A stretch of DNA of 47,692 nt. Source: an uncultured Gammaproteobacteria bacterium. Lineage in GTDB: Bacteria; Pseudomonadota; Gammaproteobacteria; Steroidobacterales; Rariloculaceae. Position 1 is the stretch's first letter; every line of letters starts with the position of its first letter. The notes under the pieces were generated by a model that ran no database searches, was not told the origin of the DNA, and worked only from the letters and a program-made list of their open reading frames with translations. Where the stretch lies: assembly GCA_913041665.1 (NCBI GenBank), contig CAJWKT010000003.1, positions 1 to 47,692 of the forward strand, in the 5' to 3' direction. The position numbers and the translations under genes are program-made. Shown piece by piece: positions 1-47,692 of this stretch.

Positions 1-2
1 AC

Positions 3-332
3 TGTTTGCCAGCCGGCAACCAAGAGCCAGTATTCCTTGTCCTAGATGTGCAGGTATCAACAGTTTCTGTGTTAGACAACCAACGAGTGGATGCATGGAA
101 TCAAAATAGCATTGGAACCACCGTTGATATCATAAGATGGGTCTCTCGTTTTACCCTTGACTACACTCCCTGGAATTTAGATCGAAAAACTTTAGTTTTG
201 TCCTTTGGGTCTCCGGCCACTGTCCGCATAACTGTAGATCGTGAGTGGCAATGCAATATTATGTCCGAACAAGAATTACGATCGAAGGCTACTCAGTATC
301 AACGATCACTAGTCCAAGGCAATAAAATTTAA
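3..332 (+). CDS. Hypothetical protein, 5'-partial (frame open to window edge)
   Basis: Open frame from nt 3 to TAA at 330-332; ends ...LDRKTLVL...WQC...GNKI; no recognised catalytic motif. Confidence 0.6.
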   Translation, partial: CLPAGNQEPVFLVLDVQVSTVSVLDNQRVDAWNQNSIGTTVDIIRWVSRFTLDYTPWNLDRKTLVLSFGSPATVRITVDREWQCNIMSEQELRSKATQYQRSLVQGNKI

Positions 333-334
333 CA

Positions 335-394
335 ATGAAAGAACACACACTACCTTCTAACTTTCGCCTGTTTGGATTGTTATTTAAGCTATAA
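335..394 (+). pseudogene. 19-aa N-terminal gene fragment (MKEHTLPSNFRLFGLLFKL*), paralogous to the start of the 4121 ORF
   Basis: 346-375 matches 4138-4167 at 28/30 nt in the same reading frame (TLPSN[F/L]RLFG). Confidence 0.6.
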
Positions 395-399
395 ATAGC

Positions 400-709
400 G
401 TGGCGGAAGGAGAGAGATTTTATGGAGTGGTTTTATTGGATTATTGTAATAGGCTTACATGGATTTCTTGGAGAATCGATCCATTATTGGGGATTATTGT
501 CTTGCCTGGGTTAATAGGTATAAGGATAGCTATTGCATTTTTTAGATGGATTGTATGGGGGGGGGAAGAGACACAGAACGATATAAAATTAAAAAGGAAG
601 CTGAATTAAAAGAAATGGCTCTATTTTTTAAATGCGCCTTGGGGGCTATGTTTTTGGGGCCATAATCATACTTATAATTGCATTATTTCCAGAACAATCA
701 TCTCCTTAG
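400..709 (+). pseudogene. Probably degraded small membrane-protein gene
   Basis: ORF 400-609 has a hydrophobic stretch (LLGIIVLPGLIGIRIAIAFF). A second TM-like piece (MRLGGYVFGAIIILIIALFPEQSSP*) follows in another frame. G9 tract at 557-565. Confidence 0.35.
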
Positions 710-768
710 GAACGGTCAATTACGCGGGAGAGGAAACTGGAACCCTTAAAACGCCTCCAAACCAACCC

Positions 769-901
769 ACCATATATAACTAGTGATCGAACATTTCTAG
801 CCAATTTTGAATGTGAACCAATTACGGTCTATGCTTGGCTAGATCTAAATAAGAGTTTGAATAAAACAAGCCAGCGATAAGCAGACTTGGGAGAGTTTGT
901 G
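769..901 (+). repeat. ~133-bp duplicated leader/promoter element, copy 1
   Basis: Aligns to 3991-4123: 5 mismatches in the first ~80 nt, then more substitutions and short indels; ends GAGTTT-GTG. Confidence 0.93.
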
Positions 902-926
902 ATTAACTACATATCTGCATTGTGCT

Positions 927-1376
927 ATGACAACACCTCCGACTCAGACGAAGAATAGTCGCCTTTATTATCTAGACACGGATGAAACCGTTACTGGAGT
1001 TGTTGAGACGTTCAATAACGACAGTCAGTTGTGGGAGAAACAAAACTACAAAGACGGGAAAAGAGAGGGTCTTGAAGAGAGGTACTCCGAAAACCTTCAA
1101 GTAGTGACAAAAGTAAACTACAAAGACGGGAAAAGAGAGGGTCTTGAGGAGTGGTTCAACGGAGACGGTCAATTACAGTTCAGACTAAACTACAAAGACG
1201 GGAAAAGAGAGGGTCTTTGGGAGATGTTCTACGAAAATGGTCAATTATCTTTCAGAGGGAACTATAAAGACGGGAAACAAGACGGTCTCTTGGAGTATTT
1301 TGACGAAGACGGAAACTTGACCAGTACAGAGACGTACAGGAACGGAGAACTAATCGAAGAAAACCTAAATTCTTAG
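927..1376 (+). CDS. MORN-variant repeat protein (YwqK antitoxin-like family), N-terminus possibly frameshifted
   Basis: 24-aa repeats NYKDGKREGL..(F/Y)xxxGQL, C-terminal TETYRNGELI. Confidence 0.8.
   Translation: MTTPPTQTKNSRLYYLDTDETVTGVVETFNNDSQLWEKQNYKDGKREGLEERYSENLQVVTKVNYKDGKREGLEEWFNGDGQLQFRLNYKDGKREGLWEMFYENGQLSFRGNYKDGKQDGLLEYFDEDGNLTSTETYRNGELIEENLNS
1043..1289 (+). repeat. Intragenic 72-nt periodic repeat
   Basis: Identical 31-mer AAACTACAAAGACGGGAAAAGAGAGGGTCTT at 1043, 1115 and 1187; diverged copy at 1259. Confidence 0.92.
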
Positions 1377-1549
1377 TAGCCCTACAAACCACCACCACAT
1401 TCCATCTAATTCATAACCTCATTTCCAGCCATCCACAGTCTTGACAAGACCCATTAAAGTAAAAAAATTAATTAGAGAGCAATTAAGACTCGACCCTAAA
1501 ACTATCCTTAACCATCCAAATCAATATCAAACCAGACAAGGAGAAAACC

Positions 1550-1624
1550 ATGACAGAGAGAAAAGTAGTACATGATGATTATTGCAGGAGATTCAATATG
1601 GGAAATGTTGGCTTGCAAAGCTGA
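1550..1624 (+). pseudogene. Truncated gene start (MTERKVVHDDY...) running into the 3' end of pabBC
   Basis: AAGGAG at 1538-1543 then ATG at 1550; TTGACA at 1441-1446 upstream; only 24 codons. Confidence 0.35.
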
Positions 1625-3372
1625 CCTGAGTATTGGCCACGAACAGAATTAATCAACAGAAATTCCTTGACACTTGAAAGATCATTTAAATGAACCTTTC
1701 CCTCCTTAATTTTACCTCTATCAAGTAACCATTGCCGGTAGGTACCAGCGAGAAGACCACACCCTATCGGTGGTGTAAGCCACTTTCCATGAATTTTCAT
1801 CACAACATTTGCAATACTGGTTTCCGTGACAAAGCCAGAGCTGTTCCAAAGCAGAACATCCTCACAATCCAAAACAGATTGAAGGGCGCGCTCATATACC
1901 CCCCGCCGAGTAGTTTTATGGTACAAAAACGGGTCGTCTATACCAATAGGTTGGTTAGCCAATCTAATTCGATACTGATCTGCCCGGTGGAATTTAGAAA
2001 CAGGTTGATATTCAAACCCCATCCGACCATCCTTGTGCTGGACAAGACGAATCCTATAGTCCGTACTGTCAAAGTTCTGCACCAGTGATTCAAGTTGTCT
2101 CTCAAGATCTTTCTGATTGAATTGAAACGAAAAATATTCTGCTGATTCGCGCAAACGCCGCATGTGATAATCAAACAAAAAAATACCTTCTGCTGGCCTC
2201 CATAGCATGGTTTCAAGCAAACTAAACTCCTCATTCTGTGGCGCAGAATCCAGAATTTTTGCTTTGGTGATGCACTCAGCATATTCCTCTTCGGGTTTGG
2301 AATCCCAAACAACACCGCTACCAACACCATACACTGCCTCACTTGTGTGCTTATTAATAAGTACCGTTCGTATAGCTACATTGAATTGTGCTTGGCGTCC
2401 CGGAGCCAAATACCCAATAGCTCCTGTATATATCTCTCGCGGACTTTCTTCCAACTTATTAATTAGCTCCATACTAGAAACCTTCGGCGCCCCCGTTACT
2501 GATGCGCTGGGAAACAATGCTTGAAAAATATGAGCAATTGATGCCTCAGTCCTAGCTCCAACCGTTGAGGTCATCTGCCAAACTGTTGGGTGACGTTCTA
2601 CTGTGAACAGATTCGACACATCTATAGAGCCTGGTTCAGAAATACGACCAAGATCATTCCTAACCATGTCTGTAATCATTACATTTTCTGCGCGATTTTT
2701 TTTTGAATGGAAAAGCCAATCACCATATTCTTTATCGCCTTCAAAGGTCATACCACGCTTTGCGGTACCCTTCATGGGCTGACAACTCACTTCATGTCCG
2801 TTTAGCTTAAAAAAAGACTCTGGTGATGCCGACACAATCGCATAATCATTTGCATCCACATACGCTGCGTGGGGGGCGCTGGAAGCAATCCTTAGAAATA
2901 ACCCAAGAGCATCATGTACTCCTTCGGCATATTGACGGACCGTGTAATTAATTTGGTAAGTATTGCCAGCAACGATCTGGCTCTTGATTGTCTCCATCTT
3001 ACGAAAATAACGTGACTGGTTTTCGCTCATACGCCATACCGGAGAATTAGGTTGCATGACCGCCTTTGCCCGAGGCAGTGAGGACACTCTTATGGGATCG
3101 AGAAATAATCCAAAGCAAAGTACCGGAAGTTTTTTTTGGGCTTTAGTCAGATAACGACTATCAAAACCCGAGGCAGCCTCATAGGTTAGATATCCTGCGG
3201 CGAATAAACCTTCCCGCTCTACGCGTCTCTCTGTTTCATCGAGAAGCCTTACAACCTCTGACGGATAACGAGTAGATAAAGTTTCCACGCAATTCTTAAA
3301 AACAAGCCATTCCCCCTTAATGGAGTCTCTCAACACAATTTGATTGAGCATGGAGGCGGGTCGTTCAGACAT
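1579..3372 (-). CDS. pabB: Bifunctional aminodeoxychorismate synthase component I / class IV aminotransferase-like ADC lyase (PabB-PabC fusion)
   Basis: Chorismate-binding motifs YQINYT, SPESF, PMKGT, AENVMITDMVRNDL, SVTGAPK, YTGAIG. C-terminal domain LLETM, FLYHKTTRR, TETSIAN, GLLAGTYR, NSVRG. Confidence 0.92.
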   Translation of the reverse strand: MSERPASMLNQIVLRDSIKGEWLVFKNCVETLSTRYPSEVVRLLDETERRVEREGLFAAGYLTYEAASGFDSRYLTKAQKKLPVLCFGLFLDPIRVSSLPRAKAVMQPNSPVWRMSENQSRYFRKMETIKSQIVAGNTYQINYTVRQYAEGVHDALGLFLRIASSAPHAAYVDANDYAIVSASPESFFKLNGHEVSCQPMKGTAKRGMTFEGDKEYGDWLFHSKKNRAENVMITDMVRNDLGRISEPGSIDVSNLFTVERHPTVWQMTSTVGARTEASIAHIFQALFPSASVTGAPKVSSMELINKLEESPREIYTGAIGYLAPGRQAQFNVAIRTVLINKHTSEAVYGVGSGVVWDSKPEEEYAECITKAKILDSAPQNEEFSLLETMLWRPAEGIFLFDYHMRRLRESAEYFSFQFNQKDLERQLESLVQNFDSTDYRIRLVQHKDGRMGFEYQPVSKFHRADQYRIRLANQPIGIDDPFLYHKTTRRGVYERALQSVLDCEDVLLWNSSGFVTETSIANVVMKIHGKWLTPPIGCGLLAGTYRQWLLDRGKIKEGKVHLNDLSSVKEFLLINSVRGQYSGQLCKPTFPILNLLQ

Positions 3373-3454
3373 TCTGATAGGGAGAAAAATAAAAGTAAAT
3401 CATCACAAAAAACAACAATACTCCAGCTACCAATAACAACCAAATTTCCTTCAT
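3365..3454 (-). CDS. Putative 29-aa single-TM peptide or truncated gene (MKEIWLLLVAGVLLFFVMIYFYFSPYQNV*)
   Basis: Hand translation; AAGGA upstream; its end overlaps the pabB ATG. Confidence 0.4.
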   Translation of the reverse strand: MKEIWLLLVAGVLLFFVMIYFYFSPYQNV

Positions 3455-3622
3455 CAGCAATATCGTCCTTTTAATACCAAAATAGGCATTCTTTCAAGCC
3501 TTTGAAAAACCTAACAAAAATACTGAAAAGTCCTTGCATTTCATGGGCCTGGAGAGTCTATAAGATATTGTTTTAGAAGGAAAAAAAGGACTGTCAGGGA
3601 TATATAGATCTATGGTTCTTTG

Positions 3623-3799
3623 TTAAGTAGATTCACCTATCGTTTTCATCATGCTTTCTTCATATCGTTGGTACTGTTCAAATTTAATTCTAGGATTAGC
3701 GTGTAAGTAGATTTCTGTTGTTGTAATTGAAGCATGACCAGCTAGATCCTTTACACAATGCAAGGACATTCCAGCTTCTAGACTTCTAGTACAGAAATG
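3623..3799 (-). pseudogene. C-terminal remnant of a tyrosine recombinase/integrase
   Basis: Hand translation HFCTRSLEAGMSLHCVKDLAGHASITTTEIYLHANPRIKFEQYQRY...* matches box II (F.T..LE.G..L..V..L.GH.SI.TT.IY.H); in-frame TAG at 3818-3820 cuts off the rest. Confidence 0.88.
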
Positions 3800-3882
3800 A
3801 ATAGATACCCCAATAATCTACCAACTAAACCACATAATCCTACAAAAACAATAAACCCTAAAATAAATAGCAAAAATTCCAT
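3778..3882 (-). CDS. Putative 34-aa hydrophobic peptide or gene fragment (MEFLLFILGFIVFVGLCGLVGRLLGYLFISVLEV*)
   Basis: Hand translation; runs into the integrase remnant in a different frame. Confidence 0.4.
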   Translation of the reverse strand: MEFLLFILGFIVFVGLCGLVGRLLGYLFISVLEV

Positions 3883-3990
3883 TTTATTTTATTGCCCAGA
3901 TGTTGTTAGAACCCTATGAAGAAACAGTATAGATAATTCTGTTTCGACTCAAATTATCTTCACTTTTAGGGCTGCGCAGAAAGTCCCCCT

Positions 3991-4123
3991 ACCATATATA
4001 ACTAGTGATCAAACATTTCTAGCCATTTTTGAATGTGAACCAATTAAGGTCTATGCTCGGGTAGATCTAAAAAAAGAGCTTAAACACAATCAAGCCAGTG
4101 ATAGCAGATTTGGGGAGTTTATG
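3991..4123 (+). repeat. ~133-bp duplicated leader/promoter element, copy 2
   Basis: Aligns to 769-901; ends GGGGAGTTT-ATG at the start of the 4121 ORF. Confidence 0.93.
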
Positions 4124-4762
4124 ATGGGAAGAAAACGCACACTACCTTCTAATCTTCGCCTGTTTGGGTGGTGCGTTTTTTTGCTGCTTATCTCAACTCA
4201 GAGCTGGGGCCAGCGAGCTTGCCCCCCGAGCCAAGACTTTACAGAGGGGCTCGGCAGTGACTTTGGGGGAGTGGGTTACAGGTGGACCAACTGCATAGGT
4301 ACCTATACCTTACCCGACGGAAGCAAATACGTTGGTGAATTTCAGTTTGGCCAATTTTTTGGGCACGGCACCTATATTTTTCCCGATGAAAGCAAATATG
4401 TCGGTGAGTTCAGCAGCAACACCTTCAACGGACAAGGCACCTTGATTAAGGCAGATGGATCGATTCTGAAAGGCCTATGGGAAGATGGCGTTTTTCAAAG
4501 ACCTCAAGGTTGCTCTGGAAATTATGACCCAATTACTTGGACGAACTGTGTAGGTGTTATTACTTTAGCAGGCGGAAAAAGATACGAGGGTGAGTTCAGG
4601 GACGGCCAACCGAATGGACAAGGTACCTATAGCATTGCCGATGGTGAAAAATACGTGGGCACATTTAAGGACGGTACCTTCAACGGACAGGGCACCCTGA
4701 CCAGGGCAGGATCGACTCTGAAAGGCTTGTGGGAGAATGGTGAATTTTTAGGTAGCAACTAA
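4121..4762 (+). CDS. Exported MORN-repeat protein with two tandem modules
   Basis: Signal-peptide-like N-terminus; repeats KYVGEF...GQGT; two modules WTNC(I/V)G...GLWE(D/N)G; stop overlaps the alaS stop. Confidence 0.85.
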
Positions 4763-7362
4763 CTGATGCTATCAGCAACCTGTTTGGCAACTAAGCCTAA
4801 AGCTTCATCCAATTTTTTGGGCTTAGTGCCACCCGCCTGGGCAAAATCCGCCCGTCCACCGCCACTTCCGCCTACATGCTTTGCTATCTTCCCTATCAGC
4901 TGACCGGCTTTGAGTTTGTCCGTCAAATCATCAGTCACCCCGGCTACCAAAAGAACCTTATCCCCATCAACTGCTCCCAGGACAACAACGCCCGAGGATA
5001 GTTTTTCTTTAAGTTGATCTACTGCTTCCCTGAGTCCTTTTGAATCAGCCCCATCGAGTCTTGCCACTACTAATCTTACCCCGCCAACATCCTCCGCCTG
5101 CTCAGCCAGGCCTCCGGTCCTACTCGCGGTAAACTTACCTTTCAAGGACTGCAACTGACGCTCTAAAACACTTTTCTGCTCTCCGAGCTGTTGAACCTTT
5201 TCCGTCAGATCCTCCCGGCCAGCTTTGACAATACCCGCTACACCCTTCAATATATTTTCGTTCTCTTTAACCCAACTGAGCGCACTTTCACCCGTGACCG
5301 CTTCAATTCTCCGGACACCGGACGCGGTACCGCCTTCCGAAACGATCTTGAAAAGGCCAATGTCACCGGTCCGGTTCACATGGGTACCTCCGCAAAGCTC
5401 GGTGGAAAAATCACCCAGCTTGAGCACCCGAACCTCTTCGGCATACTTGTCGCCGAAGAAATGCAGGGCACCTGAATCAATGGCCTCTTGGTAGGGCATC
5501 ACACGAACCTCCGCCTCACTGTTCAGGCGGATCTGCTGGTTCACTAGCCGTTCAATGTTCTCAACCTGTTCCGGGGTTACCGGCTCATGATGGGAGAAAT
5601 CGAACCGTGTTCGATCGGGCGCGACCAGGGACCCCTTCTGCTGTACATGCTGGCCCAGCACTGCGCGTAGGGCCGCGTGCAGCAGATGGGTCGCCGAGTG
5701 GTTCAGAACAACCGAGGCCCGTAGGTTTTCGTCCACCTCGGCGGTCACCGCGTCCCCAACCTTGATGCGTCCCTCACTGACTGTGCCAATGTGGCCGTAG
5801 GCCGAGCCTAGCTTTTGCGTGTCAGCTACGCCGAACAGCTTACCCTTGGCCCATAGCACGCCAGCATCGCCTACTTGACCCCCGCCCTCTGGGTAAAAAG
5901 GCGTGGCATCCAAGACCACAATGCCGTCCGAGCCTGACTTCAGAAGGTCCACCGGCTTGCCACCGGAAAAAAGTGCCTCCACGCGGGCGGCAGAGGACAA
6001 AGTCTCGTAGCCCGTAAAGATAGTAGATGTTTTCAAGCTTGGCAGATCCGGACTCCCCGCTGCAAAACGGCTTCCCTTTCGAGCCCGCTTACGTTGTGCT
6101 TCCATTTCTACTTCGAATCCCTTCTCGTCCACTGTGAGCCCTCTTTCCCGGGCAATGTCAGCTGTCAGGTCCTGCGGAAATCCAAATGTATCGTATAACT
6201 TGAAGACCATCTCGCCCGGTATGATTTTTTCAGGCCCGAGCTCTTGGATGGCATTTTCCAGAATCCCCATCCCTTGGTGCAGAGTCTCGGCAAAGCGCTG
6301 TTCCTCCTGTCGCAGCGCCCTCTCCACTTCCTCGCATCTTTCCGTCAGCTCAGGATAGGCCGGACCCATCTGAACTTCCAGTGGCCTAACAAGCTTATAA
6401 AAAAAAGGTTCTCTAGCTCCCAGCTTATAGCCGTGGCGAATCGCGCGGCGGATGATTCGGCGCAGTACATAGTTACGGTTTTCATTACCCGGCAACACCC
6501 CGTCCGCAATTAAAAAGGAGCAAGCACGAATGTGATCGGCAATGACGCGCAACGATTTATCTGAGATGTCTTCGGTACCGGTAACCTCAGCCGCTTCTTC
6601 GATGAGCCGTTTGAAAATATCAATCTCATAGTTAGAGCTTGCCCCTTGCATCACGGCGGCCAGACGCTCCAGTCCCATCCCGGTATCCACCGAGGGTTTG
6701 GGTAGTGCAGTTAACTTTCCACTTGAATCCCGGTCGAACTGCATGAACACCAGATTCCAAATCTCCACGTACCGGTCGCCGCTCTCATCCGCAGACCCCG
6801 GCGGTCCACCTCCAACTTCTGGGCCATGATCATAGAAAATTTCGCTACACGGCCCACAAGGTCCTATGTCACCCATCGCCCAAAAATTACTCTTCTTTCC
6901 CATCTGAGAGAACCGGCTCGAGTCGATACCGACTCCCTTTAACCAAATCTCCGCTGCATCATCATCTTCCTCAAACACGGTAACCCAGAGCCGTTCGGGA
7001 GGTAGATTCAAAACATCGGTGATGAACTCCCAAGCGTAATGAATTGCTTCATCTTTAAAGTAATCGCCGAAACTAAAATTTCCCAACATCTCAAAAAAAG
7101 TGTGGTGGCGCCCCGTATAGCCCACATTTTCTAGATCATTGTGCTTACCACCAGCTCGCAGGCATCTCTGGGAACTTACCGCCCGAGGTATGGCGCGTTT
7201 CTCCCGGCCGAGAAAAACGTCCTTAAACTGGACCATTCCGGCATTGGTAAAAAGCAGGGTCTGATCATTCGCCGGGATAAGCGGACATCCTGGAACAATC
7301 TCATGCCCCTTCTTTGCAAAATAATCCAGGAAGGCCTGGCGTAGATCATTTACGGTACTCAT
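4759..7362 (-). CDS. alaS: Alanine--tRNA ligase
   Basis: [62 protein letters not shown]. Confidence 0.99.
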
Positions 7363-7374
7363 GACACTCCGAAG

Positions 7375-7815
7375 CTAATCGGAATTACCGTCAAGATCCA
7401 GTGCCGCATTGATCTGAGCCATCTCGAAACCTCTGTACCTGAGAAATCTTATCTGCCGAACTCGCTCCTTCAGGTCCCCAGGGGCATTGATCCCGAAGCG
7501 TTTTGTACGCGCTGCACCCGCGAGCCCCGACCAATCAAACCCTGCAACTGCCAATGCTGAACGCGCCTCGTGCTCACCAATTCCCCTCTCCAAAAGCTCG
7601 GCCCTTATACGAATCGGTCCATTTCTTTTGAATGCGCGGCTGCGGATAAATTCTTCCACAAAGCGGGTCTCGACCAGCAAACCCTCCTCTTGCAGCTGAT
7701 CCAGCGTACTGCAAATAAACTCTGCATCAAAAGAACGGTCAGCAAGTTTGTTTTCGAGTTCTAGGCGGCTATGCTCACGCCGGGCGAGCAAACCGAGGGC
7801 TTGGCGACGACACAA
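7375..7815 (-). CDS. recX: Regulatory protein RecX
   Basis: LLARREHSRLEL, GPIRIRAELLERGI, RFLRYRGF; lies between recA and alaS; start uncertain. Confidence 0.93.
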   Translation of the reverse strand: MCRRQALGLLARREHSRLELENKLADRSFDAEFICSTLDQLQEEGLLVETRFVEEFIRSRAFKRNGPIRIRAELLERGIGEHEARSALAVAGFDWSGLAGAARTKRFGINAPGDLKERVRQIRFLRYRGFEMAQINAALDLDGNSD

Positions 7816-7858
7816 CTTCCGTTGTTCCTCAACAGAGCGCGAAGGTAACGTAGCTGCT

Positions 7859-8911
7859 TCAGGCTTGCTGGAGATCGGGGCTTTCCTCCTTAGTCTCCCC
7901 CAGTACCGCTCTCGGAGGTGTGTCGGGTAACAGCTTTTCGCGGAGCTTGCTCTCGATCTCGTCAGCTACTTCCGGATGCTCAATCAGATATTCCCGTGCG
8001 TTCTCCTTGCCCTGTCCGATTCGGTCCGTCCCGTAGCTATACCAAGAGCCTGATTTTTCAACAATATCTTCCTCGACACCGAGATCGATGATTTCCCCTT
8101 CCCGAGAAATGCCATAACCATACATAATTTCAAATTCTGCCTTCTTGAAAGGCGGCGCTACTTTGTTTTTTACAACTTTGACCCGGGTTTCGTTGCCCAC
8201 AATCTCGTCGCCCTTTTTGATGGCCCCAATGCGTCGAATATCCAGCCGCACGGTAGAATAAAATTTAAGCGCATTACCACCGGTGGTGGTCTCCGGATTT
8301 CCAAACATCACACCAATCTTTATCCGGATCTGGTTAATAAAAATCACAAGGCAATTTGAACGATTAATATTGGATGTTAGTTTGCGCAGAGCCTGAGACA
8401 TCAGCCTCGCTTGCAAGCCCACGTGTGTGTCCCCCATCTCACCTTCGATCTCAGCCCTAGGTGTTAATGCTGCCACTGAATCAATCACGACAAGGTCCAC
8501 AGCACCGGAACGCACCAGCATGTCTGTAATTTCCAGTGCCTGCTCGCCTGTATCGGGTTGGGAAATCAACAACTCATCTAGATTGACCTTTAGTTTCTCA
8601 GCGTACACGGGGTCGAGCGCGTGCTCGGCGTCCACGAAAGCCGCGGTGCCACCAGCTTTTTGCACCTGAGCGACCACTTGCAGGGTTAGGGTAGTCTTGC
8701 CTGAGGCTTCTGGTCCGTAGACTTCCACCACGCGGCCCTTGGGTAAGCCACCAATACCAAGCGCGATGTCTAGGCCTAGGGAGCCAGTAGAGTATGTATC
8801 CATTTCCAGTACCCCGACGGTATCACCAAGACGCATCACGGAACCCTTACCAAATTGCTTCTCGATTTGGCCTAAGGCCGCATTCAACGCTTTCTTTCGG
8901 TTGTCTTCCAT
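7859..8911 (-). CDS. recA: Recombinase RecA
   Basis: GPEASGKTT Walker [19 protein letters not shown]. Confidence 0.99.
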
Positions 8912-9014
8912 TGATTTTCCAGGTGCGTGTTCAAAGAGGTAGCTGAACCAGCATTATTCCACAGAAAGACGCTTGTGACAGCCGCACTTTGTAGTCTCAG
9001 AAAAACAAAAAACA

Positions 9015-9557
9015 TTACTCGCCTAAGCGCCAAGTTTGCGCTACTTCATAACTCACCCCTTTAGGTGCCAGCACAGACTCCAGCAGCGCTAACTTCGTAA
9101 CAGGCCACACCACGGGTTTCACGACTTCTCTCACAATCTGACTCCTTCTAGCCAACGTGAGATGAGGGCGGTAGGGTCGATGTTCGCGCTTGCAGCCTGC
9201 CTGTTCCAGCCCATCCCATAACGACTGCCGTAACAACACCAGCTCCACTGGGATTTCACGTGGCACCAGCCAAAGCATGCGGGAGGATCTATGAAAGTGA
9301 AGTGTATCCAGGGTAATTACAAATTTTGAGGCGGTAACAGGTGGTACGGCTCGCACCTTTCTTAGCTGAGCTTTATTGATCGACCCCAGAAAGGCCACGG
9401 TGATATGTAAGTTCTCCGCGGCCACGGCGCGACCCCCGGAGACTTGAACGGTCTCTTTCGTCGAACAGACAAGATTTTCGCGAACAGACTGATCCGGCCA
9501 AAGACCGAAAAAAAAACGCCGAAGGGGTCTAGTCCCTTTGGCTACCCGAAGATCCAT
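9015..9557 (-). CDS. thpR: RNA 2',3'-cyclic phosphodiesterase (2H family)
   Basis: Two HxT motifs (LHITVAF, PHLTLAR); start uncertain (9557 or 9569). Confidence 0.92.
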   Translation of the reverse strand: MDLRVAKGTRPLRRFFFGLWPDQSVRENLVCSTKETVQVSGGRAVAAENLHITVAFLGSINKAQLRKVRAVPPVTASKFVITLDTLHFHRSSRMLWLVPREIPVELVLLRQSLWDGLEQAGCKREHRPYRPHLTLARRSQIVREVVKPVVWPVTKLALLESVLAPKGVSYEVAQTWRLGE

Positions 9558-10047
9558 TGACCACCCCAAGTAAGAGCCTTATAGCGTAAGCAACGCTCTC
9601 ACGCCGGATATTTTCGCGGTCACCCTCGAAATGACAACACTCTGCATAGAAACCACCTGGGTCGGTCCAGCCGAACCAGACCGTACCGACCGGCTTCTCC
9701 TTTGAGCCCCCCTCAGGTCCTGCAATACCAGTCACAGCCATAGCAAGCTGTGCTTGGGTCGCATCCCGGGCACCTTCAGCCATGGAGCGAGCTGTTTCAC
9801 GGCTTACAGCACCGTAATGATCGAGCACTTCTTTGGGCACATGTAACATCCTTTCTTTCGCCTCGTCGGCGTAGGTAACAAAACCCCAGCCAAACCACTG
9901 TGAGCACCCAGGGACATCTGTCAGTACCTTGGCAATCCATCCCCCAGTACAAGACTCTGCCGTAGCTACATTCCAGCCCTTGGCCAGCAAGGCTTCGCCC
10001 AGCTTGCAGCCTAAGCGATTCAGATCTTTGTCAGATGATACGGTCAC
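9529..10047 (-). CDS. pncC: Nicotinamide-nucleotide amidohydrolase (CinA C-terminal family)
   Basis: TAESCTGG, GAVS, TGIAGP, KPVGTVWF. Confidence 0.93.
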   Translation of the reverse strand: MTVSSDKDLNRLGCKLGEALLAKGWNVATAESCTGGWIAKVLTDVPGCSQWFGWGFVTYADEAKERMLHVPKEVLDHYGAVSRETARSMAEGARDATQAQLAMAVTGIAGPEGGSKEKPVGTVWFGWTDPGGFYAECCHFEGDRENIRRESVAYAIRLLLGVVNGSSGSQRD

Positions 10048-11132
10048 AGACGACCCTCAGATACAGAGCCATAAATTGTTAGATGACTTTCTGTCATCCT
10101 TGAAATTGAAAATTTTTCCTCAACGTGAGAACGTCCAGCATTGCCAAGTCGATTCCGTAATTCAGGATCGTCAAGCAGACACTTTAGCGCTTCAATCAGG
10201 GCAGGGGGATCATCAGGCTCAATGAGTATTCCTTGGGCCCCGTCTTGAATTACATCGGCAATACCGCCTACGTTCGATGCCACCACGGGCACCCCAGCGC
10301 TCATTCCCTGGAGCACTGCCACGCCCATGCCTTCCCGCCGAGCCGGGTGGACGAGCAAATCTAGCCCCGATAACAAGCAGGGTAAGTCGTCCCTAAATCC
10401 CAACATTTTCACGTATTCGTTTAAATTAAGCTTCCTGATTCGGTGTTGAAGCTTACCCGCCTCACTTCCCTGGCCAAAAAACAGCACCCTCAGCCGCGGA
10501 TAATGGTCTACCAGAGCCGGCAAAATGCCTAATAATACGTCGTGACCTTTGCGTGGAATGAGTTGAGCTACGACCCCGATTAGGTCGACGTCATCGGGCA
10601 ATCCCGTAACCGCAAGTAGCCGCTCCCGGCTCCCGTCTGGGCGGAACCGTTCCGTGTCTACGGCGCTTTCTATCCGTCTGACTCTGGACTGGGATAGCCC
10701 AACGCCTTTTACCAGTAAGGCTTCGATCGCCCTTGAAATCGCGATTACTGCGCGATAAGAACGGTACTTGACCCGCGCCGCAAACGCTGCCTCTAGGTTA
10801 TCCACCCGCCGGGTCAACACAGCCGGTATATTGCATTTGGCTGCGGCATAACCCCCGAACCAATCTGCTCCTCGCCTGGAATGCACGTGAAGAAGGTCAG
10901 GCGAAATGGAATGGAGCAACACTCTTAATCGGTGATATAGAAAAAAATCCAAATCGCCCCTGGACCGGATCTCCACCACATCGTTGGCTGCCGTGGCTTG
11001 AGCAATCGCACTACCCTTGGCGCAGACTAAGATATTCTCCACGCCCTGATTGCTAAGACCCTGGATCAGGCAACGGACTTGCTCGCCCCCTCCGTACAGG
11101 TGCATGCCGGTTTCAAGGTGTATGACGCGCAT
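10044..11132 (-). CDS. Glycosyltransferase family 4 (GT-B)
   Basis: YGGGE, KGH, EGMGVAVLQGMSAGVPVVASNVGG. Confidence 0.92.
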   Translation of the reverse strand: MRVIHLETGMHLYGGGEQVRCLIQGLSNQGVENILVCAKGSAIAQATAANDVVEIRSRGDLDFFLYHRLRVLLHSISPDLLHVHSRRGADWFGGYAAAKCNIPAVLTRRVDNLEAAFAARVKYRSYRAVIAISRAIEALLVKGVGLSQSRVRRIESAVDTERFRPDGSRERLLAVTGLPDDVDLIGVVAQLIPRKGHDVLLGILPALVDHYPRLRVLFFGQGSEAGKLQHRIRKLNLNEYVKMLGFRDDLPCLLSGLDLLVHPARREGMGVAVLQGMSAGVPVVASNVGGIADVIQDGAQGILIEPDDPPALIEALKCLLDDPELRNRLGNAGRSHVEEKFSISRMTESHLTIYGSVSEGRL

Positions 11133-11135
11133 TTG

Positions 11136-11783
11136 TCAGTTAGTCAGACTATCCGAAGATTCGTGAAAAAAAGATCCAAAGCGCAAAAAATGTAACACTT
11201 GATTCGCAGCCGCCCTAGACACCAAAACAGAGAAATGAGATACATGAAGCACTATGTGGTCTTTGATGCCCTGCAGCTCAGTTTCTTTTACAGCTATAGT
11301 GCCATCGTTCGGATACAGGACATCACCAACGAAACGACCCACTCCTAACGAAAGATTACCTGCAATAACACCAACCTGCTGATAAACCGAACGGGGCGCC
11401 ACTCCCTTTTCACGGACAAAATAGGCCGCGCTACTGCCAAGCAAACGGTTACCAAAAAAAGAAAGGGGTGGGGCCTGCGCTGCGATGCTTCCCTTCAAGG
11501 GAGGAACAAGACAGACCACACGCCCTACCCGGACAGGCTGATAGCGCTCCAACAGGTTAAGCATGAGTACCCCACCTAGGCTGTGTCCCACTAGGTGAAC
11601 ACGATCCCCGGGCATGTTTTCAAGAAAAGCGGCAAGACGCTCACAATTTTTGTCTGGGTTCTCCGTCCTAGATTGATAAGAAAATTGGAAGGTCCGAAAG
11701 CCTGCCGCTCTCAGGCGCTTGCGGAGCAGATATAGCTCTGCACCCGTCATCCACAGGCCGTGGGTAATAACTACGGTGTCCAA
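11136..11783 (-). CDS. Alpha/beta fold hydrolase
   Basis: HGLW, GHSLGG nucleophile elbow, NDGT, C-terminal His. Confidence 0.88.
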   Translation of the reverse strand: MDTVVITHGLWMTGAELYLLRKRLRAAGFRTFQFSYQSRTENPDKNCERLAAFLENMPGDRVHLVGHSLGGVLMLNLLERYQPVRVGRVVCLVPPLKGSIAAQAPPLSFFGNRLLGSSAAYFVREKGVAPRSVYQQVGVIAGNLSLGVGRFVGDVLYPNDGTIAVKETELQGIKDHIVLHVSHFSVLVSRAAANQVLHFLRFGSFFHESSDSLTN

Positions 11784-11824
11784 CCCGCCATTACCCGGAT
11801 TACCGCCAACCGGCTCTACTGATT

Positions 11825-12271
11825 TTAACTGGCATCATTATCTCGTAACCTTTCGAACGCCTCCCGATTAGTCCACGAAGATACGCTAAGGATCGCATCT
11901 TCCAGCCCAAACCAACGATATGCGCTATGTTCTTTTGAGTTTAAAGTAATGGGGCACACTTCTGGCACTTCCATATACCAAAGATGCTCCAAATTTTCCT
12001 GCACATCAGCCCCATAGCGAGCACGCCAAGCCGGCAAAATAGGAAACCTTTTTCCGATACCTGAATCTACAAGGGTAGTGGGAGTCAGGCCCGTCTCCTC
12101 CATCACCTCTCGGGCAGCAGCAGCAGCTGGACTCTCTCCCCACAAGAGTGTACCGGTCACTGATTGCCAAAAATCGGATGGATCCACTCTCTCCAGCAAC
12201 AAGCAGTGATAGTCCTGTGTATAAACCACCACTAGAACAGACTCCGGGCGATGAAACTCGGAATCTTCCAT
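11825..12271 (-). CDS. nudB: Dihydroneopterin triphosphate diphosphatase (Nudix)
   Basis: PESVLVV, FWQSVTG, AAREVMEETG, EH, SWTN; directly after aspS. Confidence 0.93.
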   Translation of the reverse strand: MEDSEFHRPESVLVVVYTQDYHCLLLERVDPSDFWQSVTGTLLWGESPAAAAAREVMEETGLTPTTLVDSGIGKRFPILPAWRARYGADVQENLEHLWYMEVPEVCPITLNSKEHSAYRWFGLEDAILSVSSWTNREAFERLRDNDAS

Positions 12272-12289
12272 CAGTCACCTAAATAGCGA

Positions 12290-14056
12290 CTAGCTAGAAG
12301 TAGACCGTAGCCGAATGCCTGCTTCCCTGAGCTGTTTTGTACTTGCTTCGGTAGGCGCTCCGGTAAGCAGGTCGGTAGCCATTTGGGTCTTGGGAAATGC
12401 GATAACCTCTCGGATGTTTTCAGTGTTGGCCATCTGCATCACTAAACGGTCTAGGCCAAACGCGATGCCACCATGAGGGGGGGCGCCATAGTCCATGGCG
12501 GTCAGCAAAAATCCAAACTTGGTTTCAGCCTCCTCAGAATCGATACCTAATATCTCAAAGATTGCTGACTGCATTTCCCGGCTATGGATACGAATTGAGC
12601 CACCACCAAGCTCCGTGCCGTTCAGAACCATATCGTATGACCTGGCCATCGCCTCGCCCGGATTGGCAAGCAAAACCTCCGGAGAATCCACTTGGGGCGC
12701 AGTGAATGGGTGGTGCTCGGATGTCCAGCCTCCCTTACCGTCAGCCGCAAATACGGGAAAGTCCACTATCCAAAGAATGCGCCACTCGTCTTCCAGCAAG
12801 CCGCGATCTCTCCCGAGCTTGTCGCGAAGTGCCCCCAAGGCATCGTTAACTACTGAAGCCTTATCAGCACCAAAGAAAATCAAATCACCATTTTCAGCGC
12901 CGAGGCGCTCAAGTACCGATTCAACCGCATCATCAGGCAGAAATTTGAGAATTGGTGACTGTAAACCCGCAGCGCCTGCGCCACGGTCCCCTACTTTTAT
13001 GTAAGCAAGTCCCCTTGCCCCGTAGCCACTAACAAAAGCTGTGTACTCATCAATTTCTTTCCGGGTCAGGACGCCCCCGCCAGGCACTTTGAGGGCCGCA
13101 ACGCGACTTTCCACATCCGAGGCAGGACCAGCAAAGACCTTAAATTCCACCCCCTGGAACAGATCAGCGACCTCGACAAGCTCCAATGGATTGCGCAAAT
13201 CGGGGTGGTCCATACCAAAGCGTTCCATGGCTTCAGCATAGGTCAAACGAAGAAATGGATCGGGCAAATCAACTCCCAACACTTTTTGAAAAATACCCCG
13301 GATCAAGGACTCCATTTGCCCCATAATTGCTTCCTGATCCAGAAACGCCGTCTCAATATCGAGTTGCGTAAACTCCGGTTGACGGTCCGCTCGAAGATCC
13401 TCGTCCCTGAAGCATCTGACAATCTGATAATAGCGATCAAAGCCGGACATCATCAGTAGCTGCTTCATGAGCTGGGGTGATTGGGGTAGTGCATAAAATT
13501 TTCCCAAATGCGTGCGGCTCGGAACTAAATAATCTCTGGCCCCCTCTGGGGTCGTCTTGGACAGAATAGGGGTTTCTATTTCGAGAAAACCCATTTCATT
13601 GAGTAGTCCCCGCAAAGTACTTGTCACTTTATGGCGCAGCCGAAGATTTTTCTGCATTTTCAGCCTGCGTAAATCAAGATAACGGTAACGCAACCTGAGC
13701 TCTTCACTTGCGTGTTCATCATGATGAAAGGGTGGCGTTTTTGACTGGTTGAGAACGGTGAGCTGCTTCGCCAGCAACTCCACCTCACCCGTTAACATCT
13801 CGGGATTTACGGTACCCTCTGGGCGCCCGCGTAATTGCCCCGTTACCGTTAACACAAATTCTCCTCGAATCCGCTCCGCCTCGGCAAAAATCTCAGCATC
13901 TTCAGGATCAAATACGACCTGTAGAAGAGTCTCCCCATCACGCAGATCAACGAAGATGACGCCGCCGTGGTCTCGGCGCCGATGCACCCAGCCCGCTACA
14001 GTAATTTCTTTACCTATTAGGGAGCGATCTACCTGCCCGCAGTGATGGCTGCGCAT
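12290..14056 (-). CDS. aspS: Aspartate--tRNA ligase (probably non-discriminating Asp/Asn type)
   Basis: RRDHGGVIF (His at the ND position), [39 protein letters not shown]. Confidence 0.99.
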
Positions 14057-14072
14057 TGGGTCTAACCTCTTG

Positions 14073-14098
14073 AAAAAAAAGGCCTCGAATGGAGAGGC
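14073..14098 (-). terminator. Weak intrinsic-terminator-like hairpin between DUF502 and aspS
   Basis: Minus strand GCCTC-N7-GAGGC followed by C and T8. Confidence 0.35.
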
Positions 14099-14101
14099 TG
14101 G

Positions 14102-14130
14102 ATGTTACGAGGAACCCTTGGGTGGCGCAA
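14102..14130 (-). promoter_or_regulatory. Candidate sigma70 promoter for aspS
   Basis: TTGCGC-N17-TAACAT on the minus strand, ~45 nt upstream of the aspS ATG. Confidence 0.45.
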
Positions 14131-14773
14131 CATCATTAGAAGGATGAACGGGGTGCCACTCAGGAACTACGACGCCTAGGGAAATGATCATTTTCACTGC
14201 GTCCTTCACATTCATATCCAGTTCCGTAACCTGAGCTCTTGGCACAAATAGCATGAAACCCGAGGTTGGATTAGGGGTGGTTGGCAAAAAAACAGTGACA
14301 ATGGACTCACCCGTCCGGGACCGAACCTCCTCAGGCTCCTCTGAAGTCTGAAAAGCCAAACAATAGAGACCTTCTCGTGGATACTCGATCAGTAATGTTT
14401 TTTTGAAGGAAGAGTTGGAATCACTGAAAACTACTTCGACAAAATGTTTCACGCCCCCATAAACAGTACTGACCAACGGAATTCGGGCCAGAAACGATTC
14501 ATACAGATTAACCAAACGCCGGCCCAACAAGTTTGCAGCTGCAACTCCCGTGACCAGTATCACTAGAACTACAAGCACAGTCGCAATAATTGGTTCTAAT
14601 CCTGGTATGGATAGGTTAATTAATGCCTCTGGACGGTAGGACTGGGGTAAAAAGAAAAGAAACCGTCCCATCAAGCTAAACAATAACCTTAACGCCAAAA
14701 TAAGTGCGCCGATTGGTACCCAAATTAAAAGACCAGCGAGCAAATAACGGCGAAAGCGCGTAGCAACCCTCAA
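14105..14773 (-). CDS. DUF502 family membrane protein
   Basis: YLLAGLLIWVP, LIEYPR, VFLPTTPNPTSGF; TTG start at 14773 chosen from AAGGAGG at 14783-14789. Confidence 0.92.
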   Translation of the reverse strand: MRVATRFRRYLLAGLLIWVPIGALILALRLLFSLMGRFLFFLPQSYRPEALINLSIPGLEPIIATVLVVLVILVTGVAAANLLGRRLVNLYESFLARIPLVSTVYGGVKHFVEVVFSDSNSSFKKTLLIEYPREGLYCLAFQTSEEPEEVRSRTGESIVTVFLPTTPNPTSGFMLFVPRAQVTELDMNVKDAVKMIISLGVVVPEWHPVHPSNDVAPPKGSS

Positions 14774-14777
14774 CTTG

Positions 14778-15122
14778 TCATCCCTCCTTATCACTGGCTG
14801 CTGGTTTAGAATTCGAGGTCTTTCCAGCATCCAGTGATTTTTTATCCGTACTCTTTTCTGTACTCACCTTTTTGTCTTGCTTAGTTTTTTCATCTTTGCT
14901 TGGCTCACTACGCTCGGCCAAATTACGCTTTTTCTCCTTGTCCGATTTGAAATCTGTTTCATACCAACCGCTGCCCTTGAGCCTAAAAGAAGGTGCGGAA
15001 ACCAGTCGTCTGAGGTCGTGGGCATTACACTGTGGGCAATCCCTAAGTGGAGTGTCATTGACCTTCTGCAACGCATCCAAGGTATGCCCGCAACTCTCGC
15101 AACGGTATTCATAGATAGGCAT
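14778..15122 (-). CDS. FmdB family zinc-ribbon protein
   Basis: MPIYEYRCESC...CPQC...FRLKGSGWYETDF with Lys/Ser-rich tail. Confidence 0.93.
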   Translation of the reverse strand: MPIYEYRCESCGHTLDALQKVNDTPLRDCPQCNAHDLRRLVSAPSFRLKGSGWYETDFKSDKEKKRNLAERSEPSKDEKTKQDKKVSTEKSTDKKSLDAGKTSNSKPAASDKEG

Positions 15123-15297
15123 AACACCGTCTCATCAAAAAGAATTTTTTATTTCCCAGCCTTCGCATTCTTACTCCAATTTCAAGGAAGCTAGATTGAG
15201 CCCTATTTAGTCATATTCTATCGCGGCAAACAGCCTTTGATGAACCTTTACCGCTGACATGGTTCCTCAACAAAAGCGTACTCTAATAATTTCATAC

Positions 15298-17895
15298 CTA
15301 AGCGGCGGTTTGTTCAGCTTCCTTCTTTGAGAAGTTGAGATGATCATCGGAGACACTTATTTCGATAGTGTCCCCCGGCTCAAAATCGCCATTCAGAATA
15401 CTCTCAGCTAAAGGATTTTCAAGTTGTTGCTGAATAGCGCGCTTAAGTGGTCTAGCTCCGTACACAGGATCATACCCAGCTTCTGCAAGCCGATCGCCAG
15501 CTTCGTCAGACAACACCAGTTCCAAATCCTGTTCACCCAAACGTTGATGCAAGTATTGAAGCTGAATATCAACTATTTTTCTGATGTGTTCTGATTCCAA
15601 CGGATGAAATACCACCAAATCATCGATCCGATTAATAAATTCCGGCCTAAAGTGCTGTATAACAACCTCTATTACTTCGGCTTTCATCTTTTCATAATTT
15701 TCTTCGCCAGCCAGTTCCTGGATCCTCTGACTGCCAAGATTAGACGTCATAATAACGACGGTATTCTGGAAATCCACAGTACGTCCATGCCCATCCGTTA
15801 AACGACCCTCATCCAGCACCTGAAGCAGAACATTGAAGATATCCGAATGTGCCTTCTCAATCTCATCGAATAACACCACCGAATAAGGTTTACGCCTTAC
15901 CTTTTCTGTGAGATAACCACCTTCTTCGTACCCGACATAGCCGGGTGGCGCGCCGATGAGTCTTGCAACTGAATGCTTTTCCATAAATTCAGACATATCG
16001 ATGCGGATTACCGAGTCTCCACTGTCGAAGAGAAACTCGGCGAGCGCCTTGGTTAACTCGGTCTTACCAACCCCTGTCGGGCCTAAAAAAAGAAATGACC
16101 CATTTGGTCGATTTGCCTGAGCAATACCGGCCCGGGCACGTCGAACAGCGTTGGATACGGCTTGAAGTGCTTCTTTTTGTCCAACAACCCGCGTCTCAAG
16201 AAAAGCCTCCATTTTGAGAAGCTTTTCTTTTTCGCCCACTAACATCTTAGCAACAGGAATCCCAGTCCATTTCGAAACAACCTCTGCCACCTCCTCTTCC
16301 GTGACACGGTTACGCACCAATGTGTATTCCTCTTGCTGGACTTCTAATGCATCAGAAAGCTCTTGCTCGAGCTCTGGGATACGCCCGTACTGAAGCTCCG
16401 ACATACGCGCCAAATCATGGGCCCGATGAGCCGTTTGAAGCTCCATTTTCGCTCGTTCCAGTGTCTCTTTGATCTGTGTCGCGCCCTGCATACGCGCTTT
16501 TTCTGACTTCCACACGTCCTCGAGATCAGCGTATTCGACCTCTAGTTTCTTGATCTGGGCTTCCAAATCTTCAAGTCTACGCTTTGAAGCTTCGTCTGAT
16601 TCCTTCTTCAGCGCTTCCCGCTCGATTTTGAGCTGAATCAAGCGCCGCTCGAGTCGATCAATTTCCTCAGGCTTAGAATCAATTTCCATCCGAATGCGCG
16701 ATGCTGACTCATCTATCAGATCAATGGCCTTGTCTGGCAATTGACGGTCACTGATATAGCGATGAGAAAGTACAGCAGCCGACACAATGCCCGGGTCGGT
16801 GATTTCGACCCCATGATGAACTTCGTATCGCTCCTTAAGACCCCGTAGGATCGCGATAGTATCTTCTACATTCGGCTCATCTACTATGATTTTCTGAAAG
16901 CGCCGTTCGAATGCCGCATCCTTTTCTACATGCTGGCGGTATTCATCAAGTGTCGTAGCCCCTACACAGTGAAGCTCACCACGAGCGAGCGCGGGCTTCA
17001 ACATGTTACCTGCATCCATAGCACCTTCCGCCTTTCCTGCACCAACCATGGTGTGCATCTCATCGACGAAAAGAATGATTTGTCCCTCTTGGCTAATTAG
17101 ATCGTTGAGTACGGCCTTCAAACGTTCCTCAAATTCACCGCGAAATTTAGCACCTGCAATCAACGCGCCTAGGTCCAGCGCAAGAATGCGTTTTGATTTC
17201 AGACCCTCTGGAACCTCTTCATTAATGATGCGTTGGGCAAGACCTTCTATGATGGCAGTTTTGCCTACACCGGGTTCCCCGATTAGCACTGGGTTGTTCT
17301 TCGTGCGACGCTGTAGTACCTGAATAGTTCTTCGAATTTCTTCGTCTCTCCCGATCACCGGATCTAGTTTGCCCTGTTCCGCTCTTGCAGTTAGATCAAT
17401 GGTGTATTTTTCTAAGGCTTGGCGATTGTCTTCCGCATTGGGCTCATCTACGAAGGTGCCTCCTCTCACTTCCTCGATAGCTTTCTCCACTTCTCCCTGA
17501 GTAATGCCCGCTCCCTCTAGAATGCGGCCTAAGTCCCCTTTGTCCTGGAGCGCAGCAAGCATAAAAAGCTCGCTGGAGACGTAAGAGTCACCCCTGTCTT
17601 GGGATAATTTATCAGTGACGTTAAAGAGTTTGGCTAGGTTGCTAGAGAGGTGGACTTCGCCTGCCGAACCCTGAACTGTAGGGAGCCGATCGATAGCGCC
17701 CCCAAGCTGAGACTGGAACTGGCTCACATTAGCACCAATCTTATGGAGAAGGCCGCGTGCAGTACCACCATCCTGTGCGAGGAGGGCGGCCATCAAATGA
17801 ACTGGCTCAATGAACTGGTGATTCCGCCCCACTGCTAACGACTGGGCGTCAGCCAAAGCCAACTGAAACTTGCTCGTGAATTTATCCATGCGCAT
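15298..17895 (-). CDS. clpB: ATP-dependent chaperone ClpB
   Basis: Two AAA+ modules ([16 protein letters not shown]), coiled-coil middle domain, GARPLKR. Confidence 0.99.
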
Positions 17896-17926
17896 CAAGA
17901 CGCACCTCTAGTTTCGTATTACCTCT

Positions 17927-17954
17927 AAATGGGGCTGCCAAGCAAACATATCAA
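17927..17954 (-). promoter_or_regulatory. Sigma32 (RpoH) heat-shock promoter of clpB
   Basis: TTGATA-N14-CCCCATTT on the minus strand versus consensus TTGAAA-N13/14-CCCCATnT. Confidence 0.75.
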
Positions 17955-17990
17955 CACCTTCTAGTACTAAGTTAGTGAAAAAGTCAGGCT

Positions 17991-18947
17991 TTAATCACCA
18001 GCATTGGCATCTTTTCTCAGGATTTCCAACAGCATACGAATGTCATCTGGCAGCGGGCTACGATAACTGACTAATTTCCCATCCTCTGGATGATGAAATG
18101 CAAGCCGAGTGGCATGCAATGCCTGACGAGAAAATTCCTGCAGGAGAAGGCGAATTTCATCCCCAGGCTTAGGCGGAAAACGGGGACGTCCACCATAAAC
18201 CGGATCCCCTACTAGTGGCATTCGGATATGGGCCAAGTGGACTCTGATCTGGTGAGTCCGACCCGTATTGAGCGTTAAAGAAAGATGAGTATGGGCCCTG
18301 AATTTCTCCATCACTCGGTAATGTGTTAGCGCAGGACGACCTCCAGTTAAAACGGCCATTTTAAGACGGTCTTTGGGATGTCGGCTGATCGGTGCCTCTA
18401 CTTTGCCGCCCCCAGTAGCAACACCCTGACACACGCCTTCATATTGGCGTTGAATTTCCCTACGCTCTAGCTCGGCTACCAGTCGATTACGAACGCCCAT
18501 GGTCCGGGCTATCAGAAGCAATCCACTAGTATCTTTGTCGAGACGATGGACGATGCCAGCTCTTGGTAAGATAGAAAGACTCTCATCCAAATTTAGTAAT
18601 GCATTTTGGAGCGTACCGGACGGATTGCCTGCTCCTGGATGAACTACTAAACCCGGGGGCTTATCGATTACCAAGATTGATTTGTCTTGGTGCACTACAG
18701 TCAGGGGAATATCTTCACTCTCAACGGGAATCACTGAATCGAGCTGTGCGTCCAAGACCAACTCTTCACCGCCACTCAGACGGGTTTTAGGCTCAACCTT
18801 CATGCCCCCCAGTGTTAAAGTGCCACTCTTTATCCATGTTTTGAGTTGACTCCGAGAAAAATCCGAAAAAATCGTTGCGGCAGCTTTATCCAAGCGACTC
18901 CCCTTAAAATCCGAAGGTACCAACGCACGTTTAAAAATCCGATCCAT
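17991..18947 (-). CDS. rluD: 23S rRNA pseudouridine(1911/1915/1917) synthase
   Basis: S4 domain, GIVHRLDKDTSG, TGRTHQIRVH, QALHA; divergent from bamD. Confidence 0.97.
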   Translation of the reverse strand: MDRIFKRALVPSDFKGSRLDKAAATIFSDFSRSQLKTWIKSGTLTLGGMKVEPKTRLSGGEELVLDAQLDSVIPVESEDIPLTVVHQDKSILVIDKPPGLVVHPGAGNPSGTLQNALLNLDESLSILPRAGIVHRLDKDTSGLLLIARTMGVRNRLVAELERREIQRQYEGVCQGVATGGGKVEAPISRHPKDRLKMAVLTGGRPALTHYRVMEKFRAHTHLSLTLNTGRTHQIRVHLAHIRMPLVGDPVYGGRPRFPPKPGDEIRLLLQEFSRQALHATRLAFHHPEDGKLVSYRSPLPDDIRMLLEILRKDANAGD

Positions 18948-19048
18948 TCTTTAAAGACTCCAGGATGCTACAAATTTTTAGATATAATCCCGCCCAACAG
19001 TTAACCTATACCCACTCTTGAAGAGTAACAAACAAAAAAATTTGATAA

Positions 19049-19789
19049 ATGACTAATTGGACTAGATTCTTGCTGTTCTGGATCGGAATCTGCACGCTAA
19101 CAGCCTGCGGTGGCCGTGACAATGTAGTTGAAGAGTTTGGTCCAGAAGCCCTATACGAAACGGGCTCCGAATCTATGCTCGCGGGTAACTACCCTAACGC
19201 GATCTCATACTTCCAGGCACTAGCCGCAAGGTTTCCATTCAGTAACGTAACTCGGCAAGCCCAATTAGACATGATTTATGCGTACTACAAAGGGGCCCAG
19301 TTCGAATCAGCAATTGATGCCGCAAATGAATTTGAGGCCGAAAACCCCACTCATCCTAGGGTTGATTACTGCCTTTATATGAAAGGCCTAATTCATTTTG
19401 ACAAAGCACCAAATTGGCTTGAAAAGCTATTCCGAGTGGATCTTACGGAACGACCACCTAGAGAAACTATGCTATCGTTCTCTGACTTCCAAGAGCTAAT
19501 TCGACGTTTTCCAGACAGTGAATATGTACCTGATGCGCGAGATCGGATGATCTTTCTTCGCAATCGGCTTGCTACTTATGAAAACCATGTTGCTCGCTAT
19601 TACATAGAGCGTGAAGCATTCGTGGCTGCGATCAATCGGGCCAAATACGCAATAGAACATTACCCGGGAGCGCCCGCTCTAGAGGAGTCTCTAGGTCTGT
19701 TAGCTGAAGCCTATAATCACTTAGGGATTGCTGATCTCGCCGAAGACGCACGACGCGTACAAGAAACCACCTTTGGTGAAAATTTGTGA
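19049..19789 (+). CDS. bamD: Outer membrane assembly lipoprotein BamD
   Basis: Lipobox LTAC, TPR pattern, RFPDSEY, VARYY..R.A..AA.NR. Confidence 0.96.
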   Translation: MTNWTRFLLFWIGICTLTACGGRDNVVEEFGPEALYETGSESMLAGNYPNAISYFQALAARFPFSNVTRQAQLDMIYAYYKGAQFESAIDAANEFEAENPTHPRVDYCLYMKGLIHFDKAPNWLEKLFRVDLTERPPRETMLSFSDFQELIRRFPDSEYVPDARDRMIFLRNRLATYENHVARYYIEREAFVAAINRAKYAIEHYPGAPALEESLGLLAEAYNHLGIADLAEDARRVQETTFGENL

Positions 19790-19799
19790 TGGCGAATAA

Positions 19800-21407
19800 T
19801 CAATAACCACTCGTGATCGGATAACGCCAATCCCGCCCGAAGGCGCGACTACTCACGCGTACCCCCGGCGGAGCCTGACGCCGCTTGTACTCATTACGCT
19901 TAACCAATCCTAAAATGTTCCCAACCATCTTACGCTCGTAACCCAGTTCAACAATTTGATCAACCGAATAATCCCTTTCGATAAATGCTTCCAGAATTGG
20001 GTCCAACAAATCGTAAGATGGGAGTGAGTCCGTATCCTTTTGGTCCATTCTAAGCTCTGCCGACGGCTCACGCGAGATAACACGCTTAGGAATAACATCC
20101 TCTGTTGAGTTGCAATACTTAGCTAGCGCGTATACCAATGACTTGCTGCAATCCTTGAGAGGAGCAAAACCCCCAGCCATGTCGCCGTATAGGGTTGCGT
20201 AGCCAACGGCCATTTCACTTTTGTTACCTGTGGTTAGCAACATACAATTAAGTTTATTAGAAATGGCCATTAGCAATAAACCACGACAACGGGCTTGAAT
20301 GTTTTCTTCAGTTGTATTCTCTGGAAGGCCTTCAAAAACATCGGTAAGTACACCCCGTATTGATTCAAAGATTGGCTCAATAGATAAAACATCGTGCTGG
20401 ACGCCCATTTTTGCCGCTTGCTTAGCAGAGTCTTCTAAGCTCATCTTGGAGGTATAGCGGGATGGCATCATCACAGTCCGTACCCGGTCCGCACCTAACG
20501 CATCCACGGCCACACATAAGGTAAGAGCTGAATCTACTCCACCGGAAAGACCAAGAACTACGTTTTTAAAGCCATTCTTGTTTACATAGTCGCGCGTACC
20601 CAAGACTAACGCTTTATAAACAGCCTCCTCAGTGCTGAGTACTGGTGCCAACTCCTGCTCCCTGAGGCAGATATCGCTAGATCCGCGTTCGATCTCAACA
20701 AGATAAATACCTTCTTCAAACGCTGGTGCTCTCATTAATGTTCTGCCCTCAGCATCTATAGCTACGGAACCACCATCAAAAACAAGCTCATCTTGACCAC
20801 CGACCATGTTCACGTAGACGAGTGGTAGTCCGATTTCCCTAGCTCGCTCCCCAAGTATGGTTTCTCGCATGGACTGCTTGTGCATGTGATAGGGAGAGCC
20901 GTTGATCACCAAAAGTATTTCGGCGCCAGCATCTGCGGCTGCGTGGCATGGTTCAGGCTCCCATGCGTCTTCACAAATCGTTAATGCGAAGTGAATCCCG
21001 CTGAGCTCTACTACGGTAGAGTCTGTGCCCGCCTCAAAATACCGCTTCTCATCAAAAACAGCATAGTTGGGTAAAATCCACTTGCGATGATTTGCCAAGA
21101 CTTGGCCATCTCTAAGTACGATGCCGGAGTTAAAAAGGTTCTTATCTTCATATTCAGGATAGCCCAAACAAAGTGTAATACCCATGACGTCGCGTCGGAC
21201 TACTTCCAGAGCTTCAATTACACGCTTCTGCATGCCTTTGTGTAGAAGCAGGTCTTCAGGTGGGTACCCGCTCAAGGTGAGCTCCGGGTAAACAATTAAA
21301 TCACAGCCCAGTTCGTCTCGAGCTTGGCAAGCGCTAACTAAAACCTTGTCGGTATTGGTTTCAATGGCACCAACATGTGTATTGAGCTGGGCAAGCCCAA
21401 TCTTCAT
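19800..21407 (-). CDS. nadE: Glutamine-dependent NAD+ synthetase
   Basis: Nitrilase domain (YPPEDL, FDEKRYF, ICED) plus [22 protein letters not shown]. Confidence 0.97.
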
Positions 21408-22273
21408 TCGAGTGCCCTAGTCATGGTCACACCAAGCTCAGCAGGAGAACGAACAGTAATAACTCCTGCCCGTTCAAATGCCAAATATTTTTGTTCAGCC
21501 GTTCCTTTTCCGCCCGAGATAATGGCGCCCGCATGACCCATGCGCTTACCAGGCGGAGCAGTAACCCCCGCAACATAGGCTACTACAGGTTTTTTTACAT
21601 GGCTCGCTATGTACTCTGCTGCTGCTTCCTCATCTGTGCCACCGATTTCCCCCACAAGGATAATTCCGCGCGTCTCCGGATCAGCCGCAAAAAGCTCCAG
21701 GGCATCTATAAAACTCATGCCACGTATTGGATCCCCGCCAATACCAATACAAGTCGTCTGACCAAGCCCTTCGCTTGTGGTTTGAAAGACAGCTTCATAG
21801 GTCAAAGTGCCAGACCGAGAAATAATACCGATGCTACCCGGCTGGTGGATTGATCCCGGCATGATACCGAGCTTGGCTTCACCTGGGGTTATAACGCCAG
21901 GACAGTTGGGCCCAATAAGTCGGCAGGGATAATTAGCGAGCTCTGCTTTCACCCGAACCATGTCCAGCACAGGGATCCCTTCCGTGATACAAACAATTAA
22001 CTCAACACCGGCTTCAGCAGCTTCAAGTATGGCTGCTGCCGCAAAACGGGCAGGCACATAACTCATACTTACATTGGCCTTAGTCTCCTTTACAGCTTCT
22101 AAAACTGTGTCATAGACAGAAATACCAAGATGAGACTCACCACCACGACCAGGCGTAACACCGGCCACTATCTGGGTTCCATAATCCAAGCACTGTTCCG
22201 TGTGAAAGCTGCCCTGCCGCCCTGTCAAGCCCTGACAAACCACCCGGCTATTTGAATCAACAAGAATGCTCAT
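21404..22273 (-). CDS. sucD: Succinyl-CoA ligase alpha subunit
   Basis: [22 protein letters not shown]. Confidence 0.99.
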
Positions 22274-23442
22274 GGATTGGCGCTGCCTACTGAGGCAATA
22301 GCCTTACAGGCGGCATCAGTGAGATTGTCGGCGGCAATAATATCAAGGCCACTGTTCGCTAGAAGCATGCGGCCTTTCTCAACATTTGTACCCTCCAGCC
22401 GGACTATCACCGGAATCCTCATTTTCACTTCACGCACAGCATCAATGATGCCTTCGGCAATTAGGTCGCATCTGACAATGCCACCGAAAATATTGACTAA
22501 AATCGCCTCAACATTTTTATTAGCCAAAATAATCTTCAGCGCTTCTGTAACGCGACTGGCCGTCGCATCCCCTCCAACGTCAAGAAAGTTTGCCGGCTCA
22601 CCACCATGGAGCTTTATTAAATCCATTGTAGCCATAGCAAGACCAGCTCCATTAACCATACAGGCAATGTTGCCCTCCAAGGAAACATAGTTGAGGTGAT
22701 GTTCTCGTGCTATTCGTTCTTTTTCGTCTTCTTGATTTGGGTCCCGTAAAGCTTCAAGCTTTGTTTGCCTGAAAAGGGCACTATCCTCCACGTTAATCTT
22801 TGCATCCAACGCAAGCACGTGTCCGGAGCTCGTCAAAATCAAGGGATTAATCTCCACGACACTAGCATCACACTCGTAAAAAAGCTTGACGAGCTTAGTT
22901 AGAATATTAATAAACTCGCTTCTCTGACTCCCTTGCAAACCGAGGCCCTCCGCTAGAGAAAGAGCTTCCTTTTCCTCCAACCTACCCGTGGATGAAACCT
23001 CACCATAAAGAATTTTTTCTGGGGAGGTTTCTGCAATCTCCTCAATATCAACTCCACCAGCTACTGAAGCCATAACCATGACACGCTCTCGGAGTCGATC
23101 CACGAGCATCCCTAAATAAAACTCCTGGTCTATGGCCAAGCCCTGCTCAATATAGACACAATCGACTGACAGCCCGTTTTCCGTACTCTGATGGGTAACG
23201 AGAAATGTGCCGAGCATTTCCTTGGTATATTCACCCACTTCGTCGATCGTCCGTGCTACACGCACACCGCCAGCCTTACCGCGCCCTCCAGCGTGCACTT
23301 GGGCCTTCACAACCCAAACTTCGCCCCCTAATCTAGCTGCAGCGCTTCTAGCATCCTGCTCGCTATAGGCTACAAAACCTTGGGGCACAGGAATACCATA
23401 CTCTGAAAAAAGCACTTTAGACTGGTATTCGTGAAGATTCAT
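22270..23442 (-). CDS. sucC: Succinyl-CoA ligase beta subunit
   Basis: MNLHEYQ start at 23442, [32 protein letters not shown]. Confidence 0.99.
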
Positions 23443-23771
23443 AGCTGCCGTACATGGGAAAGCTCGATATTGTGCGGCAAACAACTGCCTAAGGAAACAG
23501 CACTGGAGATTTAACAAATGCTCTTTAGTGAAAGTCCGTATTTATTGAGTCGTAATCAATTCTCTTGATAGCTTATGTTGCGGCCAAAGATTAATAAAAA
23601 AACCAAAATGCCCGCTACCTAAAATGTCTGGTAGAGTGCCAGTATGAGTTGGAAAAGAGTAAACAGCAGCAGAAAAAAATGTGGGTCTTAAAAAGCTCCT
23701 GCAAGCTAGGGTTTTCAGCTGCTTACCGAATCGTTCGGTCGCAAACACGTTTTTCTAGATTTTTTTGAAAA

Positions 23772-24656
23772 ATGGAATTCTTTGAGCGCCAACCTTTGAT
23801 GTTATTCATGGCAACAGGCGTAGTGGGATTGATCATAGGTAGCTTTCTCAACGTGGTTACCTTTCGGGTTCCCATCATGATAGGGCGTGTCTGGCGCAAA
23901 GAATGTGCTGATCTAAAAAATCAAAAACTTTTATTTCCGCCAAGCGCTAAAGACGGCCCGTTTAATCTGTGGCGACCGGGCTCATGTTGCCCGCATTGCA
24001 GTTCGGTGATCCCAATTCACCACAATATTCCTTTGATTAGCTATTTTTGGCTAAGGGGTCTTTGCACCTTCTGCGGTAAAAAAATTTCACTACGATACCC
24101 TATGATGGAAATGGCGGCGGCACTAGCAAGCCTCGGGGTAGCGTGGACGTTTGGCCCTACTTGGCAGACCCTAGCAGCCTTATTTTTTACTTGGGCACTT
24201 CTAGCGCTCGCAGTAATTGATATTGAAAGCCAGCTACTACCAGACTCCATTACGTTACCGCTGCTATGGACAGGCATACTGGTAAGCCTTTTTCAGCCTT
24301 ATGGCTGGGCTCTTTTCGCAGATCTGCGCTCCAGTGTAATTGGAAGCGTTGCGGGTTATCTTAGCTTGTGGGGCGTATCCCAATTGTTCAAATTGGCAAC
24401 TGGAAGGGAGGGAATGGGACGCGGAGATTTTAAATTGCTAGCCGCTATAGGAGCCTGGTTAGGCTGGCAAGTATTGCCACTTGTTATTCTGATAGCTGCC
24501 TTTGTAGGTACGATTGTTGGCATCACCATGATGGTTCTTTCTGACTGGTCCCGTACAACACGGGTTTCTTTTGGACCTTATCTAGCAGGGGCTGGGTGGA
24601 CTTCGCTGCTTTTTGGGGACCAGTTGATGGACGTGTATTTAAAAACCCTAGCATAA
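23772..24656 (+). CDS. pilD: Prepilin peptidase / N-methyltransferase
   Basis: GSFLNVV, two CxxC, ID...LLPD, GMGRGDFKL, FGPYL. Confidence 0.96.
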   Translation: MEFFERQPLMLFMATGVVGLIIGSFLNVVTFRVPIMIGRVWRKECADLKNQKLLFPPSAKDGPFNLWRPGSCCPHCSSVIPIHHNIPLISYFWLRGLCTFCGKKISLRYPMMEMAAALASLGVAWTFGPTWQTLAALFFTWALLALAVIDIESQLLPDSITLPLLWTGILVSLFQPYGWALFADLRSSVIGSVAGYLSLWGVSQLFKLATGREGMGRGDFKLLAAIGAWLGWQVLPLVILIAAFVGTIVGITMMVLSDWSRTTRVSFGPYLAGAGWTSLLFGDQLMDVYLKTLA

Positions 24657-24680
24657 ATAAAAAACAGGAGAGCTATTCGA

Positions 24681-25304
24681 GTGTTTCGGATCGGAGTTAC
24701 CGGAGGTGTTGCAAGCGGGAAAACAATGATTGCGGACATGTTTTCCGAGTTAGGGGCTGGCGTGGTCGATACGGATCTCATTGCTCGAGATGTCGTTGCG
24801 CCGGGCGAGAAAGGGCTAAAAGCCGTTAGCGAGGCATTTGGGGATAAGGTATTGAACGCGTCGGGAGAACTTGATCGAGCTTCGCTAAGAAATATTATTT
24901 TTAATAATGCAAAAGAAAGAGATCGACTTGAAAAAATTTTACATCCCCTTATTAGAGTGCAATGCCTAGCACAAGTGAATTCCCTTCAAACACCATACGC
25001 TCTAGTAGTAGTACCTCTATTAGTTGAGACAGGCTTCGCTAAATTTGTTCATCGAGTGTTAGTAGTGGATTGTTTGGCTGATCTACAAATTCAACGCTTA
25101 ATGAAACGTGACCAGCTCAAGCAATCTGATGCCCAAGCTATGCTGGATGCTCAAGTCAACCGAGCAACGCGCCTAAAAATAGCCAATGATGTGCTAGATA
25201 ATAATGGAAGCCCCGATCAGGCCCGCGTAAAAGTGGGAAAACTACATTCAAAATATCTTGAATTGATCAAAGTTTGCCCAGAAGAACAAGGTCGGCCAGA
25301 ATAA
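24681..25304 (+). CDS. coaE: Dephospho-CoA kinase
   Basis: GVTGGVASGKT, DTD.IAR, LDR..LR, HPLIR, VPLLVE. Confidence 0.97.
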   Translation: MFRIGVTGGVASGKTMIADMFSELGAGVVDTDLIARDVVAPGEKGLKAVSEAFGDKVLNASGELDRASLRNIIFNNAKERDRLEKILHPLIRVQCLAQVNSLQTPYALVVVPLLVETGFAKFVHRVLVVDCLADLQIQRLMKRDQLKQSDAQAMLDAQVNRATRLKIANDVLDNNGSPDQARVKVGKLHSKYLELIKVCPEEQGRPE

Positions 25305-25308
25305 CACC

Positions 25309-26112
25309 ATGCCTGATAATACTACTGATCTCGCTAGTGATTCGCCCCGAGAAGACTTCGTGGTTTTCGAGCAACCCCTTACTGAGCGGTTGCGCACTTT
25401 CCTTCGAATAGAACTGCTCTACAGACAGGCCTTATTTCACTCTCGTGCCCCTACGGACTTAAGCGCAAGGGCAGCTGTCTCCAGCCTCCTTGAAATTATG
25501 ATCATTCTCGGGCGGGGCGACACCCGGGCAGAGGTGCTAAATGAACTAGAGCACCAAAATGACACCTTGGCTAGCTATCAAAAACAAAGAGAAGTTGACC
25601 TAGAACAGCTAAACGAATTTCTGGGTAGAATCAAAACACTCAGAGCAAAACTGACTGACGTGGGCACAACCTTCATGAATCCACTTAAACACAGCGACTT
25701 CCTTAATGCCATAAAACACCGGAGTGCTATTCCGGGGGGCACCTGTATATTCGATCTGCCCGATTACGGCTTCTGGCTACGCTTACCCTACGAAGAACGG
25801 GCAAGCCAATTTCATGCCTGGACTGATACGTTGGCGCCCGTTTGCGACGCGGTCACTGAAGTACTCTGGCTCACACGGGAAACAACAGAACCGGAAAAGA
25901 AAACTGCTGAAGGCGGCCTATACCAGCACAGGTTCGGACAAAACAAGGGGAAAAAACTCGTACGTGTTTTTCTACCTGGTAGCGCGCGCGTATATCCGGA
26001 AATCAGCGCAGGCAAACATAACTTTGCGGTGCGCTTTGTTGAGTGGAAAGGCATTGATTCACCGCGAGTGGAAATCTCTGGCGACATAATATTTTTGCTG
26101 GCGCTGTGTTAA
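25309..26112 (+). CDS. zapD: Cell division protein ZapD
   Basis: FEQPLTERLRTFLRIE, IPGGTC.FDLP, YPEISAGKH; follows coaE. Confidence 0.94.
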   Translation: MPDNTTDLASDSPREDFVVFEQPLTERLRTFLRIELLYRQALFHSRAPTDLSARAAVSSLLEIMIILGRGDTRAEVLNELEHQNDTLASYQKQREVDLEQLNEFLGRIKTLRAKLTDVGTTFMNPLKHSDFLNAIKHRSAIPGGTCIFDLPDYGFWLRLPYEERASQFHAWTDTLAPVCDAVTEVLWLTRETTEPEKKTAEGGLYQHRFGQNKGKKLVRVFLPGSARVYPEISAGKHNFAVRFVEWKGIDSPRVEISGDIIFLLALC

Positions 26113-26162
26113 TTAAAAACTATTTTAACTATTAATGCCCTTCTTTCTTGCCTATGTGGAAG

Positions 26163-26576
26163 TTATTCCCATCCGGGACATTCATTCCGACTAATCAAAG
26201 CTTCAATAATTGGTTTATCTGCTGGTAAAAATCTTATATTCTTCAGATCCTGCGGCAAAATCCACGCAATCGGCTGACTCTCAAGAGACACCGGCTGACC
26301 CTCATATGTTTGGATTAAAAAAATGTCAAGGCAGACACAACGATCTGGGTAGTCGTGTTTTAAAACCATTAGGGGTCGAGCTTCAAGTACCTGAATACCC
26401 AACTCTTCTTTGAGTTCTCTCTCCAGCGCCTCCTGCCTACCCTCGAGAGCTCTCCGTTTGCCTCCCGGGAACTCCCAAAAGCCCCCCATGTGTGCTCCCT
26501 CCACTCTCTGACTGACAAGAACGCGTCCCTGCCCATCCAAAATAAGACCGACTACTACATTTTTAGATACGGCCAT
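26163..26576 (-). CDS. mutT: 8-oxo-dGTP diphosphatase (Nudix)
   Basis: WEFPGGK, intact Nudix box RELKEELGI, HDYPDR; follows secA. Confidence 0.9.
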   Translation of the reverse strand: MAVSKNVVVGLILDGQGRVLVSQRVEGAHMGGFWEFPGGKRRALEGRQEALERELKEELGIQVLEARPLMVLKHDYPDRCVCLDIFLIQTYEGQPVSLESQPIAWILPQDLKNIRFLPADKPIIEALISRNECPGWE

Positions 26577-26596
26577 AGAGGCTACGGATTGATCAC

Positions 26597-29563
26597 TCAA
26601 CTCAGGTGCCCGTGACAATGCTTATACTTCTTCCCCGATTTGCAAGGACATGGATCATTCCGCCCAACCTTCGGTTGCTGACGGATGTAAGGCGTGGCGG
26701 GCTTTCCAGGCAAAGATTGAGGGCGGGGAGCGCCTCCACCTAGAGAGATGGGACCAGGTGACGGGAATTTTCCCGCACCGTGCGGCAATTCAGGCGACGC
26801 TGCTGCAAGCGAGGGCGCCGCAGCATGCTGAAACCTCATGGTGCCAGTTTGTGCTGCACCCGAACCCAAAGCTTGGGCATCCTCTGGCCGCCTTATATGA
26901 ACCTTTGAGAGAAAAACAATTGTGTCGTATTTAACCCTATCAAGCATTTGACTAAACATTTCAAATGATTCTCGTTTGTACTCCTGAGCAGGTTTGCGCT
27001 GTGCGTACGCACGCAGATGTATCCATTGACGCAGATAATCCAGTGCTCCTATGTGGTCCTTCCAATGTGTATCAAGCTGGCGAAGCATCATTCCTCGTTC
27101 CAGCTCCCTCATTAATTCAGCGCCATGCTCGACAACCTTCGCTTCATAATCAGCAGAGACCCGCCCTACAAGTTCTTTTCGTAAATCTACCTCATTCGCT
27201 GCATCATTTTTCTCCAAAAATTTTTCGACATCGACGCGTGTACCAAATTCGTGTTCCAAACCTTTCATTAAGCCAGCCACATCCCACGCTTCCTCAGCAC
27301 TCTGGGGTTGAATGTACTCATCTATTACCAGATTAATGACCTCCTCACGGACACCAACAATAACATCCTCGATGTCATCGGCCCCCATTAAATCAGCGCG
27401 CTGCTCGTAAATAACCTTACGCTGATCGTTAGCTACATCATCGTATTCAAGTAGCTGTTTTCTTATATCAAAGTTGTGAGCCTCTACCTTACGCTGAGCA
27501 CGTTCTATCTGACGGGAAAGCAACTTACTCTCGATCGCTTCACCCTGCTGCATACCGGCCCGAGACAACAAGCGTTTTGTGCGCTCCGGATCACCGAAGA
27601 TGCGCATCAAATTATCTTCCATTGAAAGATAAAAACGGCTAGATCCAGGATCCCCTTGACGTCCTGATCGACCACGCAATTGATTGTCAATTCTTCTTGA
27701 TTCATGGCGCTCTGTGCCCACAATATGAAGCCCACCCGAGTTGATTACTTTCTCATGAAGGCCCCGCCATTCCTTGCGAGACTCTTTGATTACTGACTCT
27801 TCTGTTACATCTCGACGCTTAAGCTCTGCTTCTGTATTCCCGCCGAGCACAATGTCCGTTCCGCGGCCCGCCATATTAGTAGCTATAGTTACAGTGCCAG
27901 GTCGTCCAGCCTGAATGATGATCTCGGCTTCTCGCTCATGGTACTTAGCATTGAGTACTTGGTGAGGAATCTGTTTCTTTCCCAAAAGCTCAGAAAGATA
28001 TTCCGAAGTTTCAATAGATGTCGTACCAACCAATACAGGCTGACCGCGTTCGTGGCAATCCTTAATATCTTCAATGATGGCATCAAATTTATCTTTCTGG
28101 GTTAGATAAACGAGATCAGCACCATCATCTCGAATCATAGGCATATGGGTCGGAATGACCGCTACCTCAAGATTATAGATCTGCTGAAACTCATACGCCT
28201 CCGTGTCCGCTGTTCCAGTCATGCCAGCTAATTTTCCATACAGACGAAAATAATTTTGGAACGTGATCGAAGCAATGGTTTGATTCTCCTCCTTTACCCG
28301 AACATCTTCTTTTGCCTCAATAGCCTGATGCAAACCGTCAGACCAGCGCCTCCCCGGCATAGTTCGCCCGGTAAATTCATCAACAATTACGACCTCTCCT
28401 TCCTGAACGATATAATCCACCTCACGCCTGAATAAAGCGTGCGCTCTAAGTGCAGCTGTTAAATGATGCATTAGGCGGATGTTGGCTGCGTCATATAGGC
28501 TGTCTCCACTTTCCAGTACTCCTGCTTCAGCCAACAACTTTTCGACACGATCGTGACCCTCTTCAGTAAGATGTGCCTGCTTAGCCTTCTCGTCCACCAA
28601 GAAATCCCCCGGAATAATTAGCTGGCATTTTGCAGGCTTAGTCTTCGCGTCTATTTCCACTAAGTGCTGACCGTTTTGCTGAGCATGGTCGAGTGCATCT
28701 TGCAAAACCATCTCCCCTCTATCTTCGCCATTAACATCCATTAATTGCACCCTTCCTGCCTCTATTTCCTCGTTCGCAGCGCCGGCAGGGGGAGAGTGGA
28801 GTTTTAGCTTAGGGACTAGGTGGTTAATTTTGACATATAGCTCTGTGCTTTCCTCGGAACGCCCAGAAATGATCAACGGCGTCCTAGCCTCATCGATAAG
28901 AATAGAGTCCACTTCATCAACGATTGCAAACGCAAGCCCTCGCTGAGCCCTATCTTCTTTTCTAAGAGCAAGGTTATCCCTCAAATAATCAAATCCAAAT
29001 TCGTTATTGGTGCCATAGGTGATATCTGCCTCGTAAGCACGACGCTTGTCATCGGGCGTTTGTCCGCTCTTAACCACGCCTACTTCCATCCCTAAGAAAC
29101 GATAGATAGGTTCCATCCAGTCTGCATCGCGCTGGGCTAGGTAGTCGTTGACAGTTACGATGTGAACACCGCGACCAGTAAGCGCATTCAAATATGCGGG
29201 CAGCGTAGCCGCCAAGGTTTTTCCCTCGCCGGTTCGCATTTCTGCGATCTTTCCCACGTGTAAAACAATGCCACCAATAAGCTGAACATCGAAATGTCTC
29301 AGCCCCAGGGCTCTTCGTGAAGCTTCACGTACTGCTGCAAATGCTTGCGGTAGAAGTGTCTCCAAATCACCATCGGTCACATACTGACTCTTCAGTTCAG
29401 CTGTAATAGAACTAAGGTCCTCATCGCTGAGATCCTTAAATTCTGACTCCAAAGCGTTAATAGCCTTTACGAGCCTACCGTACCCTTTCAGCAGACGCTG
29501 ATTCCGACTACCAAAGATGCCACGAAAAGAATTCAAAATAGCTTTAATCAAGAAAAATACCAC
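26597..29563 (-). CDS. secA: Preprotein translocase ATPase SecA with IF3-N-like insert
   Basis: [52 protein letters not shown]...CHG; true start may be TTG at 29551. Confidence 0.99.
28613..28774 (-). other. IF3 N-terminal-domain-like insertion within the SecA PPXD
   Basis: 54 aa, ungapped, 20/54 identical to E. coli IF3 N-domain as recalled (NxEIxA..VxL....GE..G...L..AL..A...G..LVEI.....P..C). Confidence 0.88.
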
Positions 29564-29616
29564 CCACCACTGAACCGGTTATTTTACGACCAGAATAGTC
29601 CTTTTGGGACCTTTCG

Positions 29617-29760
29617 TCAGATAGCCGCCCTAATGATCTAGCCCAAGGAATCAGTGAATTGTTCATCAAACAACATCACAAAATAAAGATCTGAACCTTT
29701 GGCACACCCATTAATGGGGCTTTACATGGGAAATCTCAACCACCCCAGCAAGGTTTCTAC
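29617..29760 (-). pseudogene. Decayed 3' remnant of an M23-family peptidase gene
   Basis: NGCAKGSDLYFVMLFDEQFTDSLG*I aligns ungapped with M23 consensus TGRSTGPHLHFEVLxDGxxxDPLxYI, at the usual position upstream of secA. Confidence 0.55.
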
Positions 29761-29927
29761 GGCCCAAAAGTAAGAGTATTATTGAAATTTAGCTAGCAAA
29801 ATAAGAGCCCTGATCGTAAAAGAGGAGGATTTGAGCATATTGAGTTTGTCTCGCGTATGGAATTTCAGCAAAAAAAAATTATTGAATGCGGACTTAATTC
29901 CCTACCATTGAGCGCTATTTCAAAACC

Positions 29928-30230
29928 ATGAGCCCTGGATCACCCCGTTGTCTAGCCGATCTACTCGCTGATGGACAGCTGGGAATGCTCGCCCGTGAAG
30001 CTAGAAGCCGTCGCGGAATAACGGAAAGAATTCGATTGCTGTTGCCCGTTGATCAAGCGAAGCACCTAATTTCTGCGAACGTAAATGATAGTGGGGACTT
30101 GGTACTGCTAATGGATTCTTCTGTTTGGGCTGCACGAGCACGATATTCAGCCGGACAACTAGGCGTAAATCGGCTCAAAGTAAAAGTCTTACCCAATCTT
30201 AATCAGTCAGATAATCCTGGTACCAACTGA
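29928..30230 (+). CDS. DUF721 / DciA-like protein
   Basis: [16 protein letters not shown] motif; convergent with lpxC and divergent from secA, the usual position. Confidence 0.75.
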
Positions 30231-31114
30231 TAAGAAATTGGTGCTTGATGAGCTTCTTCAAAAGCTACCTCTTCATAACACTGCGGCTGATCCAAAAGAC
30301 TTCTCAGCAGAGCATTATTGAGATTATGTCCTGATTTAAAACCACTGAATTCACCTAGCAAACATGCTCCCAGCAAATAAAGATCACCGATAGCATCTAA
30401 TATTTTGTGGCGAACAAACTCATCCCTGAACCGCAATCCATCTTCGTTGAGCACACGATATTCATCCATAACGATGGCATTCTCCAGACTGCCACCAAGA
30501 GTCAGGTCTCGAGCTCGAAGGGTTTCAAGGTCCGTCAGAAAACCAAAAGTTCGGGCCCTGCTGATTTCTTTTAAAAAAGAGGTGGTAGAAAACTCAAGGC
30601 TCGCACTCTGGCGGTGTCTGCGCAATACGGGGTGATCAAAGTCGATTTCAAAATTGACTCTAAAACCATTGTACGGCTTCAGTCTGGCCCATTTGTCACC
30701 ATCTCTAACCTCAACTGATTTACGGATCCGAATAAATTTCTTAGGTGCCCGTTGTTCCTCAATACCTGCCGATTGGAGCAAAAAAACAAACGGGGCGGCA
30801 CTACCATCCATTATAGGCACCTCAGCCGCCGTAACATCTACGAACGCATTATCGATTCCTAAGCCAGCCATAGCAGAAAGGAGATGCTCTACGGTCGCAA
30901 CTTTAACTTGGTCCCGCTGAATTGTCGTCCCGAGAGTCGTCTCAGTAACCCTGGTTGCTTTTGCAGGAATATCGACAGGGGTATTGAGGTCTATACGGCG
31001 AAAAATAATACCTGAATTGGGTGGGGCGGGGCGCAAAGTCATGTAGACCTTGACGCCACTGTGAAGACCTATGCCGGTAGCACGAATGGAATCTTTTAGT
31101 GTGCGCTGCTTCAA
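30203..31114 (-). CDS. lpxC: UDP-3-O-acyl-GlcNAc deacetylase
   Basis: [36 protein letters not shown]. Confidence 0.99.
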
Positions 31115-31231
31115 AAAGCGTTCAACTTATCCCCTTAAACGCAGAGAACACTATCACAGCGCTCAGTGGTGCGGCAAATTGCCTCAACTATATGATCGCA
31201 TCCAGCACTCCCCATAAAATCTCAAGGAAAA

Positions 31232-32383
31232 CTAATCGGCTTGGCGACGCAGAAAAGCAGGAACATCCAACAGTTCCTCCGCTCCTGGCGTAAGAACTTC
31301 TGGGCTATCTTCTGCTGCACGCTTACGCGCAATCGCTGGCTTATCAAGGTCCGTGTAATTTGTCTGAGCCAAGCTAGCCGAGCTAAGAGCCGTCACGGAC
31401 CTCACTGGCTGGTGAGTAAAGGCAGGGGATTGGCCGAGCCCAGTAGCCACGACCGTAACCCTAATCCCCTCAGACATCTCTGGATCAATGCAGGTACCTA
31501 AAACGACTGTCGCGTCCTCGGAAGCGATCTCTTTAAAAACCTCTCCAACCTCCTGAAACTCCCCGATCGAGAGATCCTTGCCCGCTGTTACATTTACAAG
31601 GATGCCATTAGCATTAGTAAGATTAATATCTTCCAGCAACGGGCTCGATATTGCATCCTGTGCAGCCTGGCTGGCACGCCCATCACCACTTGCCTCCCCA
31701 GAACCCATCATCGCCATGCCCATCTCCGACATCACCGTGCGCACATCCGCAAAATCAACATTGATCAGGCCAGGCCGCGTAATAAGGTCAGCGATACCTT
31801 GCACAGCGCCCTGTAGCACTTGATTGGCAGAGTTGAATGCGTCTAATAACGATGTGTCAGAACCATATACGCTGAGCAACTTTTCATTGGGAATCGTTAT
31901 CAGAGAATCCACATGCCGACCAAGCTCTATGATGCCTTCCTCCGCAATACGCATTCGTTTATCGCCTTCCATGCTAAAAGGCTTAGTCACCACCGCGACA
32001 GTCAAAATTCCGAGCTCTTTGGCAAGTGACGCCACAACCGGTGCTGCACCAGTACCCGTGCCCCCACCCAAACCTACTGTAATAAACAGCATGTCAGCCC
32101 CTTCAATCACCTCCTGAATCCGGTCTCGATCCTCCATGGCCGCCTGACGGCCGATTTCCGGGTCGGCACCAGCACCTAGTCCTTTTGTGATGTTGCAGCC
32201 AATTTGCAGCCCCAACTTGACACGCGCACTCTTCAGGGCCTGAGCGTCGGTATTCGCACAAATCAACTCTACCCCCTCCATGCCTGACGAGAGCATTTTT
32301 GCCACCGCATTGCCTCCGCCCCCGCCGATACCAATCACCTTGATGATTGCACTTTCACTGTAGCCGTCCATCAGTTCAAACAT
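31232..32383 (-). CDS. ftsZ: Cell division protein FtsZ
   Basis: GGGGGNA, GGGTGTG, NVDFADV, C-terminal LDVPAFLRRQAD; start MFEL after GAGGAG. Confidence 0.99.
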   Translation of the reverse strand: MFELMDGYSESAIIKVIGIGGGGGNAVAKMLSSGMEGVELICANTDAQALKSARVKLGLQIGCNITKGLGAGADPEIGRQAAMEDRDRIQEVIEGADMLFITVGLGGGTGTGAAPVVASLAKELGILTVAVVTKPFSMEGDKRMRIAEEGIIELGRHVDSLITIPNEKLLSVYGSDTSLLDAFNSANQVLQGAVQGIADLITRPGLINVDFADVRTVMSEMGMAMMGSGEASGDGRASQAAQDAISSPLLEDINLTNANGILVNVTAGKDLSIGEFQEVGEVFKEIASEDATVVLGTCIDPEMSEGIRVTVVATGLGQSPAFTHQPVRSVTALSSASLAQTNYTDLDKPAIARKRAAEDSPEVLTPGAEELLDVPAFLRRQAD

Positions 32384-32406
32384 GTTTACTCTCCTCACAG
32401 AAATTC

Positions 32407-33642
32407 TCAAAAATTACCTTGAAACCAAGATCGCATTCGATCAAAAAAGCCGGGGAAACCGGAGCTAAGGCCCGAACTTGGGGCGCGAGCCTGAACCGCC
32501 TCCTTCCCATATAAAAGTAACCCCACGCCTGTTGCATGAATGGGATTACGCACTACATCTGCCAAGCCTTGCACGTACTGCGGAACCCCCAAACGCACCG
32601 GCATATGAAAAACCTCTTCAGCAAGCTCCACGGCTCCTTCCATCTTCGAACTACCACCAGTAAGAACCACCCCAGCCGCGGTTAATTCTAGGAAACCGGA
32701 ACGACGAAGCTCATCACGTACTAGCGCGAACAGTTCCTCATAACGAGGCTCGACAACTTCTGCAAGTGTCTGGCGAGCTAGCCGCCGAGGAGGACGATCA
32801 CCAACACTTGGCACCTCAATAGTTTCTTCAGTATTGGCGAGCTGGGACAATGCACACGCATACTTGATCTTTATTTCTTCTGCATACTGGGTTGGTGTAC
32901 GCAAAGACACGGCGATGTCGTTTGTTACCTGGTCACCTGCTATTGGAATAACAGCCGTGTGCTGGATAGCGCCATCAGAAAAGACAGCGATGTCGGTGGT
33001 GCCACCACCTATATCTACAAGACAAATACCTAAATCTCTCTCATCTTCAGTAAGAACCGAGTAATTTGATGCAAGCTGCTCAAGAACTATATCGTCCACG
33101 TTCAATCCACAACGTTGCACACATTTGACAATATTCTGAGCGGCACTTACGGCACCAGTAACAAGATGAACTTTTGCTTCCAGTCGAACGCCAGCCATCC
33201 CTATGGGCTCACGAATACCCTCTTGTGTATCGATCAGAAACTCTTGGGGTATCACGTGCAAAATCTGCTGATCAGCCGGAATCGCAACTGCGCGTGCCGC
33301 ATCAATCACCCGATCCACATCGCTTTTGCTTACTTCTTTCTCCCTGATCGCAACAATGCCATGAGAGTTCAGACTACGGATATGACTACCTGCGATTCCT
33401 GTGTAGACGGTATTGATCTCACAGCCTGACATCAGTTCAGCTTCTTCGACAGCGCGCTGAATGGATTGGACCGTCGATTCTATATTCACAATCACACCGC
33501 GCTTTAGTCCACGTGAATTGTGTGAACCTACACCAATAATTTCCAACCCATCTTCGGAAGAAAGTTCACCTACAATCACCACAACTTTTGATGTGCCAAT
33601 ATCAAGGCCCACAAGTAATTTACGCTCTTCTCGTTTAGCCAC
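32407..33642 (-). CDS. ftsA: Cell division protein FtsA
   Basis: GLDIGTSKV, DIGGGTTD, VLTGG, amphipathic C-terminal WFQGNF. Confidence 0.99.
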   Translation of the reverse strand: MAKREERKLLVGLDIGTSKVVVIVGELSSEDGLEIIGVGSHNSRGLKRGVIVNIESTVQSIQRAVEEAELMSGCEINTVYTGIAGSHIRSLNSHGIVAIREKEVSKSDVDRVIDAARAVAIPADQQILHVIPQEFLIDTQEGIREPIGMAGVRLEAKVHLVTGAVSAAQNIVKCVQRCGLNVDDIVLEQLASNYSVLTEDERDLGICLVDIGGGTTDIAVFSDGAIQHTAVIPIAGDQVTNDIAVSLRTPTQYAEEIKIKYACALSQLANTEETIEVPSVGDRPPRRLARQTLAEVVEPRYEELFALVRDELRRSGFLELTAAGVVLTGGSSKMEGAVELAEEVFHMPVRLGVPQYVQGLADVVRNPIHATGVGLLLYGKEAVQARAPSSGLSSGFPGFFDRMRSWFQGNF

Positions 33643-34435
33643 TATCAGTCACCGCTTGGGTCTGTGCTACCTGGGACGCAACAACCTCTGGGAGCCACCT
33701 CACAGCAAAGCCGTTGATGTAGCGCAAATCAACATAACGGACTCGCGTAAACTTGCTCACCAGTGTCGGCACAACAATCGTAAAAAAACGATCCAGACGC
33801 TCCGTTACCCCATTTTGACCAAATCGAATCTCCTGACCATCTTCTAAAAACAGTCTTACTGCCCCTCGGTCATCCATGGAAAGTCTTTGCATTTTCAGGT
33901 TGGCTTGAGCGAGGGGACCACGCACGCTTAGATAATAATCTGCAACCTCCTTCTCCCTACCGTCGGGTCCTGTCAGCTGAGGAAGTTCTGGGAACGTATG
34001 GCGCACATTCTCCGTGAAAAGTTCTCCGTGAATATTCAACAAACCCCCCTTCCCCCAGCGGGCCACTGCCCGATGCTCCGTCAATTCAATTTTCAGCGTA
34101 TCTGGCCAAATGCGTCTGATCTCTGCTTTATCAATCCAGTCTAGCCTTTCAATCTGCCGACGCATTTCCGTAATATCGGCAGAAAGAAACCCATGGTTAA
34201 GATTAGATGCAAGGGCAGCTTCTATTTGAATCGAAGGTACTCGCTGGAAACTTCCCTGCAGGATCAACATACGAATCGGGTTGTCGAGCAATATTTTTGA
34301 GCCGAAAAAAGCCCCGCCTACAACTACGATGACTGATAAGGAAATAATCAGGGATCGAAGTGGTATTCGCGGCAATACCGGCAAACTTCTTGAACGTTTT
34401 ACAGCTTTTCGCCGGTTTGATTTTAGCGTTTTCAT
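33635..34435 (-). CDS. ftsQ: Cell division protein FtsQ
   Basis: Single TM, POTRA (RRIWPDTL), LPQLTGP, YVDLRYINGFAV. Confidence 0.95.
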   Translation of the reverse strand: MKTLKSNRRKAVKRSRSLPVLPRIPLRSLIISLSVIVVVGGAFFGSKILLDNPIRMLILQGSFQRVPSIQIEAALASNLNHGFLSADITEMRRQIERLDWIDKAEIRRIWPDTLKIELTEHRAVARWGKGGLLNIHGELFTENVRHTFPELPQLTGPDGREKEVADYYLSVRGPLAQANLKMQRLSMDDRGAVRLFLEDGQEIRFGQNGVTERLDRFFTIVVPTLVSKFTRVRYVDLRYINGFAVRWLPEVVASQVAQTQAVTDSG

Positions 34436-35340
34436 CGCCTACTCACTTCATACTCACCGACAACGTGTACTTCCATCTCGAGCGTAACGTCATGAAAATC
34501 CTTAACCGCCTCACGCACTTGCAAGATCAGAGTTTCTATGTCTGCGGCCGTTGCCGTTCCAGTATTAATTATGAAATTGGCATGCCTTTCTGACACAACA
34601 GCACCGCCAACACATCTCATCTTTAGGCCTGCTTCTTCAATGAGTTGCGCCGCAAACCCATTGGGTGGATTTTTGAATACCGAACCACAGCTGAGCTGAC
34701 CGATAGGTTGTGTCTCCGCCCGAAATCTAGTTATACCTCGGATATCGCTCATACTTGTTTCGTCATCGCGCCCAAAACAAAAAACAGCTGAAAGAAACCA
34801 TTCATTAGAAGCACCATGAACCGTGCGGTAATTTAAATCGAAGTCCGACGGTAAGCGTTTGTGCCGCTCACCCCCTCGGTCTACCGTTTCAACGCTTTCT
34901 ATTTGGTCCCAGGTTTCCCCGCCGAAAGCACCCGCATTCATGGCTAAAGCACCCCCTATCGTTCCCGGGATTCCTGCAAAAAATGCAGCTGGGCCAAGCT
35001 TCCACCGGACGCACTGACGAGCCAACAGTGCGCATGGCAACCCAGCGCTTACGCGTACCCTAACGGTATCCATGCGTTCAATTTCTCGCTTCAGTCCGCC
35101 TGTGCATATAACTGCGCCCCGAATTCCCCCATCGCGAACCAGAAGATTGGAGCCCAAGCCAATCCAAACCAAAGGTGTTTCCAAGGGCAGTTCCATCAGA
35201 AAGTGCTGAAGGTTTTCAATGTTGTCTGGCCTTAAAAAAATGTCAACTGGCCCGCCAACGCGCCAAGAAGTGTGCGCACTCATCTCTTCGCAAAGCTTGA
35301 GCTCTGAATTTGAAATGGCGCCGTTCATTAATACACTCAC
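34432..35340 (-). CDS. murB: UDP-N-acetylmuramate dehydrogenase
   Basis: HTSWRVGGP, GLGSNLLV, GIPGTIGGALAMNAG, SCGSVFKNP, HANF. Confidence 0.98.
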   Translation of the reverse strand: MSVLMNGAISNSELKLCEEMSAHTSWRVGGPVDIFLRPDNIENLQHFLMELPLETPLVWIGLGSNLLVRDGGIRGAVICTGGLKREIERMDTVRVRVSAGLPCALLARQCVRWKLGPAAFFAGIPGTIGGALAMNAGAFGGETWDQIESVETVDRGGERHKRLPSDFDLNYRTVHGASNEWFLSAVFCFGRDDETSMSDIRGITRFRAETQPIGQLSCGSVFKNPPNGFAAQLIEEAGLKMRCVGGAVVSERHANFIINTGTATAADIETLILQVREAVKDFHDVTLEMEVHVVGEYEVSRR

Positions 35341-36758
35341 CGTTTCAACCCAACTGGCACCTTCACGGCTAATTCTGAAGGTAAAGATTGCGCAACCGCA
35401 CCAATGCTACCCGCGCCAAGCGTCAGAACTACATCATCTCCTTGAATTAGGTCTGCTAAAACCGAAGACAAGCGATCAGCCTGCCCGACAAATATTGGAT
35501 CGACTACACGGCGAGCCCTGATCGTACGTACTAGGGCACGACCATCAGCACCCGCAATGGGTTTCTCGCCGGCACCATACACATCCGTCAACACCAGTAC
35601 ATCAGCAGAGGACAGGACGCTCGCGAAATCATCCATAAGCTCCTGGGTGCGGGAGTACCGGTGAGGCTCAAATGCCACTACTAAGCGACGCTCTGGCCAA
35701 GCTTTCCGAGCTGCACAAAGAGTTGCGTCAATTTCTGTGGGGTGGTGGGCATAGTCATCAACAAACGTAACCCGACCAACCGGGGTAGTAATAGTTCCGA
35801 GCACCTGAAACCGTCTATCAATCCCTGAAAACTCAGCCAATGCTTGTTGCATAGAGAGCTCGTCAACTTCGAGCTCCGTTGAAACAGCTATCGCAGCTAG
35901 CGCATTTCGCACATTGTGGAGTCCGGGTAAATTTAACCGGATGTCCAACGGTACCCGTCCCTTGCGATGCACCTTGAAGTGGGTCTGCAAACCAACTTGC
36001 TTGACCCGATCGGCACACACGTCGGCATGATCTGAAAGCCCATAACTTATAACCCTTCTGCCCAAATTGGGAATGAGTTCACGGGTTGTCTTGTCGTCAA
36101 GACACATCACGCCCAATCCATAAAAAGGTAAATTGTGGAGAAAATCCTCGAAAGCTTGGCACAAACGACTTAGCTGGCCCTCGTAGCTTAATAGGTGATC
36201 AGCATCAATATTAGTGACAACTGCAATCATGGGCTGCAGATGAAGAAACGAAGCATCACTTTCATCGGCTTCTGCAACAAGATATTTGCCAGCACCAAGT
36301 TTTGCGTTTGCATTGGCGCTTGTGAGTCGTCCACCAATAATAAATGTGGGGTCAAGACCGGCCTCGGCCAGAATCGACGCGATCAGGCTGGTCGTGGTGG
36401 TCTTTCCATGGGTTCCAGCGACAGCGATTCCGTATCTGAAACGCATTATCTCAGCAAGCATTTCTGCCCGTTGGACCACAGGTATACGTCTACGATGAGC
36501 TTCAACGATTTCGGGATTACTCTCAGCGACAGCGCTAGAAACAACAACCGCGTCGGCCGCCCCTAAGTTTGTGTCAGCATGGCCCTCGTAAATTTCAGCC
36601 CCCAAGGATGCCAGCCTCTCTGTGGCAGAACCCAGCCTACGATCGGAGCCCTGAACTTGGTAGCCCAGATTGATGAGTACCTCGGCAATCCCGGCCATTC
36701 CGGAACCAGCAATTCCCACTAGATGAATGCATCGGACAGGACCCATTTCATTATTCAT
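35337..36758 (-). CDS. murC: UDP-N-acetylmuramate--L-alanine ligase
   Basis: GIAGSGM, GTHGKTTT, EADESD, DDYAHHPTE; start set at MNNEM. Confidence 0.98.
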   Translation of the reverse strand: MNNEMGPVRCIHLVGIAGSGMAGIAEVLINLGYQVQGSDRRLGSATERLASLGAEIYEGHADTNLGAADAVVVSSAVAESNPEIVEAHRRRIPVVQRAEMLAEIMRFRYGIAVAGTHGKTTTTSLIASILAEAGLDPTFIIGGRLTSANANAKLGAGKYLVAEADESDASFLHLQPMIAVVTNIDADHLLSYEGQLSRLCQAFEDFLHNLPFYGLGVMCLDDKTTRELIPNLGRRVISYGLSDHADVCADRVKQVGLQTHFKVHRKGRVPLDIRLNLPGLHNVRNALAAIAVSTELEVDELSMQQALAEFSGIDRRFQVLGTITTPVGRVTFVDDYAHHPTEIDATLCAARKAWPERRLVVAFEPHRYSRTQELMDDFASVLSSADVLVLTDVYGAGEKPIAGADGRALVRTIRARRVVDPIFVGQADRLSSVLADLIQGDDVVLTLGAGSIGAVAQSLPSELAVKVPVGLKR

Positions 36759-37839
36759 GGTGTGCCCCCCCAAGCTCAAGACACGCGTCAGCAAGCCGCT
36801 TTGCTGCATGAAGTGCAGATTGATCCCAAGCATTCTCAGCCAGCTCGACCAGCCGTTTACGATCGCTTAAAAGCAATTCAAGCTCTTTTTCCAGGCGCCC
36901 GCTACGCAGCTCTGATTCCGGAACGACAATACCAGCACCGCGCGCAATGAAATGGTCAGCATTTTTCACTTGGTGGTCATCAACTGCGTGAGCATACGGA
37001 ACTAACAATGCGCCAATCCCAACAACCGAAAGCTCGGAAATTGTTAAGGCCCCGGCACGACAAACCACGAGGTCGGCCCAACCGTAAGCCCTCGCAATAT
37101 CGTTTACAAAGTCCTCCACTTTTGCCTCAATACTGACTTCAGCATAGGCCGCCTCAACCTTACTGAAACCCTTCCCGGCCTGATGCCAAATATCGGGCCG
37201 AATGTCAGAAGGCAGGCTAGAGAAAGCAATGGGTAAAGCTTTATTCAATACGTGCGCCCCTTGGCTTCCGCCCAAAACCAATACACGTGGGCGGGCCTGC
37301 CGTTTGCTCAAGCGCTCGCGTGGCGAAGGCAATTCCGCCATGGAGCGGCGTACTGGATTACCCACTAATTCAGTTTCCACGCCATCAGGAAAACTGTTCG
37401 GAAACGCCTCAAACACTTTGTTTGCGAATCGGGAAAGTAGACGATTAGTAGTACCAGCAACGGCATTTTGCTCATGAATTAGCAGCGGCCTACCAATGAG
37501 CCACGCCGCCAGGCCCCCGGGAGCTGAAACAAAACCGCCCAGCCCTAAAACCGCCACTGGCTTGCTCTTTAGCAGAATCCTCAGCGCCTGACAAACTGCA
37601 AAACAAACCAAAAAAGGTGCTGACAACCAGGCGGTCAGCCCACGACCACGAAGGCCCGCAATAGAAATCCACTCTATATCGATACCGGCCTTGGGAACGA
37701 CCTGAGCTTCTATACCTCGATGGGTTCCCATCCAAATGACTAGAGCCGTCCGCTCTCGCAACACCTCAGCTACAGCCAAACCAGGAAAAACGTGACCGCC
37801 TGTCCCGCCTGCCATAATCAGAATCGGGCCTGTACTCAA
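36751..37839 (-). CDS. murG: Lipid II GlcNAc transferase
   Basis: AGGTGGHVFP, HEQN, GNPVR, GGSQGA, RAGALT, DDHQ. Confidence 0.98.
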   Translation of the reverse strand: MSTGPILIMAGGTGGHVFPGLAVAEVLRERTALVIWMGTHRGIEAQVVPKAGIDIEWISIAGLRGRGLTAWLSAPFLVCFAVCQALRILLKSKPVAVLGLGGFVSAPGGLAAWLIGRPLLIHEQNAVAGTTNRLLSRFANKVFEAFPNSFPDGVETELVGNPVRRSMAELPSPRERLSKRQARPRVLVLGGSQGAHVLNKALPIAFSSLPSDIRPDIWHQAGKGFSKVEAAYAEVSIEAKVEDFVNDIARAYGWADLVVCRAGALTISELSVVGIGALLVPYAHAVDDHQVKNADHFIARGAGIVVPESELRSGRLEKELELLLSDRKRLVELAENAWDQSALHAAKRLADACLELGGAHHE

Positions 37840-39002
37840 ACCTTGATCCTCCCTGACCGTCGGGTTTTTCGGTGCCGTGTGGCCTCATTCACTTCATGCT
37901 GAATTCTGGCTAACAAGCCCAGAGACATCAGCGTTACGACCATGCTCGTACGCCCATAACTGAGAAGTGGCAGGGTTAAACCCTTGGTCGGCAACAGTCC
38001 GATGTTAACCCCAATATTGATGAATGCTTGAACGCCTAAGGTAATGCCTAGGCCAACGGTCACCAGTCCGTGAAATGGTAGCCCACACCTTGCCGCTTTG
38101 GGCCCTAGGTAAAGGGCTTTGTAGACGATCAGAGAAAGCAATACAATTACTGTGGTAGCGCCCACGAGACCGAGTTCCTCGCTGAGGACCGCAAAGATAA
38201 AGTCCGTATGCGCCTCAGGCAAATAGAAAAGTTTCTGCACGCTCTCACCGAGACCGACCCCAAACAAATCACCTCTACCGATTGCTATTAAGGACTGCGC
38301 TAACTGATATCCGCCGCCGCCTACGTCGGCCCATGGGTCCAGAAAGGCCGTAATACGCTCCATTCTCTCTTCAGACAAAAAAACAAATACAATCAAAAGA
38401 GAGCTTGCCAGAACAGTAATTACGGAAAAATCACGAAGCCTTGCCCCACCGAAAAACAAAATACCAAGGCTAACAAGGGTGAGCATGACCGTAGCGCCAA
38501 AATCAGGTTCTCTCATCAACAACGCAGATGCTAGTCCGACGACTAACATAGGTTTGATGAAGCCCAAAAATGTAGTGGTCAATTCTTCATGATGACGAAT
38601 GGCGTAACCCGATATGTACAGCAATAAAAAAAGCCGAGCGATCTCGGAAGCCTGAAACGTGATCGGCCCTAAATGTAACCATCGCGTACTGTTATTTATC
38701 TCTGGTGCCAAGCTCGGTATCAAAACCGCGCCTAACAACAACAGTGCAAAAAACAAAAGGAACCAGTTCATTCGAAACCAGACCTCGGTAGGAGTTACAA
38801 ACGCAACCAGCGCTGCGCAACAACCGATTGCAATAGCGCCCAAGTGCCGATACAAAAAATACAGTGGTTGGCCCATGTCTTTATCCGCAAGGGAAATGGA
38901 TGCAGAACTCACCATGACAGTTCCAAGTACCAACAACCCAATCACCGCGGCCAGCAAGGTCGGGTCCAGAGTTAACGAACGAAAATGCCAGACACGATTC
39001 AT
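37836..39002 (-). CDS. ftsW: SEDS peptidoglycan polymerase FtsW
   Basis: RW, EPDFG, GYQL, LPEAHTDF, PTKGLTLP..SYG. Confidence 0.97.
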   Translation of the reverse strand: MNRVWHFRSLTLDPTLLAAVIGLLVLGTVMVSSASISLADKDMGQPLYFLYRHLGAIAIGCCAALVAFVTPTEVWFRMNWFLLFFALLLLGAVLIPSLAPEINNSTRWLHLGPITFQASEIARLFLLLYISGYAIRHHEELTTTFLGFIKPMLVVGLASALLMREPDFGATVMLTLVSLGILFFGGARLRDFSVITVLASSLLIVFVFLSEERMERITAFLDPWADVGGGGYQLAQSLIAIGRGDLFGVGLGESVQKLFYLPEAHTDFIFAVLSEELGLVGATTVIVLLSLIVYKALYLGPKAARCGLPFHGLVTVGLGITLGVQAFINIGVNIGLLPTKGLTLPLLSYGRTSMVVTLMSLGLLARIQHEVNEATRHRKTRRSGRIKV

Positions 39003-40393
39003 GACAACAACACCTGAACTTCCCTGACAAAAGCGTCGCCGCGAACCTGATAATCTAAAAACATATCTTGACTAGCACAGGCAGGCGAAAACAGTATCGT
39101 GTCCCCGACACTTGCCATGAAAAGAGCGCAGCTAACCGCATCACCTATCCCACCCGCTAACTCTGTCGGACACACATCCGCCAACACTGCACGAAGAGCT
39201 TCTGCAGACTCACCAATCAAAACCGCCCCTTTTAGCTTTTCGCAAGCAAATTCAACCATCGGCGCAAAATCAGCTCCCTTGGCCTGGCCGCCCGCTATAA
39301 GAACTACTGATCCAGAAATTCCGTTGAGCGCTGCTAGTGTTGCACCCACATTAGTAGCTTTGGAGTCGTTGATGAAAGCGACGCCATTCTTCTCACCTAC
39401 CCACTGGCACCGGTGCGGTAAGCCATGAAAACTCTGTAGCGCTTCGAACAATGGCTCATGATTAGTGCTAACAATTTCAGCTAGGGCCAGGGCAGCAAGA
39501 GCATTGGATTCATTGTGGGTGCCCCCTACCATGAGCGACGAAACTGGCACCAGAGGCTTCTGGTTCCTTGCAAACCAGCGCTCACCCTGAGAGAGGCACA
39601 CACTGTAGCCCTGCTCTAGCGGCTCACAAACTGAATAAGGCACCGATTTCGGATGGGCCATGCCCATCCGACGGACTATCGGGTCATCCCAGTTGACAAT
39701 AGCTATGTCTGAGTTAGTTAGCAGTTGCTCCTTCAATGCCACATATCGTTCTAGGGTTTTATGCCTATCAAGATGGTCAGCGGACACATTAAGAACAGCT
39801 GCCGCTAATGGCCTAAGGCTCTTAGTTGTCTCGAGCTGGAAACTAGAAATCTCTAACAAATACGTTGAAATATTTTTCTTTCCAAGCAGGCTCAAGGCCG
39901 GAGGACCCAAATTGCCACCGGCCGTTACATTCATTTCACTAGCTTGAAGCATAGCTTCGAGCATCGTCACGACAGTGCTTTTCCCGTTTGATCCGGTGAC
40001 GGCAAGCACTGCTGCATTAAGAGAGGCCACTTCGCGTGCAAAAAGTTCAATATCGCTAACTACAGAAATTCCCCTTCTATGGGCTTCTGCAGCAAGCTGA
40101 ATGTCAGCAGCAAGGCCCGGCGATAGAACGACCTCATCAATCCCGAGAAGCCAGCGTGGCGACAACGTTTCGAGTACCACTGGAACTTCGGGATAACGCT
40201 GCCGTAAACGTTCAAGACCAGGCGGATTCACACGGGAATCAATAACCAACACGGCCCGACCTTGAGACCTAAGATGGCAAACTGTCGCGACTCCAGTTTC
40301 CCCCAAACCGACAACTAAAGTTCGATTATTTAGCCTTTGAGCGATTACTTGCTCCTCTTGCCAGTTCATGTTTAAACACTGAGCGAAACTCAT
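38999..40393 (-). CDS. murD: UDP-MurNAc-L-Ala--D-glutamate ligase
   Basis: TGSNGKSTV, EISSFQLE, DHLDRH, NDSKATN, SPACASQD. Confidence 0.98.
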   Translation of the reverse strand: MSFAQCLNMNWQEEQVIAQRLNNRTLVVGLGETGVATVCHLRSQGRAVLVIDSRVNPPGLERLRQRYPEVPVVLETLSPRWLLGIDEVVLSPGLAADIQLAAEAHRRGISVVSDIELFAREVASLNAAVLAVTGSNGKSTVVTMLEAMLQASEMNVTAGGNLGPPALSLLGKKNISTYLLEISSFQLETTKSLRPLAAAVLNVSADHLDRHKTLERYVALKEQLLTNSDIAIVNWDDPIVRRMGMAHPKSVPYSVCEPLEQGYSVCLSQGERWFARNQKPLVPVSSLMVGGTHNESNALAALALAEIVSTNHEPLFEALQSFHGLPHRCQWVGEKNGVAFINDSKATNVGATLAALNGISGSVVLIAGGQAKGADFAPMVEFACEKLKGAVLIGESAEALRAVLADVCPTELAGGIGDAVSCALFMASVGDTILFSPACASQDMFLDYQVRGDAFVREVQVLLS

Positions 40394-40398
40394 TTATC

Positions 40399-41487
40399 TC
40401 AACGAATCTTCAAGCTTGCCAAACCGATCAGGACTAAGACCACAGTGATAATCCAGAAACGCACGATCACCTTTGGTTCAGCCCAGCCCTTAAGTTCGAA
40501 GTGGTGATGCAAAGGTGCCATGCGAAAAATGCGCCGGCCCATCGTCTTGTAAGAAGCAACCTGAATAATCACTGAAATGGTTTCTACCACGAACACTCCA
40601 CCCATAATGAATAGCACCAGTTCTTGCCTAACAATCACAGCTACCAGGCCAAGAGCAGCACCAAGAGCCAAAGCCCCCATGTCACCCATAAAAACCTGAG
40701 CGGGATAGGTGTTAAACCACAAAAAGCCCAGGCCGGCGCCAGCCAAGGCCGCACAAAAAACAAGCATTTCACCAGCCCCCGCCACGTAAGGGATACCCAG
40801 ATAGCCCGAAAAATTTAAATTTCCGGTCACGTAAGAGAAAATTCCGAGTGCACCACAAACGAGTACGGCTGGCATGATTGCTAATCCGTCCAAGCCGTCG
40901 GTGAGATTAACGCCATTTGAACTGCCTACGATCACTAGATACGTAAACAAGACGTAGACTGCTCCACTCAAAGGAATCATCATGTTTGGGATGTACGGTA
41001 TAAGGAGAGCGTGTTCCACAGCTGGGTTCTCTGCCGTAAAGTACAATGCCAACACACCAGCCAGAGCGACTACAGATTGCAATATGAATTTAGTGTAGGG
41101 TTTTAGGCCTTTAGAGTTTCCGGCAATCAACTTCCTGTAGTCGTCAACAAAACCAACCACACCGAAGGCTAAAGTGACTCCCAAGACGATCCATACGAAG
41201 CGATTACTGAGGCTCGCCCAAAGCAACGTGCTAACTAGTATGCTAAACAAAATAAGGCCCCCGCCCATCGTTGGGGTACCACTTTTCGGGAAATGACTTT
41301 CGGGACCTGAATCCCTAATCGGCTGACTAATGCGTCTTCTGGAAAGTCTATTGATTACGTAGGGACCCATGGAAAAAGACAAAATCAGCGCCGTCAGTGC
41401 ACCTAAAATTGCGCGCATTGTTAAATAGCCAAAAACGTTGAAACCAGAGTGGAAGGTGGTCAAATAGTCTGTGACATAAATCATCAT
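40399..41487 (-). CDS. mraY: Phospho-MurNAc-pentapeptide transferase
   Basis: [32 protein letters not shown]. Confidence 0.99.
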
Positions 41488-42854
41488 GACCCCACCTCGT
41501 TTTTGCTGTCTTCCTCTACAAGTTTATTCACTAAAGCCTCAAGACCCATAACCCTAGAACCCTTAACAACAATGGTGACATCAGGAGCTAGTGCATTAGA
41601 AAGTTGATCTTCAGCTGCATTAATATCAACGCACATGCGGGCACCATTGCCGAAAGCCCGAGCAGCGAATTCGCTGAATTGACCAATGGCGATCAGTACA
41701 TCACATCGATCCTTAGCGTATTCGCCCACTTCGCTATGAAATTTCTCTGCATCCGGGCCAAGCTCAGCCATGTCACCCAAAACAAAGACGCGCCTACCTG
41801 CCTTTCCAGACAAATAGTCCAGGGCTGCCTTTGTTGAAGCCGGATTGGCGTTATAGCTGTCATCTACGATGGTCGAACCTAGCCTTCCGCGAAGCAAGGT
41901 CATGCGTCCATCCACCGTATGAGCATCACCTAAACCATTAATAATGTCTTCTGGGGGTGTCCCTAAGGCAAAAGTCGCTGCTGCTGCTGCCATTGCATTA
42001 AGGATATTGTGGCGTCCTGGGAGCGGAAGATGGGCCTCTAATAATTCCGCTCCTGGCAGACGTAGGGTAAAATTTGAACTGGCAGGCCCATAGGTGGGTT
42101 CACCGCTTACACAACAGTCAGCCCCGTCGCTAAACCCGAACGTAACAACTGTCTCGGCCCGACTGCGGAGGCGCCAGTCATTACAATAATGATCATCGGC
42201 ATTCAGTACAGCTACCCCAGTTGGGGGAAGGTGCTCCAGAAGTTCACCCTTAGCGGCCACTACTCCTTCCAGTGAACCAAAGCCTTCCAGGTGCGTACAA
42301 TTAGCATTAGTGATAACGCCAATCGTTGGGCATATCAGCTCACTCAAGTGAGCAATCTCTCCGGCATGATTAGCGCCCATCTCCACGATCAATACCTGAT
42401 GTTTCTCGTTCAAGCACATCAAGGTCAGCGGTACCCCTAAATCATTATTCAAGTTTCCCTGAGTTACGCAGAGCTGGCCTTGAACGCGCAGTATGCTCGC
42501 GATAAATTCCCTTACCGTAGTTTTACCGTTGCTACCTGTAACAGCTATTACCGGCAACGAAAAATTGTCCCGCCAAGCATGCGCCATTAGCCCAAAAGCT
42601 TCACGCGTGTCATTTACCCGCACCTGGGGTAGAGGGATGGCAGCCGGACTTGATACAAGTGCACCGGCAGCGCCAAGCGAGTGAGCTTCAGCGACAAAGT
42701 CATTGCCGTCGAAACGATCACCGCGGATAGCAACGAAAAGAGCTCCCGGGCTTAGGCTCCGCGTATCTATACTCACGACGTCAAAGCTTGTATCTCTTCC
42801 AATAAGCTCTCCATTAACTTTCTGTGCAACCGCAGCTAGAGTCCGCGCCACCAC
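41484..42854 (-). CDS. murF: UDP-MurNAc-tripeptide--D-Ala-D-Ala ligase
   Basis: [35 protein letters not shown]. Confidence 0.98.
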
Positions 42855-44323
42855 TAGTGACCCTTCATGGCTACTTCAACAACAGACCTGTCATTAAAAG
42901 GGTGCCTTTGTTGGCCTATTTCCTGTAAGACTTCGTGCCCTTTTCCAGCGATCAAAACAGCATCGCCCGGCGACGCCGCTCCGATAGCATTAACAATGGC
43001 TCTCTTACGATCATGCTCCACAATAACGTCAGGATGACTGGTAATTGCAGAACGGATCTGTGCAATGATTTCGCCGGGATCTTCGCCGCGAGGATTGTCA
43101 TTGGTAAGAACAATGTGATCAGCTAATTTAGCCGCTACAGCGCCCATAAGTGGGCGTTTTCCAGAGTCACGCTCTCCTCCGCAACCAAACACACACCAAG
43201 TTTCAGCAGCGGAATAGCGATTAAGGCAGGTTAGAGCATTCTCGAGTGCTGTCGGACTGTGGGCATAATCAACAATGACCCATGGTGAATCAGCCGATCC
43301 CCTGAAAACTTCCATGCGCCCAGGCGGAGTCCGGCAAAACGAAAGCATCTCACATGCATCAGCCATAGTTACATCCCAAGCAGAAAGCACGCCTAGGGCC
43401 AATAACAAATTCTCGACGTTAAAATCCCCTACCAACTTTGACTTGATTAGTCCTGTCCCGCAGAGGCCAGAAATTTGGACCGTGATACCATCCAAATCTG
43501 CCCAAAGCACTTGTCCAAAAAAATTCGCCGAGGAATCGCGAGTGCTAATACTGATTTTGGTAACGTCGTCTGGCAGCCCACGTAGCAAGGTACTGGTGAA
43601 AGGATCATCCACATTTAAAACAGCCTGCGACAGACCCGATCGTTGAAATAGCTTTGCCTTTGCACGCCCGTAGCTTGCTAGGTCGCCATGATAATCCAAA
43701 TGATCTCGACTCAAGTTAGTGAAGACGGCTGTTGGTATGTCGAGGCCGCTAATGCGATCCTGAGCCAGTGCATGCGAAGAAACCTCAACTGCCGCATAGG
43801 AGGACTGAAGATCCCTGACCTCGCGATGCAGCGTCAGACAGTCGGGTGTTGTTAATCCGTGCTCCTTAAGATCTGGCGGTATACCATAACCAAGGGTACC
43901 CACATAGCCACATGCCGCTCCTGTGTAATTCATAGCCTGGGCAATCAAATAGGCGACGGTACTCTTGCCATTAGTTCCCGTTACACCAGCAACCGCTTGG
44001 GGCGAAAAATCACACCAGAAAAATTTGCGTGCTAACTCGCCGAGTCGGTCGCTAAGACCCTCCACCGGAATACTAAATTCTGGTATTGAGCTGAAAACCG
44101 ACGCCGGCTCGTAAATAATGATGGCGGCCCCACGTCTTAGGGCGTCTTCGGCATGGGAAAGGCCGTGCTCCTGAATACCCGGTAAAGCAACAAAGGCTGA
44201 GCCTGGTGTCACTTGACGACTATCGAGAACCAGATCCGTTATCTCCACTGAACCGTGAGCTCCTGCGTTTGAACCGAGCAAATCCCCAAGCGTCATAACT
44301 GTTGTCGCCAGCGCAGCCATCAT
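42854..44323 (-). CDS. murE: UDP-MurNAc-dipeptide--meso-DAP ligase
   Basis: TGTNGKST, EVSSH, DHLDYH, DYAH, DNPR (DAP specificity), GKGHE. Confidence 0.98.
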   Translation of the reverse strand: MMAALATTVMTLGDLLGSNAGAHGSVEITDLVLDSRQVTPGSAFVALPGIQEHGLSHAEDALRRGAAIIIYEPASVFSSIPEFSIPVEGLSDRLGELARKFFWCDFSPQAVAGVTGTNGKSTVAYLIAQAMNYTGAACGYVGTLGYGIPPDLKEHGLTTPDCLTLHREVRDLQSSYAAVEVSSHALAQDRISGLDIPTAVFTNLSRDHLDYHGDLASYGRAKAKLFQRSGLSQAVLNVDDPFTSTLLRGLPDDVTKISISTRDSSANFFGQVLWADLDGITVQISGLCGTGLIKSKLVGDFNVENLLLALGVLSAWDVTMADACEMLSFCRTPPGRMEVFRGSADSPWVIVDYAHSPTALENALTCLNRYSAAETWCVFGCGGERDSGKRPLMGAVAAKLADHIVLTNDNPRGEDPGEIIAQIRSAITSHPDVIVEHDRKRAIVNAIGAASPGDAVLIAGKGHEVLQEIGQQRHPFNDRSVVEVAMKGH

Positions 44324-46047
44324 GGGCTGGCCTCAGTAAGCGCTGCAATATGTAATGCAGGCTCCTGCAGATTGTCGGGAGGTACTCCCAAAAGCCGCAA
44401 TGCACCAGAAGCAATACTTGCAAACACCGGTGCCGCAACCTCGCCGCCGTAGTAAACGCCTGTGCGAGGCTCATCGATCACCACTACCACAACCAATTTA
44501 GGCTTAGTTACAGGAGCGATACCTGCAAAAATCGCAATATATTTGTCCTCAGAGTATCCCCCAACACCCGATTTCTTCGCTGTACCGGTCTTTCCTGCCA
44601 CCCTAAATCCTGGCACGGAGGCAAGGCTTCCAGAACCCACCGACACCACTATCTCAAGCATGTCCAGCAGTGCAGCGGAAGTAGCGCTGGAAATTACGCG
44701 CTCAACTGGCAGCGGATCCCGCACTACGCGTACCGAAACAGGCCGAAAAATACCGCCTGCGGCAACCGTTGCGTACGCGCGAGCGAGCTGTAACGCAGTA
44801 ACTGAAACCCCGTAACCGTAGGATAACGTGGCCTGACCTACCGGACGCCAGTGTTGAAAATCGGTTAGAACGCCCGATGACTCTCCAGGAAAACCAGATG
44901 TGGTTGAGCGGCCGATTCCGAAATCTGAAAGTACAGTCCATAGATCCTGCTGCCCGAGTTCGAGGGCAATCTTAGTCATCCCAACATTCGAGGACTTGGC
45001 CAACACGGTGGTTACGTCAATCTCACCAAGATTATTAGGATCTTCGATAACTACGCTGTCTGACACTTTTACGAAACCGGGCGAGGTGTCAATCAATGAA
45101 TCTGCTTGATAGCGACCGCTTTCTAAGGCCGCAGCGACAACAAAAGGTTTAAAGCTCGATCCAGGCTCAAAAATGTCGGTGACTGCCCGATTTCGAATAG
45201 GGCCCGGTTTCCGCTGAGCCCCGTCGTTCGGGTTGTATGATGGCTGATTAACCATGGCAAGCACTTCGCTAGTCTCTACATCTAAAATTACAACGGAACC
45301 AGAATTTGCCCCATTATCTTGAACTGCTTGCTTCAGTTCGCGGTAGGCCAGGTACTGAAGTCTGAGATCTAAACTGGTTGCCAGTGTGCGGCCCGGCTGG
45401 GCCGGGTCTATCAGCTCAACATCCTGAACAGTTCGGCCTAAAAGGTCTCTTAGCACACGCTTGGAACCCTCTTTGCCTTCCAGGTAGTGATTAAAGGCTA
45501 ATTCCAGTCCTTCCTGGCCCCAGTCATCGATGTTGGTAAAACCAATGACGTGGCTGGTTACTTCTCCTGATGGGTAGTAGCGGCGATATTCCCTCCGTGT
45601 CTCGATGCCAGGTATTCCGAGCTGCATAACCCGAGCAGCCGAGTCGGGACGTAGATGTCGTTCCAACCAGATGAACTGACGGTCAAGGTTTGACATAATT
45701 TTTTGCGCTAACAAACCCTCATCTAGATCTAGTGCCAGAGCAAGCTCTGCCAGTCTATTCATTGCCAGCCTTATTTTCTGGGGATTCGCCGCAATGCTAT
45801 CGACCGGCGTGCTAACAGCCAGCATCTCCCCATGCCGATCAGTGATTGGGCCGCGATGAGCCGGGATAGCAACGTCGACCAAATGGCGACTATCACCTTG
45901 CGCTGATAGAAATTCTTTGTCGACAGCCTGCAGGTAAAGCAAGCGACCCCCTAAAGCAACCGCCATTAGGGCAAAGCCCATCATTAAGGTGATGCCTCGC
46001 CACCGATTTCCACCTAGGACAACAGCACTCGGATTAAATTTCTTCAC
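44320..46047 (-). CDS. ftsI: Penicillin-binding protein 3
   Basis: RGPITDR, RRYYP, EPGSSFK (SxxK), SSN, KTGT. Confidence 0.98.
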   Translation of the reverse strand: MKKFNPSAVVLGGNRWRGITLMMGFALMAVALGGRLLYLQAVDKEFLSAQGDSRHLVDVAIPAHRGPITDRHGEMLAVSTPVDSIAANPQKIRLAMNRLAELALALDLDEGLLAQKIMSNLDRQFIWLERHLRPDSAARVMQLGIPGIETRREYRRYYPSGEVTSHVIGFTNIDDWGQEGLELAFNHYLEGKEGSKRVLRDLLGRTVQDVELIDPAQPGRTLATSLDLRLQYLAYRELKQAVQDNGANSGSVVILDVETSEVLAMVNQPSYNPNDGAQRKPGPIRNRAVTDIFEPGSSFKPFVVAAALESGRYQADSLIDTSPGFVKVSDSVVIEDPNNLGEIDVTTVLAKSSNVGMTKIALELGQQDLWTVLSDFGIGRSTTSGFPGESSGVLTDFQHWRPVGQATLSYGYGVSVTALQLARAYATVAAGGIFRPVSVRVVRDPLPVERVISSATSAALLDMLEIVVSVGSGSLASVPGFRVAGKTGTAKKSGVGGYSEDKYIAIFAGIAPVTKPKLVVVVVIDEPRTGVYYGGEVAAPVFASIASGALRLLGVPPDNLQEPALHIAALTEASP

Positions 46048-46331
46048 TGGGCGGGTTCCATAACAACTAACACTTGCTCGTTACTCGGAAGACCAAGATT
46101 TAGGTGCTGCCGAGCAAGAAATTCGATCCGCGAATGAGTAGCCCAGGTACTTTGTTCGATCTGTAGCCTGCCCCAGTCAACCTGAAGACGATCGCTTTCC
46201 CGATTCAACGCTTCTAGCTCAATAAATAACTGTCTTGCCTGATGTTTTGCTGTGACAACCCAGATCCCAGAGACAGTAACTACCACGGACAAAAGCAGAG
46301 CAAACCAGAATTGTGATGTCGGAGATTTCAA
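46044..46331 (-). CDS. ftsL: Cell division protein FtsL
   Basis: TM plus coiled coil, WGRLQIEQSTWATHSRIE; lies between rsmH and ftsI. Confidence 0.94.
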   Translation of the reverse strand: MKSPTSQFWFALLLSVVVTVSGIWVVTAKHQARQLFIELEALNRESDRLQVDWGRLQIEQSTWATHSRIEFLARQHLNLGLPSNEQVLVVMEPAQ

Positions 46332-47275
46332 GTAACTTCTCCTGGCAACCGCTCGGCAATTCTCAAGCGTGCGCTGCGAGCCCTAGGGTTAAAAGCAACC
46401 TCCTTCTCCGAAGGTCTGATTAATCGGCCAACTAGCTTTAACGAGGGACGTGCATCTAGTGGAATATCAGGCAAGCCAGCGTAAACGGGATTGCCGCGTG
46501 CTTGGCCGCTCATGAACCGCTTAACAATACGATCCTCCAGCGAGTGAAAACTGATTACACAAAGCCTTCCACCCGCCCCCAAAAGTTCAACGCACTGGCT
46601 GAGCACACTTTCTAATGCGTGAAGTTCATTATTTACTTGAATGCGCAATGCTTGAAAAATGCGTGTAGCCGGATGGATCCGCCGTGAGCCAATTTTTGGG
46701 AGACTCTCCACTAACCGGGCTAACTGGCCCGTGGTGAGAATTGCCTTGCGGGCCTGTCTATCTAAAATGACTCTGGCAATCTGTCGTGCTCGTGGTTCCT
46801 CGCCGAAACGCCAAAAAACCGATGTAAGCGAATCCTCGTCTGCTTTGCTTAACCACTCTGCTGCCGTTATACCGTTTGTAGGGTTCATTCGCATGTCCAA
46901 TGGACCATCCATGGAAAAACTGAATCCCCTAGCCGCTGTTTCAAGTTGTGGGGATGAAACACCCAAATCCAGAAGGACGCCCACCAAGCGGCCACCCTTG
47001 AGCCATGGTTGAACGTGATCCCGAAGCGATTCGAAATCGGCATGGCGCACGGTAAATCGAAGATCATCGGCGAAACGGTGCATTGCATGCTCCGTAGCCT
47101 CAGGATCCTTATCCAAGGCCAATAGCCGACCTTTTCGCCCCAGCTTGTTGAGAATTTCAGCGCTATGCCCTCCGCGTCCGTAGGTTGCATCGACGTAACA
47201 ACCATTGCTAACCAATGCCAGCCCTTCTATCGCCTCGGTCATCAGCACTGGCTGATGATCAGATATAGTACTCAA
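46328..47275 (-). CDS. rsmH: 16S rRNA m4C1402 methyltransferase
   Basis: HQPVL, DATYGRGGHS, DLGVSSPQ, ISFHSLEDR, NPRARSA. Confidence 0.98.
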   Translation of the reverse strand: MSTISDHQPVLMTEAIEGLALVSNGCYVDATYGRGGHSAEILNKLGRKGRLLALDKDPEATEHAMHRFADDLRFTVRHADFESLRDHVQPWLKGGRLVGVLLDLGVSSPQLETAARGFSFSMDGPLDMRMNPTNGITAAEWLSKADEDSLTSVFWRFGEEPRARQIARVILDRQARKAILTTGQLARLVESLPKIGSRRIHPATRIFQALRIQVNNELHALESVLSQCVELLGAGGRLCVISFHSLEDRIVKRFMSGQARGNPVYAGLPDIPLDARPSLKLVGRLIRPSEKEVAFNPRARSARLRIAERLPGEVT

Positions 47276-47287
47276 CTGCTACGCTGC

Positions 47288-47692
47288 TCAGAGGGATAGT
47301 GTTTCAAGCTCTGCAGGCAAATCTGTTGTCTCGCTACCCTCTGCAAGCCACTCATCCCTGCGCGCACTCCAGTTGTCCTCGTCCCATAATTCAAATTTTT
47401 TGCCCTGACCAATAAGCGTTGCTCGCCGGACAAGACTTGCAAATTCTCGAAGTTCACGAGGAAGCAGGATGCGGCCATGGCTATCCATCTCAAGTTCCGC
47501 AGAGTATCCCAACATGAGGCGCTGCAGCTGACGCGCGTCCTTATTGAGGGAAGGCAGACGAATAAGCTTTCGCTCAATCTCCTCCCAATCAGGTAGTGGG
47601 TAAATAAGTAGGCAATAATCCAGGTCCACAGTGACAATTAAATGCCCTTCGGACCGGCTCTCAAGCTGCTCCCGATATCGGCTAGGGATCGC
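47288..47692 (-). CDS. mraZ: Transcriptional regulator MraZ, 5'-partial
   Basis: Frame open to window end (AIPSRYRE...), CLLIYP..W, DSHGRILLP, GQGKKFELWD. Confidence 0.96.
   Translation of the reverse strand, partial: AIPSRYREQLESRSEGHLIVTVDLDYCLLIYPLPDWEEIERKLIRLPSLNKDARQLQRLMLGYSAELEMDSHGRILLPRELREFASLVRRATLIGQGKKFELWDEDNWSARRDEWLAEGSETTDLPAELETLSL

Follow-up and report, generated by a model that had tools for sequence, protein, structure and literature searches.

A homologue of the IF3 N-terminal domain within the preprotein-crosslinking domain of SecA in one gammaproteobacterial order

The SecA protein of an uncultured gammaproteobacterium carries, within its preprotein-crosslinking domain (PPXD), a segment of 54 residues genuinely homologous to the N-terminal domain of the translation factor IF3 (IF3_N). 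The gene lies in a stretch of 47,692 nucleotides, analysed here as a whole and referred to as the window. Few molecular motors have been studied as thoroughly as SecA, whose PPXD clamp moves to close on the substrate. We consider it somewhat more probable than the contrary that the insert was captured once, spread laterally long ago and now serves as an exapted, folded appendage of the clamp, rather than as an IF3-like ribosome or tRNA binder. The features on which the analysis rests are the following:

26597..29563, minus strand: secA reading frame, 988 aa from the GTG at 29563.
28808..28852, minus strand: PPXD helix right before the insertion, residues 238-252 (E. coli alignment and AF2).
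28775..28798, minus strand: N-side linker HSPPAGAA, residues 256-263 (alignment of 29 insert-bearing and 33 insert-free SecAs).
28613..28774, minus strand: IF3_N-derived domain, 54 aa, NEEIEAGRV...KCQLII, residues 264-317 (Pfam, hhalign, AF2 and Foldseek).
28316..28612, minus strand: PPXD core past the insertion, residues 318-416 (SecA_PP_bind covers 305-416).

The secA frame is uninterrupted from 26597 to 29563, with the IF3_N-like segment inside it, as the sequence-only reading had described. The public gene call starts at a TTG at 29551 and gives 984 aa, so that residues 264-317 become 260-313 in that numbering. In whole-protein Pfam searches, SecA_DEAD, P-loop_SecA, SecA_PP_bind, SecA_SW and SEC-C all exceeded their own cut-offs (PF07517, 424 bits; PF21090, 305; PF01043, 131; PF07516, 217), the C-terminal zinc-binding SEC-C motif scoring 34.7 bits (PF02810, residues 968-985). 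A single polypeptide thus holds the DEAD-like NBD1, the P-loop NBD2, the PPXD and the wing and scaffold domains. All of these domains, SEC-C included, are common to canonical SecAs (E. coli 2fsf/6gox, B. subtilis 1m6n and T. maritima 3din), and the match of the PPXD region to E. coli SecA has an E-value of 1e-73. The complete domain set, together with 64-72% identity to other SecAs of the same order, suggests that the protein drives ATP-dependent translocation through SecYEG. Its gene stands in the usual ftsZ-lpxC-secA-mutT-zapD neighbourhood, and an Rfam search of the window matched no RNA family.

Homology of the insert to IF3_N was detected at several levels. The Pfam IF3_N model (PF05198; cut-off 26.9 bits) scored 47.3 bits in the whole protein, 48.5 on the isolated 54-residue segment and 52.2 when flanking residues were included, far more than chance would yield. 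A profile of 20 inserts matched one of 18 IF3_N domains of the order with 99.4% probability (hhalign, E=1.3e-21) over 52 columns without gaps. When the 54 residues were compared with the PDB using phmmer, all five matches were IF3 and none was a SecA chain; the segment aligned without gaps to residues 16-67 of the IF3 chain 8jsg_A, whose sister entry 8jsh is titled E. coli, with 20 identities in 52 columns (E=1.9e-4), which bears out the gapless E. coli match proposed at the outset. Additionally, a profile of the SecA segment retrieved infC as the next-best genomic place (E=3e-15 to 1e-12). The start N..I and a Cys ahead of the last strand are retained in most inserts. The genome has a separate infC on another contig (101.6 bits, 173-aa frame), with whose IF3_N the insert shares only 34-37% identity.

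The insert is also predicted to retain the IF3_N fold. AF2 placed strands at 271-275 and 281-286, a helix at 287-296 and strands at 300-305 and 311-316, with a pLDDT of 82-90 over the insert both alone and within full-length SecA. The ten best Foldseek matches of this b-b-a-b-b model in the PDB were all IF3 N-domains (1tif, TM 0.71; 6o6d, rmsd 1.1 Å over 54 columns; 5lmn chain X, 0.9 Å over 56 columns), while the next match had an E-value of 0.34. The full-length model is poor (pLDDT 62, pTM 0.34), too low for placing the insert relative to the other domains. A complex prediction with SecA divided into three chains (1-255, 319-900 and, as partner, 256-318), run twice, gave no answer (score 0.00) and weighs in neither direction. 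Unlike IF3, the SecA insert is embedded in another protein and evolves faster; it has neither the IF3 linker helix nor IF3_C, for which SecA gave no match, and the native PPXD strand follows it directly.

The site of insertion is a PPXD surface loop, running from the helix that ends ...PKL to the strand GD[FY]xVDEK. In E. coli the helix corresponds to ...SSEMYKRVNKIIPHL, whose last residue has chain position 238 in 2fsf_A, and the E. coli alignment resumes at position 253, where the PPXD core opens with the native PGDFLVDEK strand directly after strand b4 of the insert; within this core, AF2 predicted strands at 321-324 and 329-332. Between ...PKL and GDF... lie 65 residues, against 14 in E. 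coli (2fsf_A positions 239-252). Within the order, insert-free SecAs have 29 residues from PLIISG to the D[YF]xxDEK strand and insert-bearing ones about 85; the added material therefore amounts to some 56 residues, namely the 54-residue domain and a short Pro/Gly-rich linker replacing the acidic xEEDG loop. In the alignment of 29 SecAs with and 33 without the insert, HSPPAGAA and the domain stand in place of an ancestral acidic loop, QxEEDG. The extra residues form an independent domain, whereas E. coli and the insert-free relatives of the order lack it, the latter having a short acidic loop. Solved SecAs differ in length at the start of the PPXD: the strand that follows has chain position 248-253 for B. 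subtilis and E. coli but 262 for T. thermophilus and 292 for T. maritima, so this region appears to tolerate additions. Surveys of SecA insertions have reportedly been published.

It had been proposed that PGDFL, which falls in register with IF3, may mark a recombination junction. The profile alignments do continue in register through it, but the motif PGD[YF]x[VI]DEK is native to SecA and occurs in every insert-free relative, so a junction cannot be shown there. No repeats flank the insert that would indicate a target-site duplication or a mobile element. An imperfect direct repeat of 21 nt lies within secA (28574-28594 and 28631-28651, 81% identity) and is probably due to chance.

The same SecA site holds the insert in 41 of the 151 genomes sampled in the order, a tally that counts the unpublished genome G039 as insert-free (41 of 150 without it). 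Six of the 24 sampled families have carriers (f1, 15/15; f10, 12/14; f4, 5/8; f15, 4/13; f13, 4/4; f7, 1/1), and none was found in the 18 others. In the window's own family, 24 of 25 genomes have the insert, several of them single-contig, and the sole miss, G023, is 73% complete; the insert is also kept in reduced genomes of about 1.2 Mb (G007, G019 and G022). No carrier was detected among 397 class-level genomes beyond the order or among 400 genomes of a phylum sample. The insert is limited to a single gammaproteobacterial order, among whose named relatives are Woeseiaceae-labelled MAGs, and whereas the proposed term 'chimeric' suggests a one-off, it is an old trait. Since the carriers include single-contig genomes and Woeseiaceae-labelled relatives, experimental work looks feasible.

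Selection on the insert was assessed in ten genome pairs, one of which (G017/G004) had saturated dS. In the five pairs with dS below 0.8 for both parts, insert omega was 0.08-0.21 vs 0.055-0.09 for the rest of secA, and it stayed below 0.52 in all nine pairs with defined dS. The insert is thus under purifying selection, weaker than that acting on the rest of SecA: its omega reached about six times that of the remainder and was at least 1.7 times as high in eight of the nine pairs. Across families, conservation is mostly limited to the N-terminal Asn and to small or hydrophobic positions (N1, I4, V9, G20, A27, A31 and L52), with a mean column identity of 40% vs 75% for IF3_N, and surface residues are not conserved between families. 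Length varies as well: internal loops add +8 and +17 residues in some copies, while others measure 48-51 aa.

These observations can be read as the mark of a tolerated passenger, that is, a copy of IF3_N lodged in a permissive surface loop with no function of its own, which persists because it is unlikely to be excised cleanly and because selection removes changes that destabilise an essential protein. The relaxed omega, the sparse conservation, the tolerated length variants and the ordinary 29-residue loop of close relatives all agree with this explanation, and the purifying selection may reflect nothing but the cost of misfolding. On the other side, omega remains low in the five pairs with dS below 0.8, the insert is kept throughout nearly all of the window's family, reduced genomes included, and, if it spread laterally into at least five lineages, some advantage would be the simpler reason. 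We regard a mere passenger as unlikely, though by no means negligible; the insert would then be a curiosity of protein evolution.

The residues through which IF3 works bear on a second alternative. IF3 is reported to contact the elbow of initiator tRNA through R25, Q33 and R66 in E. coli numbering (PMC9723500), and the equivalents of these residues in the window insert are Q, D and Q. All 18 IF3_N domains of the order have the three residues, while the R25 equivalent is found in none of 29 inserts (12 have Glu), the Q33 equivalent in one and the R66 equivalent in 15; the IF3 arginines have indeed been replaced since capture, as supposed at the outset. Because the R25-equivalent tRNA-elbow Arg, invariant in IF3, is gone from every copy, the insert seems no longer to do the job of IF3. 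An argument from charge, setting an acidic insert against a basic IF3_N, was dropped because a genuine IF3_N core is no less acidic than that of the insert (mean charge -7.3 and -5.0, respectively).

It had been suggested that the insert gives SecA an additional ribosome- or RNA-binding module. Such a working IF3_N-like module, offering an extra contact with the ribosome, tRNA or other RNA during co-translational export, could draw on the predicted full retention of the fold, on the R66-equivalent Arg of about half of the inserts, on an Arg just before the first Asn kept, as in IF3, in the inserts of several families, and on the binding of SecA to ribosomes described in PMC6620043. The loss of R25 and Q33 counts against it, as do the absence of the basic N-tail, linker helix and C-domain of IF3 and the lack of surface conservation between families. 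The known contact sites also weaken the proposal: IF3_N sits on the 30S platform or the tRNA elbow (PMC5037330), whereas SecA docks at uL23 on the 50S subunit through regions other than the insertion site, using its N-terminal helix, its HSD and its C-terminal MBD (PMC6620043). We hold this alternative to be improbable.

Taken with the pattern of conservation, the loss of the Arg therefore leads us to read the insert as an exapted folded appendage on a moving clamp. It would be joined near-rigidly, by its own last strand, to the first PPXD strand, and would either tune the swing of the PPXD or offer a lineage-specific surface for protein contacts; this functional part of the explanation is what we infer from the above. 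A piece of a translation factor would thus have been reused in a protein-export motor with its original contact residues lost. The insert-bearing SecAs amount to a natural experiment on the clamp, in which a folded domain of foreign origin, some 60 residues long, is maintained by selection in dozens of genomes yet absent from close relatives; they show what load the clamp can bear and may help to explain how its swing is tuned.

For the origin of the insert, we compared a tree of inserts and IF3_N domains with a tree of the host SecAs. The IF3_N set comprised 18 of 20 parsed domains, L115 and L118 being dropped as near-copies of L114 and L001, and L122 was not parsed. One branch separated the inserts from IF3_N (support 93/91, in 94% of bootstrap trees), but with 54 columns and long branches this tree might group the inserts merely through their fast evolution; end branches were mostly 0.2-1.3 for inserts (two above 2) vs 0.03-0.67 for IF3_N. 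Such a grouping apart from the infC N-domains of the order fits a single capture. The SecA tree, computed with the insert columns removed, had 62 rows: 29 of at least 41 insert-bearing SecAs, 27 insert-free ones (one to four per family) and six named outgroups; the partial SecAs L006 and L008, L079 (which failed the motif filter) and G039 were left out. On this tree, the trait needs seven changes, five of them forced by starred branches, and the AU test rejected the insert-bearing SecAs as one clade (p=0.0014, delta lnL=124.8).

That the inserts form one group while their hosts do not points to a single origin and later, though ancient, lateral spread. The insert would have moved long ago between lineages of the order through recombination within secA, rather than having been lost many times. 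Its third-position GC follows that of the host gene from 0.11 to 0.96 in every lineage, which indicates that it is old. No recombination tract was seen, as 40-column windows beside the insert track family kinship and not insert state (within +/-0.06); the case for lateral spread thus comes only from the tree and the loops. Such a scattered distribution suggests that related lineages can pass a domain to one another, in frame, within an essential gene.

Several independent captures of infC at the same loop, or one ancestral gain with many losses, would also leave carriers patchily distributed over the SecA tree and the families. Intermediate loops of 35-44 residues in a few insert-free SecAs (G034, G040, G029 and G098) and an odd loop about 25 residues longer in the insert-free G083/G136 might be taken in the same sense. 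Repeated capture is opposed by the clustering of the inserts apart from IF3_N, with common derived states and identical boundaries. As for many losses, deletion could not recreate the acidic loop of xEEDG type common to most insert-free SecAs (exactly EEDG in about half), which the insert-free sisters carry as xEEDG-PGDY and the outgroups in related acidic forms. Moreover, an HMM of the 29 inserts matched no loop in 33 insert-free SecAs, its best hit being 2.3 bits elsewhere in the protein. We accordingly give these histories little credence. Decayed inserts suspected by eye in the loops of G034, G040, G029 and G083/G136 found no support from the same HMM.

The Arg at the R66 equivalent in 15 of the 29 inserts may leave room for a new RNA-contact surface. 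A further possibility, which we judge very doubtful, is that such a surface connects the SecA clamp with a ribosomal subunit, a tRNA or an mRNA encoding a secretory protein, and that recombination moved the domain as a beneficial cassette; the insert would then be an accessory domain that spreads laterally and links translation with export. An assembly or binning chimera joining infC and secA reads is refuted by the same in-frame architecture in 41 independent genomes, single-contig ones among them, in ten named public contigs and in the database proteins listed, as well as by the low identity to the genome's own IF3_N.

Our search of open-access main texts found no published description of SecA combined with IF3_N. 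The architecture had been presented as undescribed; this holds for accounts in print, but it is already machine-annotated, with a precomputed PF05198 match on 120 of the 120 database relatives listed. An insert-profile search of protein representatives at 50% identity contained no full-length SecA among its best 150 matches, because of the identity level at which representatives are taken. Ten of these 150 were read: four were fragments of insert-bearing SecAs and six were IF3-like, three of the latter with two IF3_N stretches. The remaining 140 were 62-297 aa long.

The window's secA lies on the minus strand in an ordinary gene order (FtsZ, LpxC, a DciA-like ORF on the opposite strand, SecA, a NUDIX protein and ZapD), and its product exceeds the Pfam cut-offs for SecA_DEAD, SecA_PP_bind, P-loop_SecA, SecA_SW and SEC-C. 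The 54 additional residues that the sequence-only reading had claimed are encoded within this full set of SecA domains, in an uninterrupted frame:

26597-29563, minus strand: uninterrupted secA frame, 988 aa from GTG
29551 (start), minus strand: public gene call of secA, 984 aa from TTG, four codons downstream of the GTG
28613-28774, minus strand: IF3_N-derived segment of 54 residues, in frame within secA

No Rfam families were found in the window. A 100-aa ORF between lpxC and secA (29928-30230, plus strand, opposite to both) shares 28 nt with the 3' end of lpxC (30203-31114, minus strand) and scores 23.6 bits against Pfam DciA, slightly below the cut-off of 24. An imperfect direct repeat of 21 nt (81%; 28574-28594 and 28631-28651) has one copy inside the insert (DAKTKPA) and the other in a native strand of the preprotein-crosslinking domain (PPXD; DEKAKQA); it does not flank the insert and is probably due to chance.

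The insert is homologous to the IF3 N-domain and has its fold. IF3_N (PF05198) matched residues 264-330 of the whole protein with 47.3 bits and the 54 residues by themselves with 48.5 bits (Pfam, cut-off 26.9). All five PDB sequence matches of the segment were IF3 chains; the top one, 8jsg_A (E 1.9e-4), aligns without gaps and with 20 identities, counted by us from the alignment midline, the same number that the sequence-only reading gave for E. coli IF3. Comparing 20 SecA inserts from relatives with 18 infC N-domains of the same order, hhalign gave a probability of 99.4% (E 1.3e-21) over 52 columns without gaps, at 37% identity. In an AlphaFold2 model of a 99-residue segment, strands at 29-33 and 39-44, a helix at 45-54 and strands at 58-63 and 69-74 were predicted, with pLDDT values of 82-90 across the insert; the full-length SecA model, poor overall (pLDDT 62, pTM 0.34), contained the same elements at 271-316 with equal confidence there. 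The ten best Foldseek matches in the PDB were all IF3 N-domains, bacterial and mitochondrial, including 1tif (E 4.5e-5, TM 0.71), 6o6d (rmsd 1.1 A over 54 columns) and 5lmn_X (0.9 A over 56), and the eleventh stood at E 0.34. The IF3_N homology claimed by the sequence-only reading is confirmed.

Insert-free SecAs of the order mostly read ...PKLxxQ-xEEDG-PGD[YF]xxDEK, or a near acidic variant, at this site. The distance from ISG to the aromatic residue is 29 residues without the insert versus about 85 with it, and the window SecA has 65 residues where E. coli SecA (2fsf_A) has 14 (chain positions 239-252). The added piece consists of the domain and a variable linker of ~8 residues, Pro/Gly-rich or acidic; the native PGD turn and first PPXD strand come directly after the domain's last strand. 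When SecA flanks were included, the hhalign register continued through PGD[YF]xVDEK against DYGKFxFE, as did the Pfam alignment. This run-on had been proposed as a possible recombination junction at PGDFL; the register stands, but the stretch is native SecA, because it is present in every insert-free relative, and its likeness to IF3 appears to be chance or, at most, old microhomology. The helix and strand flanking the site presumably line the signal-peptide groove. Passages in PMC6620043 and PMC5963308 describe the E. coli PPXD (residues 221-377) as a clamp swinging between HWD and NBD2.

The insert is restricted to one order. A profile of the segment, searched against 151 evenly drawn genomes of the order (including the unpublished insert-free G039), returned two classes cleanly apart: 41 genomes with the insert (E <= 6.3e-28, reading frames >600 aa) and infC matches (E >= 3.3e-15, frames ~175 aa). 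Carriers were 15/15 genomes in the window's family f1 (window counted), 12/14 in f10, 5/8 in f4, 4/13 in f15, 4/4 in f13 and 1/1 in f7, with none in the remaining 18 families. A search with full-length SecA was consistent with this, insert genomes with complete secA giving one full-length piece and genomes without insert a match interrupted at about residue 318. Within the window's family, 24 of 25 genomes carry it (23/24 others in the family search, plus G142 from the order sample); the sole genome without a match, G023, is 73% complete. Outside the order, class (0/397) and phylum (0/400) samples gave no insert, with a threshold of E <= 1e-17 and up to 12 candidates scored in each genome. Among named public contigs, 10 of 80 have the insert, the other 70 having 29-45 residues at the site; the ten are titled 'Gammaproteobacteria bacterium', 'Chromatiales bacterium', 'Woeseiaceae bacterium' (two), 'Proteobacteria bacterium' and, once, 'Rhodospirillaceae bacterium'. 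The last (L028, JBBIJV010000108.1), a MAG with an alphaproteobacterial name, has an insert like that of the window's family (55% identity to the query segment), and its taxonomic label or contig binning may be wrong. The earlier remark that the architecture is undescribed holds for the literature searched, where no description of SecA plus IF3_N was found, but not for databases: among the relatives listed, 120/120 have a precomputed PF05198 match. The architecture is annotated there automatically, simply as SecA, and represents a variation on a known machine rather than a new type of system.

An insert-bearing secA is neither an artefact nor a replacement of infC. The in-frame architecture recurs across many independent assemblies, and, as expected, a different contig of the window's genome carries a separate infC gene (IF3_N 101.6 bits, 173-aa frame), whose N-domain is only ~34-37% identical to the insert. 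That stop-to-stop frame (L001:1471-1989, contig C45) opens I-I-V-K-S-R-L-V-R-R-N, with no ATG, GTG or TTG evident among the first residues as printed; an ATT start codon is known from infC autoregulation.

When 29 inserts and 18 IF3_N domains were analysed in one tree (54 columns), all inserts fell on one side of a branch (support 93/91, 94% of bootstrap trees). They cluster by family, on branches much longer than those of IF3_N, and derived states are common to most of them, for instance GKxLG in place of the GEQxG of IF3. On the SecA tree (62 rows, 882 columns, insert columns taken out), the trait is scattered; it requires 7 changes, and starred branches make 5 of these unavoidable. For example, within f4 the sister of insert-bearing genus g41 is insert-free g17 (99*), within f15 that of insert-bearing g38 is insert-free g47/g54 (95*), and f1 nests with insert-free f3 and f11 (98*). 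A single clade of insert-bearing SecAs was rejected (AU test p 0.0014, delta lnL 124.8). The insert-free sisters retain the common acidic loop, which could not arise again by deletion, and the insert HMM found no remnants in insert-free SecAs. On this basis we prefer a single capture and subsequent old lateral transfer between lineages of the order to a history of many losses. No direct trace of secA exchange was found, and the flanks of the insert track family kinship. The insert is old; its GC3 equals that of the host gene across a range of 0.11 to 0.96.

Omega was computed by Nei-Gojobori for ten close pairs. In the five with dS <0.8 for both partitions, it was 0.12, 0.08, 0.20, 0.21 and 0.12 for the insert versus 0.07, 0.08, 0.09, 0.055 and 0.05, respectively, for the rest of SecA (PPXD core 0.016-0.10). 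More diverged pairs gave 0.20-0.51 versus 0.055-0.18, one pair being saturated. The insert is therefore constrained, less so than its host. Between families, conserved positions are mostly an N-terminal Asn and small or hydrophobic ones, and internal loops were gained and lost among relatives. We put at roughly even chances that the insert is a folded domain exapted as an appendage of the PPXD clamp, where it would tune clamp movement or provide a protein-contact surface specific to the lineage. A tolerated passenger, retained only because misfolding would hurt, is the chief rival and seems to us doubtful by comparison.

The IF3 contact residues have been lost from the insert. The relevant passages of PMC9723500 have R25, Q33 and R66 acting on the initiator-tRNA elbow, R25 being invariant, and those of PMC5037330 place the IF3 NTD on the tRNA-free 30S beside the platform, with no contact beyond a possible one to uS11. 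Each equivalent is present in 18/18 IF3_N domains of the order; among the inserts, R25 is kept in 0/29 (12 have Glu), Q33 in 1/29 and R66 in 15/29, the window insert having Q, D and Q. The noted replacement of IF3 arginines is thus complete at R25 and partial at R66, and an IF3-like ribosome/tRNA-binding module, as first proposed, is very improbable, the ribosome contacts of SecA described in passages of PMC6620043 and PMC5963308 lying in the N-terminal helix, HSD and C-terminal MBD. A charge contrast between insert and IF3_N was dropped as a clue to function, since both cores are acidic.

Other additions occur in related proteins. Two f10 SecAs of genus g46 (L134 and L135; G083:C2 and G136:C4) have, at the position of the insert in the rest of their family, a distinct acidic loop (...EVEEEAPDPMNLRGPVEELSDEE-RGDF) ~25 residues above the usual length, to which the insert HMM gave no significant match. 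Geobacter-type SecAs (L068, L094, L098) have a basic, hairpin-like 42-residue loop at the same site (...EVEANTLSGKRKxYTGDF), by eye without kinship to IF3_N, another sign that this SecA loop tolerates additions. In f23, SecA matches break past about query residue 583, with three pieces in G046 and G062 and this break alone in the incomplete G078, which suggests another lineage-specific insertion, in NBD2. IF3_N itself has been duplicated in other settings, as it stands in tandem in three representative-library proteins (P0124, P0129, P0134): one of 185 aa without obvious IF3_C, one of 249 aa resembling an IF3 whose N-domain is doubled, and one of 284 aa.
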